From a virus (lineage: Duplodnaviria > Caudoviricetes), in the IMG/VR virus record IMGVR_UViG_3300034062_006701: a DNA stretch of 64,000 nucleotides. One strand, written 5' to 3'. Positions 1 to 64,000 of this stretch are shown here, piece by piece. Positions within the stretch are counted from its first letter, which is position 1, and every line of letters begins with the position of its first letter. Made by a program: the position numbers and the translations under genes. The notes under the pieces are model-generated. The model ran no database searches. It was not told the DNA's origin and saw nothing but the letters and a program-made list of their open reading frames with translations.

Positions 1-132
1 ACCATTGTAGAAGAAGCTGTTACCCTTCTTTTCGATGTTTTCGACATCCAGAGGAACAAGGCTGTAACCTTGAAGCGTCTGGCGAATATTGTTGCTTTGG
101 GCAACGAACTTATCTAGTGTTGTTGTACTCAT
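1..132 (-). CDS. Hypothetical protein, N-terminal part only (runs off window start)
   Basis: ATG at 132 preceded by AAGGGGG and a TATTAT -10; reads MSTTTLDKFVAQSNNIRQTLQGYSLVPLDVENIEKKGNSFFYNG with no stop before base 1. Confidence 0.7.
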   Translation of the reverse strand, partial: MSTTTLDKFVAQSNNIRQTLQGYSLVPLDVENIEKKGNSFFYNG

Positions 133-141
133 GACCCCCTT

Positions 142-165
142 ATAATACGGGCACGAGAAAAGGAA
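142..165 (-). promoter_or_regulatory. Early-type promoter with TTCCTTTT box and TATTAT -10
   Basis: Minus strand reads GAGTTCCTTTTCTCGTGCCCGTATTATAAGGGGGTC-ATG; the box recurs at four other promoters. Confidence 0.5.
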
Positions 166-220
166 CTCCAGAAATTTCTTTAGGATTCCGGAAGTACTTT
201 GTAATTCCTTGATTTTAAAT

Positions 221-265
221 AAAAAAACCGGAGCTGGAATGTGACTAGCACCCAACTCCGGTTTT
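221..265 (-). terminator. Intrinsic terminator closing the RNA operon
   Basis: Minus strand: ACCGGAGTTGG / CCAGCTCCGGT 11-bp stem (one G-U) followed by a T run. Confidence 0.8.
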
Positions 266-344
266 CTCTTTTATACGATCCTCTCACCAACGCGCTGGTA
301 TCAACAAGGCATCGAGTCTGCTTTTCTTTATTCCCTCTGCATTT

Positions 345-930
345 GTGCTGGGGTTACAACACGATTAGGACTTGAGACCTTTGGCGACTACGGATAGCTA
401 ATCCATTCACCAGTAGCATTACTAAAGAAATTATTGGTATTGAAAGATTTTATTCCGGATTTTGTTCTTTCCTCAACGGGTACCGGCATGGAGCCAGCGC
501 GCCGTCCAGTCTGTGTTTATTAAAGCAAGGGATCAAAGCTGTACGCAGGTTTTTGGCTCCCCCTCTGAAAATACGTCTACTAACTTACCAACAGACAACT
601 CAACGCATCTCTCCCACGGATTATACCTACAACGCGGGAACTTATTTTAATGATTACTGGCCTATCGGAGCTAGGAAGTTTATAGCTCCCGTTCTTTAAG
701 ACTTGTGAAACTCTTAAAACTACTAGGTCGCTACTACCCGCGGCTTCGGACTAGTATTGCTACTACCGAGAACTATACGCAGTAATCAAATTATTATGAC
801 CGGGGTGGTTGTAATCCATCCTAGTGCACCGGTTGATGAAGGCCTTTCAGAGCGAACCTAGTCACGCACACGTACGGTTCAGACCTTAGATGGTCTTCGG
901 CTCTTTCGATCGAGCCTGCGAACGGTCAAA
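345..930 (-). ncRNA. Large ornate ncRNA, GOLLD-like (~590 nt; ends approximate)
   Basis: No credible ORF; many hairpins (GGCTC/GAGCC, GACC/GGTC, GAACC/GGTTC, ACCGG/CCGGT, TAGTA-GCAA-TACTA, TTTAAGA/TCTTAAA, GGAGCTA/TAGCTCC); perfect long-range helix TGATTACTG/CAGTAATCA (780-788 with 651-659); ordered blocks CGTTGAGT, CTCCATGC, TGGATTAGC..GCCAAAG and terminal GTGTTGTAACCCCAGCAC resemble the GOLLD 3' domain as I recall it; directly downstream of a tRNA. Confidence 0.65.
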
Positions 931-932
931 TT

Positions 933-1005
933 TGGCAGGGCCGGGAATCGAACCCGGAATCTTGTGGTTATGAGCCACACGACTTAACCGTTTGTCCACC
1001 CTGCG
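933..1005 (-). tRNA. tRNA-Met (CAT), initiator-like
   Basis: Cloverleaf CGCAGGG..CCCTGCC A; anticodon arm TGTGG-CTCATAA-CCACA; T arm CCGGG-TTCGATT-CCCGG; C1.C72 mismatch; CCA not encoded. Confidence 0.9.
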
Positions 1006-1018
1006 TTAAAATGTACTA

Positions 1019-1071
1019 TCAAAGATCAATTCTTATTCCATTAATATATAGTCTATAGTAGGGACTGGCAA
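1019..1071 (-). promoter_or_regulatory. Sigma70-type promoter plus boxA-like element for tRNA-Met and the GOLLD-like RNA
   Basis: TTGCCA (1071-1066), 17-nt spacer, TATATT (1048-1043), then TGATCTTTGA (1028-1019). Confidence 0.7.
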
Positions 1072-1081
1072 GAATAAAAAA

Positions 1082-1158
1082 TGGCACGTGGTGAAAGAAT
1101 CGAACTTTCCCAATCGCTTTTGGAGAGCAATTCGCCTATCCTTGGAACATTACCACGC
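1082..1158 (-). tRNA. tRNA-Trp (CCA)
   Basis: Acceptor GCGTGGT/ACCACGT, G73, encoded CCA; anticodon arm TTGCT-CTCCAAA-AGCGA; T arm GAAAG-TTCGATT-CTTTC; weak D arm. Confidence 0.85.
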
Positions 1159-1164
1159 AAAAAG

Positions 1165-1247
1165 TGGAGCCTGTGGAGGGACTCGAACCCCCGTTGTTTG
1201 TATACCACTTTACAAAAGTGGTGCTGTCGCCGCTGAGCCACACAGGC
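1165..1247 (-). tRNA. tRNA-Thr (TGT) with a 12-nt variable region
   Basis: Acceptor GCCTGTG/CACAGGC, U73, encoded CCA; anticodon arm CCACT-TTTGTAA-AGTGG; T arm GGGGG-TTCGAGT-CCCTC. Confidence 0.8.
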
Positions 1248-1262
1248 GTGAAAATTATTTAG

Positions 1263-1347
1263 ACCGCAACTAGAGCGAATTCAATCTTTCGGAGGATTGC
1301 TAATACCTCGTTCCTAACAGGAATTCTACCTGCTCTCTAATTGCAGT
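1263..1347 (-). ncRNA. Unassigned 85-nt structured RNA
   Basis: Ends pair in a 13-bp stem with G-U pairs (ACTGCAATTAGAG / CTCTAGTTGCGGT) enclosing hairpins GCAGG-TAGAATT-CCTGT and CAATC-CTCCGAAA-GATTG; sits between tmRNA and tRNA-Thr. Confidence 0.6.
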
Positions 1348-1351
1348 AAAT

Positions 1352-1800
1352 TGGTGGAGGCGTCGGAGATCTGCCCTCCGAGTCCTTATAATATTTCTCT
1401 TATATTTTCTACACGCTTATGTAAGTTTAGGATTTGATTGACTACAGGCTCCTATGGCTTACCAGCCTATCTTTTTAAGTCTGCCTATATAGATGAAGAG
1501 TTCTATACAACCCCTTGTACTGAGTTTTCTAGGAGTCACAAGTACCTCCATAACCTATTGGTTTAGCTCCCTAAGATCTTTAATAGGATCCAATCTTAGT
1601 TTTTAGGCAGCGAGGAGTGACTCTTCTTCGCAGCTGGCGAGGATATCGTCAGCGTTGTTGAAACAGTACTCAGCTTCTGCTAAGAGCGCATCGATGTTAT
1701 CTTCTGCGTTTAGTTTTTTAGAAGGCTTTTATAGTGGCCAACCTTCCAACCACTGCGTGCAATATAAAACCAGACTATAAGTCGATTCTATGTCGCCCCC
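1352..1800 (-). ncRNA. ssrA: tmRNA (one-piece, 449 nt)
   Basis: 5' GGGGGCGACATAGAATCGAC; 3' CGCCTCC-A-CCA giving G3.U70; pk1 (GTGG/CCAC, GAAGGT/GCCTTC); resume context AAACTAAAC-GCA; tag ends LAA. Confidence 0.93.
1603..1707 (-). other. tmRNA tag reading frame AEDNIDALLAEAEYCFNNADDILASCEEESLLAA*
   Basis: Resume codon GCA at 1707-1705 to TAA at 1605-1603; 34 sense codons. Confidence 0.85.
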
Positions 1801-1807
1801 ATAAATT

Positions 1808-1872
1808 TCAAAGATCATTGAGCGTATATGCTCTTATTTCCTATAATATATATGCTCTAGAGAGTGTGGCAA
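1808..1872 (-). promoter_or_regulatory. Sigma70-type promoter plus boxB-like hairpin and boxA-like element for the tmRNA-tRNA operon
   Basis: TTGCCA (1872-1867); -10 TATATT or TATTAT (16 or 18-nt spacer); hairpin GAGC-ATATAC-GCTC (1833-1820); TGATCTTTGA (1817-1808). Confidence 0.7.
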
Positions 1873-1906
1873 GTCTTAATCTGCTTGGTTTTTAGCTATT
1901 TTTTAC

Positions 1907-1912
1907 TAAATA
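1907..1912 (+). promoter_or_regulatory. T4-like late promoter TAAATA (representative of many copies)
   Basis: TAAATA just upstream of starts; also at 11532, 17534, 21761, 32741, 38020, 39883, 41194, 41785, 44897, 54344 (+) and 11344, 48370, 54293, 61744, 63073 (-). Confidence 0.75.
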
Positions 1913-1918
1913 CCTATA

Positions 1919-3652
1919 ATGCCTGATTATAACCCTAATGTTATTGCAAATCCTCAAGTAGCGGAATACGGAAAGTTTACACAATTGAATGGTTCACGCT
2001 TCCCTGCTGTTTCTGTTACAAGGGTTCAATATCCAGATAAATCACAAGCATTTCCAGGGAATACTAACGCTCTCCCTGTAACAACCATCGACATATATCC
2101 AAAGTTTGGCGTATTAAGCTATATAACTAATACTGATGACTTCGCAGTATCACTGAGTGCAGGTCAGATCAATCTCGATACATCGCTAATTGAATTTCAT
2201 ATTTCAAATATAGATGCGGAGACTACTATCATGGCTAACGCTCTCACGGCGACAGAATGGAACACATTTGATGCAGCTTCTGGTATTAATGAGTTGAATT
2301 TTAATTTTCTCAACGCTGTATCGGCGCTAAGTACAACCATTGTCAATCCTGTGATTATCGGTAATAGAGGTAACGGTAATACAGCTACCGTTTATGCTCC
2401 GACTTCCTCTCTTAACGTCAATGTTACAAATACAATTAACAGCATTACAACACCAGAGCCAACACAACTTGATGCTTTTGGTCGTTTAAGAGTCTCAACA
2501 CCTCTCACACTTTTTGATTCTTCCCACCGTTATAGAGATAATAATCTTTGGTCATCATTAACTGCTGTAGGTGGGACCTATGCATTTAATGCAAATCAGG
2601 GATTGATAGATCTAACAGTAAGTTCGTTATCAGGTTCTTCAGTTATCAGAGAAACAACAAAAGTGTTCTCATACCAACCTGGTAAAAGTTTACTCGTAAT
2701 GAATACGTTTGTAATGGCTTCTTCTGCTACAGATTTAAGACAAAGAGTAGGTTATTTTGGAAGTCAGAATGGAATTTATTTTCAATTAGATGATGGTAAT
2801 ATTGGTCTGGTTAAAAGATCTCTTGTGTCGGGTTCTGTTGTAGATACTATAGTTTTAAGGTCTAGTTGGAACGGAGATAAGTTAGATGGGACAGGAGCCT
2901 CTGGATTAACTCTTGATATAACAAAGGCTCAAATATTTTGGATGGATATTGAATGGCTTGGTGTTGGATCAGTTCGTACAGGTTTTATTATTAACGGACA
3001 GTATATTGTTTGTCATTCCTTTCATCATGCTAATATAATTGATTCTACATACATAACAACAGCATCTCTACCTTTAAGATATGAGATTACAAATAAAGCT
3101 GCTACAGGTGTTTCTAAAACTTTAAAGCAGATATGTTCTTCTGTTGTTTCCGAAGGTGGTTATGAATTAAGAGGTCTTCAACAGGCAGTAGGTACCGCTA
3201 TAACAGCACCAAGAAGTCTTGGAACACCCGCAGGAACCTATCGCCCTGTTGTTTCAATTAGATTAAAAACATCTCCAAATAGATTAGATGCAATAGTAAT
3301 ACTAACAGCTTTATCTGTAATGGGTGTTGATACAGGGATATATAGTTGGCGAGTAATTGCTTCTGGAACAACTGTTGATGGTACTTGGCAGGATGCAGGA
3401 GTTGATTCAGCAGTTGAATATAAATTAGATGGAACAAGCATTACTGGCGGAAGAATCTTAGCACAAGGATATCTTACATCAAACGCACAGGGCGCAACAA
3501 CAGTTGATATTTTAAAGGAAGCTCTTTTTAAATTTCAATTAGAAAGAAATGGACTTACAGGTGTTCCTTATGAACTTACTTTAGCAGTAGCAGCAAGTAC
3601 ACAAAATGAAGTTGTACATGCTTCAATGGATTGGGAAGAGATTAGCAGGTAA
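1919..3652 (+). CDS. Conserved phage protein, probably virion-associated (beta-rich C-terminal domain)
   Basis: 577-aa ORF behind a late promoter; block DAFGRLRVSTPLTLFDSSHRY is familiar from aquatic phages. Confidence 0.6.
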   Translation: MPDYNPNVIANPQVAEYGKFTQLNGSRFPAVSVTRVQYPDKSQAFPGNTNALPVTTIDIYPKFGVLSYITNTDDFAVSLSAGQINLDTSLIEFHISNIDAETTIMANALTATEWNTFDAASGINELNFNFLNAVSALSTTIVNPVIIGNRGNGNTATVYAPTSSLNVNVTNTINSITTPEPTQLDAFGRLRVSTPLTLFDSSHRYRDNNLWSSLTAVGGTYAFNANQGLIDLTVSSLSGSSVIRETTKVFSYQPGKSLLVMNTFVMASSATDLRQRVGYFGSQNGIYFQLDDGNIGLVKRSLVSGSVVDTIVLRSSWNGDKLDGTGASGLTLDITKAQIFWMDIEWLGVGSVRTGFIINGQYIVCHSFHHANIIDSTYITTASLPLRYEITNKAATGVSKTLKQICSSVVSEGGYELRGLQQAVGTAITAPRSLGTPAGTYRPVVSIRLKTSPNRLDAIVILTALSVMGVDTGIYSWRVIASGTTVDGTWQDAGVDSAVEYKLDGTSITGGRILAQGYLTSNAQGATTVDILKEALFKFQLERNGLTGVPYELTLAVAASTQNEVVHASMDWEEISR

Positions 3653-3657
3653 CCGTA

Positions 3658-3822
3658 TTAATACTTACGGGTACTGTGAGTGTGTCGCTTTGGCAGATAC
3701 GCGCTTCTTCCCTCTGAAATAAGCTGGGAGCGAGTCTTGAGAACAGGTGTCGTTGGCTCAACTACCCTAATACCGAACAGGTTATTTGCAAATTTTTTTA
3801 CGGTATTAATGAGTTTAGTCAT
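3658..3822 (-). CDS. Small basic hypothetical protein
   Basis: MTKLINTVKKFANNLF...; fills the gap between convergent genes; start uncertain. Confidence 0.35.
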   Translation of the reverse strand: MTKLINTVKKFANNLFGIRVVEPTTPVLKTRSQLISEGRSAYLPKRHTHSTRKY

Positions 3823-3875
3823 AAGCCTACAAATAATTAGTCTGCATAAGGACAATTTTTTATAAAAAGGAAAAA

Positions 3876-4478
3876 TTAAAGTTTTTTCATACCTTTTATC
3901 TGATAATTAATATTCATTACCACTCTTCTCGGAACTGTTGTCGGTGTGGTACCTGTGTGATAGTGTACCCCTTCGAATATAAAAAGTCTGTTAGCTTTCG
4001 GTGTAACTGCTGTAAGTTGTGTAAGCTGTGTTATCTTTTCTTTATAGAAAGAGTTCGTATCTGGACCGTAATCTGGATCAAACCGCTCATTATATACAAT
4101 TGTATCGCCGTCAGAGTCGTTAAAATAGAATAATGCTGTACGGTGTTCATAGCTTATATCAACATGAGCACCATTTTCATAATTTTTGTCTGTAGCTGTA
4201 TTGAGAATCAATCTAACCCGTAATAATTCTTGAAGATCTTCTCCTGCCTGTATAAGAATATTTTCAGCTGCCTTGAGAAGAGTGTTATTAGGATCGTACA
4301 TTACCTGTTCACGAAACAATACCGTATTACCCCAACCATGTAAGAATATATCATTTACACCTCCATGTGATGGTGGTGTTCTATTAAAGAACCACGGGAA
4401 ATTTCGAGAAAGAACCTCATCACTAAGATTATTAAATTTCTCTTCAGGTAATATATTGTCAATAATAGTTGCAGACAT
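3876..4478 (-). CDS. 2OG-Fe(II) oxygenase superfamily protein
   Basis: HxD (GAHVD), TALFYFNDSDGDT, distal His (HYHTG) and R-x-V-x-N-I-N-Y. Confidence 0.85.
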   Translation of the reverse strand: MSATIIDNILPEEKFNNLSDEVLSRNFPWFFNRTPPSHGGVNDIFLHGWGNTVLFREQVMYDPNNTLLKAAENILIQAGEDLQELLRVRLILNTATDKNYENGAHVDISYEHRTALFYFNDSDGDTIVYNERFDPDYGPDTNSFYKEKITQLTQLTAVTPKANRLFIFEGVHYHTGTTPTTVPRRVVMNINYQIKGMKKL

Positions 4479-4508
4479 ATAATAGCTTATTACTGCTACT
4501 GCTTGTTA

Positions 4509-5144
4509 TCAAGACTTTAAGTCTAAAAGATATTTCTGAACGCAATGATCAAACGATTCTTTCACGTTATTCTGCTCTATTTGGTTCTTAGCTTCATTGA
4601 GCTTAGCAGTTAAATAACTCTCGACCTCACCTGCACTACTAAAACCATCCGTTCTCATCTCTACAGCAATACCGCCGGCGTTTCTCCAAGCAGCTAGATA
4701 CGGTGGAAAATCATCGATGAGTATATTAGGGTTACCGTTACTATCAATAGCATATATAGCTTTATTTTTCGGGAAATATGATTCTGAAGGCTGAGGTGAT
4801 AGGTGTTTTTTTATCCACGTTATCTTACCTCGTTTACAGGCTTCAGGGTCAATGCTCGCCGGGTGAGAGCAAATACTATATGCACCAGCGAATTTAACGA
4901 CTGCTTGAATGATAGCATTTGTTACCTCTCCGTTTTTACCAAACGGTGGAAGATTAGCGAAGAATTGTTCAACATCACCGAAATTATCTAAAAAATGCTC
5001 TCTATCGTACCAAATCTTCTTTGCTTCTGTCTTTTCTTCTACCGTTAGCTGTTTATAAGGCTTATTAAAGAATCTAAAGCTAATAGCTCCGAAGAGATCA
5101 GCGACGGTACCATCCATGTCGACCAAGCAGTTTAGATTACTCAT
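4509..5144 (-). CDS. HAD-family 5'(3')-deoxyribonucleotidase
   Basis: Motif I LVDMDGTVADL; GKITWI; motif IV ILIDDF. Confidence 0.85.
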   Translation of the reverse strand: MSNLNCLVDMDGTVADLFGAISFRFFNKPYKQLTVEEKTEAKKIWYDREHFLDNFGDVEQFFANLPPFGKNGEVTNAIIQAVVKFAGAYSICSHPASIDPEACKRGKITWIKKHLSPQPSESYFPKNKAIYAIDSNGNPNILIDDFPPYLAAWRNAGGIAVEMRTDGFSSAGEVESYLTAKLNEAKNQIEQNNVKESFDHCVQKYLLDLKS

Positions 5145-5380
5145 GATAATACAATAGTAAAGCGAAACAAATACTTATTATGTTTCTGTGTATCAACAAA
5201 TTCTTTTTTCGCAGAGACAATTCTCTTTGTCGTACCGTATTTTGCTATTTCTTTGTCGAGATGCGCTTGCGCAGCATCAGTGCTTTCGAAGAAGCCACTC
5301 CATTTAATAATGTTGCGATCGACATTAGGCACAATAATATTTAAGCCTTTTTTGAGATGTATTCCTGTTACTAAGAGCAT
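5141..5380 (-). CDS. Hypothetical protein
   Basis: 79-aa ORF overlapping both neighbours in the operon. Confidence 0.55.
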   Translation of the reverse strand: MLLVTGIHLKKGLNIIVPNVDRNIIKWSGFFESTDAAQAHLDKEIAKYGTTKRIVSAKKEFVDTQKHNKYLFRFTIVLS

Positions 5381-6228
5381 AGAAAGTCGCTTAGCTTTGA
5401 TTTCATAAAAAATATGCTATACCAGCTATCTATATTTTTAAGAATTTGATAGAAGTTCAACTCTTCGCATTTATGCTTGAAGCTATCGTAATTTAGCACC
5501 GGTTTTATATTGAACTGTTCCTTTACGTAATTTACTTCATCCTGATCGTTAAGAGTCAGAGAGAGATCAACTAGCTTAAGATTTGCATTGAAGTGATCTT
5601 CTTCTGCTTCTGACATCGTATATTCACCGTTGAAAAATTTTGATATCTTTACCTTACCAAATCCCTTTATACCGGGTATGTTATCAGACTTATCGCCTGT
5701 AAGCGCTTTAAGCTTAACAAAATCCACTATTTCATAGCCTATAAGCTCTTTAAAGTTTCTATGATTAAATTCTATTTTACGAATAGGGTCATATACAACT
5801 GTCTTATCATCAATAAGCTGACACATATCCTTATCAACGGTGATAATAATCTTCTCGTCTTCTGGGAAGAGATGATGAAAGATGGCGATTACATCGTCTG
5901 CTTCGTATGCACGTGGCAAAACATTCTTTATGCCTAATAGCTCAAGTAGTTCTTTAATTATATAATTCTTGCTATGTACCTGTTGATTGCGCTCGGTGTC
6001 TCTATTGCCTTTATATTCTTGTAGCAATTCCTTTCTCTTATTAATCTGAAAGTCTTCCTTCTCATCCCAGGTGCAATACACGACATCAGGATTGTACTGT
6101 AATATGTGGTTTTTAACACTAGTTAAGAAAAGATGAATGTGAAAATGCTCATTAAAGTTGGGTTGGTTTTTAGCTACCCAAAATACCCTGTGAACAAGGT
6201 TATTACCATCGACAATAAGACGTCTCAT
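5371..6228 (-). CDS. rnh: T4-type RNase H / 5'-3' exonuclease
   Basis: LIVDGNNLVHR, EYKGNR, YEADDVI, TVDKDMCQL, H3TH GDKSDNIPGIKGFG. Confidence 0.9.
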   Translation of the reverse strand: MRRLIVDGNNLVHRVFWVAKNQPNFNEHFHIHLFLTSVKNHILQYNPDVVYCTWDEKEDFQINKRKELLQEYKGNRDTERNQQVHSKNYIIKELLELLGIKNVLPRAYEADDVIAIFHHLFPEDEKIIITVDKDMCQLIDDKTVVYDPIRKIEFNHRNFKELIGYEIVDFVKLKALTGDKSDNIPGIKGFGKVKISKFFNGEYTMSEAEEDHFNANLKLVDLSLTLNDQDEVNYVKEQFNIKPVLNYDSFKHKCEELNFYQILKNIDSWYSIFFMKSKLSDFLCS

Positions 6229-6872
6229 GACCAGAAGAAGAAACGATACTTGACAAGCTGTGTTAAAATTTCTGTATCCTTATCCTGAATAAGCTGTTCA
6301 AGACGATTTACTTCACCGTACTTTTCTTCGTATGTTCTACCATCATCAACCATTTTTAGCATCTTGACTTTACCCTTATCGTCATATTCACAAGGCACAA
6401 ACATTTCCTTAAGAGGTGGAAGGACAGGATAAGCGTCATCCATCTGCTTTTCAAGAGCAGGTCGTTCAATAGTAATATAGTCGTAAGCTGATTCGAGCCA
6501 CTTAGCGAATTCTACTGCGCGTTCTCCGGTACCCTCCCAGTCAGTATGACCATGAAGATACTCATCTTCATAAAAACCTTTAATAAATTCGAAGTTTACA
6601 GTCTCAATAAGACCGGAAACATCAGACCAGGTACGAGGAATAACTTTACGATAGCGTTTGTTCTGCGGACTAAAGATTGGGCGAATCTTCTCGTAATAAT
6701 AAATGTCAGCCCAGCGAGGTACAAACGGAATAAGCTGCCAGAGTTTTCTTGTACCAAATTTATCTTCTAGGAATCTATCGAACTTACACCGAAATGACTT
6801 TTTATAATTTTCCATATCAGCAAAATCACAACGGAGTTTATGATTACGCGCTTCGAATTTCTCAGGTGTCAT
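6225..6872 (-). CDS. Hypothetical protein
   Basis: 215-aa ORF with its own promoter (TTGCAA-17-TATAAT, 6907-6879); ATGA overlap with rnh. Confidence 0.75.
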   Translation of the reverse strand: MTPEKFEARNHKLRCDFADMENYKKSFRCKFDRFLEDKFGTRKLWQLIPFVPRWADIYYYEKIRPIFSPQNKRYRKVIPRTWSDVSGLIETVNFEFIKGFYEDEYLHGHTDWEGTGERAVEFAKWLESAYDYITIERPALEKQMDDAYPVLPPLKEMFVPCEYDDKGKVKMLKMVDDGRTYEEKYGEVNRLEQLIQDKDTEILTQLVKYRFFFWS

Positions 6873-6914
6873 ATTATGATTATAATAAAATTATTTTAGG
6901 ATTGCAATAAAAAC

Positions 6915-6987
6915 CTACGAGGGAAAGGCTCGAACTTTCAACCGGCAGATCCAAATTCTGCTGCACTACCAATTGTGCTACCTCGTA
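6915..6987 (-). tRNA. tRNA-Gln (TTG)
   Basis: Acceptor TACGAGG/CCTCGTA (U1-A72), G73; D arm GCAC/GTGC; anticodon arm GCAGA-ATTTGGA-TCTGC; T arm GAAAG-TTCGAGC-CTTTC; no CCA. Confidence 0.85.
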
Positions 6988-6992
6988 ATAGG

Positions 6993-7127
6993 TTAATATT
7001 TCTTTACAAGCTTTCCTTTTATCTTGACAAAGCCTTCCAGCTTACCAGATGGTTTAATCTTGTCAAAGTTATCGTTGTATTGCTTCTTGTTTACTTTTCT
7101 CGGTGTATCGCCTTTTCCTGCGCTCAT
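6993..7127 (-). CDS. Small conserved phage protein (44 aa, below the ORF-track cut-off)
   Basis: MSAGKGDTPRKVNKKQYNDNFDKIKPSGKLEGFVKIKGKLVKKY; starts 1 nt after the radA-like stop; GKGD.PR...Y..NF..I pattern seen in aquatic phages. Confidence 0.7.
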   Translation of the reverse strand: MSAGKGDTPRKVNKKQYNDNFDKIKPSGKLEGFVKIKGKLVKKY

Positions 7128-7128
7128 A

Positions 7129-8037
7129 TTAATGCTTAGTGATTGTAGCTTCGATCTTATTTACCTTCCAGCGAGTCTTAGATCCACGCTTATTATTCTT
7201 CTTAAGCTTACCTTCGAGAGTAAGCTCCCTGAGAAGATATCCAGCACGAGTTGCATCAATACTCAACTCAGCACATACATCAGTAATACCGAACAATCCT
7301 TCGAGCTTAAGAATGCTCTCCTTATTCTTTTCCTTACGATCGGCTTTGCTGTTCTTCTTTTCAGTAGCTTCAGCCGTAACAGCGGTAAAGACATATCCCC
7401 GGCTAGTGAACGAACAAGTATAGTCGATACCAGGTCCGAAACGATTCTTAGAGAAGTAAATGCGACGGAGATCAGGAGTCTCACCCATCTCAACGAACAT
7501 ATTCACGTCGACAGCGTAGGTAAGATGATTACTTCCGCGCATCGCACCGCCCTTGGTAAGGTGGCAGATGATGATCACGGCACACTCTGTCTCCTTAGCC
7601 CTTTCAATAAGTCGCTCAATAGCAGAACGCTCGTCGAAGGACCCCTTATCCATAGCCTGGAATGAGTCGATAACAATAAGATCCATTCCATCCATAAAAG
7701 AAAGAATCTTATTGAACTTCGATTCGTTACAGATGCCAACGTCATCGATACCGAGTCGACGGCAGCTAAAAGCGACCTGATGGATAGACTCCTCAGCGCT
7801 AATATAGCCGATATTCTTATCGTTCTTCGACATACCGTCGAGAATCTGGAGAACCATTGTACTCTTTCCTACACCTGCTTTACTCGACAAAGTGATGCAC
7901 GATCCAGGGAGAATACCACCCCCGAACATCTCATCAACTTCAGGGATGTTTGAGCGAATGCGACGGAAATAAATTTCCGGAATCTGCACATCTTTAACAG
8001 CTGTGAACGAAGTGGATACGATATGATTAAGTTTCAT
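7129..8037 (-). CDS. radA: RadA/Sms-like RecA-fold ATPase with a C-terminal HTH-like domain
   Basis: Walker A SKAGVGKST, Walker B LIVIDSFQ, ICHLTKGG, RadA signature KNRFG; no zinc finger or Lon-like domain. Confidence 0.75.
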   Translation of the reverse strand: MKLNHIVSTSFTAVKDVQIPEIYFRRIRSNIPEVDEMFGGGILPGSCITLSSKAGVGKSTMVLQILDGMSKNDKNIGYISAEESIHQVAFSCRRLGIDDVGICNESKFNKILSFMDGMDLIVIDSFQAMDKGSFDERSAIERLIERAKETECAVIIICHLTKGGAMRGSNHLTYAVDVNMFVEMGETPDLRRIYFSKNRFGPGIDYTCSFTSRGYVFTAVTAEATEKKNSKADRKEKNKESILKLEGLFGITDVCAELSIDATRAGYLLRELTLEGKLKKNNKRGSKTRWKVNKIEATITKH

Positions 8038-8043
8038 GCTATT

Positions 8044-8072
8044 ATTATGTGGGAATTGAAAAGGAATTACAA
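8044..8072 (-). promoter_or_regulatory. Sigma70-type promoter with TTCCTTTT box
   Basis: TTGTAA-TTCCTTTTCAATTCCCA-CATAAT (17-nt spacer). Confidence 0.7.
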
Positions 8073-8074
8073 GC

Positions 8075-8344
8075 TTAAATTTTCTTAAACTTTACTTCCG
8101 CGTCTTTCAGGTTCTGGAACGTCCAGCCTGAGGTGCCCCACTGCGATGTACCTGGATAGGCCTCACCAGGTGGGATCTTCTGACCACCAAGCTCATAGCC
8201 ATTATGCTTTGAGATCTTCACTACTTCAAAAGAAACACCCTCCTGGTCCTTTTTAGATTGTTCGAAGATAGCTTTCATCCCTTCGCGTTTAATTTGCTTA
8301 TAGGTAAATCCTTTTTTTGTGAATGTTTTAGGTATTGTCTTCAT
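8075..8344 (-). CDS. Hypothetical basic protein
   Basis: 89-aa ORF with AAGGA SD and promoter TTGCGT-17-TAATAT (8382-8354). Confidence 0.75.
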   Translation of the reverse strand: MKTIPKTFTKKGFTYKQIKREGMKAIFEQSKKDQEGVSFEVVKISKHNGYELGGQKIPPGEAYPGTSQWGTSGWTFQNLKDAEVKFKKI

Positions 8345-8384
8345 GATTCCTTAATATTATAGGTACCTTTAAGGGAACGCAAGC

Positions 8385-8687
8385 TTATTTCCCGTTAATC
8401 TCAAGCGCCCGTTGAATGAATGAATCACCTAGCGCTATAGTAACACCTTCTACACCAAGCTCCTCTCGAACCTCAGAAGGCGATTTACCTGCTTTCAACA
8501 GCGTAAGAGCATCCCTACAAATATAATGCTTGAGGAACTCTTCTTTTGATCCTGCGATCTTTGCCTTCTCCTCCAGATACTGACTGTTTGTAGGTCGTGT
8601 CCTACCTGTAATAATACAAGTAAGAACGGTAGGGTCTTTGGCTATAGCTTTCTTGAATCGTTTATTAATTTCTGCGATATCCATCAT
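8385..8687 (-). CDS. Hypothetical protein, paralogue of 9624-10214
   Basis: CIITG...FLKHYICRDALTLLKAGKSPSEVREEL; promoter TTGCAT-17-TATTAT upstream. Confidence 0.75.
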   Translation of the reverse strand: MMDIAEINKRFKKAIAKDPTVLTCIITGRTRPTNSQYLEEKAKIAGSKEEFLKHYICRDALTLLKAGKSPSEVREELGVEGVTIALGDSFIQRALEINGK

Positions 8688-8732
8688 TATTCGATAATAT
8701 AAAATTGTTTAATTAAATGCAATAAAAAGTTG

Positions 8733-8772
8733 AAAAAAAGAGACCGACTCCTAAATCATAGCAGCCGGTCTC
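8733..8772 (-). terminator. Intrinsic terminator
   Basis: GAGACCGGCT / AGTCGGTCTC 10-bp stem followed by T7. Confidence 0.8.
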
Positions 8773-8790
8773 CTCATTGTTCATTTGAGA

Positions 8791-8985
8791 TTAAGCAACG
8801 GTAATCTCGTTAGTGTTAATGGCGCGGGTCAGGTCTCTTGCGTCAATACGCTTAGCCGTACGCTTGAACTGGTTCGTGCGGTTGAGCACACGAGCCTTCT
8901 TAACGGTAAAGCTACCATCGCGGTTACGCTCCATCTGGACGAAGAACGTCTTAGGACGTAGATTCTTGTTTGTGTAGTCGATCAT
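8791..8985 (-). CDS. Small basic protein in its own transcription unit
   Basis: 64 aa, K/R-rich; SD AAAGGAGGTGA (9003-8993); promoter TTGATA-17-CACTAT (9046-9018); terminator downstream. Confidence 0.8.
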   Translation of the reverse strand: MIDYTNKNLRPKTFFVQMERNRDGSFTVKKARVLNRTNQFKRTAKRIDARDLTRAINTNEITVA

Positions 8986-9049
8986 TTTATATTCACCTCC
9001 TTTCGTTTATAGTTCTAATAGTGGATTCTTTTTTTAGGAATATCAACTA

Positions 9050-9247
9050 TTAAATTTTAAAATTTTCTGGAAGAGTAATCTCTTCGGGGTTCGGGAGAAG
9101 GAAAGTATCGGTTTTGGCTTTCCTGCTCTCTGACTTACGACGATACCCCATAAGAAGGTGATTCCCGTCGTTCGTGCTCTTGATAATTGGTACCAGTCGG
9201 CCCTTTTTAATTAGCTTCTGGATATTTGCTGGTGACATCTTTCCCAT
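9050..9247 (-). CDS. Hypothetical basic protein
   Basis: Likely ATG at 9247 after GAGGA (the track uses TTG at 9286). Confidence 0.6.
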   Translation of the reverse strand: MGKMSPANIQKLIKKGRLVPIIKSTNDGNHLLMGYRRKSESRKAKTDTFLLPNPEEITLPENFKI

Positions 9248-9282
9248 ATGATTCCTCAATAGTATATCGGTTAAAAAATAAA

Positions 9283-9549
9283 TCAAGAATTACTTTCAAA
9301 TACATCGCCGTTAGCTTGGATCTTTTGCTCTTCATATGGAGCAACCATACGACGATAGAACTCCTGCTTACACCCCTCAAGGGCGCCTATAATGTCGTTA
9401 AACGTTTGATAACACATACCGTTATCGACAATATAATCTTTACAAATCATAGTAAGAGCATAATTGAGCTCACCGGCAGTGTTTATTTCAGGTATGTTGC
9501 AGAACATATCTAAGAACTTTGATCTATCTTGCTGATTAATGTATGGCAT
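9283..9549 (-). CDS. Conserved phage protein (DUF6899-like)
   Basis: MPYI..., TAGELNY, IGALEGCKQEFYRR..APYE..K...NGDV. Confidence 0.7.
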   Translation of the reverse strand: MPYINQQDRSKFLDMFCNIPEINTAGELNYALTMICKDYIVDNGMCYQTFNDIIGALEGCKQEFYRRMVAPYEEQKIQANGDVFESNS

Positions 9550-9623
9550 AAAACAGATAGTAAAATTAAATTTTCATAAAATCAAGCTTGAACTTAATTT
9601 TTGCATATATAATATAACAAATC

Positions 9624-10214
9624 ATGAAACGCGCTAAGGTTAAAAAACTTCCAAAGCAAACTAAAACAAGCACATTACCTAAAGCTAAGAATAAGCCTGT
9701 AGCTGTGGTTGATGATAGTAAGCCTAAGAGTCGAGTTATGGCATGTATCGTTACTGGTATAGAGAAGAGAGTATCGAAAGCCGGTATGGCAAAAGGTATT
9801 AAGAAATTCGGTGATCTAGCGGCCTTTATCGAACACTATATAAGCAATGAAGCAAAGAGACTACTCAAACAACGCGTATCCCCGGAGGAAGTACAAAAGC
9901 AACTTCGTCCATCGAATCTCAAGCCATTCACTATTGACAAACAGATTCTTGCTCGTCTCAAGCTCCTCAAGAAGCCAAGAAACAAAAAACTTACAATAGA
10001 AGAGGTTCAGCAAATTTCTGTAAAATGGGTACCTAAAGAGCCTAAATCGTATCCCTCAAAAGAGGCGTATATCATAGACAACACAAAAAACGGGTCCTGC
10101 ATTGCACCTCAACTCTTTCTAGATTCTGATCGCTGCTGTGACCACTGTCAGTATACAGAGCATTGCCTCTCTACAGCTAAGACATTCTCTAAGCGATATA
10201 AAGCCTCTCAATAA
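9624..10214 (+). CDS. Basic protein with a CIVTG domain and a C-terminal Cys cluster
   Basis: ACIVTG...FIEHYISNEAKRLLKQRVSPEEV; C-terminal CIAP..RCCDHCQYTEHC; divergent promoter TTGAAC..TATAAT upstream. Confidence 0.75.
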   Translation: MKRAKVKKLPKQTKTSTLPKAKNKPVAVVDDSKPKSRVMACIVTGIEKRVSKAGMAKGIKKFGDLAAFIEHYISNEAKRLLKQRVSPEEVQKQLRPSNLKPFTIDKQILARLKLLKKPRNKKLTIEEVQQISVKWVPKEPKSYPSKEAYIIDNTKNGSCIAPQLFLDSDRCCDHCQYTEHCLSTAKTFSKRYKASQ

Positions 10215-11338
10215 CCTTCATATGTTTTTGAATACCTGACTTCACGGCTATATCCGTTGTGATCGTCGTTGATTACTTTCTTTGGCTTCGGTTTTTCGTA
10301 TCTCATTGTAAACGTAATGATGATATCACCGATCTCCATAAGAAACGCTAACAGAAAGCAAATAAGAGCTGTAATGTCAGCACACATTAATGCAGTAAAT
10401 GATACTTTGATAATATTATCAGTCCCTATTATTTTAACAGGGATAAATTTTATGTTTAAATTCGATGCAATAGATGATATCAAACTATTTGCATCGATTA
10501 CCGATGTCTGGAGTTCACTAAAATTACTAGCCGCATCAATACTCTTTTTACAGGTTATAATCTTATCTCCAAGTAGATTACTTGATTGTTTAAGTGCTTT
10601 TAGACTTTCCTCCATCTCTTGATCTAAGGAATCAATTCGCTTTTTAAGTTCGTTTTTTGTGCTCTGAAGTTCAATGTCGGATTGCGCTTGCAGTTTACGA
10701 GCTTCTGCTTGAAGCTCTTTCGCACGTGGCCCATCACCGGCTTTACCTCTCACACCTTGTCGCTCGCTAATAGCTTCTTGATTTATCTCCTCTATTTGTT
10801 TCTTGGTTTCTGTAGATTTTACTAGTATTGTCTTTTCAATTTCCACTTTTCTATCTCTATTGCTATTTCTAATGTCAGAATCTTGTATTTGTACAGCTTT
10901 TTTACTCTCAGCTTCAAAATATGATAGAGTTTCTGTTATTTTATCCTTACTGTTTTTAAGACTATCTTGAACACCAGTTTCAGAGTAGAGTCCTGCAAAG
11001 TCAAAAATGGTCGGTATAAGACTAAGGAATAAGCAGAGTAATGCAGCCTTAATCGGGAACTCTTTTCTACCAAAAAGAATAATTTTTACACAATATGGTA
11101 GACCTACAACAGCAAAACTCGCTAACGCTGTTAATGTCCAATGCCAGGTAATGAGAATAGCACCTAATGCATGGAAGGCAAAACAATACGCAACGAAAAT
11201 AACAAACCAATACACTATATCGATAGTGATAGCTGCAACCTTACTACCTGTATTAAAACCAAAGATAGTATGATATGAGTCGGCTACAGTATGATCTGTA
11301 ACCGGTTCACGAGTTAGCAAATTCTTAATAAACTCCAC
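10208..11338 (-). CDS. Membrane protein with a long coiled-coil domain (DUF4407-like)
   Basis: Three N-terminal hydrophobic helices, coiled coil with G.RG..G.GP motif, C-terminal TM helix; GTG start after TAAATA. Confidence 0.65.
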   Translation of the reverse strand: MEFIKNLLTREPVTDHTVADSYHTIFGFNTGSKVAAITIDIVYWFVIFVAYCFAFHALGAILITWHWTLTALASFAVVGLPYCVKIILFGRKEFPIKAALLCLFLSLIPTIFDFAGLYSETGVQDSLKNSKDKITETLSYFEAESKKAVQIQDSDIRNSNRDRKVEIEKTILVKSTETKKQIEEINQEAISERQGVRGKAGDGPRAKELQAEARKLQAQSDIELQSTKNELKKRIDSLDQEMEESLKALKQSSNLLGDKIITCKKSIDAASNFSELQTSVIDANSLISSIASNLNIKFIPVKIIGTDNIIKVSFTALMCADITALICFLLAFLMEIGDIIITFTMRYEKPKPKKVINDDHNGYSREVRYSKTYEGY

Positions 11339-11549
11339 TTTATTATTTAATGGATGTCAGGAGCGCTCGAATATCTTCCTTTAAAATACGGATTTGTACT
11401 TCAAATACAACGGAAAGCACCACAAAGAGTAGTTTCATATATATGTCTAGTAGACACGTGTATATTTATTCTCTTTTAGCACCAATATTGTCTTTTCGAG
11501 TTCTTGTATAGTTATTTCATAGAGGTACCCATAAATAATTTCAGTCACC

Positions 11550-13982
11550 ATGTCTGATAACGCACGTTTTCATAATAAGCTACATAGAAAAAATCACCAT
11601 ACCACACCAACAGATGGGTATCCTGATTCCGCTACAGATCCAATTGCTTCAGAATCTGAGCCGTTTACAGGCGATTTTTTCTTAAACGGTAATTTAAATG
11701 TCTCTGGTGCAATAAACACAGTCTATAACACGCTTTCAAATATTAGCATACCTGTTCCGGTGTTATCAGCACAAATAGGCTTTCAACCGTCAAATTCACT
11801 CGTTGTTCAGCTTTCCGGTGTAAAGTATGCCATACCTGTTACATTGGTTGGTGATAATACCTTTAATAACGGGACATCTGGTATTAACTCTCTAGCTAAC
11901 TATGTTACCTATCTCGGTAATGTATCATCAAGCGGTACATTATCTGGAAAAGACAGTGATAACTGGAATCTAATCTATTCAACTGTAATAGCAAATAGCG
12001 GTAGTTGGAACGGTGGTAATAATGTTTATACCGCGGTCGGTACAAATAGCGGTAATTGGGACGGTACATATACCACAGTAAACACTAATAGCGGTAATTG
12101 GAATAGTAATGTAGCAGTATCAAATTATGTTATTACAAATAGTGCTACATTTGATAATTCATATACATCATCTGTCTATGCAAAGCTATCATCACTAGCT
12201 TACACATTTAACTATAGTAACAATTCTATACAGGCAAATTCTTTAAATAATTGTACCCCCGGTCAACTAGCTGGTGTTCTCGCTGGTCTCAATAATAATG
12301 CCTGTGGTTATGCAGCTGTTGTTGCAGGTGGCGGTACAAACACAGCATCTGGTAATTACTCTATAATCGGTGGTGGTGGTGGGAATATCGTTAGCGGAAA
12401 TAATAGCGGTATTCTAGGTGGACTTAATAATTCCGTTTCAGGTTGTAACTCATTTGCAATTGGATCTGGTATTATCGCTACGGCACCTAACTACGCATTT
12501 GTTAATAATCTATCCTCATTAGGCACGGTAAATGCACTGAGTGGTTACATGCAAATTATTAGTATAGGTAGAGCAGAGATCGGTAATCAGCTTTCTAACA
12601 CTGTCGGGCAATTCTTTTCTAATGTAAATACATTTTCACAAATAAATCACCAGAATGTCTGTAACGGTACAAATGCATCAACCGATTACATCGCTACTGC
12701 CGACAATGGTAATGATTCCTGTTATTACGCTGATCTCGGTATTAATAGCAGTTTCTATAGTAATTCAGCATACGACATAACAGGTCCGAATGATGCATAT
12801 CTCTTTACACATGGCTGTAATCTCGCCGTTGGTACAACTGGTGATACAGGTGATGTAATTATACATACAGGTGGCTCAAGAGCGCAGAATGAGCGTATGA
12901 GAGTAACCGCCCTAGGTAATGTTGGTATTGGTACTAGTGTACCGGGATCAACTCTTACAGTTATCGGAAGTATCTCCGCAACTGGTACAGTATGTTATTC
13001 TAATCCCATCTATTGTGTAGGTGCAGCTCCAAATTCTGTTGTTCCTGCTAATGGCTCTAATACAAGCTCGGGATGTTATAGTGTTGTTTTAGGTGGTTCA
13101 CAAAATATAGCTACAGGCACAAATAGTGTTATCGGCGGTGGTTTAATTAATTCTGCGCTCGCTGAATATAGTGTTATAGGTGGTGGTCAATTGAATAATT
13201 CTACCGCCAGCTACACATTTGTTGGCGGTGGTAATTTAAATACAACAGAATCATCATATAGTAGCATATTAGGTGGTAGATGTAATGAAATAACTTCAAA
13301 TTCAGGATATTCAGTTATCGGCGGGGGTCAGAATAATACCGTTACAGGTATCGGTTCCGTAATAAACGGAGGAACATCAAATACTGTTTCATCTAACTAC
13401 GGTATTATTGTAGGTGGTAATAGTAACAGTATATGTACAGGTGCAAGTGCATCCTTTATTGCTGGTGGTTGCAATAACCAGGTTTGTGCGACTGCAAATA
13501 ATTCATTCATACTCGGTTCAAGTATACAGGCAATCGAGCCAAATTATACATACGTCAATAACATTGTCTCACAAGGTAACATTTGTGGCAATAGCATTAT
13601 AGGAAATGCCGTATACGGCACAACACTAAACGGTGGTACTGTTAGCGGCACGAATTTTATAACATTTAACGAATACAATTATGGTAATAGTTTAGTAGCC
13701 GGTGACTTGACTGTCATTGGTACTATTAATGCTACAGCATACACCGGTCTTTCCTCAAATAGATTTAAGTATAGTACTATTATCGGTGATGGTATACTCT
13801 CAAGCTTTACTGTTAATCATAATTTAAGCACGGAAGATGTTTTCGTAACAGTCGTTGACTACACTACAAAAGAGGTGGTGTACCCATCTATAAGAATACC
13901 CAATCAGACACAAATTGATGTGGGGTTCTCCTTCATACCGCCAGCTTCAAGCTATAAAGTACTCATTTTAACATCACTTTAA
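11550..13982 (+). CDS. Tail fibre / adhesin-like protein with 15-aa GG-x-x-N repeats
   Basis: GGGLINSALAEYSVI-type repeats, GNVGIGT repeat, C-terminal VNHNLSTEDVFV domain; late promoter. Confidence 0.7.
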   Translation: MSDNARFHNKLHRKNHHTTPTDGYPDSATDPIASESEPFTGDFFLNGNLNVSGAINTVYNTLSNISIPVPVLSAQIGFQPSNSLVVQLSGVKYAIPVTLVGDNTFNNGTSGINSLANYVTYLGNVSSSGTLSGKDSDNWNLIYSTVIANSGSWNGGNNVYTAVGTNSGNWDGTYTTVNTNSGNWNSNVAVSNYVITNSATFDNSYTSSVYAKLSSLAYTFNYSNNSIQANSLNNCTPGQLAGVLAGLNNNACGYAAVVAGGGTNTASGNYSIIGGGGGNIVSGNNSGILGGLNNSVSGCNSFAIGSGIIATAPNYAFVNNLSSLGTVNALSGYMQIISIGRAEIGNQLSNTVGQFFSNVNTFSQINHQNVCNGTNASTDYIATADNGNDSCYYADLGINSSFYSNSAYDITGPNDAYLFTHGCNLAVGTTGDTGDVIIHTGGSRAQNERMRVTALGNVGIGTSVPGSTLTVIGSISATGTVCYSNPIYCVGAAPNSVVPANGSNTSSGCYSVVLGGSQNIATGTNSVIGGGLINSALAEYSVIGGGQLNNSTASYTFVGGGNLNTTESSYSSILGGRCNEITSNSGYSVIGGGQNNTVTGIGSVINGGTSNTVSSNYGIIVGGNSNSICTGASASFIAGGCNNQVCATANNSFILGSSIQAIEPNYTYVNNIVSQGNICGNSIIGNAVYGTTLNGGTVSGTNFITFNEYNYGNSLVAGDLTVIGTINATAYTGLSSNRFKYSTIIGDGILSSFTVNHNLSTEDVFVTVVDYTTKEVVYPSIRIPNQTQIDVGFSFIPPASSYKVLILTSL

Positions 13983-13986
13983 GATC

Positions 13987-15957
13987 ATGCCAATCAAATA
14001 TCTCGATACATTAACGATAACAGGTGGTATTTCTGCTACAGCAGATATTACAACAACAGGTAGAATTCTTTCTGGTGGTATGGATATCACCAAAGCAATT
14101 GGTGATACTATCGGATTTGCATCTAATACATCTACAGGGTCTGTAGTTCCATTGACTGGTAATAATACAGCATCAGGTCGTTATGCAAGTATAGTAAACG
14201 GTCTTAGTAACTTCTCGAGTAGCTCGTTTTCTACCATTGGTGGTGGTAGCTATAATAGATCGTTATCTATAGATGAAAACAACACCAACACACCTGTCAA
14301 CCAGCCTTATAGTGCTAGTTATATATATTTTCACGGAAATTGTAATTCATTTATAGGGGGTGGATCGTGCAATAACATCTTTACATGCATACCACCTGGT
14401 GTATGCGTAGCATGCTCTACGAACCCTCTTGTCGCAGATACACGCAACTCTGCTATCGTTGGTGGATGCAATAATGTAATTAGATCTTCATGCTTTCCTA
14501 ACATAACAGCTTATTATACAGCTTTGTTACCACAAGGTGACCAGATATCACCCTTGCAACCGGTCAATGCTCTTGTTGGTACTGAAGCAAGAGATAGTAT
14601 TATCAATGGTGGTAGTGGTAACATCATTGATGGTAGTAGCTGTAGTCATATTATCGGTGGAGAGAATAATTGCGTCAAAGGAGCTCAAAGCGGTACAATA
14701 GGAGGTACCTGCAATATAGTGCAGGGATATGACAGTGAAATTATTGGTGGTAGTTATAACTTAATAGGTCAGGCTATATGGGGACAGGCTCCTGACGGTA
14801 AGTGTATATTAGATCCGACTGGAATGTATTCGTCAAGCCGACATGCTGTTATCATTAATGGTCACTATAACGCTATCTGCGGATGCACCGAATATAATAC
14901 TATAATTAACGGTGCAGATAATACCATATTTGGTGATTACAGCACCATACTCAATGGTATAGGACACAGGATTCAAAGCGGTGATTATAATACGTTAACG
15001 GGTGGTATAGGTAATACTATTGAAGGTGTAGCTTCAGGTATTTTTGGAGGGTTCTGTAACACTGCTAGTGGCGGGTATAGCATGGGTATACTAAATGGTA
15101 TATGTAACACAGTTTCCTCTGGGTACGGCACTATACTTAACGGTGTTCGCAACCTTACGAGTGGGTTTTTTGATACTATTGGCGGTGGGTTATGTAATCA
15201 GATATTAAATTCTGAATTCTCTACTATCTTAAATGGTGTACAGAATAGTATATTTGGTAAGTGTTCTACTATTATAGGCCCCGGTAATAATAATAATGTC
15301 GCTGACTGTACGGTGACCATAGGTAATAGTGGTTTTAATGCAGGTACCGGTACGACTATAATTGGTAACAATATTGCAACAGCACTAAGTAGTGCTGTTG
15401 TTATTGGACAGGGATTAGGGTATAACGAGAATAGTATCACTATTCAGTCTAATTCCGGCATATCATCTAGGCATAGAACCGGTACATCAAGTACCGGTAC
15501 AAATTTAAAACAATACATTCAAACAAAAGAGTTGAACCTAGTAAATACACCTGCTCTTACATCGGTGTTGTTTGATACACCGGAGGGATATCTTTTCGTA
15601 ACAGATCGTATTGATTGTTATATTACAGCCTCTGCTGGTGTTACATCATTACCGTCCTTTACGCTTGGTGTTTCAGCAAATCCAAATAAATTCACAAATA
15701 GTAAATTCATAAGTGCTTTTAGTACAAATGCTGTATTCCCATCAATTAATATTGATACATTTTATATAACAGGTATAGCACTACCATCTGAACAATTAAT
15801 ATTAACAATTAATAATACCCGTGCGCTTTCTGCGAATTGCTTCTTCACCGTTGAAGGTAAATTAATAGACATTTCATCATCAATATCATTATCTGGTTAC
15901 AACGGTGTGTCAGAAGGTTTACCTGGAATATATACTGTTTACACAACATATGAATAA
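13987..15957 (+). CDS. Second fibre / adhesin-like GG-x-x-N repeat protein
   Basis: Repeats such as IINGADNTIFGDYST; beta-sandwich-like C-terminus. Confidence 0.65.
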   Translation: MPIKYLDTLTITGGISATADITTTGRILSGGMDITKAIGDTIGFASNTSTGSVVPLTGNNTASGRYASIVNGLSNFSSSSFSTIGGGSYNRSLSIDENNTNTPVNQPYSASYIYFHGNCNSFIGGGSCNNIFTCIPPGVCVACSTNPLVADTRNSAIVGGCNNVIRSSCFPNITAYYTALLPQGDQISPLQPVNALVGTEARDSIINGGSGNIIDGSSCSHIIGGENNCVKGAQSGTIGGTCNIVQGYDSEIIGGSYNLIGQAIWGQAPDGKCILDPTGMYSSSRHAVIINGHYNAICGCTEYNTIINGADNTIFGDYSTILNGIGHRIQSGDYNTLTGGIGNTIEGVASGIFGGFCNTASGGYSMGILNGICNTVSSGYGTILNGVRNLTSGFFDTIGGGLCNQILNSEFSTILNGVQNSIFGKCSTIIGPGNNNNVADCTVTIGNSGFNAGTGTTIIGNNIATALSSAVVIGQGLGYNENSITIQSNSGISSRHRTGTSSTGTNLKQYIQTKELNLVNTPALTSVLFDTPEGYLFVTDRIDCYITASAGVTSLPSFTLGVSANPNKFTNSKFISAFSTNAVFPSINIDTFYITGIALPSEQLILTINNTRALSANCFFTVEGKLIDISSSISLSGYNGVSEGLPGIYTVYTTYE

Positions 15958-17536
15958 TACAACATTAAATTACCTTTTAACGTCTACACCTAGTAATATA
16001 CACGGTGTCGGCTTTGCATATAAACTAAAAAACGGTCAACCGGTAGATATTATGTCTGTACAGTTTCTTGTAGAGAAAAAAGTGTCTATTACAGAGCTCA
16101 ATAAAGATGAATTATTACCATCTACAGTAATAATTGACGGGCACGAATATCAGACTGATGTTATTGAAGCTGATAGAATTGAAGCGTTACCTTGTATTGG
16201 ACCACGCGCCGGGGGGACCGGGCAACCTTTCTTTGGAAGTTACGGATGGCCGGTTGCAGAGCATAGATCATTACAGCGACCGGTTCGCGGTGGAATTCAA
16301 CTTATTGGACGAAATGCACAGACTAGACTAGGATTTGGTACCTTAGGTGGGGTTGTAACTGATACAACTGACGGAACTACTGTAGGAATAACAAATGCAC
16401 ACGTTGTAGGACTCGCATTAACAAATTTCGATATTAGACCAGTTGTGGAGCGAGGGTTAATACTAGAAGATTGTGCTAAGATGAGATTATATGCCGGTAG
16501 TAACCTTCCCAGACAAGAGGGTACTACTAGTTTTCCTCCTATTCCAAATAGGTTTGGTGATCCTGGATTTTTTCCTGGTGTGAACCTCTGCAATAGTGGT
16601 GTCTATCCTTATGTATGGAGTGCTCCTACAGTATCAAACCTATCATCTGTACCATCAACATACAATAGTAATTTAACAGCGTATTCTGTAAATCCGGATA
16701 TAGGATATATTAAACGTTATTCACCTATCACGACAAATCCTAGTTTATTTAATATTAATGATGTTGCTTTAGTTACTTTTAATACACGCACAAATGCTCA
16801 CTTATTGAGTTCTTCTATACCGATGCTTTCTGCGGGATACAGCCATCAACAAGCTAACTTCTACCATAAAGACGTTTGTGCTTTCGCTTCTACAGCAGAG
16901 ATAAATTCACTTGTAGTAGATAATGTCCCTCTCTTTAAAAGCGGTCGCACAACATATGCAACCGGTCAGCCTAACCCGATTGGTTCCGAGGTACGGTCTA
17001 ATCCGGTAACATGTAATCTACCAACGACAGCGGGCTGGGTACCTGCGTATTATTTTCTACCGGAATGTACTATGCGAGCAACTTCTGTCGATTGGTCAGT
17101 TGCGGTTGGATACTCTTTCGGTGTAGCAAACTTTCAAAATACTATTATGTTCACCTCATCGGCCACACAACCAGCCTTGGGTGGGGATTCAGGTTCACTT
17201 GTTTATGGTCTCTTCAACTCTAATTCCCCTTCTACAAGTGCATGGAAAATTGTAGGGTTGTTATTTGCCGGAAACAATAATGCCACAGCGTTTGCCATAC
17301 GTATCGATACTATAGTAAATACTTTTAGTATTTCTGCGTACGATGGTGGTCAACCGAAATACACCACTTTAAACAATGAAAAAAAAATATATCTACCCGG
17401 TAAATCAAATGTATTAACACTAACTGGAAGCGATAACAAGAAATACTGGCAAAGCGGTCTAGTGGGTATAGTGGACGGTAAACCAGTAGCGGGACCCGGG
17501 TGGGTACCTGCATGGCGCAGTGGTAACTATCCTTAA
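15950..17536 (+). CDS. Trypsin-like (S1, Nal1-like) serine protease
   Basis: GTLGG..ITNAHVV (His), NDVAL (Asp), GGDSGSLV (Ser), IVGLLFAG; likely ATG at 15950 overlapping the previous stop. Confidence 0.8.
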   Translation: MNNTTLNYLLTSTPSNIHGVGFAYKLKNGQPVDIMSVQFLVEKKVSITELNKDELLPSTVIIDGHEYQTDVIEADRIEALPCIGPRAGGTGQPFFGSYGWPVAEHRSLQRPVRGGIQLIGRNAQTRLGFGTLGGVVTDTTDGTTVGITNAHVVGLALTNFDIRPVVERGLILEDCAKMRLYAGSNLPRQEGTTSFPPIPNRFGDPGFFPGVNLCNSGVYPYVWSAPTVSNLSSVPSTYNSNLTAYSVNPDIGYIKRYSPITTNPSLFNINDVALVTFNTRTNAHLLSSSIPMLSAGYSHQQANFYHKDVCAFASTAEINSLVVDNVPLFKSGRTTYATGQPNPIGSEVRSNPVTCNLPTTAGWVPAYYFLPECTMRATSVDWSVAVGYSFGVANFQNTIMFTSSATQPALGGDSGSLVYGLFNSNSPSTSAWKIVGLLFAGNNNATAFAIRIDTIVNTFSISAYDGGQPKYTTLNNEKKIYLPGKSNVLTLTGSDNKKYWQSGLVGIVDGKPVAGPGWVPAWRSGNYP

Positions 17537-17549
17537 ATAAATAGTATAT

Positions 17550-18998
17550 ATGCCTACTACATTTGTTGATAATATCTTAGTAAACGGTGATGTAAACATG
17601 ACTGGGAGAATTCTCTCTGCCGGTCGTGATTTAAATAGCGTCTTCGGTACATCTACAGTCGTTTCTCTCAGCACTATCTCTCCGAATAGCCAAGTAACTG
17701 CAACAAGCGGTACGCTAGGAATTGACCCTGCCTCTAACCTATGGGTTAAAAAAGCAGGTACACTAACCTCTAATTGGGAAACAGTGTTTACTTCGACAAG
17801 CGGTCAATATTATGCAAACATTATTCTGCAAGATGCTACGGGCGTTGTACTTGACGCAGGTGAGCTTGGTACTGTTGACGGAAATCTTGTTATAGGAGAT
17901 GGTAGTACTGCTAGCGGTAATCGTGTTGGTTCTAGTTCCGGGTCACTTGCATCGGATGAGTTCCGTGATTATTCAGATAGTGCTGAAGGATATTCTGCTA
18001 TACAGAGACTTTCAATAATGTCATCAACGTCAGCGTTTTCTGCTACAAATGGGTTTATACTATCATCAAATACCCCAGGTACTTTATGGTTCACAGTCAA
18101 TAGCCCCGCTCTAGGTTTTTTAACTGGCGCAATAGGCAGTAGAGTTTTTAGACCTTTGACAAGCATAGTTCAAGTGCGTTCGACAACACAGCATGCCCGG
18201 GCACTACGCTGGGACGGTACATTCGGGCCTATATGTAGCGGTACTGCTTCGTTCAATTTACTTCACGGTGATCAACCAACTGGTGTATATACTATGATGC
18301 AGATTCCTGTCTGTGTATTTCCGTGTACACCTACAGGTGTACTGAGTGGGTCAGTAGGCAGTATATCAATTACCGGGGGTTCGTATGTAACAACGACAAT
18401 TATACCATCGGCTGTTAACACAAGCCCTGTTTCCGCAGGTACATCTACAAATTCTCTCGTCAATTCAAACATAACAAAAATAGATGTATCACGTGTACAT
18501 AACAATGTCTGGCTCAGCTTTCAAAATGGCAAAATTAGAGAAGTTAATATTCCTCCTAGTGCGTATGTACAAACATCACCGACGGGATCAAGGATAGGTT
18601 ATCGAATTGACGTGTCCGGTAATCCGATATCAACGTTAACAGTTCCCTACGGTGTCTCTACTATAATAGCGAATAACTGTGGATTGAAATCATTTAAAGC
18701 AGGGGAATATTCAATCGATGTCACGTGCGAGGGTATTAATCCTGTTAATTCTATCGACTTTAGTACTCTTGGTACTGTAAATGCAGCACAACAATCTGAA
18801 TTTCTCTTTCCTGGAGCTAATATGACAACCAATGCAGTTGATGCTGCGTTTAATTCGTTTCCAATGACGTATTTACAGCTTGCTTCTGCAGCTCCAATTG
18901 TTGTACAAATAACAGGGACAAGTCAGCCTCCGTCACCAAATTCTCAATCTGTGCGTGATTTAATTGTCGCAGGTGGTGGAGTAGTTATAACAAACTAA
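17550..18998 (+). CDS. Virion / fibre-associated protein
   Basis: N-terminus TGRILSAGRDL shared with 13987; Mtd-N-like LDAGELG..LVIGDGST; late promoter. Confidence 0.55.
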   Translation: MPTTFVDNILVNGDVNMTGRILSAGRDLNSVFGTSTVVSLSTISPNSQVTATSGTLGIDPASNLWVKKAGTLTSNWETVFTSTSGQYYANIILQDATGVVLDAGELGTVDGNLVIGDGSTASGNRVGSSSGSLASDEFRDYSDSAEGYSAIQRLSIMSSTSAFSATNGFILSSNTPGTLWFTVNSPALGFLTGAIGSRVFRPLTSIVQVRSTTQHARALRWDGTFGPICSGTASFNLLHGDQPTGVYTMMQIPVCVFPCTPTGVLSGSVGSISITGGSYVTTTIIPSAVNTSPVSAGTSTNSLVNSNITKIDVSRVHNNVWLSFQNGKIREVNIPPSAYVQTSPTGSRIGYRIDVSGNPISTLTVPYGVSTIIANNCGLKSFKAGEYSIDVTCEGINPVNSIDFSTLGTVNAAQQSEFLFPGANMTTNAVDAAFNSFPMTYLQLASAAPIVVQITGTSQPPSPNSQSVRDLIVAGGGVVITN

Positions 18999-19002
18999 TA
19001 TT

Positions 19003-19356
19003 ATGAATAGATATATCTTCATACCCAACGAACGTGGCAACCAAATACGTCAAGAAGACAACGTTTGCGGAAATCTTATAGAATTGGCTGACACCAATGT
19101 TATTCATGGTGATATCCCGGTATTTACATCTAAAGACGGATACATAGAAAAAGGGAGCATTCTTTCTCAAATACCATCCCCACCAACATTTGAAACTTCA
19201 TATATAGATAACCGAGCAGATGCTTACCGTAATAATGGATTAGATGAAAGGAAGCTTATCGTGGCTCTCTGGGAGGCACAAGTTGAAAATCGACCTGAAG
19301 CATTGAATGAAATACAAGCTAAGCGTCTTGCTATAAAAGAACAATTTCCAAAATAA
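19003..19356 (+). CDS. Possible fibre assembly protein
   Basis: C-terminal EIQAKRLAIKEQFPK resembles small fibre-linked phage proteins. Confidence 0.5.
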   Translation: MNRYIFIPNERGNQIRQEDNVCGNLIELADTNVIHGDIPVFTSKDGYIEKGSILSQIPSPPTFETSYIDNRADAYRNNGLDERKLIVALWEAQVENRPEALNEIQAKRLAIKEQFPK

Positions 19357-19367
19357 GCTAAATTATT

Positions 19368-20750
19368 ATGCCGATTGTTATACAGAATAGATCGTTTCCT
19401 GCAATCGGTAACCCACCACAATCCAATCTTACTATAAGCGTTACAGGTGGTACACTCACCACCCTCCTTACCTCTGTCAATGTTATTAGTGGGTTTGATG
19501 CCGCTTTCACTCAACAGTTAGGAACTGGTGCCAGGCGTGAACCATACGTTGTTACAACAAATGATGCGTATGCTACCTTTCTTTCTCTTAATACAACTGT
19601 TGCAACTGTGACATCAGTCGGTTCTATCGGTACTGTTAACAGAACCACTACAAACGGACAAACAACAATACGTGTGACAGGTAATTCCGTTACAAAACTT
19701 GTACCTGTTAATATGACAGGTCAGATAAATCAATCCGTATCCAATACATTCATATCTACTGTTACCGGTACCCTTGCCGATCATTTATGTACGCAAGTTG
19801 ACAGTAGAATAGCAGGCAAAAACCCAACAGATGCTCGGTTTGTTCCAGTAACCGGTGGTCCTGGTGGCTCGCTATGCGGATTTGCAGACCCAAATTTCTG
19901 GCAACGTTGGCCGGCTCAAATACCTGAACCACTAACGTATACACGTAACCCCGGTCTTTGGTGTTCAGGTGTGGATGTGTCATTTATAAGCCCGTGGAAC
20001 TCTGATGGTGGTACTAATTTTTCTGGCTCTCTTATTACGCCAAGACATTTCATACGTGGTACACATTGGCCACCAAGAAACTTTACACCCGGTACACGCA
20101 TTCATTTTGTTGATATGGATAACAATATCTACGTAAGAACAATTGTTGGTGAGCAATCGGTTTGGGGTAGCGATCTAAAAGTCTGTACATTAAATGCAGA
20201 TATATCTGCAGGATGTAAGCCGGTTAAGTTATTTCCAAACGTGTATTCGAGTATAATTCGTGATCCTATGGGCATGGAGCTACCGGGATTGAGTGCGATT
20301 GTATATAATGCAATTATTACACCTCCTATGGTTATGACTACGCAAGATAAGAATTTTTATATCGCTGAATCCTTTAGATCCGATGGTACTCAAGGACAAG
20401 AGCCGGTTACTAATTTTAGTCGTGCGCCGTTTTTTTATGGTATACGCGGTGGTGATTCCGGTTCACCTGCTTTCTTTATTGTAAATGATGAGCCAAGTCT
20501 TGCTTTTACTTTGTATTCAGCTGGTGGTACATCAACGTATAACCCTAGTTGGTATTCTATTGGCGGTGGTAACGGGCAACCGGGACCATTAATTCATTTA
20601 ATTAACACTTTAGGCATCTCTGGAGCTGATACAAATGCTGGTTTATTATCAGGGTACGCAAATAGTGCTATATGGCCGGTCTCTGGTGGTAGGTATATAG
20701 CACAACTAACAGACATAAGTATGTTCCCTGTCTGTACCTCACTACCGTGA
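19368..20750 (+). CDS. Second trypsin-like serine protease with an Ig-like N-terminus
   Basis: SGSLITPRHFIRGTHW (His), GSDLKV (Asp), IRGGDSGSPAF (Ser). Confidence 0.8.
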   Translation: MPIVIQNRSFPAIGNPPQSNLTISVTGGTLTTLLTSVNVISGFDAAFTQQLGTGARREPYVVTTNDAYATFLSLNTTVATVTSVGSIGTVNRTTTNGQTTIRVTGNSVTKLVPVNMTGQINQSVSNTFISTVTGTLADHLCTQVDSRIAGKNPTDARFVPVTGGPGGSLCGFADPNFWQRWPAQIPEPLTYTRNPGLWCSGVDVSFISPWNSDGGTNFSGSLITPRHFIRGTHWPPRNFTPGTRIHFVDMDNNIYVRTIVGEQSVWGSDLKVCTLNADISAGCKPVKLFPNVYSSIIRDPMGMELPGLSAIVYNAIITPPMVMTTQDKNFYIAESFRSDGTQGQEPVTNFSRAPFFYGIRGGDSGSPAFFIVNDEPSLAFTLYSAGGTSTYNPSWYSIGGGNGQPGPLIHLINTLGISGADTNAGLLSGYANSAIWPVSGGRYIAQLTDISMFPVCTSLP

Positions 20751-20792
20751 AGTTCATTGAATTTATGGTATTCAAATTAAGTATCTTTGGTC

Positions 20793-21740
20793 ATGTCATA
20801 TATACTACCATCTGATGCCATAGCTTCTGCGATCTATTTTTCCTTATATCTTGACATTAGGAAGGATATTATTGTATCGTTCGACTATGCATGTTATGGT
20901 CCAGATCTCATGGGATCTGAGGGATTCTGTGTATTTTTTAGCAATACTTTCGCAGAAGCAATAAGATCTGGTGGCCCTGGCCCGGGGCTAGGTTATAGCC
21001 CGGTTTCAGGTATTGGTGGTAGTGATTATTTTGGTATGGATGCAGGTATACTCGGTGTTGGTTTTGATATTACCGGTAATAATGGTAGTGATAGATTTTC
21101 AGACACCGGGTACCCGGATATAGTACCGAATAGTATAACACTACGGGAGGGGCAAGGTGACAATTATAATATTTCACAGCGAACTCTAAATCTTAACAAC
21201 GCGACCTTTAATAGGCCAATAAGTTTATATGAACAAATAACAGATAATAGAGCACCTACATTCAAGCGCGTACGTGTTCGTATAACAGATTTCGGACAGC
21301 GTATTGTTGTTGATATGAAAAAGGTTGGTGACTATGGTTTTACAAACTATTTAGACTATACCTATCCAGAAAAAAAGATTTGGCCAAAAACTGTTCGGTG
21401 TGGTGTATCGTTTGCTACCGGAAGTGTTACGAATACTGTTTTTAAAGTAAAGGGTCTCAATATTAATGGTATTTACAGTGCCGACCGCGGTGAAGAGACT
21501 AACACTTTTACATACACTGTCGATACAAATTCACTACCCGGTACTCTTACTTACGATAACCCTTCATTCGAGTTCTTTAACTACAACGACATTCTGCATG
21601 TAGAAAATGTCAACTATAACGACCTCACAAACCCTGCTCTCACCGGTAGACCACTCATTCTTGTCGATCCCGTTGAAGGTCCTCTTGGAGCCCCATATAT
21701 TCCAGGTGATGAATATGTGGGTATCACAAACCTTTTATAG
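20793..21740 (+). CDS. L-type (legume / ConA-like) lectin domain protein
   Basis: VSFDYACYG..SEGFCVFF..GGPGPGLGY..LGVGFDITGN; TAAGTA upstream. Confidence 0.7.
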   Translation: MSYILPSDAIASAIYFSLYLDIRKDIIVSFDYACYGPDLMGSEGFCVFFSNTFAEAIRSGGPGPGLGYSPVSGIGGSDYFGMDAGILGVGFDITGNNGSDRFSDTGYPDIVPNSITLREGQGDNYNISQRTLNLNNATFNRPISLYEQITDNRAPTFKRVRVRITDFGQRIVVDMKKVGDYGFTNYLDYTYPEKKIWPKTVRCGVSFATGSVTNTVFKVKGLNINGIYSADRGEETNTFTYTVDTNSLPGTLTYDNPSFEFFNYNDILHVENVNYNDLTNPALTGRPLILVDPVEGPLGAPYIPGDEYVGITNLL

Positions 21741-21779
21741 TCTTTTTCACATCAAACAGATAAATACTTGTAATAAAAT

Positions 21780-24164
21780 ATGGGTAATATCGCAGCAACT
21801 CTATCCTTAAATGTACCGGCAATTACCGCTCTATGTAAGGGAGCGAGAGGCGGGGTAATTCTTAAAGGTTCCGGGGCCCCTACTATTAGTGTTGGTCTGT
21901 CTGGAGATTATTATATAGATGTTTTAACAGCGAACATGTTCGGTCCGAAGGAGAATAATTGGTCAACACCGTTTTTAACCCTTAGTTACCCGGCTAGTAG
22001 TTCACCTTTTACTATTGTTAATAGTATTACATCTCTTATAGCGCCTATAAACGGTAATAATATTGTAAATGGCAGACTAGTGAATGTACTAGGTGGCGAG
22101 AATAATGTAGCGGATGGTATTAATTTAGGTGTACTCGGTGGTATTAATAATAATTTATCTGGTAATAATACGTTTATTATCGGATCGAATATTACCGCAA
22201 ATGTAAGTGGCTTCACGCTCGTCAACAACCTCTCTACACCGGGAAGTGTTTTCGTTCGCGGTGGTAATAGCAGTTTATGGAACACTGTTTATACAAATGT
22301 TAATGCAAATAGTGCAAACTGGGATAGTGGTGGTAGTGTAGCGACAGTTGTTCGAGCACAATCAGGAAATAACAACTCTGTCTTTTCTACAGTTTCTGCA
22401 AATAGCGCTAACTGGCAGAACACATGGACAGCCTTTAGCAATGCCTCAGGATCTTATGTAACAAACGTTAACAGTGTTACTGCTTTTGCGTATACATTAA
22501 CAGATTCTACATCTTCAATAAGACCGGTACGCGGGAGTAACATTGCATCAAGCTGTTATAGTAATGTACAGGGTGGTAGGTGTAATACTGCATCAGGATG
22601 TTATAGTAGTGTTCTTGGCGGCTTCTGTAATCAAGTTACAGGTAATTACGGTTCGGTGAATAACGGTGTTTGTAATACTGCTTCAGCTTACGGCTCAGTT
22701 GTTGTAGGTGGTACCTGTAATAGTGCCTTAAGTGCTTTTTCTAATGTAGCCGGTGGTCGTCTTAATGTAGCTTCAGGTTGTAATTCTATTATAGCTGGCG
22801 GTGCTTGTAATACAGTGTCCGGAAATTGTTCTACTATTGTTGGTGGTTTTAGTTCACGAGTTATATGTGGTGCAGATAGCTTTATTGGTGGCGGTACTTG
22901 TAATATAGTTAATGCCTCATTCGGTCGGACAGTAATTGCAGGTGGTTGTAGAAACGTCGCATGTGGATCAGCTAGTTTTATTGGCGGTGGTCGTTGTAAT
23001 ACAGCTTCTGGAAATTATTCTAATATAGTTGGAGGGCAGCAGAATTTAGCATCTGGAGCTAGCTCTAATGTAGCTGGGGGGTTTTGTAATATCGCTTGTA
23101 ATACTGGTTCGAATGTAGCTGGTGGTTCTTGTAATATCGCTTGTGGTGCTTGTTCGAATGTAGCTGGGGGGTTTTGTAATATCGCTTGTAATACTGGTTC
23201 GAATGTAGCTGGTGGTCGTTGTAATACAGCTTCTGGGACGTATTCAACTGTTGTTGGTGGGTGTTGTAATACAGCTTCTGGGACGTATTCTAATGTAGCT
23301 GGTGGTGCTAATAATATTGCTTCTGGATGTTATTCTAATGTAGCTGGTGGTGCTAATAATACTGCTTCTGGATCTTTTTCTAATATAGCTGGTGGTAATA
23401 ATAATACTGCTTGCGGTACTCATTCAGTTGTAGCAGGTGGTGCTTATAATTCTACTCCAGGGAATTGTTCCAATGTAGCTGGTGGGTGTTGTAATATAGC
23501 TTGTGGATCTTTTTCTAATATAGCTGGTGGTAATAATAACACTGCTTCTGGTGGTTATTCTAATATAGCTGGTGGCTCATGTAATAGGGCCTGTGGAAAT
23601 TGTTCCAGTGTAGCTGGTGGTAATAATAATACTGCTTCTGGATCTTTTTCTAATATAGCTGGTGGTAATAATAATACTGCTTCCGGGAATTATTCCTTCA
23701 TCGCAGGAGGGGCTACCAACGACACGAAGGGATTTGCTAATACATTTATTCTTGGTACAGGCTTATCAGCAACCCAAACCGATACTGTTTATACTCAAAA
23801 CATTATTAATACAGGTAATATTTTCTACACAACAAGCACGGAAGGTGTTTCAACACGACAGGTAACAGGAACTGCTTTAAACATTAATCTATCCATTGCT
23901 AGTTCCTTTATACTGGCAATGAGAAGCAATATTACTAGTTTAGTGTTTTCTAATCCCCCAGCGATCAATAGAGCATATACATTTACGTTACAAACGAGCG
24001 GTGACGGTACAGTAAGAGCTGTAACATGGCCGGCATCCGTTAGATGGCAGGACGGTTCACCTCCAGTTATTACCGGTACTCTAAATAAAGTTGATACTTA
24101 TGTGTTTATGTCTTATAATGGAGGCATTGACTATTTCGGGTACATAAGTGGTCAAAACGCTTAA
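21780..24164 (+). CDS. Tail fibre with a Cys-rich 15-aa repeat shaft
   Basis: GAPT..GDYYID..MFGPK N-module; SNVAGGxCNxAxGxx repeats; C-terminal VTWPASVRW..PP..T...VD domain. Confidence 0.75.
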   Translation: MGNIAATLSLNVPAITALCKGARGGVILKGSGAPTISVGLSGDYYIDVLTANMFGPKENNWSTPFLTLSYPASSSPFTIVNSITSLIAPINGNNIVNGRLVNVLGGENNVADGINLGVLGGINNNLSGNNTFIIGSNITANVSGFTLVNNLSTPGSVFVRGGNSSLWNTVYTNVNANSANWDSGGSVATVVRAQSGNNNSVFSTVSANSANWQNTWTAFSNASGSYVTNVNSVTAFAYTLTDSTSSIRPVRGSNIASSCYSNVQGGRCNTASGCYSSVLGGFCNQVTGNYGSVNNGVCNTASAYGSVVVGGTCNSALSAFSNVAGGRLNVASGCNSIIAGGACNTVSGNCSTIVGGFSSRVICGADSFIGGGTCNIVNASFGRTVIAGGCRNVACGSASFIGGGRCNTASGNYSNIVGGQQNLASGASSNVAGGFCNIACNTGSNVAGGSCNIACGACSNVAGGFCNIACNTGSNVAGGRCNTASGTYSTVVGGCCNTASGTYSNVAGGANNIASGCYSNVAGGANNTASGSFSNIAGGNNNTACGTHSVVAGGAYNSTPGNCSNVAGGCCNIACGSFSNIAGGNNNTASGGYSNIAGGSCNRACGNCSSVAGGNNNTASGSFSNIAGGNNNTASGNYSFIAGGATNDTKGFANTFILGTGLSATQTDTVYTQNIINTGNIFYTTSTEGVSTRQVTGTALNINLSIASSFILAMRSNITSLVFSNPPAINRAYTFTLQTSGDGTVRAVTWPASVRWQDGSPPVITGTLNKVDTYVFMSYNGGIDYFGYISGQNA
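23067..23682 (+). repeat. In-frame 45-bp tandem repeat tract
   Basis: Exact 60-bp copy 23067-23126 = 23157-23216; exact 59-bp copy 23354-23412 = 23624-23682. Confidence 0.9.
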
Positions 24165-24168
24165 TTAT

Positions 24169-24648
24169 ATGAAATTATATTGTCTTGTTGAGAACGGTAT
24201 TGTGGTGGACAGCGTAACGGAGTTACCCATGACATTTGCAAATGTGTCTAATTTTAATGTATTAGATGATAGTGAGTTAAAAACACATGGCTGGCTACCG
24301 TGCTACATTCTTTCAGAAAATAAGGATATTGTTGTATCAGTAGAATATGAAATCTATGATGAGTATGTCAATAAAATTATTATTACCCGTGATAAAACAG
24401 ATAATGAATGCAATCAAAAGCGATCTGACAAAGATATATTAAATGATATTCGTGCAAAAAGAGACGCACTCCTTTCTGAAAGCGATAAAGCTATAGTCAG
24501 TGATCTGTGGTCAGATATGGACGAGCATACACGTGAGAGCTGGAAAAAATATAGACAGTCATTACGTGATATACCTCAATTATATACGTCTACCCATGAT
24601 GTAGACTGGCCGATCTCACCTCTACTTCAAAAAGTAATAGATGTATGA
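24169..24648 (+). CDS. Tail fibre assembly chaperone-like protein
   Basis: IRAKRDALLSESD...WKKYRQSLRDIPQ...VDWP. Confidence 0.8.
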   Translation: MKLYCLVENGIVVDSVTELPMTFANVSNFNVLDDSELKTHGWLPCYILSENKDIVVSVEYEIYDEYVNKIIITRDKTDNECNQKRSDKDILNDIRAKRDALLSESDKAIVSDLWSDMDEHTRESWKKYRQSLRDIPQLYTSTHDVDWPISPLLQKVIDV

Positions 24649-27600
24649 GTATTATCGGCAAAAAGCTAATTATGTCTTCAGGGCAAAACGCATCAGGTCT
24701 TCTGTACGTCTGGGGCAATAACGCAGCTGGTTTATTAGGTGTAGGTACACCAGGAAATATACCAGGTAAGATTGACAGCCAAAGTTGGAAATCAATAGCA
24801 CTCGGTGACGAACATGCAGCTGCTATACGATCTGATGGAGCCTTGTTTACATGGGGATGCAATGGAGACGGTCAGCTAGGGTTAGGTGATTTAATTGATA
24901 GGCCCACTCCTACCCGTGTAGGAACTAGTTCTTGGACTGTAGTGGATGCAGGTGCATCTCATAGTGTGGCTATAGCTGCTGATGGTGGATTATTTGAGTG
25001 GGGTTGGCGCCATGGAAATAACTGTCGAGCCCTAGCACCTACGCGATTGAATACAAACTCATGGTCAGCCATTGCTGCAGGATGTGTTCATAGCCTTGCA
25101 GTGCGGATTGATGGTAAATTATTTGCTTGGGGATATAATAATGACGGTCAACTCGGTACCGGGAATACCGACTATAGCAGTTGCCCTATTCAAATCGGAG
25201 CAGAAAACTGGCAATGTGTTGCAGCGAGTGGCAGGACGAGTGGTGGCATTCGCGGGGATCAGCGAATATTCATGTGGGGAAACGCGTCATACGGTCAATT
25301 AGGCAATAATACTATATCCCTTAATCCTGGTAGATCTGAAGATTGCGGTGTTTGTTCACCTGTGCAGGTAGGTAGTGATCAATGGTCGCATTTAGCTATC
25401 GGTGGCGATTTTGCTGTGGCAGGTATTCGCACAGACAATATACTTTACACCTGGGGTTATAACAGACAAGGACAACTTGGTATACCAGGTAATATAAATA
25501 CAGCAGTAAACACCACATTTCTGTCAGCCGGCCCCTACGGTGGTACATGGAAAAAAATTGCTCTTTCAAAAGGAGTAGGTCAGGGACATGGAGCTGCACT
25601 TCGTTCCGATGGTGTGTTATTTATGTGGGGACGAAATGATTTCGGTCAAACAGGGGCTCTACCTAATGTACCGATAGCGTGTCAATCTCTCTTCATTAAT
25701 AGACCTAAACAGATATGTGCTACTGTTGGTGGTACAGTAAGTAGATGGTGTGATGTCTCTCTCGGTGCTTACCATACTATCGCTCTACCATCTCCTCCGA
25801 CTCATATCAGGTCATGGGGTAGAAACAATTACGGTCAATTAGGTCGCTCAACTACAGGTACAGCGGATCCAAGACCTAACTTCGTTAGCACACCAGCAGG
25901 TTTAAGTTGGGCTAGTGTTTCTGCGGGTACAAATCATAATCTTGCTCTGACTGACTTTGTAGGTTTATCTCCACGGTCAATATTTGCCTGGGGTGATAAC
26001 CGCTATGGTCAGTTAGGTGACTGTACAACAATTGCCAGATCTTGTGCTGTACCTGTTTGTGGTGCTACCGGTTTAACAGGATGTGGACGGAGTATTGCAG
26101 CTGGTGCTAACCATTCGCTGGCCCAAAGCCCTAGCTGTACGTTTTCATGGGGTAAAAACACACATGGTCAGCTAGGTCGAACCACGTTTATTGACCGTGC
26201 ATGTGTACCTGGATGTGTTACTGGCGGAGCCAATATTAACGCTGGTTTAATTGTTGCAGGGGGTGATCATAATCTCATGACCAGATTAGGTTGTTTGTTT
26301 ACATGGGGTAGAAATAATTTTGGTCAGCTTGGAAACGGAAATACCAACAATGTATCAGCCCCTACACAGATAGATACCGCTCTTGGTAGCTGGACGTTTA
26401 TCGGTACAGGTTTTTATAATTCTTTTGCATCAAAGGGTGCCACACTCAGTGGATGGGGGAAAAACGATTGTGGACAGCTAGGCGACGGTACAACCGTAAC
26501 GCGCTGTGTACCAACAACACTGACAGGTAGGTGCGCAATTAACAATCAGCAGTTTGGTAACGACTCTCAGAATCAGACGTTTCAAGGCAGTAATTACGGT
26601 GTTTTAGCTGTTCCCTTGCAAAATAACAGAGTTATTAACTCATGGGGTGGTAGTGTGTCGGAATTACGGTATATACAGCCTATGCCAGTGCAAGTAAATG
26701 CATCTTCGTGGACGTGTGTCAAAGCAACAAGTCAAAATATGATTGCAATTCGTAACGACGGAAACGTATTTACATGGGGTGATAACTGTAGCGGACAACT
26801 TGGTAACGGTACATTTGCACCACAGCCGCAGTCGGTATCATCTCCTGTTCAAATTGGCAATATTGGTGCGGGTTGTGCAATTGATATAGGCTGTGACCGG
26901 GTAGGTGCGATTAATACACAGTCATCACTATATACATGGGGACGTAACACAGATAGTTTACTCCTCGGGAGACAGACGTGTGCCCTTACACCTATTAAAC
27001 TAGATAACCAAAAATGGAAGGAAGTAAGTGTATCTCCTTTAAAGAGACAGGGGACATATAGGGTTACCCAGAATTACAGTCGTAAAACGTATAACATGTA
27101 TTATGCAGGCCATACCGTAGCTATAAGAAAAGACGGGGCGCTTTTTGCATGGGGATTTAATAGCTTTGGTCAACTCGGCGATAGTACATTTGTAAAACGT
27201 AATACCCCTGTACGTGTTACAAATCAGTCATGGACTGCAATTAGTGCTGGGACGTATCATACACTCGGTATTAGAGCAGACGGTGCGCTTTTTGCATGGG
27301 GGAGAAACAGTAGCGGACAAATCGGTGACCTATCTACCGTAGATAGATGTTCCCCTGTTCAAATTGGAACTCAGTCGTGGGTAAACGTAAAGAGCGGTAA
27401 AACCCACTCATTAGCTATACGGGCTGACGGTATACTCTTCGCATGGGGATCAAATCAATACGGTCAGCTCGGTAACGGAAGTACTATCTCTACATCCTCA
27501 CCTGTGCAAATTGGCACATGTTTATGGTCTTCTATTGAATCTGGCTTTAATTCATCTTTCGGAATAACAACAAACAACTCGCTATTTGGGTGGGGGTATA

Positions 27601-27920
27601 ACCGTAATGGGCCTATATGTAACACGAATTGCACTTGTTTTTCAACTCCCTCTCAGATAGCAGGTGCATGGAAATGTGTTGCTGTAGGATCTGCAGGGAC
27701 GATCTCAAGATTTGCAAGTATTAGTGCTACTGTTGATACCTGTATCGCAGTTGCGCGTGGATCTGGATATCGCTTTTGCGATTTATATGACCCTGTTCAG
27801 GCTATGATTACATCAGCCAATAAACTTTGTTTACAGGCGAATATGGATGCTGGGAGTTGCTCCTGGTCGTGGTCAAAAATCAGTATAGGCGGTGATACAA
27901 TAGCAGGTATAAGGTATTGA
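24645..27920 (+). CDS. RCC1-repeat beta-propeller protein
   Basis: Many H-S/T-L-A-I-R-x-D-G-x-L-F-A-W-G-x-N-x-x-G-Q-L-G repeats; Cys-rich. Confidence 0.9.
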   Translation: MSIIGKKLIMSSGQNASGLLYVWGNNAAGLLGVGTPGNIPGKIDSQSWKSIALGDEHAAAIRSDGALFTWGCNGDGQLGLGDLIDRPTPTRVGTSSWTVVDAGASHSVAIAADGGLFEWGWRHGNNCRALAPTRLNTNSWSAIAAGCVHSLAVRIDGKLFAWGYNNDGQLGTGNTDYSSCPIQIGAENWQCVAASGRTSGGIRGDQRIFMWGNASYGQLGNNTISLNPGRSEDCGVCSPVQVGSDQWSHLAIGGDFAVAGIRTDNILYTWGYNRQGQLGIPGNINTAVNTTFLSAGPYGGTWKKIALSKGVGQGHGAALRSDGVLFMWGRNDFGQTGALPNVPIACQSLFINRPKQICATVGGTVSRWCDVSLGAYHTIALPSPPTHIRSWGRNNYGQLGRSTTGTADPRPNFVSTPAGLSWASVSAGTNHNLALTDFVGLSPRSIFAWGDNRYGQLGDCTTIARSCAVPVCGATGLTGCGRSIAAGANHSLAQSPSCTFSWGKNTHGQLGRTTFIDRACVPGCVTGGANINAGLIVAGGDHNLMTRLGCLFTWGRNNFGQLGNGNTNNVSAPTQIDTALGSWTFIGTGFYNSFASKGATLSGWGKNDCGQLGDGTTVTRCVPTTLTGRCAINNQQFGNDSQNQTFQGSNYGVLAVPLQNNRVINSWGGSVSELRYIQPMPVQVNASSWTCVKATSQNMIAIRNDGNVFTWGDNCSGQLGNGTFAPQPQSVSSPVQIGNIGAGCAIDIGCDRVGAINTQSSLYTWGRNTDSLLLGRQTCALTPIKLDNQKWKEVSVSPLKRQGTYRVTQNYSRKTYNMYYAGHTVAIRKDGALFAWGFNSFGQLGDSTFVKRNTPVRVTNQSWTAISAGTYHTLGIRADGALFAWGRNSSGQIGDLSTVDRCSPVQIGTQSWVNVKSGKTHSLAIRADGILFAWGSNQYGQLGNGSTISTSSPVQIGTCLWSSIESGFNSSFGITTNNSLFGWGYNRNGPICNTNCTCFSTPSQIAGAWKCVAVGSAGTISRFASISATVDTCIAVARGSGYRFCDLYDPVQAMITSANKLCLQANMDAGSCSWSWSKISIGGDTIAGIRY

Positions 27921-27955
27921 TTTTTTTGTAGTGTTGTATATTTATAATAGATATA

Positions 27956-28993
27956 ATGCACTTAATAGATCAGCAGCTTAATATGATGTTGCGCGGTAGA
28001 TTTGATGATGGGTGGTCGATAAGTGAGAAACTTGAAGAAACAGAACCATCAAATCTACGACATATGTTTAATCGTGGATGGCTCTTAATATATAAAGGCT
28101 TCTTTCAAGAGGGTTATAAATGTCTTGAAGCAGGTAGACTTTTAAATGTATATGGAAACAACCGTATTCCGACGGAACAGCCTATTTGGAATCACGAAGA
28201 TCTCCACGGTAAGACCGTGTTATTGAACATGGAAGGTGGTCTCGGTGATCAAATCATATATATTCGTTTTGTAAAAGATATAAAGAGGCTCGGTGCTAGA
28301 TGTATTGTGTGCTGCTCCTCGTCATTAATACCTCTCTTCTCCTCAATAGAGGGGATAGATGAAATCATCGACTATACCGATATACCTTTAATTAATTTTG
28401 ATTTTTGGATACCGTCGTTTAGTTGTTCGTGGCTCTTTGGATACTCTCATCACGATTTACCTAACGATCCATATATAAAACCCATGGATATCAATACAGC
28501 TGTATGGAGCCAAGCTGTGATAAGTGACAAAATAAAGGTAGGAATAAGATGGAGTGGTAGTACTCAATTTGAACATCAGCAATTTAGAATCTTTCCGCCG
28601 GAGAAACTAATTAATTTATACCACAATACACAACTACAGCTATACAGTTTTCAGCGTGATAATGATGTTATAGAACTCCCTGATAAAATATTTGATTTAC
28701 AATATCTTTTAATTTCATGGATAGATACTGCAGCAGCTATAGCAAATATGGATTTAGTAATAACCTCATGTACAAGCGTAGCACACTTAGCATCAGCAAT
28801 GGGAAAACCGACATGGGTTATTGTTCCAATCTTACCGTATCATATTTGGGCGTATGAAGGCGAATACACACCGTGGTACAAAAAAACCACACGAATCTTC
28901 CGTCAGACCGTATTTGGTGAATGGGATGATGTATTTGAAAAAATACAACACGAATTAACACGAGTAATAAAAGGCGAAGTGAGCTTGATTTAG
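27956..28993 (+). CDS. GT-B glycosyltransferase, GT9 / heptosyltransferase-like
   Basis: EGGLGDQI, VGIRWSGS, MDLVITSCTSVAHLASAMGKPTWV. Confidence 0.75.
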   Translation: MHLIDQQLNMMLRGRFDDGWSISEKLEETEPSNLRHMFNRGWLLIYKGFFQEGYKCLEAGRLLNVYGNNRIPTEQPIWNHEDLHGKTVLLNMEGGLGDQIIYIRFVKDIKRLGARCIVCCSSSLIPLFSSIEGIDEIIDYTDIPLINFDFWIPSFSCSWLFGYSHHDLPNDPYIKPMDINTAVWSQAVISDKIKVGIRWSGSTQFEHQQFRIFPPEKLINLYHNTQLQLYSFQRDNDVIELPDKIFDLQYLLISWIDTAAAIANMDLVITSCTSVAHLASAMGKPTWVIVPILPYHIWAYEGEYTPWYKKTTRIFRQTVFGEWDDVFEKIQHELTRVIKGEVSLI

Positions 28994-29015
28994 AGATATA
29001 TTTCATATATAATTA

Positions 29016-29807
29016 TTGTTAATGAAAACAATACATTTTGTCGCCGGCCTACCACGTAGTGGTTCAACGATGATGATGAATATTTTAAAACAAAATCCGC
29101 ATGTCGGTGCGGCACCGGTGAGCTCATTATGTACAGTTATAAACGCAGTTAACATTAACTGGGAGAGTGTGGAGGCGAATAGAGAGTACCCTAATGATAC
29201 TGCTAAGATAGACACACTTACGTCAATTTTGCAAGGATACCATAAATCTTCGAAAAAAGATATTATCTTTGATAAAGATAGATTGTGGGTAACGAAGATT
29301 GGTTTGATAGAAAATATTATTCAAGCTAAAATAAAGATTTTATGTCCTGTTCGTAACCCTGCAGAAATTATAACGTCATTTGAAAGAATTCGAAGAAATA
29401 ATCCACTACGGATTATAGGAGGCGATAGCGGTATTTCAAATGTATCAACTCGGGCTCTATATTACTCTGCTCCTGACGGTGTACTCGGTTTGTCGCATGC
29501 AGCTCATAAGGATGCTGTTATAGAAGGGTATCTAGATAGACTTTTATTTGTAGATTACAATAAATTTTGTAATACCCCTAAGTCTCAGTTAAAGCGTATT
29601 TATGAGTTTTTTGAGTTACCTAAATTTGAGCATAATATGGAAAGTATTGTTCAAAATGAACAGTATAATGATCACGCAACCGGTCATCCAGGGTTACATA
29701 AAATTAAAAATAGACTAGAACGCACTACTGTTAACTGTGTTCAGTTTTTAGGACTTGAGTTATATGAACAATACAATAGAGAAATCTTCTGGGATGCCTG
29801 GGTATAA
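29016..29807 (+). CDS. Sulfotransferase-family protein
   Basis: PAPS-binding loop FVAGLPRSGST; VRNPAEIITSF; FVDYNKFCNTP. Confidence 0.8.
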   Translation: MLMKTIHFVAGLPRSGSTMMMNILKQNPHVGAAPVSSLCTVINAVNINWESVEANREYPNDTAKIDTLTSILQGYHKSSKKDIIFDKDRLWVTKIGLIENIIQAKIKILCPVRNPAEIITSFERIRRNNPLRIIGGDSGISNVSTRALYYSAPDGVLGLSHAAHKDAVIEGYLDRLLFVDYNKFCNTPKSQLKRIYEFFELPKFEHNMESIVQNEQYNDHATGHPGLHKIKNRLERTTVNCVQFLGLELYEQYNREIFWDAWV

Positions 29808-31017
29808 AGATGAGCCAATAGATGTTTATTTTGATGTAATAGCTAAGTCGCTATATCAAAATAAAAGATTTGGTGATGCTGCTGCAATACTGGATATTGC
29901 AAGTAAATATGTGCAACCTAGCAATGTTTATTCTGTGCTAACAAGTGCAAGAGAATGCTATTTTCTAAGCGGTGACGTTGTTACTGCATATAATATTTTA
30001 TTGTATCAAGAACAGTTCATACCGTCTAATAACACAAACAATGTTTACGATAAAATTATATATCTCCGTTATCTCGGTAAATATGAAGAGTGTGAACATG
30101 TCATTAAAACACAAGCATCGGGTGAGATAAAGTATCGTGCTCTCGGGTGGTTTTCACATAAAAAAGGTGATTTCAAAGAAGCTTTTCTGTTGACAGAAAA
30201 AGGAAGAAATGGTAAGTATCGATTTAATTCGAATGTAAAAAACCCTTACCCTATCTGGGATGGTAAGACAATATGTGATAATATTGTAGTTTTTGCAGAA
30301 ACAGGATGTGGCAATGAAATTATCTTTTCACGTTGGTTAAAAGATCTACAGCCGTATTGTACGAATATATATTATTGTACAGCAACTTCACTCTCAATGG
30401 TTTTTGAGCGTGTCTTTGGTGTAAAATCATATACAAGCAACACCACGCTACCTGGTGATACACGGTTTATACCGATGATGAGCTTACCCTATCTTCTCGA
30501 TAAGGATAATATTGAAAATCGCACCTATTTAACATCCAATAATGAACATATTTCTCAGTATCTACCGAAATCCCGACCAAGAATAGGCATACAGTTAACA
30601 GGTGATTTAAATTACACAGAGAACAATCATAGAACAATACCTGAAAGTATTTTTATTGATACGTTTAAATTATTCGGTGAACTTGTTAATATAGGATCTA
30701 ATTACATGGAGGAGCGAAAAGATGTGACGTATTATATGAATGACACCTGGGAAGAAACCCTTGCATTAATTGATACATGTGATGTTATTGTTACATGTTG
30801 TACAAGTATAGCACACGCAGCTGGTGCATTAGGTAAGAAAACCGTGGTATTATGTAACATGGCAGATTATTTTACATGGTGCTCGACACCACATTTAGGA
30901 ATGTCGCCTTGGTATGAGAATGTTTGGTGTGTTAGACAGCAGCAGCCTGGTAATTGGAGCGATGCTATAGATCAAGCTGCCACTATTGTCAGTGATATTA
31001 TCGCTACTAATAGTTAG
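29794..31017 (+). CDS. Second GT9-like glycosyltransferase with a TPR-like N-terminus
   Basis: ETGCGNEI, IGIQLTGD, CDVIVTCCTSIAHAAGALGKKTVVL; likely ATG at 29794. Confidence 0.7.
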   Translation: MPGYKDEPIDVYFDVIAKSLYQNKRFGDAAAILDIASKYVQPSNVYSVLTSARECYFLSGDVVTAYNILLYQEQFIPSNNTNNVYDKIIYLRYLGKYEECEHVIKTQASGEIKYRALGWFSHKKGDFKEAFLLTEKGRNGKYRFNSNVKNPYPIWDGKTICDNIVVFAETGCGNEIIFSRWLKDLQPYCTNIYYCTATSLSMVFERVFGVKSYTSNTTLPGDTRFIPMMSLPYLLDKDNIENRTYLTSNNEHISQYLPKSRPRIGIQLTGDLNYTENNHRTIPESIFIDTFKLFGELVNIGSNYMEERKDVTYYMNDTWEETLALIDTCDVIVTCCTSIAHAAGALGKKTVVLCNMADYFTWCSTPHLGMSPWYENVWCVRQQQPGNWSDAIDQAATIVSDIIATNS

Positions 31018-31065
31018 GTATAAAAAGCACTGGTCATATGTTATCTAGTTAATTAAGTATAGATA

Positions 31066-32721
31066 GTGAGAAATTATCTAGTAACACTAAGTAGCATTCA
31101 ACCAAGCGACCCACCGCAGGTACTCGACCACTATCTCTTTCTAGATCCTCTTCTTGGTATTAACTTTGTTTATCCAAATTCAGCGAACGGTGGTTTTTTT
31201 GTCGGTACATCTTATACCGGTGCTCTTACCGCGGATAGCGAAAATATATACCCATGGGGGTACCCTATACAGACAGCTGTCACAAATATAGAGATAGGAC
31301 CACTCAAAGGACCGTATACACTTACCTTTTCACCTACAGGTCTCGACACAAGTAAGGCAGCGATATTGAAGATAATTTATAATTTCGGTGACGGTACTAA
31401 TACAACTGTTAATCGTAGTATTGTACCGAAATTCCGAATGGGTGACACACTATCTGCTGGTGATCCAAACGCTATATCTGTTAGCCATGAGTACTACCCT
31501 CAAAGTATAGATAGTACCACAGTTTATAATCCGATTATTACAGTAATAAACGGTAATATGGTTGAAAACGTTTTTAATATAACTCTTTCTACCGTACCTG
31601 CCTCAATTTACGACTTTAATAGTACACATCTTATTAGCAACACTCAGCAAAGCAGACTTTCAGAGACACAAAATGTATTTGAGGTAGAGCAGCCTAATTA
31701 TCTGACTGTAGCACGTGTTTTAAGTACCACAGACGCAAAATACACAACACCTCCCTTCTTTAGTCCTGAAACACTTGCAGGTTATGAAGATAATTTAATT
31801 TTATGGCTTGATGCACTAGATGCTTTAACCCTTTCACGTGATCGATACGAAAATGTTCTTATATGGTATGATAAGAGTTCATATCAAAATAACTTTTTCT
31901 CTGATATTCCGAATATACCCGGTGTAGGTGGTGTGGTAGGCACGAGTCCACAATTTCAATATCAAACACAGTCTACTTCACTAAGAAAGAGTGTATTATT
32001 TGAGCAGGGTAAGTATCTATATGCACTAAGCGATTCATTACGCGGTATTAATAGCTTCGATGCCGTGGTGGAAAACAACGGATATACAGTATTTGCGGTA
32101 ATGAGGCTTAATTCTGTAGAGGGTACACTATTTTCTTATGACCTTAATATGAATGAGGAGCTAAACCCAGTTACCGGTGATCAAGGTGATGGTGTGAATT
32201 ACGTTCCTAATTTCAATATCTCATTTAACCAACCTAATGCATTGACTGTTGAGCAGGGTGATACAAGTTATTATTTTAAAACGAGTGCGACTGATGATTC
32301 CGGTGGTATATATCAACCTACAACTATAAGCAACATATCACAAAACCTTACCGCTTACAGCTTATTTTCTGTAACAGTAAGCGGTACGTTAAACGCACAA
32401 GCATATATAACAGCTGATACACTGATAGCGCGAAGACGCAATCAAAGCTATCAATACAATCTGAGTAGCTTTTTATCTGGTGGATTTAATAGCAGTACAG
32501 TTCTTTACCCGCCAACCGGGCAATATATAGAACCAGGGACGTATGATAAAAAGTTAGTATACGCGTTACTCGGTAGAAGCAATGCCTATATTGATAGCTA
32601 CTTAACAGATACCGAGATTTCAGAAATTATAATATATAATAAACCACTTGATCCTGTTTCTATAGCCAATGTACAAAACTATCTTGTTAATAAGTGGAAT
32701 TTAACACTGCGAACTGACTAG
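31066..32721 (+). CDS. Virion protein with PKD-like and LamG-like domains
   Basis: YNFGDG..SHEY; LILWLDA, WYDKS..NN, ISEIIIYNKPL..VQNYLVNKW. Confidence 0.65.
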   Translation: MRNYLVTLSSIQPSDPPQVLDHYLFLDPLLGINFVYPNSANGGFFVGTSYTGALTADSENIYPWGYPIQTAVTNIEIGPLKGPYTLTFSPTGLDTSKAAILKIIYNFGDGTNTTVNRSIVPKFRMGDTLSAGDPNAISVSHEYYPQSIDSTTVYNPIITVINGNMVENVFNITLSTVPASIYDFNSTHLISNTQQSRLSETQNVFEVEQPNYLTVARVLSTTDAKYTTPPFFSPETLAGYEDNLILWLDALDALTLSRDRYENVLIWYDKSSYQNNFFSDIPNIPGVGGVVGTSPQFQYQTQSTSLRKSVLFEQGKYLYALSDSLRGINSFDAVVENNGYTVFAVMRLNSVEGTLFSYDLNMNEELNPVTGDQGDGVNYVPNFNISFNQPNALTVEQGDTSYYFKTSATDDSGGIYQPTTISNISQNLTAYSLFSVTVSGTLNAQAYITADTLIARRRNQSYQYNLSSFLSGGFNSSTVLYPPTGQYIEPGTYDKKLVYALLGRSNAYIDSYLTDTEISEIIIYNKPLDPVSIANVQNYLVNKWNLTLRTD

Positions 32722-32751
32722 TGTATTGTTTAATGTATTATAAATAATGAC

Positions 32752-35700
32752 ATGGAGGTTATTTCCCTTAATTCTACAAACTTTATCGGTCTCTCCACTG
32801 CTTATACTCCAGATAAAACCGTAAAATTTGATCAGGAGGTATACTATACAGAACAGGGTGTTTCTCTACCTTTAGCGCAGGTTTTTACGGACATAAACGA
32901 CAGCTCGACAAATAATTTCTCTAATCTATTTCTAACACAGGCAACAGCATTATCAAGCGTTGCATATATTGAAGATCTCGATCCGATTCTTGACGATAGT
33001 TTTACCACTTATTTAGCGGTTAATGCAATTGGTGGTATTAATGATAACACACGTTACCTGGTTGTAGAGGAGCCGGTGTTTACACAATCAGTTGCATCTA
33101 TTTCAATGTCAGGGGTACGCTCGAAAATAGATAATAGATATTTTTTCGATATAACATTTATCGATGGTAGGTATTGCAAGGTTGAACATGTTGTACAGAA
33201 TACCGTACGCTATCTTACCTGTGATATAGATGATCAATTATTTTTCTCCTTCAATTCAAATACAGATTACCTAGGTGAATTGAGTCCGCAGATTTTTGTG
33301 TATACATATGATAGAGAAGGTGATTTTCTTGTCTTATCAAAAACAATAAAAGATGTTCCGTACTTTTTAACATATAATTCATTGAGCGGTAATCTTGAAG
33401 CTGTACCGCCACTCACTGGTTCCAACACAGTACCGTATGCACCGAATGCAATTTTTGCATGTATACCGAGATCTGAAATTCCTAATGACACTAAGCTGGT
33501 TGACTCATGGGTAAGTTATCAAAACGATTTTAAAACAAATACACAAAACATAAACCCGTTACGTAGTTCAAAGGCAGTAAATACAAATTTGTTAATTAAT
33601 AGTGAATACAGTACTGTCACCGGCACTGAACTCGGTGTTAATGCATTGTCTCTTAAAAATACTAATACACCAGAAAATTTACAATCAAGAAACAATCCCT
33701 TTCAAGCTAATAAATCGCTCTTCTTAAATGAAAGTGATGTGGAACAGCGTGTATATAAAAAGCTTTTTACAGGTTCAAACCAAATTTTCGGTGACGATAA
33801 CATTACACTAGGATATGAATCCTATACTACTGATATATTACTACCAAAAGATAAGGTTACATATTTTCATGTTCCACAGATATTATATCCTTTCAAACAA
33901 ATTAATATTAGTGAATCAGGGTTAATAGAGGCAGGTGCTATAGCCGGTGATCACCCTGTTAAGTCAGATAAGATATTTAAAAAGCTTGCAGACGCAAAAT
34001 ATACTTCACCGTACGGTGAAGTTATTGACGAATCCAATGGAACGTTTTTATGCAGCTGGCTCTCGGGCAGTTCTGATATAAAGACTAAACCTATTTGGGT
34101 TGATAGATACTATAACCCTTCAAAAGTTACGTTTATCAATGCTCTTACAACGCGATCACTAAACGCGATTTCATATGACTCTGTATTTCAAGGCTTGGTT
34201 AAAGCAGCTGGTAACATACCGGGAACTGATGATGTTTTTGATACCCCTTCAAGTCTTGTTTTCGAGTCTGGTAGTTACTACGCATATCATCACTATGGTC
34301 CGAACGATGTAGTGAAATTTATTCAAACCTTTACACCGTACCTTATCGATAAAGGGATAGAGAGATTTTATTACACCAATCAGTCATCAGCTGTTCCTGA
34401 TGTTCGCAACGGTGAATATGTTTTTAACGGTAAAACGTATGGCGTTTCTAATCCTCTCTCTAGTATACAAATATCAAATCAATTTACCTTATCTTTTGAC
34501 ATGTTTAACAGTGATTGGTCTAAACCTTTAGGTTATCAAATATTTGGCAACTTCTTAGATGATGGGTTTGGTATTTTTAATCAAAATATCGTCACACCGA
34601 CGGTACTTGTAAATACAGTAACAGGTGTCAGTATTTTAAATACTGATTTAAGAGAGATAAAGAGCATAAACTTTACGTCTACACCGCGTGCATTTATACG
34701 TTCTAACTTTGGAGAAAATTATTCAGTAGTGTTTAATGACGGACTGCTTCGACAGTACACCTGCGACGATAATCCTGTTAATGAGACATTTTCACCTTTT
34801 CTTTCAAGTATTCTAGACTTTACAAATGATGATACAACAGCATACATCTTGTGCTCCAGTGCACCAGCATATACATTACTGGGTGTAAATTTGCAATCTA
34901 GCGCTATATCCGCTCTAAACCCGGCTCAATATACGGCTTATTTCGCGGCAGGAGCAGGTAGCGTTACTACAAATTTTGCAACTACAATAGAGAGATATAA
35001 CAATACCTTCTTTTTTACTCCGGGGACTGTATCACGTAGAATTTCAGATAAGATATATTATCTCACACAAGATAAAACAAAAATTCTCGAATGGAGTGAT
35101 ATTGGTTCGTCGACGACGGTAACAACTACCGCGTTTAGTTTAACAGGCACTAATAGCATCGCTGATTTTAATATAGATTTCGATGGCAATATTTGGATAT
35201 TGCAAAGTAAAAACGTATTTTACAAATATACGCAAAATAGAGAATTCCTATTATCTGGCACTCTTACATCCAACACATCATCATTAAAAACTGTTCAGCT
35301 CACCGGCAATGGTTCGAGAACATTTAAAATATCTAATAGCGGTTCAATTATACCGTCTGATTATATTGTAACAGTTGATGAAAGGTCGTTACGACCTATT
35401 TTCGATTATACCGTAACGGCAGATAGTATAACTTTCCTTTCACCTACTCTCTCCGGTAACATATACAGAGTGTCTCGACTTGTATACGAGGACACATATG
35501 CAAATTACAGAGTTAATTTTATAGCGGATTTTTATAACGGTGATTATAAGCGACATGTATTGTTTACCCGTGTTGGTTATAATGCACTAAATACTAGTAG
35601 CCTATCAGCACAAGCTTATCAATTTAATTTACTAGAAATGAACGGTACTCCTGTGATAAGCGCATTTGTTACTGCACCATCTGGCAATCCTGGACTGACA

Positions 35701-36372
35701 AATACTAACTTTATACGCGAATATGTGCAGGATGTCTACCCTGCAGCAAATTTAAATATTAACGCAATTACAAGAAACGTATATGATGATACTGATCTCT
35801 CTAATAACGAGATAGTGTTCAATCTTTCAGGGCTAGACCCTGGTTATCATCATTTTGCTGTACGGTTCGATGCATATCACGGGTTTATGTCGCTATTTGT
35901 GGATGGTCAAAAATCTGGTGATGTACAATTTGCGCCTAGAAAATATAAATTTAGTAATTTACTCTATCGACCGTTTCTTATCGGTACATCATGCTTTAAC
36001 AACTCCACACCTCTGTATCAGTATCTTAAGAAAGACTCTTATATTATAGATAATGTAAAAATCCGTAATCTTTATCTATACAGCATACCACTCAATGATT
36101 GTGATATTGTTATGCATGCACGTGAAAGTAGAGATATACAGGATATTCATTTTGATATTCCGTGTGGTAGACGTAATTACCTCGAAGAAATAGAGCGCTA
36201 TTTTAAAGCTACTATCCCGGGATCAAAATCTACGCAATATAATATTGTTTTACGTAATACTGGTATTACTAATGAAGAGTTAAGAAAAGCTCTCGAGGAA
36301 AGAATAGCTATAGTACTTGCTAACTCTGCTCCTGTCTATTCAAAACTAAATAAAATTAAGTGGGTGAATTAA
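32752..36372 (+). CDS. Large virion protein with LamG-like segments
   Basis: FTLSFDM; YHHFAVRFD..SLFVDG; TATAAATA promoter. Confidence 0.6.
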   Translation: MEVISLNSTNFIGLSTAYTPDKTVKFDQEVYYTEQGVSLPLAQVFTDINDSSTNNFSNLFLTQATALSSVAYIEDLDPILDDSFTTYLAVNAIGGINDNTRYLVVEEPVFTQSVASISMSGVRSKIDNRYFFDITFIDGRYCKVEHVVQNTVRYLTCDIDDQLFFSFNSNTDYLGELSPQIFVYTYDREGDFLVLSKTIKDVPYFLTYNSLSGNLEAVPPLTGSNTVPYAPNAIFACIPRSEIPNDTKLVDSWVSYQNDFKTNTQNINPLRSSKAVNTNLLINSEYSTVTGTELGVNALSLKNTNTPENLQSRNNPFQANKSLFLNESDVEQRVYKKLFTGSNQIFGDDNITLGYESYTTDILLPKDKVTYFHVPQILYPFKQINISESGLIEAGAIAGDHPVKSDKIFKKLADAKYTSPYGEVIDESNGTFLCSWLSGSSDIKTKPIWVDRYYNPSKVTFINALTTRSLNAISYDSVFQGLVKAAGNIPGTDDVFDTPSSLVFESGSYYAYHHYGPNDVVKFIQTFTPYLIDKGIERFYYTNQSSAVPDVRNGEYVFNGKTYGVSNPLSSIQISNQFTLSFDMFNSDWSKPLGYQIFGNFLDDGFGIFNQNIVTPTVLVNTVTGVSILNTDLREIKSINFTSTPRAFIRSNFGENYSVVFNDGLLRQYTCDDNPVNETFSPFLSSILDFTNDDTTAYILCSSAPAYTLLGVNLQSSAISALNPAQYTAYFAAGAGSVTTNFATTIERYNNTFFFTPGTVSRRISDKIYYLTQDKTKILEWSDIGSSTTVTTTAFSLTGTNSIADFNIDFDGNIWILQSKNVFYKYTQNREFLLSGTLTSNTSSLKTVQLTGNGSRTFKISNSGSIIPSDYIVTVDERSLRPIFDYTVTADSITFLSPTLSGNIYRVSRLVYEDTYANYRVNFIADFYNGDYKRHVLFTRVGYNALNTSSLSAQAYQFNLLEMNGTPVISAFVTAPSGNPGLTNTNFIREYVQDVYPAANLNINAITRNVYDDTDLSNNEIVFNLSGLDPGYHHFAVRFDAYHGFMSLFVDGQKSGDVQFAPRKYKFSNLLYRPFLIGTSCFNNSTPLYQYLKKDSYIIDNVKIRNLYLYSIPLNDCDIVMHARESRDIQDIHFDIPCGRRNYLEEIERYFKATIPGSKSTQYNIVLRNTGITNEELRKALEERIAIVLANSAPVYSKLNKIKWVN

Positions 36373-36378
36373 AAAACA

Positions 36379-37998
36379 ATGAATATTAATAATATCATAG
36401 AGAATAATGGCATTATCTTTGATCGGTATCTAGGAACACCCCTAGAGTTACCATATTCAAACTTTGATGAAATTAAAATAAAGCAAAACGACACTGTTAC
36501 GAATTTTAATATTAATAATATTATATCAAAGCTTTACGATAACTACCTTTACCTGTATAAGATGTCTCATATTGCGTCTAACCTCATGCCACTTACTTCT
36601 ATTGCGACTGCAGGTGTTTTTAATAATATATTCTCATATTATAGAAATCTCAGTACAAGTCAATTTACAAGTCTTACTAGTGGTAATATAACAAATCTCG
36701 ATAACTGCAATGCATTATCTGTTCAGTATAATGCTGATTTAGATCAGTATGCAATTTTTGCGTCCTCTGGACCGTCGCTAGTTGTGTTTAATAGCGATAC
36801 AACGTTTACTAGCATTGTAACCGCTCTTAGTACAAATACTATCTTTGATGGATCAACTATTAAATGGGGCAAGATACAGGACTTTGCATTTGGTGATAAC
36901 ACGTCACTTTATGTACTTGATTTAAGTGCTAACTCTGTCATAAAATATAATGCAGCAGGGTTTGTTACAGATGATAACATATTAGGTAACACGTTAACAT
37001 ACGAAACCCGTATTGGTGGGTATGGTGGGTTTGATGATACAACAAAGTTTAACAGCCCTGAGAGTATTACATATTATAACTCAGAACTATATGTTCTCGA
37101 TTCTGGTAATAGTTGTATTAAGAAATATGATAAAAATTTAAACTGGTTAACAACGTATCGACTATTTAGAGACTTCTTATCCGCGTATCCCATACAAATA
37201 AACCACGATAGTAGCGGGTCACCGTATGTTGTAACGAATGCTAATATTGTTTACAAGTATAATGGTGATTTTACAGATAAGACTGTAATAGATATTGATC
37301 TTTTAACAGGTGATAAGGGAGCAGTTAAGCGGATTGTGTTTTCTCCTTCAGACAGCAATGTATTTTATCTATATACGGATAAAAATGTATATAAGAGTTT
37401 ATTGAGCAATCCTGATGACATTGTTGGTAAATATCTATTCAATCTCTTCAAAGTTAATACAGATGAAACAATACGTACCGTTTCATCTATTGCTAAAAGT
37501 GATAGTACTGGCTCATACGACTATAATTTTATTTTTAGCTCAGCAAACAACGTAGGTAAGATATCTATTTACAAAGATAATATTAATATTGTTAGCTTGC
37601 TTACTGATAGAGAATTTGATGTGTATGATCTTAATGAAATAAAAATTAATTCAGAAGAATATATACAAAACTGGGTAATTAATAAAGCGATTTCAAAATT
37701 GCTTATTAATCATATGAGACTTAGAGATGAAATCGCTAGTAAATTTCTTTTTAAAAAAGATCCCGCTAGTGGTGACACTTTATTTGTCGGTGAAAGGTAT
37801 TTGCTTCCGGGTGAATTTAGTTCTATACGGTTTCAGCAAGATTTAACAAATTATATAGGCATGAACGAAATATTTCAAAACAATATCATTAATAGACCTT
37901 TTGAGATTATTCACAATATTCAAACAAATATACTATCAGTTATAGCTGCTGAAGTTGAAAATTTTTATGATAAAACTCGAATTATAAATTTGAGTTAA
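36379..37998 (+). CDS. NHL-like beta-propeller virion protein
   Basis: LYVLDLSANSVIKY; KFNSPESITYYNSELYVLDSGNSCIKKY. Confidence 0.65.
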   Translation: MNINNIIENNGIIFDRYLGTPLELPYSNFDEIKIKQNDTVTNFNINNIISKLYDNYLYLYKMSHIASNLMPLTSIATAGVFNNIFSYYRNLSTSQFTSLTSGNITNLDNCNALSVQYNADLDQYAIFASSGPSLVVFNSDTTFTSIVTALSTNTIFDGSTIKWGKIQDFAFGDNTSLYVLDLSANSVIKYNAAGFVTDDNILGNTLTYETRIGGYGGFDDTTKFNSPESITYYNSELYVLDSGNSCIKKYDKNLNWLTTYRLFRDFLSAYPIQINHDSSGSPYVVTNANIVYKYNGDFTDKTVIDIDLLTGDKGAVKRIVFSPSDSNVFYLYTDKNVYKSLLSNPDDIVGKYLFNLFKVNTDETIRTVSSIAKSDSTGSYDYNFIFSSANNVGKISIYKDNINIVSLLTDREFDVYDLNEIKINSEEYIQNWVINKAISKLLINHMRLRDEIASKFLFKKDPASGDTLFVGERYLLPGEFSSIRFQQDLTNYIGMNEIFQNNIINRPFEIIHNIQTNILSVIAAEVENFYDKTRIINLS

Positions 37999-38031
37999 TT
38001 GAATTCAACGCTTCGATATTAAATAATCATA

Positions 38032-39879
38032 ATGGCTAATACTATTCAAGTTACATCTGACACCGTTGTCAAGCTTCTAATACGACGCGGTACAGACTTT
38101 GACCGTAAGAATGTAGTTCTATCGCAAGGCGAGCTAGGTTTTACAACAGACACTGAGAGACTATTTGCTGGCAACGGTGTTACACTTGGAGGTGTTATTG
38201 TTGGTAACAAATCTACTGTTACAAATGCAGGTAAAGAGACTATATCCAACCCATTTCCCGGTGATTCGGTATTTGAAACTCAAAATACTGACGGTGCGCC
38301 TACCAATTTATTATATATACTAAATAAGGACAATCTCTGGGTAAATGCACACCCTGTTTACGGTTCACCGTTTAGTTATACAACGGGTGAATTGCTCTTT
38401 AATTCACAGTATCTAACACTCGATACGGCTAAATCTATTTTAAACTTAAATGTAGATCTCTATACTGCTAATTTAAGTAGTAATCAAACATTTGTTTACG
38501 AATTACCAAGAAGAGGTATTAATGCAACAAATAAAACCTACGTTGATACGCTAGTAAGTGTAGCTACAGCAGGTGATCAGCTATATACTAGGAATTACGT
38601 TGGTAATAACTACGTACCCCTCAGCGGGGAAGCAACTGTATTCGGTACAATTAGCAGTACTACAAATATAACTGTACCTACATTACCTGTTCATGATAAT
38701 GATCTGACAAACAAGGTGTACGTTGATACAGAAATAAGCACATCCTCAAACGCCGACAGAACATTTGTCGGTAATAGGTATCTTCCTCTATCAGGTGGTA
38801 CATTAACTAATTCTGTTACTGCTGTCGTTCAAAGAAACAACGCGGCAGCGCTTCATATTAGACAATTAGGAACCGCACCGGCTCTAAGAATTGATAATAC
38901 CAATACTCTTAACGCTAACCAGCCGGCATTTATAGTAGACAACTACGGTAGTTTAGGTATTGGTATGACACCTGTACCAGGCAGCTCAACAAGACTAACT
39001 GTCGTTGGTAATGTTAGCGCTACAGGTAATATCAATACAGACAGCAATCTCTATACAGGTGGCCGTGTTGGTGTTGGTACTCTTACACCGACACAACAGC
39101 TTGATGTCATCGGTTACATTAAATCTACAGGCGTTGAGTCAGGTATTCGTATCGGAACGTCAGACTCAGGTTCTACAGGTCAATTTTCTGTCGATGGACA
39201 GAATACATATCTTGATTATTCCGCAAGTTTATTAATACGCAATGGTAGTGATTTTTCAGAAAAAATCCGCGTAACCGGTGATGGTAAAATTGGTGTTGGT
39301 GGTATAGAGCCAGTGACTAATCTACAGATTAACGATCCTGCAGGAGCGAGAGTGCGAGTAAGCGGTGCGAATGGCTCAGCTTTTGAACTTAATGATGCAA
39401 ATACTCGAATTGGTATACCCGCTACAAATACACTAGCTCTTTATACATCTAACAATGAGCGCGCTAGAATTGATCTGAATGGTAATGTTGGTATAGGTAC
39501 ATCGTCACCGGCTGCAAAACTAGATGTTAATGGCAATACACGTATAACTGGTACCCTTACAACGACAGGTGATATTAATGCAGGTGGTGACGTTACGGCG
39601 TTTACAACATCTGATGAGCGTTTAAAGAATAATATTACCCCGATATCCAGTGCTTTAGAGAAAATAGATCGAATCACCGGTGTTGAATACGATTGGAATA
39701 CCGAATTACAGTCAAATCGCACTGGACACGATGTCGGTGTGCTTGCACAAGAAATAGAGGCGATTATCCCAGAAGCTGTTACAACACGTGAAGATGGCTA
39801 CAAAGCAGTAAATTACGAAAAAATCATACCTCTCTTAATTCAAGCTATTAAGGAATTAAAGGCTAATACTACAAAATAA
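38032..39879 (+). CDS. Tail fibre with an intramolecular chaperone (Peptidase S74) C-terminus
   Basis: IRRGT..VLSQGELGFTTDTERLF; GNVGIGT repeats; TSDERLKNNI..GVLAQEIE..VNYEKIIPLLIQAIKEL. Confidence 0.85.
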   Translation: MANTIQVTSDTVVKLLIRRGTDFDRKNVVLSQGELGFTTDTERLFAGNGVTLGGVIVGNKSTVTNAGKETISNPFPGDSVFETQNTDGAPTNLLYILNKDNLWVNAHPVYGSPFSYTTGELLFNSQYLTLDTAKSILNLNVDLYTANLSSNQTFVYELPRRGINATNKTYVDTLVSVATAGDQLYTRNYVGNNYVPLSGEATVFGTISSTTNITVPTLPVHDNDLTNKVYVDTEISTSSNADRTFVGNRYLPLSGGTLTNSVTAVVQRNNAAALHIRQLGTAPALRIDNTNTLNANQPAFIVDNYGSLGIGMTPVPGSSTRLTVVGNVSATGNINTDSNLYTGGRVGVGTLTPTQQLDVIGYIKSTGVESGIRIGTSDSGSTGQFSVDGQNTYLDYSASLLIRNGSDFSEKIRVTGDGKIGVGGIEPVTNLQINDPAGARVRVSGANGSAFELNDANTRIGIPATNTLALYTSNNERARIDLNGNVGIGTSSPAAKLDVNGNTRITGTLTTTGDINAGGDVTAFTTSDERLKNNITPISSALEKIDRITGVEYDWNTELQSNRTGHDVGVLAQEIEAIIPEAVTTREDGYKAVNYEKIIPLLIQAIKELKANTTK

Positions 39880-39897
39880 TTATAAATAATTAGGTAT

Positions 39898-41169
39898 ATG
39901 GCTAATAACTATGGACCTCTGCCAGTATCTGGACCGATTTCTCTCGAGGATATTGCCGATGTATTTTTCTTATATAAGGCATATCCGGATATTGTAAGGG
40001 GCCGGTTAGTCGATATGACTGACTATTACGGTGATAAGATCAAATATTATACACCGTTGCAGCCGCCTATCCCTGTAGAAGCCTCGAGAGAGCTAAGTAT
40101 ATCTGATTTTAAAGGAAAGCAATACGGTTTACTCGTTGATGTATTCATTAATGCGCCGATAAACAATTATAATTTATATGACTATGCGCAAGCGCGTGTA
40201 AATGTACTATACCCGGGATTTTTACTTTCTAATCCCACGATACCTTTTTTTATTACATTAACAAACAATAGTCGTGTTGGCTCTACAAGTGTGAGTCTAC
40301 CCGCTCTTAGCATAGGTACAAGTTCAAATAATGTAAATAGTCTCAATCAATATTCAACTGTATCCTTCGTTAATAATGGATCCGTAGTCGGGGCCCCGCA
40401 GCCAAATGGTGCGAGATCTCATACCTATGGACCTGGTGGCCATGGTCTGACTATACCTGTAGGCGTGGCAAGTGTTAATGTACGTGTTGTTGCAGGTGGT
40501 GGTGGTGGTGGTACTGGGCAGGAGGTGAATAATGGAGGTGCAGGCGGGGGCGGAGGTTCAGGTGGTACTAGGGCCGGTACAATTTCTGTTTCACCGGGTG
40601 GTGTAATGAGTATAAGTGTTGGTGGTGGTGGTCGCGGTGGTCAGTCCGGTGGTCGTGGCACGTCTGCGGGTGGTAATGGCGGCGGTGGTACTACAGTTTC
40701 ATATGGCGGTGCTTCTGTTTCGGCCGGAGGAGGAAGCGGAGGTGGCGGTGGCGGTCAAGGATCCGGTGGTAGCGGTGGTAGCGGTGGTTCTCCTAATGGT
40801 GCGCGAGGTGGTAATGGTCAAGGCGGTGGTAATGACCACGCAAGTGGGTCAGGCGGTGGAGGCGGAGGCTCTGTATATGGTGGTTACGGTACCGGTGGTG
40901 GTGGAGCGTCATTTTATGATCGATCAGGTTCGCTTGGCTGGTCAGGGAGCAACGGCGGAGGCGGTGTAGCTGTTCTTGATTATATTATTAACGTACCGGG
41001 CGGTCCTGCCGTTCAGCTCACACGACCAACAACAATTACTAATAACGGTCTTTTAGAGGGAGGCACAAGCAGTATAGGAAGCACTGGTGTCCCGGGTCCT
41101 TATATAATAGGATACAGTAACGTTCGTAATAAACCTGTGGGTGGGAGAGTTTTGGGGACTGTTCAATAG
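39898..41169 (+). CDS. Glycine-rich virion / fibre protein
   Basis: IPVGVASVNVRVVAGGGGGG..GGGGGSGG glycine-rich domain. Confidence 0.75.
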   Translation: MANNYGPLPVSGPISLEDIADVFFLYKAYPDIVRGRLVDMTDYYGDKIKYYTPLQPPIPVEASRELSISDFKGKQYGLLVDVFINAPINNYNLYDYAQARVNVLYPGFLLSNPTIPFFITLTNNSRVGSTSVSLPALSIGTSSNNVNSLNQYSTVSFVNNGSVVGAPQPNGARSHTYGPGGHGLTIPVGVASVNVRVVAGGGGGGTGQEVNNGGAGGGGGSGGTRAGTISVSPGGVMSISVGGGGRGGQSGGRGTSAGGNGGGGTTVSYGGASVSAGGGSGGGGGGQGSGGSGGSGGSPNGARGGNGQGGGNDHASGSGGGGGGSVYGGYGTGGGGASFYDRSGSLGWSGSNGGGGVAVLDYIINVPGGPAVQLTRPTTITNNGLLEGGTSSIGSTGVPGPYIIGYSNVRNKPVGGRVLGTVQ

Positions 41170-41210
41170 TACCGTTTGATGTTTTGAGTAAATTAAATAA
41201 ATATATTAAT

Positions 41211-41780
41211 ATGAAAAGATTAGCTTTAGTGTGTATGCTTTTAACAGGGTGTACCGTATACACCGAAAAACAAACAGAAGCAGTAAGTCAGTCTGTTTAT
41301 GCTACTAAAGATTCCATTGATTTAGCTAGAATTGATTTGGCTGAGAGTTATATCAGTGAAACTACAAAATTAATTAACCCTCCTAAGAAAAGAATTCAAA
41401 TTAGTGCTGTTTATCAAAAACCAATACAGGTTAATGACTCAAAACAGAGGATTGTAATTGTTCCAGAACAATATAAGAGTGATAAAGTTGTAGTAGTTAA
41501 CTCTACGGATTACGATAATCTTTTAAAGGATAAGGATATTGCTATTCAATTAAAGAAAGACAATGAGCTCTTAACAAAAGCTAGATCTGAATTTGATGCT
41601 GAACGTACAAAGCAACAAGAAATGAGAGACAGGATGGTAAAAGATCTTAACATTATGCAAAAGAAGTTAGTAGAGAAGGATTTAGCTATTCTTTGGCGAA
41701 ATATTATTATCGTAGCTCTTCTTGGCGTGATTGGTGGTTATGTCTACCTTAGAATGAATAGTGGGTTTAAACTTTTTTAA
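41211..41780 (+). CDS. Lipoprotein with a C-terminal TM helix; unimolecular-spanin-like
   Basis: MKRLALVCMLLTG-C lipobox, coiled coil, TM ILWRNIIIVALLGVIGGYVYL; first gene of the lysis cassette. Confidence 0.65.
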   Translation: MKRLALVCMLLTGCTVYTEKQTEAVSQSVYATKDSIDLARIDLAESYISETTKLINPPKKRIQISAVYQKPIQVNDSKQRIVIVPEQYKSDKVVVVNSTDYDNLLKDKDIAIQLKKDNELLTKARSEFDAERTKQQEMRDRMVKDLNIMQKKLVEKDLAILWRNIIIVALLGVIGGYVYLRMNSGFKLF

Positions 41781-41795
41781 AAGATAAATATCTAT

Positions 41796-42227
41796 ATGTG
41801 GCAGAATATTGTCAATATAGCTAAATCCACGACTGCATTCTTGCAGAATGGTGTTGCTCCACCCAATACACCTACTGTGTTAAAAACAAAGATGGAGAAT
41901 ACTAATCATCTTTCTTCGAAGAAATTCTTTATTATCTTCACATCAGTCTTAATGTTAGCTGCTCTATATTACTCTAGTGTTGCTATTCTTTTAGCTATAC
42001 AGATGCCAGAGCATGTAACAGCTTTTGTGACTCTTTTTTCTAAGACCATAGAGATATTTGCCATTATCATTGCCTCATATCTCGGTGTTCAAGCTGCTGT
42101 AGAGTTAAAATATAACAGTGCTTCAAACGCTGAAGTAAAGGGAGAAGTTATAGTAGAACAGAAGGAAGTAATTTTAACTCACAATACAAAAGAAGACGAT
42201 TATGATATTTCGGGGGTAATAATATGA
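41796..42227 (+). CDS. Holin-like membrane protein
   Basis: Two hydrophobic helices after SKKFF, acidic C-tail; ATGA overlap with the lysozyme. Confidence 0.6.
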   Translation: MWQNIVNIAKSTTAFLQNGVAPPNTPTVLKTKMENTNHLSSKKFFIIFTSVLMLAALYYSSVAILLAIQMPEHVTAFVTLFSKTIEIFAIIIASYLGVQAAVELKYNSASNAEVKGEVIVEQKEVILTHNTKEDDYDISGVII

Positions 42228-42835
42228 AAAAACCATCACCTAAAGCATTAGATTTAATTTTAAAATATGAAGTAGGCGGAGGTAAATCATACTATGATAA
42301 ATTTTTAGCTAAACCTACATGGCCAGGAGGGGCTAGTGGAATGACTCTTGGAATAGGAATCGATTGCGCGTACTACACACCTACTGAATTAGAAAAGATA
42401 TTTAATTTCCTGCCAAAGAAGCAATTAGATATTGTTAAAGGTGCATCTGGTAAGAAAGGACAGTCTGGTAAAGATTACACAAGTCAACATAAGAATAGTG
42501 GCATAGTAGTAGCTTGGGATCAAGCATTAGATATTTTCAATAATCTTATCTGGACAAAGTTTTCTAGACTTGCTGAAAGAGCGTTTCCTGGTTTAGATCA
42601 ACTCTGCGATGATGCTTATGGCGCTATTGTGTCTTTAGTGTTCAATAGAGGTTCTTCACTGACTGGAGACAGTCGTGTAGAGATGAGGAACATAAGAGAC
42701 TTGGTTCCGAAGAAGAACTATAAGGGGATTGCTAAGGAATTTCGTAAGATGAAAAGAATCTGGGAAGGTAAAGGCTTAGATGGTCTTCTTGAGCGAAGAG
42801 AGGCGGAAGCTAAATTAGTGGAAACATGCATGTAG
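42224..42835 (+). CDS. Endolysin, GH24 / pesticin-like lysozyme
   Basis: LILKYEVGG..WPGGASGMTLGIGID; AIVSLVFNRG; GLLERREAEAKL. Confidence 0.8.
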   Translation: MKKPSPKALDLILKYEVGGGKSYYDKFLAKPTWPGGASGMTLGIGIDCAYYTPTELEKIFNFLPKKQLDIVKGASGKKGQSGKDYTSQHKNSGIVVAWDQALDIFNNLIWTKFSRLAERAFPGLDQLCDDAYGAIVSLVFNRGSSLTGDSRVEMRNIRDLVPKKNYKGIAKEFRKMKRIWEGKGLDGLLERREAEAKLVETCM

Positions 42836-43035
42836 ACTATAATAGATTTTTTAATATTGAAGACAGTTGTCCTGACAATATACCGAATTGCGAGGCATTA
42901 CGTGAGCAGTATAAGCATGAACTCAGTGAAATATCTGTTCAGGGATGTACAAATTGTACTATGAGTAAATTGAAGGTTAAATATCTCGAGCTAATATGGC
43001 AGGCTTTTATGAATAACCACGGTCAAGGTAATTAG
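42826..43035 (+). CDS. Small Cys-containing hypothetical protein
   Basis: CPDNIPNC...GCTNC; overlaps the endolysin stop. Confidence 0.5.
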   Translation: MHVDYNRFFNIEDSCPDNIPNCEALREQYKHELSEISVQGCTNCTMSKLKVKYLELIWQAFMNNHGQGN

Positions 43036-43036
43036 T

Positions 43037-43507
43037 TTAACTTTTTTCGAAATGTTTATAATATCTATAATACTTCTTTAGATACGCGCGTGCAAACCTT
43101 CGTGCATCAACTTCGTATTCATTCCTAAAATATGCGTGCGAGTTTCGCTGTACATCTTCCTCATCGTACGTTAATTTCGTCCAACTAACCTTGTATATTT
43201 TGCTTTGCATCCAATGACGAAATTCATGTAGAAAATGATCAAAAATAGCGAGCTTCATTTGCTTATTTGATTTTGCATTATCATCGGGCTTGTCACATAG
43301 ACAAATTTTGTCGGTAGTGAATGTATACTCACTGGCATCAGCACCGTAGAGTACTTGAATGGTTAGTGTCTTTGTTCGTGTTAGAATTGTTGGTTCAATC
43401 TCACTATAGAGGAGAGTCAAAGCCGCTTCCATAGCCAAGCAATTAATCTTATGCTCTTCAAGCCATAAGAATGTTTTTTCTGTTGGTTTAAATTTAAACA
43501 ATAACAT
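43037..43507 (-). CDS. Zincin-like metallopeptidase
   Basis: FLHEFRHW (HExxH) plus NEYEVDA. Confidence 0.65.
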   Translation of the reverse strand: MLLFKFKPTEKTFLWLEEHKINCLAMEAALTLLYSEIEPTILTRTKTLTIQVLYGADASEYTFTTDKICLCDKPDDNAKSNKQMKLAIFDHFLHEFRHWMQSKIYKVSWTKLTYDEEDVQRNSHAYFRNEYEVDARRFARAYLKKYYRYYKHFEKS

Positions 43508-43547
43508 TTTGTTGAAATCTGGTTATATTAGTATAATATATACATAT

Positions 43548-43733
43548 ATGGGAAATACAAGTAGCGAGAATGAACTTATTGAGGTAGAGACAGAACTTAC
43601 AATATCGGATATAAAAACACTCGATGGTATTATTGATGCTTGTTTGGATGTTAAGCTTTTTAAAGACGAGAGTATACAAATAGTCAGAGATTTAAGTTCA
43701 AAAATTAAATCTCTTATTGTTTCTTTAGAATAA
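43548..43733 (+). CDS. Small acidic hypothetical protein
   Basis: ATG at 43548 after TTGTTG-17-TATAAT. Confidence 0.55.
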   Translation: MGNTSSENELIEVETELTISDIKTLDGIIDACLDVKLFKDESIQIVRDLSSKIKSLIVSLE

Positions 43734-43739
43734 TTTACT

Positions 43740-44423
43740 ATGCTTGTCTTTGATCCCATACAACACACGTATAAGAACGCATATACCGGTGACAAATATA
43801 CATCTGCGACAACTTTGCTGCATAAGTTCAAGAAACCGTTCGAGGCTGATCTTATTGCTGAAAGGGTAGCGAAGAAAGAAAAAACAACTGTTGAAGAAAT
43901 TAAGTTAAAGTGGAAGAAGAGTAACGATGAGAGTAAAGAGTATGGTACAGCAATACATGCTGCTATTGAACAATACAATAAATTAGGTACATACGATGTA
44001 TCATTTGTTGATGTGGTACAAGCCTATATAGATTTAAATATTATTAATAAAGGGGATGATCTTTTAATAGAGCATCAGGTATATAATCACGAGTATAAGG
44101 TTGCTGGTACAGCAGATATCATACGTGTAGAGGATAAAGGTGGTTTTAGTGTATTTGACATTAAGACAAATAAGAAATTTAATCTTTATAGCCAATACAA
44201 TGATTACCTCTTGACACCTCTCGAACACTTACCCGCCTGTGAGTACTCTATATACGGTTTACAACTCTCTCTCTATGCGTATATGTTTCAAAATATTACA
44301 GGTAGACGAGTTAATCAGCTCGGTGTAATGTATTATGATAGAAATACCTGTAAATTTACATATTATCCTATTAATTATATGAAGCATGAAATTGAAGCTA
44401 TGTTAAAGTGTTGCGGAAAATGA
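43740..44423 (+). CDS. PD-(D/E)XK exonuclease (Cas4 / RecB-like)
   Basis: GTAIHAAIE, VAGTADI, FDIKT, LQLSLYAY. Confidence 0.85.
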   Translation: MLVFDPIQHTYKNAYTGDKYTSATTLLHKFKKPFEADLIAERVAKKEKTTVEEIKLKWKKSNDESKEYGTAIHAAIEQYNKLGTYDVSFVDVVQAYIDLNIINKGDDLLIEHQVYNHEYKVAGTADIIRVEDKGGFSVFDIKTNKKFNLYSQYNDYLLTPLEHLPACEYSIYGLQLSLYAYMFQNITGRRVNQLGVMYYDRNTCKFTYYPINYMKHEIEAMLKCCGK

Positions 44424-44899
44424 AATTTATAGATCTTATATTACAAAACAGTCAAATAAAAGAGGCTAAGCTTTACGGTCCGGCTAAAAAAGCAGCAGAT
44501 CGACCAGAAACAGGTATAACTATACAGACCCCGTCTGCGTTTCATGTAATTAAGGATTGTGCTACAATAACTACCAAATATTTACCACACTTTGTATTTG
44601 GTCATTATGCAAATCCGTTTGAAGTATTAAAGGGTAAGTTTATAAAAAATGATATTATAGAGTTTGTAAATGAGGCAAACTCTGATATTGTTCTTTTTCA
44701 ACTACTGATACTCATATTAGATAAAATTAATAAAAACCCCTTGTTTAAACAACCAGTGAACGTTCCGACAGATGTACTTACAACTGCAGTTACCGCAGAT
44801 CCCTATGGTGATTATGAGTCCTATCTACCTATAGCTCAAGCTACTATACAGACTGATACTGTATCATTGCTATGCTCTGCTTTTAACGTGAAGGAATAA
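44420..44899 (+). CDS. Hypothetical protein
   Basis: ATGA-coupled to the nuclease. Confidence 0.65.
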   Translation: MKFIDLILQNSQIKEAKLYGPAKKAADRPETGITIQTPSAFHVIKDCATITTKYLPHFVFGHYANPFEVLKGKFIKNDIIEFVNEANSDIVLFQLLILILDKINKNPLFKQPVNVPTDVLTTAVTADPYGDYESYLPIAQATIQTDTVSLLCSAFNVKE

Positions 44900-44907
44900 A
44901 TAATATT

Positions 44908-45264
44908 GTGAGACTAATTACACCTCTTCTTGAAATACAGAATCAATTAAGAATTTTTCATTGGCAGACATCGAGCTATGCTCAGCATAAAGCGTTCGGG
45001 AAGGCATATGAAAGCTTAGATACTTTAATTGATGACTTTGTAGAGGTCTTTATTGGTAAATACGGTAAAACAAAGGCGAGTATAAAATATAGTATTGAAT
45101 TATCGAATTTTGATGATGGTTATCTTACGGTGATTGATTCATACATCTCATATTTGACCGCATTAACTAGTGAGCTAAAGGATATTGATACAGATTTGCT
45201 TAATATTCGTGACGAAATGCTTGCTACGTTAAATACGCTAAAATATCTGCTTACTCTTAATTAA
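44908..45264 (+). CDS. Ferritin / Dps-like four-helix protein (DUF5856-like)
   Basis: LRIFHWQTSSYAQHKAF..YE.L..LIDDFVEVFIGKYG..DLLNIRDEML..LN..KYLLTL. Confidence 0.8.
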   Translation: MRLITPLLEIQNQLRIFHWQTSSYAQHKAFGKAYESLDTLIDDFVEVFIGKYGKTKASIKYSIELSNFDDGYLTVIDSYISYLTALTSELKDIDTDLLNIRDEMLATLNTLKYLLTLN

Positions 45265-48200
45265 GCTGTCACGTCGTAACCGAATGTAAAGGTGTTATCT
45301 GCGGCGTTAAAGTAACCTGCTGCAGATCCAAGCGTTGTATACGTTTCGAGATATGGGCTGCCTTGCGGGTTACCAAAAGTAATGTCATATACATCTATAA
45401 CAGGTGTGTGTAAGGTACATGTAATGTTCTGTACTGTGTTATTAACGTATCTAAATCGTGTAGTTACAATGTAGAAGCAATCTGCTGTATCTTTACCGAG
45501 GTATGTAAGGGTATAAAAGCCTGTTTCAGGGCTAAAGTTAAATACTGGCTTTTCAATTTCCACAATATTGAGTTCAATACCTTTACCGTTCAATGAGAAT
45601 ACACTTAAATCGTTGAATACAAGATCTGATACCGCTTTTGCAGGGTATATTTCACTTATTTGCTGGTTATTTAAATTAATTCTGTATATCGTGGGGTATA
45701 CAACCTTATAATTTGAAGCGCTTAAACTATCACGTAATAAAGTTGTCTTACAGAACATAAGAGTGTTGTCACTTTCGTTGAACCACACATTAGAGAACCG
45801 TTCTAAGTCCGGTAATTCACCGCGGTTAAAGTATCTAAATTCATTTACCGATCCGGTAATACTGTTTGTATTATAGTCAAACTGCAGTCTATCGAAAATT
45901 AAATAGTTCTCTGTTTCAAGCTGCAAGACATCGTAGTAAACTTCAAAATTAATGAGCTTGTTGTATATTTCTTCTTTTATGTTCTGTGGATAATTTAATA
46001 GCGCTGCACTTAATGTAGCAGATGCCGGTCCAATGGTTGTACTGTTAGCGTTTCTAAAGTAAAGATCACCGTATTCTACAGCTCTTGTGTAGTAGAGCGG
46101 TTTCTTTGTAGAAACTGTATTAATTGATGTGTCTAACACTGTTTCATGGCCGGTCTGTCTTATATCTTTAAAATTGGACGGCTCTGTGTATGAATGTGTA
46201 TAAGAACCTAATGTACAGGGTTCGCTGTCCAACGAGTCTATATAAAATACATTTCCATCATAATCAAACCCGTTATATGAAAGAGCATCTAAACTAAAGT
46301 CAGGTTGATACGTAAATGTACCAACACCATAAGGTGCGTTAGGCGCGGGTGCACCGTCAGTTAATTCGTTATAATATAGTAAACCGGTATTCGGGTTATA
46401 TGATACAATGTCACTCGGAACATCTGGTAACATACCGTTATTATTCTTTGTAAAGTATAAGCCATCCTTTACTGTACATGTATATGTCGTTGTGACAAAA
46501 TCTTCAAAAAGATCTTCATATAAGAAATTACTCGCGAAATCATATGATGTGATAATAGTAGGATTACCACCATCGGAAAAGCTTGCTGGTTCTGATACAC
46601 TCGTGTTTAATACGACGCCAGAAAATATCTTACCATTTGATGCTGTACCTGCAACAGTATAATTAAAATTATATCCTTGACCGCATAGAGAATCGAAGAA
46701 AGTGTAGCCATCGAAAATATAATTAACTAATGCTCTAGGACGTGAAATATCGGAGACACGGCTCATCTCTGATACGCTCTTATAAAGAGCATATTCATTA
46801 CCGTAGACGTCACCCTTATACTGAAATAGAGTCTTATTCAGAGTTAGTAGATTGCTTTGTCGTAGATCTATTGGGTATTGGCTAATTAATTCTAACGGGT
46901 ATACATCGGGATTGCTCCATAGTGTATCTTGACTACCTGTAAAGAAATCCTGCGAGTCAATATATCGTGAGACACCGAAGTTTGTATGATTTAACGTTTG
47001 TTCACGTGATTGATATGCGCGAAATGTTTGAAAGTACGGATCTGTACTGGCGTCACCAAACTTATATTGGTTTGAATAATCAGTCTTATTAAAATAATTT
47101 TCTTCAAAAAACGTTAAAGGTGATTTGAACTCCAGCTTTGTATTACCAGAAATATTTCCGTACTTAGCGGGATCCGGAAAGTAGTAGACAGTATCTGGTG
47201 ACAGTGCATCGACGTTAACGAATGATGTGAATTTAAAATTAGTAAAATTAGCTAGTCCGATTTTATCAGGTTTAAAGAATAAACCAAGCTCGTACCCGGT
47301 TTTGAGAAATTCTTCACTCGGTACTGCAGCAATAGAGGGGTAACGCTTGTTTAAATAGTTTGCAAACTCTGTATCAGCGGTAAATAGTTGACCGGATGTA
47401 AAGGCTGTTGTTGTATCTGTTACAATATAATAAAAATCTGACCCGATATATTTGGTGATTTCTTGAGATTTGTTTACTAGATTTAAGTTATTTACGTCAC
47501 CGTCATTTACAGTGCTGATGAAGTCACTGTCTTTTAGTAGATTTAACTGAGAAGAGTTTACAAGCGGGTCTATAGTAAAATTACCGTCAAGCTCTATAAG
47601 ATAAAACGGATAGGAAAGAATTGACCGCAGAATGCTCTGATCAAAATTACCGAACAGATATGGATCTACATCATTTTGATTTAAATTAAAATAATCATTT
47701 CTTAACCCGGTATTTGTATCGTAAGCAGAGGCAGGTAACGTCGGACTTAAATCATAATAATCCGCATACGTATCATATAAATCCTCTACATCTATAACGA
47801 TATTATTGCGTACGTCAGCTAGGGATAAATTTAACGTACTGAATAAATCAACAATATCCTGTGCCTGCAGAGCTTTTGTGAGGTTTACATAAATTAAATC
47901 TGCAATACCGGTATTTGATCCCTTTAAGTTAAAACTCAAGGCAGAAGTCTGAACATCATCTCTTAATGTACTGTAATAAATGCAAATATCTTTAATTTTT
48001 TTTGCAAAGAAAGGTACAGCGATTGCAAGGTCTCGGTTATTACTAATGTCGATATTTTTGAGATATCTTTTTTCGTCAGTTGTTGTATAGTTAATGACGA
48101 TGTCATTAATAAGATTTGTGTAATATTTTTGTATCTCTGTTACAGCTTCTTGCTTTGTGATATCCTTTGCAGCATACCAATTTGTAAGATATGATTGATA

Positions 48201-48362
48201 TCTCGTCAAAAAATCACCAGTTGTGGTGAGCAGTTCTGTATTGCGTTTGAGCCATTCTGTAAATGTTAACGGTTGTAGCGTATCAACGGGATTATCGACA
48301 GGTATACGTGCCGTAATTGAATCGTTTATTCTTTCATCTATAAATTGTAACGCATCGGCCAT
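45261..48362 (-). CDS. Large virion / baseplate-associated protein
   Basis: 1033-aa ORF with a late promoter, adjacent to baseplate genes. Confidence 0.6.
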   Translation of the reverse strand: MADALQFIDERINDSITARIPVDNPVDTLQPLTFTEWLKRNTELLTTTGDFLTRYQSYLTNWYAAKDITKQEAVTEIQKYYTNLINDIVINYTTTDEKRYLKNIDISNNRDLAIAVPFFAKKIKDICIYYSTLRDDVQTSALSFNLKGSNTGIADLIYVNLTKALQAQDIVDLFSTLNLSLADVRNNIVIDVEDLYDTYADYYDLSPTLPASAYDTNTGLRNDYFNLNQNDVDPYLFGNFDQSILRSILSYPFYLIELDGNFTIDPLVNSSQLNLLKDSDFISTVNDGDVNNLNLVNKSQEITKYIGSDFYYIVTDTTTAFTSGQLFTADTEFANYLNKRYPSIAAVPSEEFLKTGYELGLFFKPDKIGLANFTNFKFTSFVNVDALSPDTVYYFPDPAKYGNISGNTKLEFKSPLTFFEENYFNKTDYSNQYKFGDASTDPYFQTFRAYQSREQTLNHTNFGVSRYIDSQDFFTGSQDTLWSNPDVYPLELISQYPIDLRQSNLLTLNKTLFQYKGDVYGNEYALYKSVSEMSRVSDISRPRALVNYIFDGYTFFDSLCGQGYNFNYTVAGTASNGKIFSGVVLNTSVSEPASFSDGGNPTIITSYDFASNFLYEDLFEDFVTTTYTCTVKDGLYFTKNNNGMLPDVPSDIVSYNPNTGLLYYNELTDGAPAPNAPYGVGTFTYQPDFSLDALSYNGFDYDGNVFYIDSLDSEPCTLGSYTHSYTEPSNFKDIRQTGHETVLDTSINTVSTKKPLYYTRAVEYGDLYFRNANSTTIGPASATLSAALLNYPQNIKEEIYNKLINFEVYYDVLQLETENYLIFDRLQFDYNTNSITGSVNEFRYFNRGELPDLERFSNVWFNESDNTLMFCKTTLLRDSLSASNYKVVYPTIYRINLNNQQISEIYPAKAVSDLVFNDLSVFSLNGKGIELNIVEIEKPVFNFSPETGFYTLTYLGKDTADCFYIVTTRFRYVNNTVQNITCTLHTPVIDVYDITFGNPQGSPYLETYTTLGSAAGYFNAADNTFTFGYDVTA

Positions 48363-48382
48363 ACACTATTATTTAACAGAAA

Positions 48383-51300
48383 CTAGCTGTTATAGGTAAC
48401 ATCAACACCAGAAGTAAATAACCGGAAGCCTTTTGTTAATTCATAGCTAAGAATATTTTGTATTATTCCATCATCCGTACTCCATGTATCATAAGAGCTG
48501 TTCGTCGGTGCGAGAGTTGTAAATACACTATTCCAATCTATTACATTGTCATAATACTCATCGCTATATTTAGAATTGTATTGATAAAAATTGTAATAAT
48601 TTCCTATTTCAGTACCGGATATCGATGCTGGTGCTGTGAGTCCCCAACCCCAACTAGGTGTATATGACGATAGAGGGAGAGGTATTGTTGATTCTGTGAA
48701 GTAGTTTGTATTTACAATAGTATATACGTCAGAGAAGAGTTCTTTTGCTACAATTGGTATACCTGGTACAATATAACTAGAAGTTATATCTAATTTTGCA
48801 CTTAAATTTATACCGTACGTGTCGTTTGGCATTGTTGTACCACGGTTATCGAAATTAAGAGCGTATTTATTTCTTGATCCCCAGAGCTTGCTCTGCTTTA
48901 TGGATAACATGTCTACTATACGTTTTAATTGCGGCGGGTATAGGTAATTATACTCCTCAAAATCAACAGTTAATTCCTTACAGAGTGAAAGAAGTGAGTC
49001 GATATTAACTTTATCAACATCAGCTTTATTGTCGACAAAATTAGCGATTTTTTCGTATACTGTTTTACCTAATTCATATGGCTGCGATGCAGCGTTACCA
49101 ACAATTACACCGAGAAATTTATCAAAAAATACTTCTTTATCGAGAAGTGACTCCTGGTACCGTAGAGAATTATAGTATCCAGACGCGTCCCAGCTCTCGT
49201 TTATTTTTGCAATACCGTATTTACCGCTTGACGGGTATATATTGAATAAATTGGAAGACCCGGTAATGGTTCTCACTGTAGTGACAGGTGCCGCGTATTT
49301 GTTTATCCAACGGTAACCATTCCAGTCTCCAGTGGCTTGAAATTCCTGAAGACCGTCACTGTATTGATTTGGTAGAACCTCAATTGGGGTGGTATAGCTA
49401 CTAAGTACAGGTAGACCTGCTGATGGGAATACGAGATCAGCGACAGTAACATAGGATAACTGAGGCTGAGGTATCGTATTACCATTGATCATGTATAACT
49501 TTCGATCGAAATTATTAATAACCCAAATATTATTAGATGTATCGCAAGTTATACCACCAATACTACAAATATAATTTGTTTTGTTATTACCTACACCCGC
49601 GATATAATCGGTGCGTTCGTTTGTAAACGCGTCAACTTTTGTTATTAATTCCCTGTCATGAGAAACCCATGCATTTTGACTTCCGTCTACTGTAATATTA
49701 CCAATCTGCTGAAATCCGCTTAGAGGGAACCCATTTTGTATATTACCATCTAAATCAAACTTGTATAGGTAGTCATTAAACTCGCCGAATACAGATCCAC
49801 GTACGTTATGGTTTCTAGCAGTTACCCATACGTAGTTATTTCTATCTATACAAACCTCTACTGGGGCAATACCTGCCGGGAATTGTATCTCCTTTTTTGT
49901 TTCAGCAAATATTGTAAAATTGTTGGTACCTTGGTATTTGATTAGGTAATTGAAAATAGGATGTGTATATGTAATCCATATATCGTTATTACGGTCGGTA
50001 TCAATTGATGACGGTAGTATTAAGTTTTCACCAGCAAAGCCTTCGTTATTTAAATAATCGGAACTCAGTGCATAACTAAAGTTAGTGGCGCCTGATGGTG
50101 TTGCTACTGCAGTAACTACATTACGTGTTGAATCTATTTTTATAGCAGATCCGCTCTCGAGCAATGTTACCCAAATATTTTCATCTCTATCAATAACAAT
50201 ACCGTTAGGCGCAGCTGCAGCAGAAATAAGATTCGATCCTGTAGTTCTATAATCAATATCAACAATTTGATTATTGATCAGTGTCGGTACCGCCGAAAGA
50301 TTATATAGACCATTCTCAACCGGGTTACCATATACGTCATATTTAAATATTCTATCATTAACAGCGTCAGCGAACCATGTCTCGTAATCATCTGAGCTCT
50401 TATCGGTGCCGACTGGTGATACAGCTACAGCGAATGCATTTCTATTATCTGCAACAGGAATTACAGATTGATCGTTAATTAATGTGACTGTCTTTGTGTG
50501 TGTAAATTCATTATAATTCACCTCTCGTAATACTCTTATTGCGGAATTATATTGAGGTACTAGGACCCAGCCGAGCAATGAATCCTTTTCATAATGAGGT
50601 GGCTCTATAACAACTACACCAGCCGTCAGAATACAATTTTCTGAAGACTGTGATGAAACAAAATATCCTTTATAGAATGCGCCGAGACTCTGTGGTGATT
50701 GACGGGTGAAGTCTTCGTAAAATTTTACTCCTTCAAGAGGATAATATTGATCACCGCTCAAATATGAAATACCTGTTTCTATATTATAGAACTCCGGTGG
50801 CAAGAGGGGGGGATTTGCTGATGATGAAGAAAGTGGTGGGTAGTTTTTTGTTGTGAACCCATGTTTGTCTTTAAATTTTATTACGTACGGTATTTCCGTC
50901 TCTTGCCATGAAACATTCGGTATTTCAAATTTTGTCGTAGATAGTGTTCCTTCACCGTCTATTCCTGTTGTAGTTATTGAAAGACGGTCTGCTGAATTAA
51001 ACCTAACTTTTAAAGCAGGGAATACAGCAGGTTCTATATTCTGAAAACCTGCTATCGGGTAATCTACGTATTTAAACGTTTGCATTCGTTGTGTATAAGC
51101 ATCGTTAAATTTAGAATTATCAAGTGTTGCGAATATAATAATAGGGTTATTCTCTGTAAGTAGAGCATTCGGTCGTTCATCAGTATACCAAAATTTACCT
51201 GTACCTGTAATACCAACAAATACACTACCGACATCTGATGCATTGCACCGCACTATTTGATTGTCTTGAAGCTTAACGTACATTTCTGTATGTGCAGCTG

Positions 51301-51916
51301 TTAAGCTTTCTATTTCAAGATATTCTGTTTCACCGGTTGGTGTTTTATTCTCACGATAGAATCGACTTAAACTACGTAAATGGTCCCACTTATCAGTAAC
51401 ATCGAGAGGTGTGTAGTTGTAATCACCAGCAGCACCAGATGCGTACAGATTTATCGTATACCCCGTCCCACTCAACGCATTATAATTTTGCCAACTATCA
51501 TACACGTTTACATATAGTGGATCGGATAATCTACCTGCGGGTACATCATATATTAACCCTCTATAATCTTGAAAATTAATTTGTGTTGAAATATAGTCAT
51601 ATATTTGTACAGTACAAGAAAATGTACTATCATATGCGTTACCGTCACTATCAAATATTGTTAGCGTGACAGTATATTGACCTGGCCATTTATATGTATG
51701 TGTTGGTCTTAGATCGGTTGAAAATGTACCGTCACCGAAGTCCCATCTTAAATTTTTGTTTGATATAATTCTTGTACCTGACAGTATATTAGAAGTTGTA
51801 AAATCAGGTATAAAATTGAGAGGTGTAATGTCGAGTGTGTATGCAGATAGGGTACTTGTCCCGTTATAGTCAAGAACTTCAAAATAGACATATGTATCTT
51901 GAATATTGTATGTCAT
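48383..51916 (-). CDS. PKD-domain and beta-propeller baseplate-associated protein
   Basis: RWDFGDG..PTHTYKWPGQYTVTLT; repeated IDRD/N..WVT propeller blades; 1-nt overlap with gp6. Confidence 0.7.
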   Translation of the reverse strand: MTYNIQDTYVYFEVLDYNGTSTLSAYTLDITPLNFIPDFTTSNILSGTRIISNKNLRWDFGDGTFSTDLRPTHTYKWPGQYTVTLTIFDSDGNAYDSTFSCTVQIYDYISTQINFQDYRGLIYDVPAGRLSDPLYVNVYDSWQNYNALSGTGYTINLYASGAAGDYNYTPLDVTDKWDHLRSLSRFYRENKTPTGETEYLEIESLTAAHTEMYVKLQDNQIVRCNASDVGSVFVGITGTGKFWYTDERPNALLTENNPIIIFATLDNSKFNDAYTQRMQTFKYVDYPIAGFQNIEPAVFPALKVRFNSADRLSITTTGIDGEGTLSTTKFEIPNVSWQETEIPYVIKFKDKHGFTTKNYPPLSSSSANPPLLPPEFYNIETGISYLSGDQYYPLEGVKFYEDFTRQSPQSLGAFYKGYFVSSQSSENCILTAGVVVIEPPHYEKDSLLGWVLVPQYNSAIRVLREVNYNEFTHTKTVTLINDQSVIPVADNRNAFAVAVSPVGTDKSSDDYETWFADAVNDRIFKYDVYGNPVENGLYNLSAVPTLINNQIVDIDYRTTGSNLISAAAAPNGIVIDRDENIWVTLLESGSAIKIDSTRNVVTAVATPSGATNFSYALSSDYLNNEGFAGENLILPSSIDTDRNNDIWITYTHPIFNYLIKYQGTNNFTIFAETKKEIQFPAGIAPVEVCIDRNNYVWVTARNHNVRGSVFGEFNDYLYKFDLDGNIQNGFPLSGFQQIGNITVDGSQNAWVSHDRELITKVDAFTNERTDYIAGVGNNKTNYICSIGGITCDTSNNIWVINNFDRKLYMINGNTIPQPQLSYVTVADLVFPSAGLPVLSSYTTPIEVLPNQYSDGLQEFQATGDWNGYRWINKYAAPVTTVRTITGSSNLFNIYPSSGKYGIAKINESWDASGYYNSLRYQESLLDKEVFFDKFLGVIVGNAASQPYELGKTVYEKIANFVDNKADVDKVNIDSLLSLCKELTVDFEEYNYLYPPQLKRIVDMLSIKQSKLWGSRNKYALNFDNRGTTMPNDTYGINLSAKLDITSSYIVPGIPIVAKELFSDVYTIVNTNYFTESTIPLPLSSYTPSWGWGLTAPASISGTEIGNYYNFYQYNSKYSDEYYDNVIDWNSVFTTLAPTNSSYDTWSTDDGIIQNILSYELTKGFRLFTSGVDVTYNS

Positions 51917-53775
51917 TAGTATTCCTTAATTAATGATTGTATTGAAGGTGTCACTACAACAACTTTATTAATAAAATTAAGTGCGTCCTTGAGATACGGG
52001 TACTTAAAATATGGGAGCTTAACATTTTGTGTGAAAATATTAATGTCGCTGTACGGGTAGACAGGGTTATATATTAGCAAGCTAATACCAGGTGTTGTAT
52101 ATACTTGCTCATCTACAGTACGCTGCGTGGTGACGTTTGTTATACCGTCAATCGCTAATATTTGATTTGTTAGGTCTGTTATACTGACAAGTAGACCGAG
52201 ATTGTCTTTCGTAGTTGCAAAATAATTTATAATCGTTTCTGATACTAGTTGTTTAAGCAGGGTAGTGTCTTTTTTAGATGTTACTGATCGATTTATTACC
52301 AAAAATGTATCATCTCCTATGCTAGGTGTTAGAGTCTCGGAAGGTGATTTTACTCCAAGATCTACTTCTACATAAACGGGATCATTTACAATAAGCTCTG
52401 CAGTCGTTAGCTTAACATCCTGTAGGTCATTTAGTAAGAGCTGCTTTTGTGCATTATTCAGATAATTTGTTCTTGTTGTGACAGAAGATGTCTTTACGAG
52501 TTTGGGTACCGCGTATACGTAAACATTATTGAAATTGCTTGAATCAGCAAATTTTACTTGGTTAAATAGTACTCTTGATTCAATATTTGGTTTCGCGACA
52601 CCGAGATCAAAATAATATTTTAAATGCCCTGATATATAATCCCAATTATTAACAACTTGTGTAGAGGCAATAATGTTACTGTAATTTTTATTAATGTAAT
52701 TAATAAAGTCCTCAGATGTAATAAGACGAAACTGACTCCTAAATGTATTAGGTGCATTAGCTTTAATGCTTTCAACATTTTCGCGTTCCACGAATTTAGT
52801 GGATGAATCAATATTTTTAAATGTTATGTTAGAAGTCTCTGTTGAGGTTATTAGTTTTAAATTCGGTGAAATGGTATCAGCTTTAATACTATTGAATCTT
52901 GCAGTACTGTAAAAGAACAATGATCTTCCATCGAGTAGACTAGGCCCGACTTCACCTGTTATGCCATTTGACTGTATATAATAAACAGCGACCTCTGAAT
53001 TTACATCGAGCTGCTTACCGGTAATGTTATTGCCAAACTTAATTTCATATCGTCCACTTTCATTTAATCTAATTTCATATTTTGTTGCGTTTGATTTTTC
53101 AAGAAATAGAGATTGTGTTGAAAGCCATTTTTCCCACTTAGATCCCTGCAAGCTACTCTTCACATATACATCGATATTAAAATGGTCAATAGTGATATTA
53201 TTACCGTTTGGATCCACTACAGTTAGTATGAGTGTCTCAAAGGGAGCACCTGTTGCAAAGTATGATGGGTATTCAGTATACGATCCCTGGTAGAGTAAAT
53301 TATTGTCTTGTAAATCTGTGAGTGTTTCTGTATCACTCGTCGTCTTGGTAAATGTTATATCTGAATTAAACGAGTATACTTTACCATTTACGTTAAAGTA
53401 TGAATAACGGGGTATAGTGTATGTATCTGGCAGTAAATTGGCATTACTCGATGCTTTAAATGGGAGTATAGCGGTCTGTACACCGATAGGGTTGTAACCA
53501 ATAAGTTTAACAATTTTATTAACGTTTTCGTAAAGCTCTACAGTTGTAAATGTACTCTCAGCGCTTGTTCTGTTCAAATAGAACAACAAGACGTGATATG
53601 CATATGCAATAATATCGATTATCGATGAAAGATTGCTCCCTTCAAAGCGTTGATCTGTATAATCACCTGTAGAATTTAAACGCTTTATTATAAGGTTCTT
53701 TAAGCTTAAAGCATCGAATGCAGCATACCCATCAATGGGTAAATTAAAGTCGTTATATTTGTTATTTGTTGACAT
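51916..53775 (-). CDS. gp6: Baseplate wedge subunit gp6-like
   Basis: FDALSLK..FEGSNLSSIIDIIAY..YEIKFGNNITGK..ESIKANAP..RLITSEDF. Confidence 0.9.
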   Translation of the reverse strand: MSTNNKYNDFNLPIDGYAAFDALSLKNLIIKRLNSTGDYTDQRFEGSNLSSIIDIIAYAYHVLLFYLNRTSAESTFTTVELYENVNKIVKLIGYNPIGVQTAILPFKASSNANLLPDTYTIPRYSYFNVNGKVYSFNSDITFTKTTSDTETLTDLQDNNLLYQGSYTEYPSYFATGAPFETLILTVVDPNGNNITIDHFNIDVYVKSSLQGSKWEKWLSTQSLFLEKSNATKYEIRLNESGRYEIKFGNNITGKQLDVNSEVAVYYIQSNGITGEVGPSLLDGRSLFFYSTARFNSIKADTISPNLKLITSTETSNITFKNIDSSTKFVERENVESIKANAPNTFRSQFRLITSEDFINYINKNYSNIIASTQVVNNWDYISGHLKYYFDLGVAKPNIESRVLFNQVKFADSSNFNNVYVYAVPKLVKTSSVTTRTNYLNNAQKQLLLNDLQDVKLTTAELIVNDPVYVEVDLGVKSPSETLTPSIGDDTFLVINRSVTSKKDTTLLKQLVSETIINYFATTKDNLGLLVSITDLTNQILAIDGITNVTTQRTVDEQVYTTPGISLLIYNPVYPYSDINIFTQNVKLPYFKYPYLKDALNFINKVVVVTPSIQSLIKEY

Positions 53776-53783
53776 GTTATATT

Positions 53784-54287
53784 TTAAGTGAAGTTAAAGC
53801 CTGAAGTACTTAATATTCCTATGAGATTAAAGCTAGTGTTCCCAAGTGTTGGTACTGAAAAGAAAATATTGATAGTGTATTGTTGATTTTCTGGTTCTGC
53901 AGTTACCTTTACTTTGTCAAGCGTTACACGTGGTTCGTATGTTGTAACACCGGATACAATTTGATTACCGATTAAATTCGCTATATCCTCATCACAAGCC
54001 TCAAATACATACTGCATTAAATTTAATCCGAAATAAGGGTTTAAAATTTTTTGACCAGGAATCGTAGTGAATATATTGTATAGTGAATTTCGTATAGCTC
54101 CTAAATCATAGTCAGCTACGATATCCACTATTTCTTGCTCCTTTAAGAGTTCGTTATTTTGTGTATAAGCACCGTACGGTGATTTGCCGTATACAGGTGT
54201 AAAATCAAGATGTAAATCTCTATAAAGATAACCATTTTTCGTTTTACTAGGTTGCTCTACAAGAGATGGTAGTTTAATGGTTGCCAC
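53784..54287 (-). CDS. gp25: Baseplate wedge subunit gp25-like
   Basis: YRDLHLDF..AIRNSLYNIFTTIPGQKILNPYFG..YEPRVTL. Confidence 0.9.
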   Translation of the reverse strand: MATIKLPSLVEQPSKTKNGYLYRDLHLDFTPVYGKSPYGAYTQNNELLKEQEIVDIVADYDLGAIRNSLYNIFTTIPGQKILNPYFGLNLMQYVFEACDEDIANLIGNQIVSGVTTYEPRVTLDKVKVTAEPENQQYTINIFFSVPTLGNTSFNLIGILSTSGFNFT

Positions 54288-54356
54288 GTATATATTTATT
54301 AGTTTTCTTGGTTTCGATAATTGGTTTATTGACCCTCTAGCAATAAATAATAATAG

Positions 54357-54950
54357 ATGAAGAAGCGTTTTTTAAAATTATATGAGAGTGCACTAACAGC
54401 ATTAAACCACAGTGGGTTTCTTGTTGGTAACATTGTTAAATTCAAGGATGATGCTTTAAAGCACGAATTTTTTAAAACACAATCAGACGCTATTCTCGAC
54501 GCGGTCAAAAACCTCATTGATAGCGGCAATACTCTCCGTGTTACTAATGTAATTAACAAATACCCTGCAGTGATGGGAGTTGGTAACCCAGACAATGTCG
54601 GTCCTGATTATAATGTAGAAGTTAGCGAAGATACAGGCGGCGGGAGACTCGGTAAAGGTGTAGTTGTACCGTCGTTTATTTTAAATAAGATTGACACTAC
54701 ACCAAATCTTGAACCAGTACCTGATAAAAACAAGCGTAAAGATAGAATCGATATTAAGCCGGTATCTGTAAAGGATGAAGCAGAAGAAGTCCCTTTTTAT
54801 TCACCATCTAATACACGTAGATCGGATATCGGTGACGGTAAGCTAAGTACAGGTGACCGTTCACTGAAAAACGTTAACGTTAAAATACCTGCTGTACCTG
54901 CTACTAACTGTAAGGATCCAGCTTCATACACTGCTAACTATTTACCTTAA
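54357..54950 (+). CDS. Hypothetical late protein
   Basis: 197-aa ORF after TAAATA, divergent from gp25. Confidence 0.7.
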   Translation: MKKRFLKLYESALTALNHSGFLVGNIVKFKDDALKHEFFKTQSDAILDAVKNLIDSGNTLRVTNVINKYPAVMGVGNPDNVGPDYNVEVSEDTGGGRLGKGVVVPSFILNKIDTTPNLEPVPDKNKRKDRIDIKPVSVKDEAEEVPFYSPSNTRRSDIGDGKLSTGDRSLKNVNVKIPAVPATNCKDPASYTANYLP

Positions 54951-55879
54951 ATCTTAATTTCGGATAGTTGTATTAAGCAAGCATAGCAGTTGATTTCTTG
55001 ATCAACAACAAAGCTACTTCTATAGATGTACTCTGCAATTGTAAGCAAGTACAATCTTTTTAAGTCTGTATTCTTTTCCTCTTCATCTACGTAATTAAAG
55101 AGACTACGTAGAAGAGAGACATAATCCGCGTTAAAAGTGTGTTCACTTTCAATAAGACCTTTTCTAAGTGCTTCAATATTCTTCTTTTTTATTTCTTTAA
55201 AGATAAGCTCTAACACTTTATCGTTCTTCGTGCTAGCTAGCTTTAGTTCACCTGATGCTGAGTGTTTTTGTAGTTCGTTAATACACTTACGGAGATCAGG
55301 ATAAGTCTCTTTAATAAACTCGACAAGTTTAACTTTTTCATCTACAGGGACTGTTATTTGCTCACTCTTTAAAATATATGCACATCGTTTAACGACTAGA
55401 TCAAGGGGAGGTGTTAGATCAAAACTCTGACACCGGCTTTGTAGAGCAGGTATTATCTTATACTTGTAGTTAGCTGTAAGAATAAAACGTGTAATACCAG
55501 CAAATTCTTCCATAGTGTTTCTTAGAGCGCGTTGAGCATCAATCGATAGCCCGTCGCACTCGTCAAGAACAATTACTTTTATATTACCGTCAATGCTCAT
55601 TGTCTGAGCAAAGTTGATTACCTTATGCCGAATTGTATCAATGCCGTTTTCATCTGAAGCGTTAATATACAGGTATTGGCAGTTTAAAATATCATTGACG
55701 ATAATTTTTGCGGCAGATGTTTTACCAATACCTGCAGCACCAACGAATAATAAATTCGGTATCTCACCTTTTTGTTTAAACGAAGTAAGCGTCTCTCTTA
55801 TGAAAGGAGTACACACATATTCCTCAAGGGTATGTGTTCTATATTTTTCACACCAAATATTTCGGAAATCATATTTCAT
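54947..55879 (-). CDS. gp44: Sliding clamp loader AAA+ subunit (gp44 / RFC-like)
   Basis: WCEKYR, PNLLFVGAAGIGKT, INASDENGIDTIR, LDECD, LQSRC; likely ATG at 55879. Confidence 0.92.
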   Translation of the reverse strand: MKYDFRNIWCEKYRTHTLEEYVCTPFIRETLTSFKQKGEIPNLLFVGAAGIGKTSAAKIIVNDILNCQYLYINASDENGIDTIRHKVINFAQTMSIDGNIKVIVLDECDGLSIDAQRALRNTMEEFAGITRFILTANYKYKIIPALQSRCQSFDLTPPLDLVVKRCAYILKSEQITVPVDEKVKLVEFIKETYPDLRKCINELQKHSASGELKLASTKNDKVLELIFKEIKKKNIEALRKGLIESEHTFNADYVSLLRSLFNYVDEEEKNTDLKRLYLLTIAEYIYRSSFVVDQEINCYACLIQLSEIKI

Positions 55880-55880
55880 A

Positions 55881-56333
55881 TTATCTGCCTGAAGAGCCAA
55901 AGCCTTTTTCTCCACGATCTGTTACTTGTGCTTGTCCCCATTCGACTGGCATATGTATATTCATATAAATTACAAATTGTGCGATACGGTCACCTGCTTT
56001 AACTTCATAATCATTGTCTGTGTTGTTATATAGCTTAATACCTGCATCACCTCTATAAGCGTTGTCGATTATGCCTGGGTGCGCTGTAACACCGTATCTA
56101 AATCCCAACCCGCTCCTACTCTCCACCTTAACCCAATACCCTTCAGGGATATATGCAAACTTTAGTCCGACATTAACAATAGCACTTCCACGCGCTGGTA
56201 CTATCCTATCCTCTACGCTATATACATCATACCCTGTATCAGATTCGTGGTTTTTTGTCGGTAGCTTTGCAAGCTCATGTGATTTCTCAAACTTTAAAAT
56301 CGGTAGGTATTGAATATTTGGATCGATAGACAT
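55881..56333 (-). CDS. dut: Trimeric dUTPase
   Basis: DTGYDV, SRSGLG, GIIDNAYRG, GDRIAQ, RGEKGFGSSG. Confidence 0.95.
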   Translation of the reverse strand: MSIDPNIQYLPILKFEKSHELAKLPTKNHESDTGYDVYSVEDRIVPARGSAIVNVGLKFAYIPEGYWVKVESRSGLGFRYGVTAHPGIIDNAYRGDAGIKLYNNTDNDYEVKAGDRIAQFVIYMNIHMPVEWGQAQVTDRGEKGFGSSGR

Positions 56334-56393
56334 ATATCACTATAATACCACACCTTTATTTAAAATCAACATCGTATAAGTATATTATACAAT

Positions 56394-56861
56394 ATGAACG
56401 ATGAGTTAAACAGCGAAGTAGGCACATTATTAGATCAGCTTCAAACATTTAGTACGAAAGCAGAAACAATTAGAGAAGTCAGAGACCCTCTCAAAAAGGA
56501 AGATCTTGAAAAATTTACTATAGAGAAAGGTGGAGAGCTTGTACAGGACGCTCTTGATATGGTTGCAACTGTAAAGGATTTTATCATCTCGGCACCGAAT
56601 GCGGAGGATGTTGAGTCGCTCGCGGGTTTAATTAAGGCTGCGTCATCTGCAATTGATACTCTCAATCACCTTGCGGTAGCTAATAAGCGATCTGATACAT
56701 CAATTAAACTTAAGGAAATGGATATTTCTTCGAAGAGAGAGTTACAGCAATCAGACAACACACAGCGTTTACTCGCCACCAGAGAAGAGATTTTTAAAAT
56801 GCTTGCTGATAAAGCTACACCTATTGAGGCAGAAGTTGTAAAAAGTGAGCGTGTAGATTAA
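56394..56861 (+). CDS. Helical hypothetical protein
   Basis: 155-aa ORF after TAAGTA. Confidence 0.7.
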   Translation: MNDELNSEVGTLLDQLQTFSTKAETIREVRDPLKKEDLEKFTIEKGGELVQDALDMVATVKDFIISAPNAEDVESLAGLIKAASSAIDTLNHLAVANKRSDTSIKLKEMDISSKRELQQSDNTQRLLATREEIFKMLADKATPIEAEVVKSERVD

Positions 56862-58027
56862 TTGCTAGATTTACCAGATTTAGAATTCGTCTCAGCATTT
56901 GGATTTTTATCACAAGTTGTGAGTTCTTTAACAATTTCTTTGTAAATTTCTTCCGGATCAGGAATCATCTCTTTAAGCTGTTCGGTAATACTACCGAGCT
57001 GCTGTTGTATATTAGATAGAGTATCCTCTAATTCCTTCTTCACCTGTTTAGCAATATCTTCAAGGCTTGGAAATTCAATTTCTGTTAGACTGTCCCAGCT
57101 AGGCATTGTTATTTTAGGTAATTGGAAGTTACATATTATAGCTTTAACTTGCTTTTCAAGTGCAATTGCTCCTTGAAGACTCGTTGGTGGGCCGTTATGG
57201 AATACATCTGTAGCTGTACTAAAGACAGATGTAAGAGACCCTAGATCAACTGATGGTAGCGCTGCCTGTAGGTTTAGACCTTGTGCCGCGGTACCAACAA
57301 CACTCTGAACTGCACCGAGGGGGTTGCTTAAGGCACTAGTGAGGTTAGTACCGCCAGGAAGGTTACCTAGTGCATTAGTAACGACATTGATACCCGGTAT
57401 CTTTGCAATTGATTGATTAATTTGACTAGTAGGTAAAATATTATTCAAGGAACCAGCGGCTGTTGATGTTAAATTACCGAAAATCTGACTGGTGTTTGAT
57501 TGTAATAAGCTACCATATTCTGTGAATCTCTGACCCATTGTACTGACAACAGAGCTTGAACCCGTGTTAAATAATTGTGCAGCAGAGTTGAAGGTTGCGT
57601 TTCCTGCTTCTACAGTATTCTGTGTAATAGCTGGTGATCTTGCTGCTCGTTGACCACCGCTTAACCTGGCTTGATCTATTATCTTGATATCAAATTTAAT
57701 TGCAGATAATGAGGCTATAGCTTTATATTGGTTTTCTGTTTCTGTAATTATTTTTTTGCCGAGAGCATCGACTGTCACCCATGTACCTTCAACATTAATT
57801 TCATATTTAAACGGTGCAACGAATTGCTTATTACTGTACTGACCTTCACTCTTTAGCTGCAAGGCCTGTGTACCACCGGTAGGTGGTATATATCGGTTAG
57901 GATCTACTGCATATGCTTGTGCCGCGGGAGTCAATACTTTTCCGGGATTAGGTGTAATACCAGGCTCATTTATAACACTATTATAAATGGAAGAAAATGT
58001 ACCAGTAGTAAATGAATTAGTAGCCAT
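56858..58027 (-). CDS. Baseplate-module protein of unknown function
   Basis: 389-aa ORF co-oriented with hub genes; low-complexity middle, acidic helical end. Confidence 0.55.
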   Translation of the reverse strand: MATNSFTTGTFSSIYNSVINEPGITPNPGKVLTPAAQAYAVDPNRYIPPTGGTQALQLKSEGQYSNKQFVAPFKYEINVEGTWVTVDALGKKIITETENQYKAIASLSAIKFDIKIIDQARLSGGQRAARSPAITQNTVEAGNATFNSAAQLFNTGSSSVVSTMGQRFTEYGSLLQSNTSQIFGNLTSTAAGSLNNILPTSQINQSIAKIPGINVVTNALGNLPGGTNLTSALSNPLGAVQSVVGTAAQGLNLQAALPSVDLGSLTSVFSTATDVFHNGPPTSLQGAIALEKQVKAIICNFQLPKITMPSWDSLTEIEFPSLEDIAKQVKKELEDTLSNIQQQLGSITEQLKEMIPDPEEIYKEIVKELTTCDKNPNAETNSKSGKSSN

Positions 58028-58036
58028 ATATATACA

Positions 58037-59692
58037 TTATGCTGACCCAGGTGAAGGCGGTGTTGCTGACCCCGCTACGTATTGCTGAGAAGTTGATGAG
58101 CGTCCTGCGACAGATCGTGAATTAGGGAAATATGATACAGACATCTTTGGTTCGGAGCTCGGATATCCCTTATTTCCTACACGTACGCCGAGAGCGGTTG
58201 CAGCTGCAGCTGACATTTCACCAGCTGATGCTCCACGTGGTCCGACATCTGCTACACGGGCCCAGATCTGTTGCTTGTTACTCTGGTTTGTTACCAATGC
58301 CCAATCACCGGTTTTTATACCGTGAGCTTTTTGCGCGTCAGGTGATACAACTACGTACGGTACTTTGCTCGCGTCAACAGGTGTTCCGTTTAACCGTAGA
58401 CTTGTTTCAGGCTGCCAGTCTGGGTCATTATATGGGTTACCAGGAGCACCATCTGTATCAACTCTTAATTTACCTTCAAGTGTAACAGCACTTCCTAATT
58501 CATTCTCATCTGGTACACCACCTGTACCATCACCTATTAATTTACCATTTATAAACTTACTACCACCGGTTCCTGGTACAATAGCGCCATCTGGTGGTGT
58601 TGTGCTTGTAGCATCAAGAGGGGTGTCAGATGATGATCCGGTATTTAGAGGTTGTAGATTACCGGTTGTATTATTGTTAGCTAATTCAAAATTCTGCTGC
58701 TGAGCATATAATGTTTGCTCTGCTAAAGCATCATTTACTTCTTGGTCGCGAATTGCTTGAGATGCGTTTGCACGTTCTTCTGATGTTATTACCACGAAAT
58801 CCTTATCATCACTAGCTATAGGGAAGATGTCTCTTAGGTTCATTGCTGTTTGGTTTGCAATATTACTTACATACTGTATAAATCCGAAAATCTTCGCTTC
58901 TGCAAATATAGATGCAAGTTTATCTTTTAGCATACCTAGCGATTCGTTTATAGTTACAAAAGTTGGTAGATCATTAATTAAATTTAACCCATGAGATGTT
59001 GATGCGTCTGCTGCTAAATTTTGCTGCAATGTTAAATTCGTGTATCCTACTCCCATTAGGTTATGTCTCATGTATGTTGTTGTTTTTTGACTCAGGTCAT
59101 ACATAACGTTTCTAGTATTTGCGCTTATTTTATTTTCAAGAGATGCGGAATATGGTACTGGTACACCATAATACTCTTGATTAATATCAAATAGAGGTAA
59201 TGTTGAATCAAGCTGTAAGTATTTTGAATTTGCTATTATACCTATACTGTCACTAACATTATCAAAGTAATTATCATAGCTAAACGAGCCATTGTTATAA
59301 GTGTTAGAAGAAAACCGTGATATACTCGGTAGTTGGTTGTTTAAGATGTTGTCACCATAATATGATACCTGAGAGCTGTAACTTATTATTTCTTTATTTG
59401 AATTTTTTAATTTCTGGTACCAGTATAAAATATTTTCAATTGAAAAATCTGCTTGCTTAAAATATACACTATTTATATTTGAAAAAAATACGTTTAGTGC
59501 TGTAATCACATCACCTTGTTTAAAGGTGTTTCTGTAATCAATCGCTGCAGAAATTTCACTATCTGAAATCGTTTCAGGTGGAAGAGCTTGTCTTAGGGTT
59601 GTATCGTTAGCCAATAATTCAAAAGAATTTGTGGCGTCTAAATCTGTAATATTAGGCGCTACTGTAATTTCGTTTGTGTTAGGCTGTCTCAT
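58037..59692 (-). CDS. Baseplate-module protein with a C-terminal GH75 (chitosanase-like) domain
   Basis: VDTDG..DPDWQPETSL..DASKVPYVVV..GDWALV..VADVGP..GEMSAAAATALG. Confidence 0.7.
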   Translation of the reverse strand: MRQPNTNEITVAPNITDLDATNSFELLANDTTLRQALPPETISDSEISAAIDYRNTFKQGDVITALNVFFSNINSVYFKQADFSIENILYWYQKLKNSNKEIISYSSQVSYYGDNILNNQLPSISRFSSNTYNNGSFSYDNYFDNVSDSIGIIANSKYLQLDSTLPLFDINQEYYGVPVPYSASLENKISANTRNVMYDLSQKTTTYMRHNLMGVGYTNLTLQQNLAADASTSHGLNLINDLPTFVTINESLGMLKDKLASIFAEAKIFGFIQYVSNIANQTAMNLRDIFPIASDDKDFVVITSEERANASQAIRDQEVNDALAEQTLYAQQQNFELANNNTTGNLQPLNTGSSSDTPLDATSTTPPDGAIVPGTGGSKFINGKLIGDGTGGVPDENELGSAVTLEGKLRVDTDGAPGNPYNDPDWQPETSLRLNGTPVDASKVPYVVVSPDAQKAHGIKTGDWALVTNQSNKQQIWARVADVGPRGASAGEMSAAAATALGVRVGNKGYPSSEPKMSVSYFPNSRSVAGRSSTSQQYVAGSATPPSPGSA

Positions 59693-59694
59693 TA

Positions 59695-61374
59695 TTAGTA
59701 TCCGTTAGAAACGAGTCCTTTCAACTCAGCATCATTAAAAGTATCATCTAGTTGTTTAAAGTTGTAGGTCTTAACACAATGAACATCTGTATAATATTCA
59801 TTACCTTCAAATATATGTCGTATTTCAACAATCATATATATACCTAATAATTTATTATCGAACTTACTTGATGGTATCGCACCATCTCTATCAATCCCTA
59901 TAAAGCACCCTGCTTGACGATGTGTTAAACCGGGTAAGCGAAAGGTAATTAAGTTATTCAAAAATACACTATTATAGAGAAAATCATTTCTACCTAAGTT
60001 TAATCTTTGATCAGGGTCTTGTTGTGAAAGAGAAAACACGTTTTGTACGTTTTTATTTGTATAGCGAAACTGACCAGGTGCAAAATTCGGGTAGGCAGGT
60101 GTACCGTCTCCGCTGTTCATTTTATTGACGTAATTTTTTTGATACATTTGCATGGATTGCTCTACACTGTTTCTCTCCACATCCATATTAAATTGTTTAT
60201 TTTCATAATCATAACTATGAACAATATGGGGTACAATTTTTTGTTGAGAATAAAGACCTGCCATATTATCAAAAGAAAAACTTTTTACAGTACCGAATCG
60301 TTCAAAATATATTCCTCCCGCAGGTACAAAATACGCTTCAGGTGCGGATCGACCATCTTCACCGGTGTATCCACCTATTTTAACTGTTTCAACGTATAAT
60401 GATCCCACCGTGTTTCTATCAGGATTATAAGCTTGATCAAAGTATTGTTTAATGCTTTTTAATGCAAATTGTCTAGGATATCTCTCAAGATGTAAAAAGC
60501 ATTTATCAAAGTCACTATCTTTATTTGATACATGACGTGATAGAATGTATTTGATACAATCAATAGCTTTGAAATTAGCTGGAGAGGAGAAAAATAGCTT
60601 CGTACCACCTATATCCCAATCGATATTATCAGGATCTATTTCACCGCTATCGCTGTTATTTGTAGCTGTGTTACCGGGAATTGTTTTAGAGAAATATACC
60701 GGATAACCATCATCAGGTGGGAATGCTGCTTTAAGAAATTCCATTAAAGCAACGCCGGTTTCTACACCGTCGTCTCCACTCAGTGTACCTTCTGTGTTTA
60801 TGTTACCTAGAGTATCATAAAAGCTCGGTATTGTAGCTGTTGTGAAGTTCACATTTTTTTCGAGTAATAATTGATAATAAAGATCCCAAAAATAGAGTTT
60901 TTTAAATTTTTGATCAGGTGAATCCCCTGTTATTTCTTCGCTGTTATAGATAGCGAAGTCATAGGACATACGAAACAACCGCTGTCCTTCCTCTGATTCC
61001 ATACTCTCAACGGCAGTGCCCTCTAACTGAGGCATAATGTCTATTCGGAGAATATCACGGGATTCACCACGGAATAAAAATCCCGCATTAATGTTCGAGC
61101 TTACGTTGCCTGATTTGTTGTAATACTCCGGGTCATTAAATTGAATTTCTTCAGGTGTATCGCGTTCAATAACATCAAAAGAATTGTCAATAACAATAGA
61201 ACCACTTTGAAAAATATTTTTAAATGTATCCGTGATAATTAAAGATTTTATAGCAGATGGCTTAATATCTTGTGCACGCGTAGTTTCACCAGCTACGCTA
61301 ATAATAGTAACCTTAAAAATATAGTTACTATTATTAATTTTATGTGTATAAGCGTCATTAAGAGGGTCATTCAT
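59695..61374 (-). CDS. Baseplate hub protein (gp27-like)
   Basis: Position in the module; C-terminal LLGIYMIVEIRHIF...YTDVHCVK. Confidence 0.55.
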   Translation of the reverse strand: MNDPLNDAYTHKINNSNYIFKVTIISVAGETTRAQDIKPSAIKSLIITDTFKNIFQSGSIVIDNSFDVIERDTPEEIQFNDPEYYNKSGNVSSNINAGFLFRGESRDILRIDIMPQLEGTAVESMESEEGQRLFRMSYDFAIYNSEEITGDSPDQKFKKLYFWDLYYQLLLEKNVNFTTATIPSFYDTLGNINTEGTLSGDDGVETGVALMEFLKAAFPPDDGYPVYFSKTIPGNTATNNSDSGEIDPDNIDWDIGGTKLFFSSPANFKAIDCIKYILSRHVSNKDSDFDKCFLHLERYPRQFALKSIKQYFDQAYNPDRNTVGSLYVETVKIGGYTGEDGRSAPEAYFVPAGGIYFERFGTVKSFSFDNMAGLYSQQKIVPHIVHSYDYENKQFNMDVERNSVEQSMQMYQKNYVNKMNSGDGTPAYPNFAPGQFRYTNKNVQNVFSLSQQDPDQRLNLGRNDFLYNSVFLNNLITFRLPGLTHRQAGCFIGIDRDGAIPSSKFDNKLLGIYMIVEIRHIFEGNEYYTDVHCVKTYNFKQLDDTFNDAELKGLVSNGY

Positions 61375-61375
61375 A

Positions 61376-61738
61376 CTATGTTAGTATTTTGTTAATTTCC
61401 TTTAATATTGTAGGTATAAACTCTGGTTTTATTAGTTTCAACACCGTGCCTGTTTTTGGTAGCTCAAACGGGTTATATATACCGTTAATAAGCAATATTA
61501 ACCACCATAATTCAATAGTCTGATACGCGTTAAAGCTTACCATTGTCCATGGTTCTGATTTTTTTGTAGTAATATAAAAAATTACGCTATCATCTAAGTT
61601 TTCGGGTAGAAAAATTGATTGTAATAAGTTATAATAATATTGGTTTTCGGACGTCTGATACATCTTAAATATCTTTTCGTACCTGTATACGTTAAGATCA
61701 GGTAGCGAGTTAATATTATTTTGGTAATCACCCTCCAT
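61376..61738 (-). CDS. Baseplate wedge protein gp53 / LysM-like
   Basis: WTMVSFNAYQTIELWWLILLINGIYNPF. Confidence 0.7.
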   Translation of the reverse strand: MEGDYQNNINSLPDLNVYRYEKIFKMYQTSENQYYYNLLQSIFLPENLDDSVIFYITTKKSEPWTMVSFNAYQTIELWWLILLINGIYNPFELPKTGTVLKLIKPEFIPTILKEINKILT

Positions 61739-61771
61739 ATAGATATTTAACTGCCTTTCTTGCTTTTGAAA

Positions 61772-63067
61772 CTATATGCCGAAATTAACTGATGAAGGAT
61801 GTGTAGCGGCGTAAAATGGACTACCAGCAGCTGCACGTTCAGGGAGGGTCGTAGCGGTTGACGTTGTGGTAGGAACGACTCCCGGTGTAGCTATAGCTGT
61901 TTCCACCACATTGTGATTACTAATCATATGTTGCATGAAGTTTTTTGTATTTGCTGTCATACTTTTAAGCGATATTCTTACACGGTATGCATCAGGTATA
62001 ATCGCCTTCATAGGTGTGGATCCGCTTGTATAGCCTAAAAATTGACCAGCTACATCTCCTAAGAACGATGACGTGCTATTGCTTGTAGGTACATTAATAG
62101 TCATTTCACGTCTTGATCCCATAAAGTCAATAGTTATTGCTGTTATATAACAAAACGGGAAAAACTTTGTACCTGGTATCTCTACTTGATATATTACCGG
62201 TTGATCAACAGTATTTTTGCCTGTCTTACCTGGTCTGTTTTGATACACAAGTAGAAATAAAAATTGCCAATTTTTAATTACGTCATCATATGTAACTTCA
62301 CCAGTATTGATTAATGGAAATTCAATATTAATATCTTCACCTTCTGTCGGGTAATTATAAAATTTTGTTTTTTCAATATAAGTGATTTGTGTAGGTGCAT
62401 TGATTGAAGCAGTGACCTCAGCTGCTTCTGTTACCATTCCAAGAAGAGGAGCTGCTGCATCTCCTAGACCACCTACCTTACCGGATTCAGAAAAGGAATT
62501 AGCTTGATTAGCGTAGTTGTTATCAAAATACGGTAGAACATATACCCATCCAGTAGGATCTGTTAGATATAAGTTACGATATGGCTCAAGCCATTTACTC
62601 TTATTAACAGTTGGGTTATTATCATCACCAAACTGATCTGTAAACCTACCGATAAAAGTATCAATCTGATCGGGCGCGGCTGCTGCTGCATTTTTTAATT
62701 TTCCAATAAAATCGCTTATGTTAGGTTGATTGTTATTACTTGCAAATTGCTGTATGTTTGCGAGAGTTACTGTTGAATTGTTAAATGTCTCACCGAGGGA
62801 GTACTTAAGCTGACTAACAAGCGCGTTTGTGCGTAATTTTCTTTCAGTCAAGATAACTCTCGGCACTTCCTGTCTAGCTTCACCGAGCTTAGAATATGTC
62901 CAGTAAAAGTCCCTAACAACATTAATCTGTGTAGTTGTTGCACCTACACCTGTATTTGTTGAGTTAGCAACGCTCACAGGCTTAATAGTGGGGAGTGAAA
63001 GGGTGGGTTGACTAACACTACCGAGACCGGTATTATTATTTACAAACCCCCATAAAAAGTTTGGCAT
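61772..63067 (-). CDS. Baseplate-tail tube junction protein (gp48/gp54-like)
   Basis: INIEFPL..FLFLLVYQNRP..PVIYQVEIPG..CYITAITIDF. Confidence 0.55.
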   Translation of the reverse strand: MPNFLWGFVNNNTGLGSVSQPTLSLPTIKPVSVANSTNTGVGATTTQINVVRDFYWTYSKLGEARQEVPRVILTERKLRTNALVSQLKYSLGETFNNSTVTLANIQQFASNNNQPNISDFIGKLKNAAAAAPDQIDTFIGRFTDQFGDDNNPTVNKSKWLEPYRNLYLTDPTGWVYVLPYFDNNYANQANSFSESGKVGGLGDAAAPLLGMVTEAAEVTASINAPTQITYIEKTKFYNYPTEGEDINIEFPLINTGEVTYDDVIKNWQFLFLLVYQNRPGKTGKNTVDQPVIYQVEIPGTKFFPFCYITAITIDFMGSRREMTINVPTSNSTSSFLGDVAGQFLGYTSGSTPMKAIIPDAYRVRISLKSMTANTKNFMQHMISNHNVVETAIATPGVVPTTTSTATTLPERAAAGSPFYAATHPSSVNFGI

Positions 63068-63085
63068 ATTATTATTTATTCAATG

Positions 63086-63997
63086 CTATCTTGACAACAA
63101 AGATTCCCTAAACATCATACTCGTAACAGGATTTGACATAAATGTCGTCGGGCTGCTAACATTGTTAACAGTTACCGATTTACCTGTGTTTTCTTTAAAG
63201 GCTCTAAACGCTTCTACTAGCTCCTTAGTATTATCGGATGTCTTTTTTTGTTGTTCGAGTTGACTAATGAAATATTTTGTTTGAGATTGAAATGCTTTAA
63301 TAAGAGCTTCTTGATCAAACTTATTTCCCTCCATATATGTCTGAGCTTCAGGTGTTAGCTTCTGCTCTGTCGATGGCTTAATATTGGGTAAGTTTATTAT
63401 CTTGCCCTGATTTTCAACTCCTCTAATAACTGGCACATTATTGGTAGAATCTGCTTCAAGTTTATTATTAGTTGTAAAAGGTGTTGCATCTCTACTTGCG
63501 GCCGATGCTTTTGTTTTAGCTAATACATCAGGTTTTGTCTCTTGCTTTTCTTGTTTACCATCAACAGTTATAGGTGTTGTAGGTGGTAGAGTTGTAGTTG
63601 CTGCGGAGGCAGTTGTCGCGACATTAATACCAAGTACCTCAGCGACTTTTTGTTTTAAACTCCACTTACCCACTTTAATGTCAGGAATCATATCTAAGAC
63701 AGCTCTAAGTAAACTGTCCTTTATAGTTGACCAAAAATCCGCAATATTATTAGTAGCAGTTACAGAGACAGCTTTTGCCCCACCAATAAGTAGATCACCT
63801 ATGACGCGTAGTGGCTCTAACGCTTCACCTAAATACCCAAACGCATCGAGCCATCTACCATCACCGATGGATTCGCCTGCTTGTATGAGAGGACCTATAA
63901 TAGGTATGCTTTTAGCTTTATCATAGAGCCATTTTCCTGCTGTCACTAACCAGTCACCTGCTACAGGTGCATATTCTTGTGCTTTTTCAAGTAACAT
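63086..63997 (-). CDS. C-terminal part of a tape-measure / gp29-like protein (continues beyond the window)
   Basis: Helical AG-rich segments; C-terminal VTVNNVSSPTT; adjacent to the gp48/54-like gene. Confidence 0.55.
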   Translation of the reverse strand: MLLEKAQEYAPVAGDWLVTAGKWLYDKAKSIPIIGPLIQAGESIGDGRWLDAFGYLGEALEPLRVIGDLLIGGAKAVSVTATNNIADFWSTIKDSLLRAVLDMIPDIKVGKWSLKQKVAEVLGINVATTASAATTTLPPTTPITVDGKQEKQETKPDVLAKTKASAASRDATPFTTNNKLEADSTNNVPVIRGVENQGKIINLPNIKPSTEQKLTPEAQTYMEGNKFDQEALIKAFQSQTKYFISQLEQQKKTSDNTKELVEAFRAFKENTGKSVTVNNVSSPTTFMSNPVTSMMFRESLLSR

Positions 63998-64000
63998 TCC

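Follow-up and report, generated by a model that had tools for sequence, protein, structure and literature searches.

A covarying double-pseudoknot RNA family from lake-phage tRNA islands, with a palindromic loop and, in one clade, a probable variant twister

The interval downstream of a phage tRNA-Met gene

What is encoded by an interval of about 660 nt that follows a phage tRNA-Met gene, holds no credible ORF and ends at a stem with a U7 terminator? The window in which it lies, the whole 64,000-nt (64-kb) stretch of viral DNA analysed here, carries the genes of a large phage, among them those for a phrog_1645 virion protein, a baseplate wedge protein, tail-fibre proteins, a 5'-3' exonuclease and a DnaB-like helicase. 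On the minus strand a tmRNA gene (1800-1352) is followed by tRNA-Thr and tRNA-Trp and then by tRNA-Met (CAU; 933-1005, 60.9 bits), 3' of which the interval begins. Near-identical DNA occurs in lake-water metagenomes under several studies (2016, 2020 and 2024), and megablast and blastn searches of deposited phage genomes returned no relative apart from a tRNA match. The first-pass annotation had offered two interpretations, a minimal GOLLD subtype or a new class of ornate RNA. Our preferred reading, to which we assign a probability of about 0.7, is that of a modular phage RNA in which a previously undescribed double-pseudoknot core with a probable self-association loop is joined, in this clade, to a variant twister.

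The lack of a credible ORF over some 590 nt, already noted in that annotation, is borne out. The longest ORFs within 275-932 have at most 62 aa, and among the 34 members of the family described below the longest open stretch over the core varies in both strand and frame, leaving no conserved frame. The G+C content of the RNA region is above that of its flanks. A sigma-70-like promoter (TTGCCA-17-TATATT, score 10/12) lies at 1043-1071 on the minus strand, upstream of tRNA-Met, and its hexamers recur upstream of the tmRNA gene (1872-1845). It precedes a conserved leader (1006-1036, minus strand) that contains UGAUCUUUGAUAG (1028-1016), an element we take to resemble boxA, and nhmmer matches to this leader were obtained in the relatives L131, L132, L133, L138 and L159 as well as in duplicates of these. 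Relatives keep the same promoter and leader, and the earlier suggestion of one promoter (1071-1043) for tRNA-Met and the RNA fits the sequence. The placement of tRNA-Met between leader and RNA chain is found in this phage only; in the relatives the leader continues directly into AAUUUGAC. The downstream terminator is likewise present, as a 12-bp stem followed by U7 (221-263, minus strand), and was read directly off the sequence; a simple terminator scanner did not report it, apparently since that scanner accepts loops of up to 8 nt and the loop here, by reading, has about 15 nt. Relatives that bear the twister-like module also end in a stem and a U-tract.

We suggest that the interval would form the body of a protein-free RNA operon in an uncultivated freshwater jumbo phage, read from the minus strand in the order promoter (1071-1043), leader, tRNA-Met (1005-933), two accessory domains (928-797 and 788-651), core (639-435), twister-like module (429-324) and terminator (263-221). 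The chain would be made together with tRNA-Met from the one promoter, as the order of these elements along the DNA indicates. Metatranscriptome contigs from two studies cover 432-479 and 642-800 (in a relative's version), 642-773 and 844-1016, and contigs from RNA libraries also cover the tmRNA and tRNAs of a relative; coming from libraries that can contain DNA, and showing neither strand nor RNA ends, these contigs lend weak support to expression of the RNA chain. In one run the segment 513-581 was covered very deeply, which probably reflects DNA. The protein-coding flanks (1-400 and 1800-2400) are without cover in the RNA libraries, and this was not counted as evidence.

The conserved core and its palindromic loop

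BLAST and nhmmer searches of the full records of the closest relatives matched the middle third of the region at about 68% identity, each match lying inside a tRNA array. R1, a covariance model made from four sequences, detected the core in 7 of the 49 related records searched (E 1e-26 to 1e-63) and scores 197 bits in the window; records L141 and L145 reached only 14.7 bits, and L146, L148 and L162 gave no score. IMG/VR and JGI metagenome contigs were scanned with patterns for the two most conserved blocks and filtered by R1, yielding 40 matches, 34 of them distinct, in a collection bounded by search patterns that were taken from the family's own conserved blocks. Of the 34 stretches returned by the first IMG/VR pattern, about half were rejected by the model as chance matches. 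In 185,579 reference genomes the same pattern gave two matches, neither of them a family member, and all 34 distinct homologues come from contigs of uncultivated lake phages. Conservation across the whole family is confined to about 205 nt (639-435), with flanks that vary by subgroup, and the window holds no second copy of the core. When synteny was followed from the adjacent virion protein (1919-3652), 80 related IMG/VR loci were recovered, and in none of them is the RNA beside that gene.

The core (435-639, minus strand) begins with P1 (639-612; 6-8 bp), followed at once by P2 (611-567; 7-13 bp), and this arrangement, with the conserved P2 loop (598-580) held open, is seen in every full-length member. 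The sequences of both helices diverge strongly, examples for P1 being (UCCCGCG/CCGUGGGA, GAUCUGG/CCAGAUC, CUCUCUAG/CUAGAGAG and GAUUCGG/CCGAAUC). The P2 loop of about 20 nt is the most conserved block of the family, and it pairs with two downstream segments as adjacent pseudoknot helices. In the first, PK1 (596-591 with 514-509), GCCUGU pairs with ACAGGC; 204 of 204 pairs are standard, and both-sided changes occur at three positions in different clades. In the second, PK2 (590-586 with 439-435), UAGUGU pairs with ACACUA at the 3' end of the core (182/191 standard pairs), one position being A-U in 20 sequences and G-C in 12. Downstream of P2 are the P3 domain (566-524), whose inner helix has standard pairs throughout (136/136) with up to four pair types per position, P5 with a variable hairpin (507-472), and P6 (471-442; 189/195 standard pairs). 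A loop-loop contact (630-627 with 548-545) connects GYAG of the P1 loop (GUAG in the window) with CURC in the loop of the middle domain (CUGC in the window); here 117 of 132 pairs are standard, and one position is U-A in 21 sequences and C-G in 10.

These counts were made by script on an alignment derived from R1, which favours PK1, P6 and part of P3 because their pairs were built into it. The signal in PK2, in the loop-loop contact and in the L6 pairs discussed below is not a product of fitting, because all three lie outside the model that made the alignment. As a control the 3' partner was slid by one or two columns, and the paired share fell to 0.06-0.73. Since the members are related to each other, the numbers of sequences are not numbers of independent events. 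G-U pairs are frequent and are compatible with the minus strand only. Folding of the whole region against shuffled sequences gave a modest gain (minus strand z = -1.85, plus strand z = -1.03), and the support for structure is therefore drawn from homologue covariation, not from folding energy. On this covariation, the core is almost certainly a real conserved structured RNA.

P6 is capped by an A-rich apical loop (465-448) with the pattern ACAA, two bases, a 6-mer, one base and (C/U)AAAA. In the window the 6-mer is UCCGGA (454-459, minus strand), a palindrome that we propose as a symmetric kissing site and refer to as L6. The 6-mer is self-complementary in all 33 members with a readable loop, and it occurs in seven versions (UCCGGA, CCUAGG, CUCGAG, UCUAGA, UCUAGG, ACCGGU and CCCGGG); the self-complementarity often reaches 8 nt, and nine palindromes are counted if the longer ones are included. 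All three L6 pairs are standard in 34/34 sequences, including the pair between the two adjacent central bases, which is C-G in 22 and U-A in 12. Adjacent bases are unable to pair within one chain, and yet their pairing is kept, from which we infer that the core self-associates; that it does so through L6 we regard as an even bet. Near the gene we found no recurring second site complementary to L6 (13 sites seen, 22 expected). For OLE and GOLLD, palindrome switching of just this kind has been taken as support for kissing loops that are symmetric and intermolecular (Kretsch et al. 2025, PMC12286853), and in OLE the loop L9.3 is a symmetric intermolecular kissing loop backed by such switches (PMC12286853). 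The likeness of L6 to L9.3 is limited to the switching of palindromes: OLE, at about 600 nt, is bacterial, associates with the membrane and has protein partners, and it bears no relation to the core in sequence or structure.

By this contact the cores might join into symmetric dimers or into larger RNA-only assemblies, as do OLE, ROOL and GOLLD, a step suggested by the covariation. In ROOL (RF03087), one covarying interaction that was first read as tertiary proved to be quaternary (PMC12286853). If the GYAG/CURC loop pair similarly acted between chains, by analogy with that ROOL contact, it might permit rings or cages. In its most ambitious form, which we put forward tentatively and consider somewhat less probable than its negation, the proposal is that the 205-nt core serves as the subunit of a new homo-oligomer made of RNA alone and is the smallest of the ornate RNAs of phage tRNA islands, with L6 as its two-fold contact and with its own twister setting the 3' end.

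An alternative is that the core is real but monomeric, either as the RNA of a ribonucleoprotein (phage or host) or as a ribozyme, and that the palindrome is a protein site or an intramolecular feature. Compact folds of about 200 nt with two pseudoknots are typical of ribozymes and of protein-bound RNAs, a protein or ligand could contact the invariant bases of the loops (ACAA...CAAAA and the P2 loop), and the palindromic loop could pair with another RNA or bind a protein. An intramolecular role is, however, difficult to reconcile with the central L6 pair, which is impossible in one chain and is kept in 34/34 sequences through switches from C-G to U-A. Moreover, no second copy of the 6-mer recurs nearby, and in a non-systematic look no conserved neighbouring protein gene was noticed. 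We consider the monomeric core unlikely.

The twister-like module and the ends of the chain

Directly 3' of the core, a permissive Rfam scan placed the type-P1 twister model RF03160 at 425-328 (28.3 bits, E 9e-4). Twisters of this type were reportedly described by Roth et al. in 2014, and we know of almost no biology assigned to twisters. The loci of six relatives, scanned with Rfam, all gave a twister match 3' of the core (31.6-40 bits), the best of them with E 2.7e-5 in a 61-kb search; the RF03160 gathering score of 67.2 bits was reached neither in the window nor in the six relatives. The predicted ribozyme occupies 324-429 on the minus strand and is composed of P1 (429-423 with 330-324, UUCUUUA/UAAAGAA), a U^AA site (421-419) in the junction G-U^AA with a predicted cut at U421/A420, P2 (418-416 with 340-338, UGC/GCA, 3 bp), P3 (411-383), L4 (378-369) and P5 (362-345). 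It shares with type-P1 twisters the essential helices P1, P2 and P4, both termini lying in P1, the optional P3 and P5, the U^A step in the P1-P2 junction and both pseudoknots, T1 and T2. Unlike typical twisters, it scores only 28-40 bits, has two C-to-U changes in L4 and a P2 of 3 bp, and is placed at the 3' end of a structured phage RNA.

The motif is found at the same position in 8/8 distinct sequences of the subgroup to which the window belongs. P4 (3-5 bp) covaries among them (CCGG/CCGG, CACG/CGUG, UCUG/CAGA and GGCCG/CGGUC), while P1 is A/U-rich and hardly varies. L4 is invariant, reading GUCUCAAGUC where the consensus is GUCCCAAGCC, so that 8 of 10 positions are equal, and the two differences, both C-to-U at conserved positions, are both compensated in the pseudoknots relative to the consensus. 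In T2, GU of L4 pairs with AC of L2 (GC in the consensus). In T1, CUC of L4 pairs with GAG of L1 in 6/8 sequences, and in the remaining 2/8 (the window and L159) L1 has GGG, which gives a U-G wobble. These variants of L1 and L2 agree with the NC and GRG descriptors by which natural twisters have been collected. The U^AA site, the UAAA/GA loop bases and the GA of L1 are kept, and the optional hairpins P3 and P5 are present or absent at their canonical places, the window having the full five-stem form. In natural twisters, two bulged bases of L4 pair with GC of L2 (T2) and four other bases of L4 pair with L1 (T1) (PMC5408937). The low bit score is largely explained by the fact that covariance models cannot score pseudoknots. 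We consider it probable, judging from these conserved features, that the module is an active twister ribozyme.

The resemblance could instead be a chance match or an inactive relic, with the 3' quarter of the RNA serving as stabilising stem-loops before the terminator. The scores of 28-40 bits, far under 67.2, are in line with this, as are the short P2 and the A/U-rich P1. A chance match or relic would nevertheless have to account for a motif that keeps its position and orientation in 8/8 distinct sequences of the subgroup, for the covariation of P4, for an L4 that is either at consensus (8/10) or compensated in both pseudoknots, and for the retention of the U^AA site and the UAAA/GA loop bases. 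A relic or chance match is hence improbable to about the same extent as a monomeric core.

Given an active twister, the making of the ends can be outlined. The 5' end near 932 would be freed by tRNA processing and the twister would cut at U421/A420, and if the modules stay uncut the product would be an RNA of about 512 nt, from 932 to 421, ending in a 2',3'-cyclic phosphate. Relatives that lie between tRNAs and have no twister would have both ends made by tRNA processing. The surroundings of the family agree with such a division. All tRNAs that ARAGORN detects within 2.5 kb of any member are on the strand of the core; at least two occur within 2.5 kb in 24/34 loci, and five short or tRNA-poor loci have none. 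In the ten rows that bear the twister, the first 1.4 kb downstream is free of tRNAs, and for most other members whose flank is long enough a tRNA lies at most 650 nt downstream; Rfam detects closer tRNAs that ARAGORN missed. From this distribution it would seem that tRNA processing defines the 3' end wherever a tRNA lies downstream, and that the ribozyme does so otherwise. As the twister-bearing members constitute one clade, the coincidence of a twister with a missing downstream tRNA counts as one evolutionary event, not as a statistical association. In the 3' extensions of the subgroups lacking a twister, a search for another ribozyme class gave only a non-significant resemblance to the abiF motif.

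An arrangement of this kind has a precedent in the theta (minimal HDV-like) ribozymes found beside phage tRNAs, whose cut makes the 3' end of the upstream tRNA (Kienbeck et al. 2024, PMC10879173). In both cases a small ribozyme sits in a phage RNA gene cluster, positioned for the 3' end of an upstream stable RNA; unlike theta, the module described here belongs to another ribozyme class, and the RNA upstream of it is a novel structured RNA instead of a tRNA. If our reading is true, it would provide a natural twister acting as the 3'-end maturase of a stable RNA, and the replacement of processing enzymes by phage ribozymes, established for theta, would extend to a second ribozyme class.

One could also suppose that the core is a sensor which controls the twister, in the manner of an allosteric ribozyme or riboswitch, as the two lie side by side on one strand in the clade of the window. 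This we judge very improbable, as about two thirds of the family consist of a core between tRNAs with neither a twister nor a downstream ORF, and a 15-nt A/U-rich linker separates the last helix of the core from P1 of the twister.

Comparison with GOLLD and other RNAs

GOLLD RNA, reportedly described by Weinberg et al. in 2009, has a universally conserved 3' region of about 400 nt after a variable 5' region, with a total length often above 800 nt, and assembles into an RNA-only 14-mer nanocage. To our knowledge, GOLLD and ROOL are the only complex RNAs of phage tRNA islands known to form RNA-only assemblies. GOLLD is encoded by phages, often near tRNA islands, with one example downstream of tRNA-Met; it was first seen in lake and marine metagenomes, and its structure was examined by cryo-EM in Kretsch et al. 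2025 (PMC12286853). That the present RNA might be a shortened or divergent GOLLD, its core being a reduced GOLLD 3' domain, is thus suggested by the same niche (a phage, a tRNA island, lake water and a position downstream of tRNA-Met as in GOLLD env-38, PMC12286853) and by variable 5' modules preceding a conserved 3' part.

However, the covariance models decide against it. RF02032, a model of 416 positions with a gathering score of 150 bits, has no match between 150 and 1100 at E<=10 and none at its gathering score in the whole 64 kb, and when it was run over the full records of five phages with the homologous RNA it gave one match of 7.2 bits elsewhere and was silent at the locus. A permissive Rfam scan of 150-1100 (E<=10), which included the comparison with RF02032, ROOL and OLE proposed in the first-pass annotation, matched no GOLLD, ROOL, OLE, raiA, HEARO or other large RNA, and at the loci of relatives (E<=1) no match to ROOL, OLE, raiA, HEARO or another large RNA was seen. 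The conserved part is moreover about 205 nt long and does not correspond to the 3' domain of about 400 nt. Four sequence blocks had been likened to the GOLLD 3' domain; all four exist, but they belong to hairpins of the core and to the twister-like motif. The block CGTTGAGT covers the 3' end of the 5' strand of P2 and the start of its loop, CTCCATGC makes up the loop of the variable hairpin of the core, and TGGATTAGC..GCCAAAG and GTGTTGTAACCCCAGCAC are the P3 and P5 stems of the twister-like motif. Lacking a match to RF02032, the region is very probably not a member of GOLLD, and its derivation from a GOLLD 3' domain is about as improbable as the sensor. Hence the GOLLD half of the original alternative falls and its other half, a new class of ornate RNA, is supported by a covarying pseudoknotted family that occurs in phage tRNA islands.

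Rfam 15 at gathering scores identified only tRNAs and the tmRNA over the 64 kb, and our literature search found no description of the core family, supporting the view that the core represents a previously undescribed RNA family, absent from Rfam 15. RNase P, group I intron, Y RNA, SRP RNA and riboswitch were considered as identities of the core and rejected, there being no covariance-model match and a different order of helices. Y RNA/YrlA occurs in phage tRNA arrays, and its stem of 5' and 3' ends carries the Ro60 site; RF02553 has no match at the core, the ends of which do not pair together. A non-functional spacer, decayed gene or short coding region, for which the lack of annotation is the only argument, is refuted by the compensatory changes in 34 homologues, and the variable frame and the elevated G+C content also speak against it.

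The core nonetheless resembles both of the assembling phage RNAs. With GOLLD it has in common the location in phage tRNA islands, a variable 5' and a conserved 3' part, and covarying palindromes like those of the GOLLD kissing loops, while it differs in the length of the conserved part (about 205 against 400 nt), in the predicted whole (about 512 against more than 800 nt) and in its helices; and whereas the GOLLD assembly was seen by cryo-EM, the oligomer proposed here is a prediction. Like ROOL it is an RNA of phages or prophages that occurs close to tRNA islands, contains several pseudoknots and is not known to have a protein partner, but ROOL, of about 580 nt, has an unrelated secondary structure and its covariance model gave no match at E<=10. 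With this core the niche would hold a third family, much smaller than the other two and unrelated to them, which points to a strategy general among phages, a reading that is strengthened by the common covariation signature of symmetric kissing loops. Its length of about 205 nt also makes the core amenable to chemical probing, mutational scanning, native gels and cryo-EM.

The 5' part of the chain is less widely shared, its accessory domains being present in only 2-5 close relatives and showing little covariation. Domain A (797-928, minus strand) is a multi-hairpin domain closed by UGACCG/CGGUCA that is found in the window, L131, L136 and L132. Five relatives have an unrelated domain B at its site, closed by UGACUAG/CUAGUCA, and the two domains sit between identical flanks, the AAUUUGAC that follows the leader in relatives on one side and GUCAUA on the other. 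Such alternative 5' domains between identical flanks, together with an optional 3' module, indicate that RNA domains have been shuffled like cassettes. The first-pass annotation had not seen that the 590 nt consist of separable modules, nor that the 3' quarter is a twister-type motif. Two of its structural details are located in the insert domain (651-788, minus strand): the perfect 9-bp long-range helix, formed by UGAUUACUG (788-780) and CAGUAAUCA (659-651), does close a multi-branch domain, and the GCAA tetraloop is present at 760-757, where it caps UAGUA/UACUA. The sole homologue of this insert occurs in L136, with one hairpin swapped.

Variation around the conserved core

In closely related phages, one slot with identical flanks is occupied by either of two 5' domains, A and B, that are unrelated to each other, as if these domains had been exchanged like cassettes; the slot is located at 797-928 in the window and at 1038-1190 in the related locus L133, and is also seen in relatives. 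In L100, the core model matches once more, weakly (25.6 bits), at 11666-11818, which is 500 nt downstream from the full copy; this additional match retains the P6/L6 part and may represent a decayed duplicate.

In the subgroups without a twister-like ribozyme, a second conserved structured module of approximately 125 nt is present 3' of the core, in L104 (2095-2214) and at equivalent positions in L106, L096, L105, L154, L137, L151, L100 and L140. The same module can also be free-standing, and is located upstream of the promoter in L159. Its stems ACCCG/CGGGU and AUACG/CGUAU covary, and it further contains a GCGUG/CACGC stem and a loop that reads GCCUCU. Its sole resemblance in Rfam is a non-significant one to the abiF-motif (13.6 bits, E = 8.7).

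Leader element and a second site complementary to L6

The leader sequence UGAUCUUUGAUAG (window 1016-1028, minus strand) is conserved in every relative with this promoter, and seems to resemble the rrn boxA antitermination element. The gene that follows on the minus strand (ATG at 132) contains in its 5' untranslated region a palindrome, UUCCGGAA (window 186-193), that is complementary to the L6 loop of the core. This complementarity is probably due to chance, because such a second site is absent from most relatives.

tRNA and tmRNA genes

The tRNA-Met of the window (933-1005, minus strand) is initiator-like in that its acceptor stem is topped by a C1:C72 mismatch; its anticodon stem is without three consecutive G-C pairs. 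In the arrays of L081, L082 and L083, several tRNA genes found by Rfam were missed by ARAGORN (for example L081:1719-1789 and L082:1325-1398), and hence spacer lengths based on ARAGORN only are overestimates.

The phage tmRNA gene of the window (1352-1800, minus strand; 85.7 bits), for which ARAGORN made no call, has its own promoter, TTGCCA-16-TATATT (1845-1872, minus strand), with hexamers identical to those of the promoter of the tRNA-Met/RNA unit. A partial group I intron match, truncated by the end of the record, was seen in L132 (3907-4013). In L133 (3301-3917, minus strand), a group I intron that scores above the cut-off (77.7 bits) directly adjoins a phage tmRNA gene at its 3' part; the tmRNA itself scores 45.5 bits and looks to be interrupted by the intron.

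Follow-up and report, generated by a model that had tools for sequence, protein, structure and literature searches.

What does a T4-like phage gain from about 1.6 kb of protein-free DNA whose stable RNAs are all encoded on the minus strand, how are these RNAs made, and do they belong to one system? The window, that is, the whole stretch of 64,000 nucleotides analysed here, comes, as its PHROGs annotation and tblastn matches to S-RIM50, S-RIM8 and S-WAM2 at about 67% identity indicate, from an uncultured T4-like myovirus of fresh water, related most closely among cultured phages to cyanophages. A Pfam scan of ten window proteins revealed no host marker.

Organisation of the stable-RNA module

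Unit 1 of the module runs from a promoter through a hairpin and a boxA-like leader to a tmRNA, an 85-nt element, tRNA-Thr and tRNA-Trp, and unit 2 from a promoter and a boxA-like leader to tRNA-Met, a large RNA and a terminator. This gene order, which a preliminary description had read from the letters, was recovered by ARAGORN, Rfam and a consensus scan. Its statement that protein genes are lacking agrees with our finding of no open reading frame longer than 62 aa between positions 140 and 1900, and its division into two promoter-leader units is upheld by the matching hexamers and the 12-mer found in both leaders. The layout is real, but the extent first given for it, 1872 to 345, is too short; because the terminator (261-221) falls outside those coordinates, the module is taken to run from 1872 to 221. 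The transcription signals are:

1845..1872, minus strand: promoter 1, sigma-70-like by consensus scan (TTGCCA, spacer of 16-18 nt, TATATT)
1820..1833, minus strand: boxB-like leader hairpin with a 4-bp stem, GAGC/GCUC, read from sequence
1806..1817, minus strand: boxA-like motif TGATCTTTGAAA, 5 nt upstream of the tmRNA 5' end
1043..1071, minus strand: promoter 2, sigma-70-like by consensus scan (TTGCCA, spacer of 17 nt, TATATT)
1017..1028, minus strand: boxA-like motif TGATCTTTGATA in the leader of unit 2
221..261, minus strand: intrinsic terminator, a 10-bp GC-rich stem CCGGAGUUGG/CCAGCUCCGG followed by seven U, read from sequence

Comparison with related phage contigs shows that these signals tend to stay in place. 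The tmRNA leaders of L090 and L132 carry promoter-like sequences at the position of promoter 1, the position of promoter 2 is kept in L090, L091, L098, L132, L204 and L216, and at the terminator site relatives have another GC-rich hairpin with a run of U. The 12-mer TGATCTTTGAWA is present in two perfect copies in the 64 kb, at 1817-1806 and 1028-1017, both within leaders. A 9-mer, GATCTTTGA, holds its position ahead of the tmRNA or the large RNA in nine relatives (ahead of the tmRNA in L006, L090, L097 and L132), and this conserved position lends support to the boxA-like reading. In relatives the motif lies 6-15 nt upstream of the start of the large RNA, and in unit 2 of the window tRNA-Met intervenes between the two. 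The hairpin of L090 and L132 has another sequence and the same place, 2-3 nt ahead of the 9-mer, and the hairpin at this place covaries in three tmRNA leaders.

The tmRNA, the 85-nt element and the tRNAs

The smaller RNA genes of the two units are:

1352..1800, minus strand: tmRNA (Rfam RF00023, 85.7 bits, E 8e-32; cut-off 47)
1263..1347, minus strand: 85-nt multi-hairpin element (fold z = -3.5), starting 4 nt after the CCA end of the tmRNA
1165..1247, minus strand: tRNA-Thr(UGU), 83 nt (ARAGORN; Rfam 55 bits)
1082..1158, minus strand: tRNA-Trp(CCA) (ARAGORN; Rfam only 21 bits, under the cut-off of 29)
933..1005, minus strand: tRNA-Met(CAU) (ARAGORN; Rfam 60.9 bits)

Besides its match to the model, the tmRNA has tRNA-like ends with CCA and a tag that ends in a hydrophobic AA degron. 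The tag reading frame (1707-1603) encodes 34 aa ending in LLAA, followed by UAA, and the 34-aa tag is conserved across the clade. RNA-library contigs cover the tmRNA at a depth of 82-186, compared with 3-4 for neighbouring contigs, although such contigs are weak evidence, cover the stretch incompletely and carry no information on RNA ends. The 85-nt element, which was compared across relatives by eye, is 94% identical in L091 and is also found in L229, in both cases immediately downstream of the tmRNA; its closing stem shows one compensatory change from G-C to A-U, and in L091 a T-run follows it. Among the tRNAs, tRNA-Thr has a 12-nt insertion in the variable region and is 94-95% identical in several relatives, while tRNA-Trp has a 92% homologue in L098. 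The first acceptor pair of tRNA-Met is flagged as non-standard in the Rfam alignment, and we take this tRNA to be of the initiator type from its 1:72 mismatch and A11:U24, which are hallmarks of initiators.

A new family of large phage RNA

The large RNA of unit 2 spans 932-421 on the minus strand, about 510 nt, and has two parts:

644..932, minus strand: 5' accessory domain with two sub-domains, closed by UGACCG/CGGUCA and UGAUUACUG/CAGUAAUCA
435..643, minus strand: conserved core with helices P1-P7 and pseudoknots PK1 and PK2, defined by covariation

Folded alone, this RNA is not exceptional (z = -1.5), and the case for its reality therefore rests on homologues and covariation. Homologues of the core were found by a sequence pattern and by a covariance model, R1, which has at least 17 distinct members; every one of them comes from a contig of an uncultured phage, and most lie within tRNA regions. 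The metagenome pattern returned at least 118 loci; most matches to this loose pattern were due to chance and, among the loci listed, only seven hold true members, so that the true spread of the family is under-sampled. The core is about 205 nt long and comprises nine helices, of which three are pseudoknots. In an alignment of 12 sequences, 81% of the cells pair, compared with 32-49% when the partners are slid, and 23 pairs are changed on both sides, compared with 5-10 in the controls; PK1, P3 and PK2 are each represented by several compensatory variants. A small hairpin that RNAalifold placed after P2 was dropped, as it clashes with the better-supported P3 pseudoknot. Unpaired stretches of the core are invariant, for example GUUGARGAA, and the UCCAU loop is present in 16 of the 17 members found. 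The surroundings of the core vary more: the 5' accessory domain is 79-83% identical in L204 and L216 and has modules in common with L090 and L098, while in clade B the core lies directly between tRNAs with spacers of a few nucleotides, and the 3' extension of that clade has no Rfam match at E <= 5.

Searches among known RNAs and genomes gave no relative of the core outside these contigs. Positions 150-2000 of the window contain no match to the core in all of Rfam at E <= 10, including RNase P, 6S and SRP. The same limit yields no match to GOLLD (RF02032; gathering score 150 bits) in that interval or to ROOL (RF03087), and GOLLD is also absent from the large-RNA position in five relatives. Three family members compared by blastn with 50,697 cultured-phage records matched tRNA-like pieces only, or nothing. 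A strict pattern run against one genome per prokaryotic species had no match, so no prophage copy was found in the genomes searched. Model R1 finds nothing in cyanophage S-CRM01 or T4, one partial match of 14.8 bits being judged noise. Relatives of the large RNA do occur in RNA-library runs of two studies, at depths of 3.6-11.9. By sequence and covariation, the large RNA is a new family with a compact core and clade-specific accessory domains.

Among known RNAs, the closest in context are GOLLD and ROOL, large pseudoknotted phage RNAs that lie beside tRNA genes and build protein-free cages; GOLLD env-38 is downstream of tRNA-Met, and the GOLLD 3' region is conserved while its 5' region is variable (PMC12286853). 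Our RNA likewise lies beside phage tRNA genes and has a conserved 3' and a variable 5' part, a likeness of context and not of sequence. In contrast to GOLLD and ROOL, it has a core of only about 205 nt in a total of about 510 nt, compared with about 580 nt and more than 800 nt, it follows another helix plan, and in one clade it carries a twister at the 3' end. The T4 RNAs C and D (rnaC and rnaD; 119 and 139 nt) are also stable RNAs within the tRNA cluster of a T4-like phage, but homology to them is not supported, as a search of the complete T4 genome with model R1 gave no match.

Self-complementary loops

The P7 loop of the core holds the palindrome UCCGGA at 459-454. This loop is always palindromic in the family, with six variants (UCCGGA, UUCCGGAA, UCCUAGGA, UCUAGA, UACUAGUA and UUCUAGAA) that may represent perhaps four or five independent events and that are all 6-bp palindromes as DNA as well. 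Paired against itself, the loop is complementary in 92% of cells, compared with 33-75% when slid. Covariation is seen at two of its four symmetric pairs, among them the adjacent pair 198/199. The first hairpin of the 5' domain (916-899) has the loop GAUCGAAA on a covarying stem; this loop always holds a 4-nt palindrome, UCGA, UGCA or AGCU, and is probably self-complementary too. In OLE and GOLLD, palindrome covariation marks symmetric kissing loops that have been verified by cryo-EM (PMC12286853). The likeness to GOLLD extends to this palindrome signature, whereas multimers are predicted for the large RNA. Since the palindromes covary, the large RNA in its mature form most likely works as a dimer or larger assembly of identical chains, and the covarying loops give indirect support to its self-assembly.

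A twister-type element at the 3' end of the large RNA

Directly downstream of the core lies a further structured element:

323..429, minus strand: twister-type (type P1) ribozyme-like element, full-length match to RF03160, 28.3 bits

Its predicted cleavage site is between 421 and 420 (GU^AA). The window copy and that of L090 (32.2 bits) both match the full model, with E values of 2e-4 and 2e-5 in short searches, and neither reaches the gathering score of 67.2. The element follows twister type P1 in the order P1, UAA, P2, (P3), P4/L4, (P5), AAA, P2', L1, P1', in the two pseudoknots that link L4 to L1 and L2, and in the A after the predicted cleavage site. Among seven homologues, 85% of the cells of this fold pair, compared with 34-56% when slid, and 10 pairs are changed on both sides, compared with 0-5; P1, P2, P4 and P5 each contain such pairs, and P1, P2 and P4 stand in the canonical order. 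The pseudoknots T1 (L4-L1) and T2 (an L4-L2 dinucleotide) are paired in 100% of cells in the seven sequences. In the twister consensus T1 is CCC/GGG and T2 is GC/GC (PMC5408937), whereas here they are CUC/GAG and AC/GU, double-compensatory versions of the consensus. About ten nucleotides of L1 and L4 are more than 97% conserved in twisters, and a conserved A stands directly 3' of the scissile bond. In our set the UAA site is invariant and two conserved C positions of L4 are U with their partners compensated, the loop reading GUCUCAAGUC instead of GUCCCAAGCC. The element also departs from type P1 in a P2 of three pairs plus a mismatch and in a score of about half the Rfam cut-off, and from usual twisters in its position at the 3' end of a large non-coding RNA. 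No copy of the set is weaker than that of the window, in which P4 has an A-A mismatch and T1 a U-G wobble. Because the other two clades have neither the twister nor the 5' domain, these parts are not needed for the function of the core. One RNA-library contig stops near the predicted cleavage site; contigs of this kind cannot show ends.

Discussion

Taken as a whole, the locus is best explained, with rather better than even confidence, as a two-unit cluster of stable RNAs with boxA-like leaders, in which a self-pairing RNA of a new family is processed by a twister. Each of two host-type promoters would start an untranslated transcript, and the boxA-like leader would recruit host Nus factors, so that RNA polymerase reads on through some 0.8 kb that is not translated. 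From unit 1 would come a long-tag tmRNA that carries the 85-nt element as a 3' fusion, together with tRNA-Thr and tRNA-Trp, and from unit 2 an initiator-type tRNA-Met and an ornate RNA of about 510 nt. We infer that tRNA processing makes the 5' end of this large RNA and that its own twister-type ribozyme makes the 3' end, cutting about 14 nt after the core and freeing the RNA by self-cleavage.

Two steps of this scheme have rivals of some weight. The boxA-like reading of the preliminary description gains support from the conserved position of the 9-mer, the likeness to cyanobacterial boxA and the covarying hairpin, while the binding of Nus factors to the motif is putative. It is rather unlikely, though a serious contender, that GATCTTTGA serves another purpose in the leader, such as a nuclease cleavage site or a binding site for a phage protein. 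The motif agrees with the boxA consensus GYTCTTTAANA at 9 of 11 positions and has A where that gamma-proteobacterial consensus has a pyrimidine, while L006 and L097 have it a mere 6-7 nt ahead of the tmRNA and lack a promoter nearby. Against this, it agrees at 9-10 of 12 positions with the cyanobacterial ITS boxA, GAACCTTGAAAA, the hairpin-then-boxA order is that of rrn leaders, and the motif is found ahead of long untranslated RNAs only. Like the leaders of rrn operons and of lambda (boxA/boxB) and the boxA ahead of CRISPR arrays, it is a short U-rich motif near the promoter of a long untranslated transcript. It departs from the E. coli consensus in two positions and from known boxA leaders in that it would serve a phage tmRNA and a non-coding RNA. 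As for the 3' end, the twister-like element might be an inactive relic or a chance look-alike, with the transcript ending at the terminator, which we regard as unlikely. A score far under the Rfam cut-off, changes at two positions that are more than 97% conserved in twisters and a P2 of only three pairs would fit such a relic, but each of the two changes is compensated in its pseudoknot partner, and a fold whose stems covary around an invariant cleavage site speaks against a relic.

What the released RNA does is a separate matter. The preliminary description took the module for a candidate integrated system, in which the large RNA and the 85-nt RNA may cooperate with the tmRNA and tRNAs, sheltering the tRNAs in a cage, for example, or acting as decoys for host nucleases that cleave tRNA. 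The core does lie in or beside tRNA genes in most relatives, its self-complementary loops allow multimers, and GOLLD and ROOL, also near tRNA islands, form cages (PMC12286853). Nevertheless, synteny across relatives weakens this idea, as tmRNA, tRNAs, 85-nt element and large RNA show partly independent assortment: G010, a complete relative, has the tmRNA but not the core, the two are 26 kb apart in G008, and around the large RNA of L204 and L091 there is no tRNA within 12-14 kb. Only three lineages have the 85-nt element, always after the tmRNA, and it tracks the tmRNA instead of the large RNA. Neither complementarity to the tRNAs nor a tRNA-like decoy feature turned up. We consider such a physical system improbable and suggest that these genes adjoin through common transcription and processing and not because of one obligate complex. 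That the core acts only in cis, serving to fold, space or process polycistronic tRNA precursors and without function once released, is very improbable as well; the few-nucleotide spacers around the clade B core would suit it, but in L204 and L091 the core stands by itself, without a tRNA, between a promoter and a terminator of its own, and a dedicated ribozyme together with a self-pairing loop suggests a stable, released product. We give little credence to the possibility that the core is itself a ribozyme, a trans-acting catalyst of, for example, tRNA or tmRNA processing or repair and not a scaffold. Its density of helices and pseudoknots and its invariant unpaired stretches are typical of catalytic RNAs, yet it resembles no Rfam ribozyme, RNase P included, the UCCAU loop is replaced in L224, and no substrate is evident. 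Our best guess is that the large RNA, once released, acts on the translation or RNA-processing machinery of the host. We further speculate, as a long shot, that it represents a third, unrelated class of self-assembling phage RNA, in which two different self-complementary loops per chain, one of the core and one of the 5' domain, allow twister-released chains to form closed rings or cages in the course of infection.

These findings bear on how phages make and use stable RNAs. To judge by the boxA-like leaders, phages may borrow antitermination of the rRNA kind for stable RNAs of their own, and the conserved 34-aa tag hints that trans-translation in these phages does more than append a degradation signal. 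If active, the twister element is a clear example of a self-cleaving ribozyme whose task is evident, namely to form the 3' end of a non-coding RNA; its compensated pseudoknots are variants that escape the current Rfam twister model. An unrelated family in the same genomic niche and with the same palindrome signature as GOLLD would suggest convergent evolution of self-assembling phage RNAs, for which the core of about 205 nt would offer a smaller object for structural and genetic work.

Results

The cluster runs from 1872 to 221 with every feature on the minus strand and holds no protein gene, the largest ORF being at most 62 aa, and the layout proposed in the preliminary description is correct.

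Features of the RNA cluster (window coordinates)
1872-1845, minus, promoter 1, consensus hexamers
1833-1820, minus, small leader hairpin
1817-1806, minus, 12-mer TGATCTTTGAAA in the leader ahead of tmRNA
1800-1352, minus, tmRNA, 85.7 bits
1347-1263, minus, 85-nt element, z = -3.5
1247-1165, minus, tRNA-Thr
1158-1082, minus, tRNA-Trp
1071-1043, minus, promoter 2, hexamers identical to those of promoter 1
1028-1017, minus, 12-mer TGATCTTTGATA in the leader ahead of tRNA-Met
1005-933, minus, tRNA-Met
932 (start), minus, large RNA
261-221, minus, terminator

The window is phage DNA, with neighbouring genes assigned to virion, endonuclease V, exonuclease and helicase families (PHROGs). Proteins of the T4-like cyanophages S-RIM50, S-RIM8 and S-WAM2 are ~67% identical to the virion protein at 1919-3652, many lake metagenomes contain DNA near-identical to the window, and a cyanobacterium is the obvious guess for the host. 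A fourth tRNA gene, tRNA-Gln(UUG) (6914-6988, minus), stands alone ~5 kb from the cluster amid DNA-metabolism genes.

No Rfam family matches the large RNA at E <= 10, and the GOLLD model found no match in its relatives. Two related phage genomes gave a weak blastn match, which pointed to a block conserved within their tRNA arrays. A pattern built on this block recovered 14 viral contigs, in almost all of which tRNAs flank one or both sides, and R1, the covariance model of the core, added members not recovered by the pattern, one within a complete 211-kb genome. The family comprises 17 distinct sequences in about seven lineages, which have in common a core of ~205 nt (643-435); the 5' domain (932-644) and a 3' extension are restricted to the window's clade. 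The core was not found in T4 or S-CRM01, nor by pattern search in prokaryotes (one genome per species), and blastn did not find the large RNA in cultured phages. The large RNA is thus a new family, sharing the genomic niche of GOLLD (RF02032) and ROOL (RF03087). In clade B, relatives with the core set between tRNAs (loci L081 1580-1718 and L082 1383-1500), a conserved ~150-nt extension comes after the core; it has no Rfam match and no resemblance to twister, and beyond it lies an odd tRNA-like gene missed by ARAGORN. Compared with loci L090, L098 and L091, the 5' domain of the window (644-932, minus) is a mosaic, with an L090-type first sub-domain and an L098-type second one, which suggests that related phages have exchanged RNA modules by recombination.

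For the core, RNAalifold predicts several hairpins and the long-range helix GYYUGU/ACARRC, and 13-14 pairs are compensated. Three further helices, all crossing, emerged on inspection of the sequences of each lineage in turn. PK1 joins the P1 and P4 loops, as GUAGG with CCUGC, CCUAC or CUUAC, GCAGC with GCUGC, or CAUGAC with GUCAUG; P3, of up to 12 bp, crosses P2 in six different versions; and PK2 joins five bases 3' of P2 to the 3' tail (UAGUG/UACUA or UGGUR/UACCA), paired in 100% of cells in a 12-sequence count. In an alignment with some columns still misplaced, 81% of cells are paired in this fold, against 32-49% when pairing partners were slid, and both sides have changed at 23 pairs against 5-10 in controls.

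The 18-nt P7 loop consists of ACAA, two variable bases, a palindrome and an A-rich tail. The palindrome differs by lineage (UCCGGA, UUCCGGAA, UCCUAGGA, UCUAGA, UACUAGUA or UUCUAGAA), and read as four symmetric pairs it is paired in 92% of cells against 33-75% slid. Two of these four pairs covary, one of them being the adjacent bases at the centre, and neighbouring bases in one chain are unable to pair with each other. Kretsch et al. (PMC12286853) reasoned likewise for OLE and GOLLD, whose symmetric kissing loops are verified by cryo-EM. The large RNA thus appears to carry the signature of self-pairing between copies. A second self-pairing interface is possible in the window's clade, where the stem of the 5' domain's first hairpin (916-899) covaries and its loop always contains UCGA, UGCA or AGCU followed by an A run; the evidence here is weaker because chance 4-nt palindromes are common.

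About 5 nt past the core, 429-323 matches the type-P1 twister model (RF03160) over its full length, with 28.3 bits (E 2e-4) in the window and 32.2 bits (E 2e-5) at the same place in L090, in short searches and against a gathering score of 67. Seven homologues placed on the twister fold are paired in 85% of cells against 34-56% slid, with double-sided changes at 10 pairs against 0-5. In twisters, T1 pairs three C of loop L4 with GGG of L1, and T2 pairs two further L4 bases with a conserved GC in L2 (PMC5408937). Here L4 is GUCUCAAGUC and L2 is AC, and six of the seven homologues have GAGAG as L1; paired changes therefore maintain both pseudoknots. P3 and P5, optional in twisters, come and go among the homologues. 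Of these copies the window's is the weakest: T1 contains a U-G wobble and P4 an A-A mismatch. The large RNA of the window's clade would thus have a built-in putative twister, whose predicted cut, GU^AA between 421 and 420, would release a mature RNA of ~510 nt and leave ribozyme and terminator behind. Between twister and terminator lies a further conserved hairpin region (275-322, minus), also present in locus L216; in other relatives a 12-nt palindrome, GAGTTCGAACTC, replaces it ahead of the terminator.

The tmRNA tag frame (1707-1603, minus) encodes 34 residues, acidic and ending in LLAA. Across the phage clade the tags are similarly long and conserved well past the C-terminal degron (LLAEAE-x-IFNNA...EE-x-LLAA); L091 and L216 have a different, likewise long tag ending in LAIAA. 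The tmRNA of the window has 449 nt; that of L091 (3284-3935, minus) apparently spans ~650 nt, which suggests a large insertion. The 85-nt element belongs with the tmRNA, perhaps as a 3' end or stability element, because in the window, L091 and locus L229 it starts 4 nt past the tmRNA CCA end and is ~94% identical (their tmRNAs ~80%), its 13-bp closing stem has one compensated pair, and a T-run follows it in L091; it is absent from locus L132. A mismatched 1:72 pair and A11:U24 in the tRNA-Met are hallmarks of initiator tRNA. The 83-nt tRNA-Thr(UGU) (1165-1247, minus) has 12 unpaired nt, AUACAAACAACG, inserted in its variable region; this form is 94-95% conserved in several relatives, and others have an ordinary tRNA-Thr of 72-76 nt.

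Discussion

The preliminary description proposed rRNA-style antitermination, and its two motif-bearing leaders are borne out. Only two perfect copies of the 12-mer occur in 64 kb, one per leader, and among relatives' loci the 9-mer GATCTTTGA lies immediately 5' of tmRNA in L006, L090, L097 and L132, and of the large RNA in L090, L091, L098, L132, L204, L216 and L224; three of the tmRNA leaders have a hairpin, unrelated in sequence, ahead of the motif. The motif agrees with the gamma-proteobacterial boxA consensus GYTCTTTAANA at 9 of 11 positions (PMC5725501) and with the cyanobacterial boxA GAACCTTGAAAA at 9-10 of 12 (bioRxiv 10.1101/2021.01.08.426015). Rho terminates untranslated transcripts, which boxA-bound Nus factors prevent in rRNA operons (PMC5725501); it is a reasonable inference that the boxA-like leaders serve the same protection in the cluster, and antitermination is plausible. 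Lake metatranscriptome assemblies cover the tmRNA with contigs at depths of 82-186, against 3-4 for neighbouring contigs, and runs of two studies contain contigs from relatives of the large RNA. These contigs, blind to RNA ends and strand, give weak support for expression of the cluster RNAs.

The proposal that the orphan and translation RNAs form a single system is weakened by our survey of complete or nearly complete relatives.

Co-occurrence in relatives' genomes
G002: tmRNA yes; core yes; spacing 5.5 kb
G003: tmRNA yes; core yes; spacing about 1 kb
G008: tmRNA yes; core yes; spacing 26 kb
G010: tmRNA yes; core no
G011: tmRNA no; core no
G012: tmRNA no; core no

G010 has tmRNA without the core, the two lie 26 kb apart in G008, and in L204 and L091 the large RNA has its own promoter and terminator with no tRNA within 12-14 kb. 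The tmRNA, tRNA and large-RNA genes often cluster, yet they can be separated, and for this reason shared transcription and processing fits the clustering better than an obligate complex.

Follow-up and report, generated by a model that had tools for sequence, protein, structure and literature searches.

We consider it fairly probable (roughly 0.6) that a large freshwater phage carries a 'translation-RNA island' of two operons with Nus-type leaders, the second of which produces a 512-nt RNA that is ended by a twister-type ribozyme and pairs with its own copies through its core. The island spans 1.7 kb, and all its elements lie on the minus strand, from position 1872 down to position 221 of the window (the whole stretch of DNA that was analysed, 64 kb). 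It comprises a tmRNA, three tRNAs, an 85-nt RNA and the candidate 512-nt RNA, distributed over two untranslated operons. Operon 1 runs from a first promoter-like site through the tmRNA, the 85-nt RNA, tRNA-Thr and tRNA-Trp, and operon 2 from a second promoter-like site through tRNA-Met and the large RNA to an intrinsic terminator.

The original prediction had named these parts, and all of them are present in the order listed when the minus strand is read from 1872 downwards. The extent assigned to the module, 345-1872, encloses most of the elements but stops short of the final bases of the ribozyme, the tail and the terminator (221-261). The description of the region as free of protein genes was correct: there are no ORFs of more than 62 amino acids between positions 133 and 1918, and protein coding within the island was rejected, since its longest ORFs are interrupted by stop codons in relatives. 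What had been described as one 'ornate RNA' consists instead of three closed domains and a twister-like ribozyme.

Genes and conservation of the module

The elements of operon 1 and the first part of operon 2 are as follows.

1843-1872, minus strand: promoter-like site P1 of the tmRNA operon (TTGCCA, 16-18 nt, TATATT/TATTAT; 10/12 matches in a consensus scan)
1820-1833, minus strand: leader hairpin in boxB-like position (4-bp stem GAGC/GCUC, 6-nt loop; -5.5 kcal/mol, z = -3.5)
1808-1817, minus strand: boxA-like word TGATCTTTGA of the tmRNA leader, 7 nt upstream of the tmRNA 5' end
1352-1800, minus strand: one-piece tmRNA (Rfam RF00023, full length, 85.7 bits versus a gathering score of 47)
1263-1347, minus strand: 85-nt structured RNA (13-bp closing stem and internal hairpins; MFE -29.6 kcal/mol, z = -3.5)
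1165-1247, minus strand: tRNA-Thr (UGU), 83 nt (ARAGORN; Rfam tRNA 55.1 bits; enlarged variable region, CCA encoded)
1082-1158, minus strand: tRNA-Trp (CCA) with a non-canonical D arm (ARAGORN; Rfam 21.2 bits, under the gathering score of 29)
1043-1071, minus strand: promoter-like site P2 of the tRNA-Met/large-RNA operon (TTGCCA, 17 nt, TATATT; 10/12 matches in a consensus scan)
1019-1028, minus strand: boxA-like word TGATCTTTGA of the second leader, 13 nt upstream of tRNA-Met
933-1005, minus strand: tRNA-Met (CAU) (ARAGORN; Rfam 60.9 bits, first acceptor pair flagged as non-standard)

The tmRNA has the acceptor GGGGGCG/CGCCUCC, which provides the G3:U pair, an encoded CCA, the pseudoknots, and a tag frame of 34 codons with a hydrophobic tail and a stop codon (ESLLAA-UAA). 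The 85-nt RNA starts 4 nt past the CCA of the tmRNA and stands immediately behind the tmRNA in all six distinct relatives that possess it; four pairs of its closing stem are altered on both sides in relatives, and it belongs to no Rfam family (gathering level; E up to 10 on the region). The tRNA-Trp is kept in the related loci L084, L085 and L088. Positions 1 and 72 of tRNA-Met are unpaired, as in an initiator, and its CCA is not encoded.

The module as a whole is kept in four freshwater relatives (L081, L084, L085 and L088). The 85-nt RNA assorts independently of the large RNA's core: the close relative L088 lacks the 85-nt RNA, which is otherwise fused behind the tmRNA, and in distant relatives the core occurs without a nearby tmRNA, without a twister and without a boxA-like word. 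The two orphan RNAs do not travel together. When the whole module was compared with 50,697 GenBank phage records by BLASTN, pieces of tRNAs were the only matches. Among 80 IMG/VR loci fetched via the neighbouring structural gene, seven contain a tmRNA, and a single-sequence nhmmer search found no large RNA in any of the 80; in phages of this set the large RNA is located elsewhere and was later detected by pattern scans.

Leaders of the two operons

Each operon would start at a sigma-70-like promoter. Promoter-like site P1 is kept in L081, L084 and L088, and P2 is conserved among relatives. The word TGATCTTTGA has just two exact copies in 64 kb, both on the minus strand and each shortly downstream of one of these sites, that is, in the leader of an untranslated operon. 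It is present in the tmRNA leader of most relatives with a tmRNA and in the second leader of 17 relatives, irrespective of the RNA that follows, and among 19 related loci it is restricted to the tmRNA leaders and the tRNA-Met/large-RNA leader. The conserved form, UGAUCUUU-GA, lies 16-26 nt past the -10 element and 7-13 nt ahead of the first mature RNA. The boxB-boxA arrangement of the original prediction is recovered in the tmRNA leader, where the relatives, too, form a hairpin ahead of the conserved word, in the same place but with another sequence.

The BoxA of the E. coli rrn operons is UGCUCUUU. The phage word agrees with it at 7/8 core positions, although the E. coli word may not be that of the phage host. 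The BoxA core comprises 8 nt (PMC3177189), and rrn leaders have the order boxB-boxA-boxC (PMC3177189, PMC10250234). As in rrn and lambda nut leaders, the phage word is a single-stranded U-rich word in the leader of untranslated RNA operons. Its position 9 is a purine, which is also the case in E. coli and Aquifex, and in the tmRNA leader a hairpin precedes it, as in rrn leaders. It differs from the E. coli BoxA in having A and not C at position 3; no boxC was identified in the phage leaders, and the operons encode tmRNA, tRNA and ncRNA instead of rRNA. Sequence and position of the word UGAUCUUUGA suggest that it probably recruits host NusB/NusE, which would keep RNA polymerase from being halted on long untranslated RNA.

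Operon 1 would then yield the tmRNA, the 85-nt RNA fused to it, tRNA-Thr and tRNA-Trp, and operon 2 the initiator-like tRNA-Met followed by the 512-nt RNA (932 to 421), the 5' end of which would be released by 3' processing of the tRNA.

Domain structure of the large RNA

The large RNA begins with two accessory domains, to which a pseudoknotted core is joined; next come a twister-like ribozyme of type P1, a tail and the terminator.

797-928, minus strand: accessory domain 1, closed by UGACCG/CGGUCA (alignments of relatives)
652-787, minus strand: accessory domain 2, with the 9-bp closing stem UGAUUACUG/CAGUAAUCA (RNAalifold, 9 sequences)
435-640, minus strand: pseudoknotted core, 206 nt (7 nested helices, 3 pseudoknots, invariant hairpin GGCUCCAUGCC)
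453-460, minus strand: palindromic centre in the A-rich apical loop of helix H5 (UCCGGA in the window; proposed kissing contact between copies)
327-426, minus strand: type-P1 twister-like ribozyme (Rfam RF03160, 28.3 bits, E = 6e-4 in the 661 nt searched; P3 and P5 hairpins)
262-326, minus strand: A-rich tail between ribozyme and terminator (possible hairpin with GCGCG in the loop)
221-261, minus strand: intrinsic terminator (15-bp hairpin followed by U7; -22.8 kcal/mol, z = -6.0)

The accessory domains belong to no Rfam family (gathering level; E up to 10 on the region) and vary considerably. Domain 1 contains a 20-nt hairpin that is present or absent between relatives, is swapped for an unrelated domain in L094, L098 and L108, and is missing in L107, where the core directly follows tRNA-Met. 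Domain 2 holds a hairpin with a GCAA tetraloop and a variable insert; it is lacking in L097, so that domain 1 abuts the core. In L102 a promoter-like site stands immediately ahead of the core.

Since the combinations differ among relatives, the domains may be cut apart into separate small RNAs. It is possible, if rather doubtful, that the large RNA is a string of separately processed small stable RNAs that are cut in the linkers, like those of the T4 cluster, and that the core of about 206 nt is the widely conserved functional unit. Each domain has its own closing terminal stem, the linkers are only 9-10 nt long and A/U-rich, and the mixed combinations (L094, L097, L098, L102, L107, L108) would be expected of such a string. 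However, modularity is no proof of separate processing, because GOLLD also has a variable 5' region in one molecule, and neither a tRNA nor a ribozyme nor any other processing signal separates the domains in the window. Separate processing would be compatible with self-pairing of the core and with the twister.

The tail is near-invariant in five close relatives, and one pair is altered on both sides in L104; its folding energy does not exceed that of shuffled sequences (z = 0.19 for 262-326). The terminator was overlooked by a simple consensus scan because of its long loop and was then confirmed by folding; compensated changes are present in its stem in L081 and L084.

The core as a new RNA family

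The 206-nt core, which would form the constant part of the 512-nt RNA, represents a previously uncatalogued RNA family. It is absent from Rfam 15, where no family was found at gathering level or at E up to 10, and a check of the window region for RNase P, group I intron, Y-RNA-like and 6S RNAs in Rfam gave none of them. The sequence GAGGAAAG...UCCGG in the window's copy of the core recalls conserved region I of RNase P, and kinship with RNase P was rejected, as this word is not conserved in the family. We collected 40 distinct copies of the core, from 19 loci in viral contigs and 26 in metagenomes; all of them are located in phage or metagenome contigs, mostly within tRNA arrays. In the pattern scans, 50/76 metagenome matches and 40/40 genome matches fit the pattern alone and were dropped after profile scoring, and no true match was found among 185,579 prokaryotic species (one genome each). 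At least 29/40 distinct copies have a tRNA on the same strand within 800 nt, which bears out the predicted link between the large RNA and tRNA genes. The core is likely a third family among the large RNAs that are kept beside phage tRNA genes.

The structure of the core is backed by the alignment of 33 sequences. The proposed helices are paired in 86.6% of cells compared with 34-49% in slid controls, and the covariation score is 0.357 compared with 0.08-0.15, with 31 pairs altered on both sides; both comparisons are inflated, because the 33 sequences had also served, in part, to derive the structure. All three pseudoknots have covariation support: PK2 is paired in 99.4% of cells, and in PK3 a G-C pair has changed to A-U in eight sequences.

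The core has a palindromic loop. About seven versions occur, among them UCCGGA, UUCUAGAA, UACUAGUA and UCCUAGGA, and the loop is self-complementary in 37/37 distinct sequences, two of which use G:U pairs. The central pair is UA in 17 and CG in 16 of the 33 aligned sequences and unpaired in none, and at least five double switches can be placed on the tree, with no intermediate. The same argument from palindrome switches has been applied earlier to the contacts between copies at GOLLD L21a and OLE L9.3 (Kretsch et al.). The covarying loop fits a self-association of the core: being complementary to itself, it is most likely the place where two copies kiss. It should be noted that only the switch of the central dinucleotide strictly requires pairing between copies, while the outer pairs could close a small intramolecular hairpin. 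We infer that copies of the core would form a homodimer or a larger assembly in this way, as GOLLD, ROOL and OLE RNAs do, and that the RNA may have a role in the supply of tRNAs or in translation. Another palindrome, UUCCGGAA in the 5' UTR of the next gene (about 186-193), was considered as a partner of the loop and rejected, since it is invariant while the loop of the core varies, so that there is no covariation.

The original prediction had suggested that the large RNA, alone or together with the 85-nt RNA, might be a cage that shelters phage tRNAs or a decoy for host nucleases that cut tRNAs. Some observations favour this idea: the core is consistently found within tRNA arrays, L081 and L088 (and probably three more copies) have a tRNA that separates the core from the twister, and the loop offers the self-association that any cage requires. 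Moreover, GOLLD and ROOL, which occur near tRNA islands, form cages, and an encapsulation of tRNAs has been suggested for them (Kretsch et al.). Nevertheless we regard a cage or decoy as unlikely. Covariation backs one self-complementary contact, whereas contacts of several kinds are required to close a cage, and the core contains no tRNA-like element or anticodon-loop mimic according to Rfam and ARAGORN. The independent assortment of core and 85-nt RNA also speaks against it, and the linkage to tRNA genes could merely reflect a shared use of RNase P and of operon processing.

A twister-like ribozyme at the 3' end

RF03160 is the top Rfam family at the orthologous site in six loci. Next to the 28.3 bits in the window, the relatives score 25.8-42.3 bits (L088: 42.3 bits, E = 2.4e-7 in 2.5 kb; four more: about 26-32 bits), and no locus reaches the gathering score of 67.2. 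Twisters are defined by the pairing of L4 with L1 (T1) and with L2 (T2) (PMC6154101). The 21 twister variants that we aligned have the stem order of the P1 type with L1, L2 and L4, a P1 of 3-5 pairs and a P2 of UGC/GCA. The double pseudoknot is intact, as T1 and T2 are complementary in 21/21 variants. T1 is CUC:GAG, or else CUC:GGG with a single wobble, and T2 is AC:GU; compared with CCC:GGG and GC:GC in the Rfam consensus, both strands of each have changed. The nucleotides of the active site are present as well, namely the U-A step with the following AA, CAAG in L4, AAA before P2' and the G in P2'; in L107 a C replaces the U ahead of the cut.

Around these constant elements P3, P4 and P5 covary. 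P3 comprises four unrelated hairpins, and P4 (3-4 pairs) has eight sequence versions, all of which are paired save for the outermost pair in a few. The compensated changes in P3, P4 and P5, while the conserved elements are kept, argue for selection on the twister fold. Activity is not assured, because the scores are below the gathering level and P2 is invariant with a U:U mismatch. The ribozyme would cleave itself; the cut is predicted between U421 and A420 and would form the 3' end of the 512-nt RNA.

The ribozyme starts 1-10 nt past the core in 18 copies, and in relatives without a twister a tRNA stands 3-4 nt after the core. Since the twister occupies the place of the tRNA in distant relatives, it most likely makes the 3' end of the large RNA. 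In the literature that we searched, no twister was described as closing a phage tRNA/ncRNA operon.

One could also read the locus as a tRNA/tmRNA cluster of the ordinary sort whose spacers happen to be long and structured, and in which the palindrome is a site at the DNA level (an operator of a dimeric protein, or a restriction or methylation site) and the twister an inactive relic. CCGG and CTAG are indeed common recognition sequences, the twister scores under the Rfam threshold, and the tail and the spacers show little folding signal. Yet protein sites keep their sequence and not their complementarity, whereas here about seven palindromes are connected by the double switches described above and are displayed by a covarying RNA hairpin. 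Likewise, a relic would hardly retain every conserved element in 21 variants while P3, P4 and P5 change in a compensatory manner. This interpretation is very improbable.

Significance

GOLLD and ROOL illustrate that phages keep large self-assembling RNAs by their tRNA genes for a reason that is not known. If a family unrelated to them has the same address and also shares their signature of self-pairing, the phenomenon would be general. The core is also a smaller system for study, as it offers about 206 conserved nucleotides, 40 natural variants and ready-made orthogonal kissing sequences. The twister would gain a clear job, which is to form the 3' end of an ncRNA or tRNA in places where relatives rely on RNase P and a tRNA further downstream, and this would parallel the theta ribozymes of gut phages by means of a different ribozyme class. 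Finally, the sharp conservation of the boxA-like leader suggests that operons of tRNA, tmRNA and ncRNA in phages make use of the rRNA antitermination of the host.

Going further, one might tentatively propose that the core founds a third, structurally unrelated tRNA-island family whose palindromic kissing loops build a dimer or a larger body of RNA only that acts on tRNA supply or translation. Its production would have two parts of its own, the twister and the Nus-type leader, and the whole would be a complete, protein-free, self-processing 'organelle' module; we consider this wider picture possible, and rather less than probable.

Comparison with known systems

The tRNA gene cluster of phage T4 encodes the stable RNAs species 1 and 2, the function of which is not known. 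The 85-nt RNA and the accessory domains resemble such small RNAs, which are co-transcribed with tRNAs and released by tRNA processing, while the palindromic loop and the ribozyme have no known T4 counterpart.

With the type-P1 twisters (RF03160; O. sativa and env22 structures) the phage ribozymes share the order P1, UAA, P2, P3, P4, the P4 loop G-U-C-N-C-A-A-G, an optional P5, AAA, P2', GAGRG and P1', as well as the U-A cleavage dinucleotide and an L4 that is complementary to L1 and L2. They differ from the consensus in that A-U replaces G-C in both pseudoknots (T1 CUC:GAG, T2 AC:GU) and that P2 consists of 3 bp and a U:U mismatch. The phage copies often have a P5, whereas about 1% of twisters have been reported to contain one.

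Theta ribozymes, which are HDV-like, adjoin tRNAs in gut phages; they cut at their own 5' edge and have been proposed to make the 3' end of the upstream RNA without host nucleases (PMC10879173). In both systems a small ribozyme stands directly 3' of a phage RNA, and in L081 and L088 it is also a tRNA that precedes the twister. The differences are the ribozyme class, the freshwater instead of gut origin of the phages, a twister in the window that follows a large RNA and not a tRNA, and the lack of a link to suppressor tRNAs or recoding.

GOLLD and ROOL (RF01998 and RF03087) are large ornate RNAs of phages and prophages that form RNA-only nanocages; GOLLD env-38 is located downstream of a tRNA-Met, and in GOLLD one molecule unites a 3' region that is conserved and a 5' region that varies (Kretsch et al.). 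Neither family gave a match at E up to 10 in window positions 100-2000 and 280-940, and eight related loci were likewise free of matches at E up to 0.5. The RNA described here resembles them in being phage-encoded, in lying in or beside tRNA islands, in its length of several hundred nucleotides and in its multiple pseudoknots. It also shares the conserved 3' and variable 5' region, the occasional inserted tRNAs and self-complementary loops whose palindromes switch sequence, the assembly being proposed here from sequence. In contrast to GOLLD and ROOL, it has a far shorter conserved part of about 206 nt, a single contact between copies can be deduced, and its 3' end is a predicted self-cleaving ribozyme.

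Anatomy and conservation of the RNA island

The original prediction of a protein-free RNA module at 345-1872 was right about its anatomy, as tmRNA, 85-nt RNA, tRNAs, promoters, box, "ornate" RNA and terminator were all recovered with ARAGORN, Rfam, scans and folding, but the end of the unit, the terminator, lies outside this range. The RNA genes are on the minus strand throughout:

1872-1843, minus: promoter-like site 1, TTGCCA..TATATT (consensus scan)
1352-1800, minus: full-length tmRNA (Rfam 85.7 bits, gathering score 47)
1263-1347, minus: 85-nt RNA, starting 4 nt past the tmRNA CCA (13-bp closing stem and internal hairpins; fold z = -3.5)
1165-1247, minus: tRNA-Thr (ARAGORN)
1082-1158, minus: tRNA-Trp (ARAGORN)
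1071-1043, minus: promoter-like site 2, TTGCCA..TATATT (consensus scan)
933-1005, minus: tRNA-Met (ARAGORN)
797-928, minus: large RNA, domain 1, closed by its own stem
652-787, minus: large RNA, domain 2, closed by its own stem
435-640, minus: large RNA, core, closed by its own stem
221-261, minus: terminator, 15-bp hairpin followed by U7 (-22.8 kcal/mol, z = -6)

The two promoter-like sites are nearly identical to each other. No ORF longer than 62 aa is present within 133-1918, and the longest ones there are broken by stops in relatives. The G+C content of the island is 0.42-0.47, compared to about 0.35-0.40 in the flanking genes. The window belongs to a phage of about 221 kb with genes for a virion protein, tail fibre and baseplate. 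Via the adjacent virion protein, we reached four syntenic contigs (L081, which is LR798360 from an uncultured freshwater phage, L084, L085 and L088), and all four have kept the whole module. They differ from each other by insertions or deletions of whole hairpins and by single-base indels, the pattern expected of RNA and not of protein.

The tRNA-Met has an unpaired position 1:72, like bacterial initiator tRNAs, and no encoded CCA. Its orthologs in L084 (5013-5084), L085 (4416-4486) and L088 are strongly diverged, with compensated changes in acceptor and anticodon stem and the T loop GGUGCAAUUCC, and are missed by ARAGORN. The tRNA-Thr of the window carries an odd extra stretch of 9-10 nt in the variable region. 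In L085 (4647-5329, minus), an 83-nt tRNA-Thr of this type is split into 5' and 3' halves about 600 nt apart. The gap holds another tRNA-Thr, which is complete, and an ORF of 148 aa that weakly matches HNH endonucleases, an arrangement resembling the insertion of a homing endonuclease. At a distance of 5 kb from the island, a fourth tRNA (Gln, UUG; 6914-6988, minus) stands by itself, flanked by protein genes and without a boxA-like leader; it occupies the same place in all four syntenic contigs. Among the tail and structural genes, 24645-27920 (plus) encodes a protein of 1091 aa that has several matches to RCC1-like repeats (PHROGs named "regulator of chromosome condensation").

Leaders, tmRNA and the 85-nt RNA

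The 64 kb contain just two exact copies of the word TGATCTTTGA, both on the minus strand and 16-26 nt past the -10 elements, with the first mature RNA 7-13 nt further on. In 19 related loci it is confined to the leader of the tmRNA and the one ahead of tRNA-Met or the large RNA. It agrees at 7 of 8 core positions with the rrn BoxA of E. coli. The BoxA core comprises 8 nt, with a purine at position 9 (PMC3177189). A short hairpin, variable in sequence between phages, mostly precedes the word in the tmRNA leaders, which is the same order, hairpin first and box second, as in rrn leaders (PMC10250234). We infer that TGATCTTTGA may act via NusB/NusE, and the rRNA-style antitermination originally proposed for the module is plausible.

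In the tmRNA, a G3:U pair is present and the CCA is encoded. The tag frame (1590-1704, minus) is unusually long, with 34 codons ending in ESLLAA-stop; those of L081 and L088 are of similar length but quite different in sequence and end in LMAA. The tag found in more distant relatives is short, ADEEMLLAA. The 85-nt RNA, for which an Rfam search gave no match, lies directly behind the tmRNA in six distinct relatives, and in relatives both sides of its stem are changed at four pairs. L088 lacks it and has a 211-aa ORF in its position. The tmRNA is its sole firm association, and the two orphan RNAs do not form one co-inherited system.

The large RNA and its core

The large RNA is composite. The "ornate RNA" of L081 and L088 is interrupted after about 510 nt by an inserted tRNA, and the 3' part thereby set apart aligns in Rfam to the twister ribozyme of type P1. 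Relatives may lack domains 1 and 2, have them exchanged or carry others in their place; the core is constant. The main alternative, that domains 1, 2 and core are separate small RNAs, each with its own closing stem, is in our view less likely than a single large RNA, and it does not affect the conclusions on core and ribozyme.

Pattern scans found the core at 19 IMG/VR and 26 metagenome loci (40 distinct copies) and no true copy among 185,579 prokaryotic species, each represented by one genome. For at least 29 of the 40, a tRNA lies on the same strand no more than 800 nt away, and many of the copies are part of arrays of 8-13 tRNAs. A MAFFT alignment of 33 distinct sequences placed seven nested helices, three pseudoknots and a loop palindrome.

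Support for the proposed core structure and for a control with partners slid by 1-3 columns; the structure was derived in part from the same 33 sequences, so the control flatters it
Pair cells paired: proposed 86.6%; slid 34-49%
Covariation score: proposed 0.357; slid 0.08-0.15
Pairs changed on both sides: proposed 31; slid 13-17

In pseudoknot PK2, 99.4% of cells are paired and three pairs show both-side changes; PK3 joins the 3' tail to the H2 loop and shows G-C to A-U exchange in eight sequences; and the hairpin GGCUCCAUGCC is invariant but for one base in one sequence. The core is a genuine family of structured RNA.

Helix H5, which shows covariation, bears an A-rich loop of 18 nt with a centre that is self-complementary in 37 of 37 distinct sequences, in two of them only via G:U pairs. 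The versions are UCCGGA (window), UUCCGGAA, UUCUAGAA, AUACUAGUAU, UCCUAGGA, UCUAGA and the wobble version UCUAGG. The two adjacent nucleotides at the centre are UA in 17 sequences and CG in the other 16, and one pair further out U-A, C-G and A-U occur. A tree built without the palindrome columns implies at least five switches of the centre between CUAG and CCGG. Adjacent nucleotides cannot pair within one strand, and we therefore think that this loop serves to pair one copy of the core with another. The same reasoning supports copy-to-copy kissing loops in GOLLD and OLE (Kretsch et al.). With a single contact, the product would be either a dimer or a larger assembly. The tRNA cage or nuclease decoy first suggested for the orphan RNAs gains support only indirectly, from self-pairing and tRNA linkage, and seems improbable.

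In domain 1, the hairpin GGCUC-GAUCGAAA-GAGCC (loop at 906-913, minus) holds the 4-nt palindrome GAUC, and in the related locus L091 it is wholly replaced by one whose loop holds UGCA. With two versions known, this may be a second self-pairing loop.

The probable twister ribozyme

RF03160 is the best Rfam family at the orthologous site in the window (28.3 bits, E = 6e-4), in L088 (42.3 bits, E = 2.4e-7) and in L090, L092, L094 and L108, with no score reaching the gathering score of 67.2. The 21 distinct variants retain the predicted cleavage site UAA, the L4 loop GUCUCAAGU, AAA and GAGRG. P4 occurs in eight versions, paired throughout or, in a few, at all but the outermost pair. P5 is variable, its changes being compensated, and P3 is absent or one of four unrelated hairpins. 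Complementarity is maintained in T1 (CUC:GAG or GGG) and T2 (AC:GU). In each of these two pseudoknots the twister consensus has G-C where the island twister has A-U; much of the low score arises because the covariance model cannot credit this exchange. Self-cleavage is predicted between U421 and A420.

The twister starts 1-10 nt past the core in 18 copies and 85-117 nt past it in five, with a tRNA in between in L081 and L088 and the spacing of L088 in the other three. It is absent from the 12 copies of the more distant clades, in which, where the contig continues, a tRNA often follows 3-4 nt past the core. Twister self-cleavage and RNase P acting at the downstream tRNA would therefore leave almost the same 3' end. 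The twister occurs when no further gene separates the large RNA, or an inserted tRNA, from the terminator.

Between core and twister, L088 (3807-3909, minus) has a gene resembling a tRNA (Rfam 45.3 bits), whose anticodon loop holds an extra 34 nt and which is not called by ARAGORN. Among distant relatives, a conserved structured element replaces the twister after the core in L096 (1849-1884) and L101 (1406-1441), each with about 230 nt beyond, and also in L100 and L102. Against the abiF RNA motif (RF03085, gathering score 37), the beginning of this element reaches 35-36 bits, and a related stretch lies before the twister in L090 and L097.

Comparison with known systems

The role proposed here for the twister parallels that of the theta ribozymes of gut phages, which are proposed to trim tRNA 3' trailers (PMC10879173). 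The core resembles GOLLD and ROOL in address and palindrome signature but fails both of their covariance models. We class it as a likely new family of the GOLLD/ROOL type, linked with a twister variant that is itself new and stands in what appears to be a new setting.

Follow-up and report, generated by a model that had tools for sequence, protein, structure and literature searches.

A conserved, structured minus-strand RNA follows the CCA end of tmRNA in an uncultured T4-like freshwater phage and its relatives

We describe an 85-nt RNA element (X) that is encoded between the tmRNA and tRNA-Thr genes of an uncultured, freshwater, T4-like phage, within a 64,000-nt stretch of DNA (the window) that represents part of its genome. 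X is a real, conserved and structured RNA of the minus strand. It has no Rfam family match and its fold is kept in eight distinct homologues, in agreement with a first-pass annotation that had called it an unassigned structured RNA from the letters of the window. It constitutes a new, uncatalogued family of eight sequences plus one RNA-library variant (the comparison was with Rfam 15, not with the viral RNA catalogue of 10,006 candidates), and its place is among the orphan structured RNAs of phage tRNA clusters, a kind already known. Our preferred reading, which we put at a probability of about 0.42, is that X is a small RNA that would be excised by ordinary tRNA-processing cuts, be stabilised by its closing stem, and act through its core on a partner. 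Positions within X are numbered in the direction of the minus strand, with X1 at window position 1347 and X85 at 1263.

The 577-aa protein encoded adjoining X shows up to 67-68% identity to virion proteins of Synechococcus myoviruses (cyanomyoviruses), and the domains encoded nearby include RNase H, NT5C, 2OG-oxygenase, KaiC/RecA-like and gp44-type clamp-loader domains. X itself lies in a minus-strand RNA operon without ORFs, in the order tmRNA, X, tRNA-Thr, tRNA-Trp, tRNA-Met (Table 1), where it begins 4 nt after tmRNA and ends 15 nt before tRNA-Thr, all on one strand. The two flanking genes, already named in the first-pass annotation, were verified, tmRNA by Rfam and tRNA-Thr by both Rfam and ARAGORN, and with X placed inside the tmRNA/tRNA transcription unit, processing of these neighbours would release it, as had been expected. 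The sigma-70-like promoter listed upstream of tmRNA is, judged by its match to the consensus, the likely start of the X-containing transcript. Two other observations concern this operon. The tRNA-Trp(CCA) at 1082-1158(-) is an ARAGORN call that scored 21 bits with the Rfam tRNA model (threshold 29) and has acceptor-stem mismatches; and the tail of the ORF-free region 255-930 holds a weak type-P1 twister match at 328-425(-) (28.3 bits, E 1e-3, threshold 67 bits).

Table 1. Positions of X, its parts and its neighbours in the window.
Feature	Position	Strand	Basis or remark
Sigma-70-like promoter ahead of tmRNA; TTGCCA and TATATT/TATTAT, 16-18 nt apart	1843..1872	minus	10/12 consensus match only
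tmRNA, CCA encoded; upstream neighbour of X, same direction	1352..1800	minus	Rfam RF00023, 85.7 bits, full-length model
AUUU spacer, single-stranded, 4 nt, from CCA to closing stem	1348..1351	minus	homologue alignments
X, 85-nt structured RNA; closing stem around three hairpins, or double pseudoknot	1263..1347	minus	MFE, covariance model R1
Closing stem, 5' arm, X1-13	1335..1347	minus	four pairs change on both sides, e.g. G4-C82 to A-U; 96-97% of cells paired
Hairpin 1, X15-31; 5-bp stem, conserved 7-nt loop UAGAAUU	1317..1333	minus	two compensatory pairs
36-nt core, X35-70; GAGG/CCUC helix and second GAAUU	1278..1313	minus	homologue alignments
Closing stem, 3' arm, X73-85	1263..1275	minus	covariation
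CTAAATA box, late-promoter-like; directly after X, 8 nt before tRNA-Thr	1256..1262	minus	box survey of window
tRNA-Thr(UGU), 83 nt, 12-nt variable loop; downstream neighbour of X	1165..1247	minus	ARAGORN and Rfam, 55.1 bits
tRNA-Trp	1158..1082	minus	ARAGORN tRNA calls
tRNA-Met	1005..933	minus	tRNA calls

Folding of the minus strand of X gave a minimum free energy of -29.1 kcal/mol (z -3.55; 1 of 200 shuffles was as good), compared with -19.9 kcal/mol (z -2.16) for the plus strand. The 13-bp closing stem (X1-13/X73-85) contains three G-U pairs that would be A-C mismatches in a plus-strand RNA, so that both the stem and the strand preference attributed to X by the first-pass annotation were borne out. 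Within this stem hairpin 1 (GCAGG/UAGAAUU/CCUGU; 5 bp, 7-nt loop) comes first and a purine-rich linker next, and beyond them stand two more hairpins, GAGG/CCUC with a loop of 10 nt and CGAA/UUCG; hairpin 1, the linker and the GAGG/CCUC hairpin had been described previously and all are present. The two GAATTC palindromes pointed out in the same description lie at 1277-1282 and 1321-1326, and the window as a whole is not enriched for this sequence (12 sites versus 16 expected). The suggestion that these palindromes, with GAGG/CCTC, make X bistable by way of an alternative rod fold was not supported: the rod lies 5.8 kcal/mol above the preferred fold, with an ensemble probability close to zero, and it is further disfavoured because it would destroy the covarying hairpin 1.

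Homologues were recovered by pattern scans from lake viral and metagenome contigs, and comprise eight distinct sequences: that of the window and those of contigs L004/L007/L091, L005/L095, L089, L090, L092, L093 and L094. They scored 78-125 bits with covariance model R1. The same model found no further homologue in 94 related sources and no divergent one in 80 virion-protein-gene loci or 35 orf215-syntenic loci, and X was single-copy in every whole contig searched with it. Pattern-scan matches in L001-L003, L006, L008, L096-L098 and L263, and at 210 loci of prokaryote genome contigs among the matches listed, were set aside as coding or chance matches. When the RNA operon was compared by BLAST with 50,697 phage records, only pieces of tRNA matched and X did not, and the core sequence of X gave no text match in the papers searched.

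In all eight homologues X starts exactly 4 nt after an encoded CCA (the spacer being AUUU, once UUUU). The gene that supplies the CCA is tmRNA in seven and tRNA-Asn in L094, and in the latter about half of the closing stem is different and the stem is 6-7 bp longer, with the 4-nt spacing and the 36-nt core unchanged. The core is identical in five of the eight, and one loop base differs in the window and in L004/L007; the neighbouring proteins of the X-bearing relatives (2OG oxygenase, NT5C) are only 42-65% identical. In a model-guided alignment of the eight sequences, which are mostly close relatives, 96.6% of the cells of the proposed structure were paired, compared with 36-48% when the pairing partners were slid by 1-3 columns, and none of 500 column shuffles reached the observed values. 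Six pairs change on both sides, four of them in the closing stem and two in hairpin 1; in hairpin 1 the changes are C-G to A-U and, in two sequences, A-U to C-G. The first-pass annotation had held that an absence of compensatory changes in relatives would count against it; six compensatory pairs were found instead. The G-U pairs and the G-C/G-U alternations can be accommodated only by a minus-strand RNA.

The core never varies, and therefore its inner helices, pseudoknots included, draw no support from covariation. Modelling is suggestive, though not proof, of an H-type pseudoknot in which GAGG/CCUC would be stacked on a helix X49-52:X63-66, with the A-rich CGAAAG as third loop, and it is likewise suggestive, not proof, of pairing between the GAAUU of the hairpin-1 loop (X22-26) and X67-71. 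Both proposed helices are 100% paired across the homologues. The only two core changes that are informative for this model, U49C (window) and C71U (L094), are switches between wobble and Watson-Crick pairs. G72, which would be unpaired in the pseudoknot model, is A in L005, a change that disrupts the nested hairpin 3 with which the pseudoknot competes.

The place that X occupies was surveyed at the same locus in 35 relatives, which were fetched by means of the neighbouring gene orf215. The slot between tmRNA and tRNA-Thr was seen in four states: empty, or filled by X (7 contig types), by an HNH gene, or by other inserts. It is empty in L362, where an 8-nt spacer (L362:4642-4649) leads from tmRNA to an identical tRNA-Thr. 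In L360, L368, L375 and L379 it holds a free-standing gene for a 133-aa HNH endonuclease (PF01844, 25.6 bits) with its own TAAATA box, located right after the tmRNA CCA in L360 and L379 (L379:6767-7168(+)) and after an extra tRNA-Ala in L368 and L375. Larger inserts occupy the slot of L359. In the tmRNA tree the X-less L362 is the sister of the window (91.8% identity, support 0.999) inside the X-bearing clade, which implies that X was lost there or that the slot was exchanged. More distant relatives, including a complete genome of 211 kb, have tmRNA followed by an AU-rich spacer only and no X. Since relatives that lack X nevertheless have tmRNA, X is not required for tmRNA maturation as such. 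X adjoins two different types of tRNA-Thr, and tRNA-Asn in L094; there is no target-site duplication at X and no similarity between X and the HNH cassette.

Other features of the surrounding RNA genes also vary. A group I intron (RF00028, 78-84 bits) lies near the tRNA-like 3' end of tmRNA in the X-bearing L004 (3301-3525(-)), L007 (2277-2501(-)) and L092 (1413-1617(+)), unlike in the window, whose tmRNA has none. The variable loop of tRNA-Thr(UGU), at 12 nt, is unusually long for class I and gives a total length of 83-92 nt; the long-loop form was seen in the window (1165-1247(-)), L089:8027-8109, L095:4584-4667, L092:1751-1840 and L360:8503-8594, and other relatives have a normal tRNA-Thr of 71-76 nt in the same place. 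In L359 the segment 8914-9060(+), which follows the tmRNA CCA and UUUU, begins like the 5' half of a tRNA (GGGAUUGUAGCUCAGUUGG...); ARAGORN was silent there, tRNA-Thr is about 2.3 kb away, and the segment may be an interrupted tRNA gene.

Of 33 start codons tested in the window, 12 have a TAAATA box 5-8 nt ahead of them, which leaves no room for a ribosome-binding site. Examples of the box are 1906-1912(+) and 1262-1256(-), boxes before the starts at 11550, 17550, 21780, 32752, 38032, 39898, 41796 and 54357, and boxes before the minus-strand starts 48362(-), 61738(-) and 63067(-). YTAAATA follows X in six of the eight homologues, and, as the box stands before tRNA-Thr just as it stands before start codons, tRNA-Thr probably has a late promoter too. 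L004/L007 carry a U8 run after the closing stem instead, and L094 a U-rich tract followed by a sigma-70-like promoter; no such U-rich stretch follows the stem in the window and the five other homologues, and terminator scans of the window and of L004 left X unflagged. By these signals X is, in every homologue, the last element of the predicted upstream transcription unit.

The operon of a near relative is present in an RNA library. One lake metatranscriptome (run X15) contains an 841-nt contig with a depth of 186 that spans tmRNA, X and tRNA-Thr and carries two changes in X, C82U (G-C to G-U) and G19A (also in L089); an assembled contig of this sort does not reveal ends or abundance, or whether X occurs as a discrete species. 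In the same run, the depth of contigs from the flanking RNA genes was 3-4. In the 841-nt contig the tRNA-Trp segment (window 1048-1160) is replaced by 165 other letters, so that strains differ at the tRNA-Trp slot as well. From runs X16-X18 came contigs that covered tmRNA only, or none that covered X, where absence of cover is not evidence, and words of X occurred in two RNA runs of one study, with fewer than five words in each.

Among known systems the nearest in setting are rnaC (species 1) and rnaD (species 2) of phage T4, small non-tRNA RNAs that lie 1-6 nt from a tRNA in a T4-type tRNA operon, directly after tRNA-Arg. Both are transcribed together with the tRNAs and freed when these are processed; to our knowledge, no function has been assigned to the stable RNAs of T4-type tRNA clusters after fifty years. 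X shares what marks this kind, being a non-tRNA RNA a few nt from tRNA-type genes, on one strand, in a T4-like phage. It differs from rnaC and rnaD in that these are longer (139 and 119 nt) and fold differently, in that rnaC has a canonical GGUUCGAAUCC T arm and X has none, and in its own invariant core and proposed double pseudoknot; a search of the T4 tRNA cluster with R1, filters off, detected nothing at rnaC or rnaD. A second parallel is with sRNAs from tRNA spacers such as 3'ETS-leuZ of E. coli. These begin a few nt downstream of the CCA that ends the final tRNA-like gene of a transcript, are freed by a tRNA-maturation cut, and have a stable 3' helix that can double as a terminator; 3'ETS-leuZ base-pairs with sRNAs on Hfq. 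X differs here too, being far more structured and conserved, and no target was detected for it in the 64-kb window: on both strands, no duplex partner for the core stood above shuffled controls (best -32.4 versus -29 to -32 kcal/mol).

The preferred reading, an excised small RNA that acts on a partner, can be set out as follows. X would be a small RNA module that folds on its own, carried by a lineage of T4-like freshwater phages. An early promoter of the sigma-70 type would drive its transcription together with tmRNA, or with a tRNA in one relative. The host's tRNA-processing enzymes would then free it. An endonucleolytic cut, at a site of the RNase E or RNase P type, would fall in the single-stranded AUUU that separates the CCA from the stem; the other end would be made by RNase P as it forms the 5' end of the next tRNA, or by termination at a U run where no tRNA follows. 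The closing stem of 13-19 bp would shield both ends and leave a stable RNA of some 85-90 nt. Its working part would be the 36-nt core together with the conserved hairpin-1 loop, most likely in a fold where a pair of short pseudoknot helices stacks on GAGG/CCUC, and together they would offer a sequence-specific surface to a protein or RNA partner. The covarying stem, the rigid core, the dispensability of X for maturation of its neighbour and the two types of upstream gene together argue for a sequence-specific function of its own and against a mere spacer.

Several known elements were considered and dismissed. The sole match to the antitoxin RNA ToxI, for which tandem repeats of 34-36 nt matching the ToxI model were required, was a 9-nt edge on the plus strand (E 6.4), and X is single-copy. 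In prokaryote genome contigs, matches to the core pattern were single per locus and of chance number, which disposes of a CRISPR-repeat mimic. An 11-nt identity (GGUAGAAUUCC) with helix h23 of E. coli 16S rRNA is of borderline chance and the implied pairing is unconserved. Mimicry of SD/anti-SD was dropped by eye. The GGA of a possible CsrA sponge lies in the variable linker, a sarcin-ricin motif is broken in the window, a likeness to guanidine-III (ACGAGG) has the wrong order of helices, and a MITE is contradicted by the single copy, the lack of target duplication and the G-U covariation.

Other explanations have to be weighed against the preferred one. An unlikely one, still to be taken seriously, is that X serves only in cis, as a bulky 3'-end module that directs the maturation cut of the tmRNA or tRNA, blocks 3' exonucleases or terminates the early transcript, with the 85-nt RNA as a by-product; such a module would also insulate the early transcript from the late promoter that follows. 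RNase P favours U at -1 before a long helix, and RNase E favours AU-rich single strands beside stems, and the surroundings of the AUUU spacer suit both; the constant 4-nt distance from the CCA is also compatible with action in cis alone, the spacer and its length hold even before the longer L094 stem, and what comes behind X, always the last element, is a promoter in L094, a U run in L004/L007 and a TAAATA late-promoter box elsewhere. A processing or terminator stem, however, needs neither an invariant 36-nt core nor a conserved hairpin loop, the same tmRNA is matured without X in close relatives (8-nt spacer in L362, none in L037 and L029), and six of the eight homologues lack a U run after a stem that the terminator scan passed over. 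A bolder proposal is that X founds a new class of pseudoknot RNA, catalytic or ligand-sensing, placed directly after CCA-ending RNAs (tmRNA, tRNA), which would either cut itself free and leave a ready 3' end or gate this step in response to a signal; we consider it quite unlikely as a whole. In its catalytic form, which is improbable, X would be a new self-cleaving ribozyme that cuts at or near AUUU and frees the CCA end of the upstream tmRNA or tRNA. The invariant core, the context of CCA, AUUU and stem, and the two different upstream genes would suit this, as would the sub-threshold twister-P1 match in the same operon. Theta ribozymes offer a precedent, being conserved small HDV-like RNAs of tailed phages that lie immediately 3' of tRNAs, within 5 nt, and are postulated to remove 3' trailers (PMC10879173). 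They differ in their nested double-pseudoknot HDV fold, in cleavage at their own 5' end and in that only 4.5% of their tRNAs encode CCA (PMC10879173), whereas X has a covarying 5'/3' stem and stands behind a 4-nt spacer after CCA-encoding genes. No known self-cleaving ribozyme model (hammerhead, twister, twister-sister, pistol, hatchet, HDV-like, hairpin) matched X at E<=10, and X lacks a CUGANGA core. The covarying pairing of its ends is incompatible with HDV P1, and the hatchet ribozyme is a linear P1-P4 stack (PMC6154101), a topology that X does not share. Any 2',3'-cyclic phosphate left on the CCA-bearing RNA would moreover have to be healed, the RNA-library contig runs uncut through the site (a weak point, as contigs merge molecules), and the prior for a new class is low. 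In its ligand-sensing form X would be an aptamer, an orphan riboswitch-like pseudoknot whose closing stem governs termination or processing after tmRNA. The compact invariant core, possibly an H-type pseudoknot with an A-rich third loop, and the P1-like stem would be in keeping with this, as would the U-rich sequences that follow the stem in L004/L007 and L094. A glutamine riboswitch, also a small conserved structured RNA at ssrA, is on record beside the two-piece tmRNA of aquatic T4-like myophages, namely the OM43 phage Melnitz and pelagimyophages (PMC9004378). The tmRNA beside X is one-piece, however, X matched neither glutamine riboswitch model (glnA, RF01739; Downstream-peptide, RF01704) nor those for preQ1, guanidine or other riboswitches, most homologues have no expression platform, and no regulated protein gene lies downstream; we give this form little credence.

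The behaviour of the slot raises the prospect that X belongs to a recombination hot spot as a selfish or exchangeable cassette, kept there by linkage to the HNH homing endonuclease gene or by competition with it, for example as an allele that splits the target of the endonuclease. The four slot states, the two tRNA-Thr types, the tRNA-Asn of L094 and the presence of segB inside the tRNA cluster of T4 lend it some colour, but a target-splitting insert needs no conserved fold, no compensatory G-U-containing pairs and no invariant core, and the single copy of X, the absence of a target-site duplication and the lack of resemblance to the HNH cassette leave it very doubtful. The identity proposed by the first-pass annotation, a Y-RNA-like RNA of the YrlA type or a tRNA mimic, which would work with Ro60/Rsr or with tRNA enzymes, is scarcely tenable. 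X does share with YrlA, the partner of Rsr (Ro60), a long end-to-end stem that closes a multi-helix domain, and a U-A pair of the T-loop type is possible in the hairpin-1 loop in seven of the eight homologues. All 4227 families of Rfam 15, Y RNA models included, were run with cmscan, once with gathering thresholds and then with E<=10, over 1 kb and over 112 nt, the latter under the laxest filters, and none matched X, neither the Y-RNA and YrlA models nor those of the tRNA clan (RF00005 included, E<=10); nor was a TROVE/Ro60 domain found in 30 ORFs scanned in the 64-kb window. For a tRNA we looked for a 7-bp acceptor stem, a D arm, an anticodon arm with a 7-nt loop and a GTTCRANYC T arm. Hairpin 1 has the 5-bp/7-nt geometry for which it had been called T-arm-like, but its loop (UAGAAUU; CAGAAUU in L089) is not of the T-loop consensus. 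X has no GGUUCGAAUCC-type T arm, no GG in its other loops that could mark a D loop, no tRNA-like pair of T and D arms, and no conserved bulged helix for binding Ro. At its default ARAGORN called no gene; a threshold of 80% produced only a nonsensical 'tRNA-???', whose anticodon would have 4 nt and whose register disregards the covarying stem. The linkers of 0-1, 6-9, 0 and 0 nt misfit both a cloverleaf and a permuted tRNA, and a 4-bp stem with a 10-nt loop stands where an acceptor-like helix would be needed. We attach next to no weight, finally, to a promoter at the DNA level in the 5' half of X (TTTACT, 16-nt spacer, TAGAAT), from which a transcript would start at the core: it matches the consensus at 9 of 12 positions in the window (1350..1323) and in L004, but the -35 element is absent in L094, the -10 element is weakened (CAGAAT) in L089, and the stretch taken for a promoter forms pairs with the 3' end of X that show compensatory changes.

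What X means for these phages depends on which of these readings holds. If X serves as a decoy for a protein or an RNA, it would extend the list of RNA-based means by which phages manipulate their hosts. If X is a processing handle only, its invariant core would need another explanation. Should the core be catalytic or bind a ligand, X would be a new class of RNA tied to tmRNA maturation, and maturation of phage tmRNA would then be a regulated, RNA-autonomous step. With its covarying fold, its rigid core, its fixed position after CCA, and the knock-outs and replacements that exist in nature, the function of X is directly testable.
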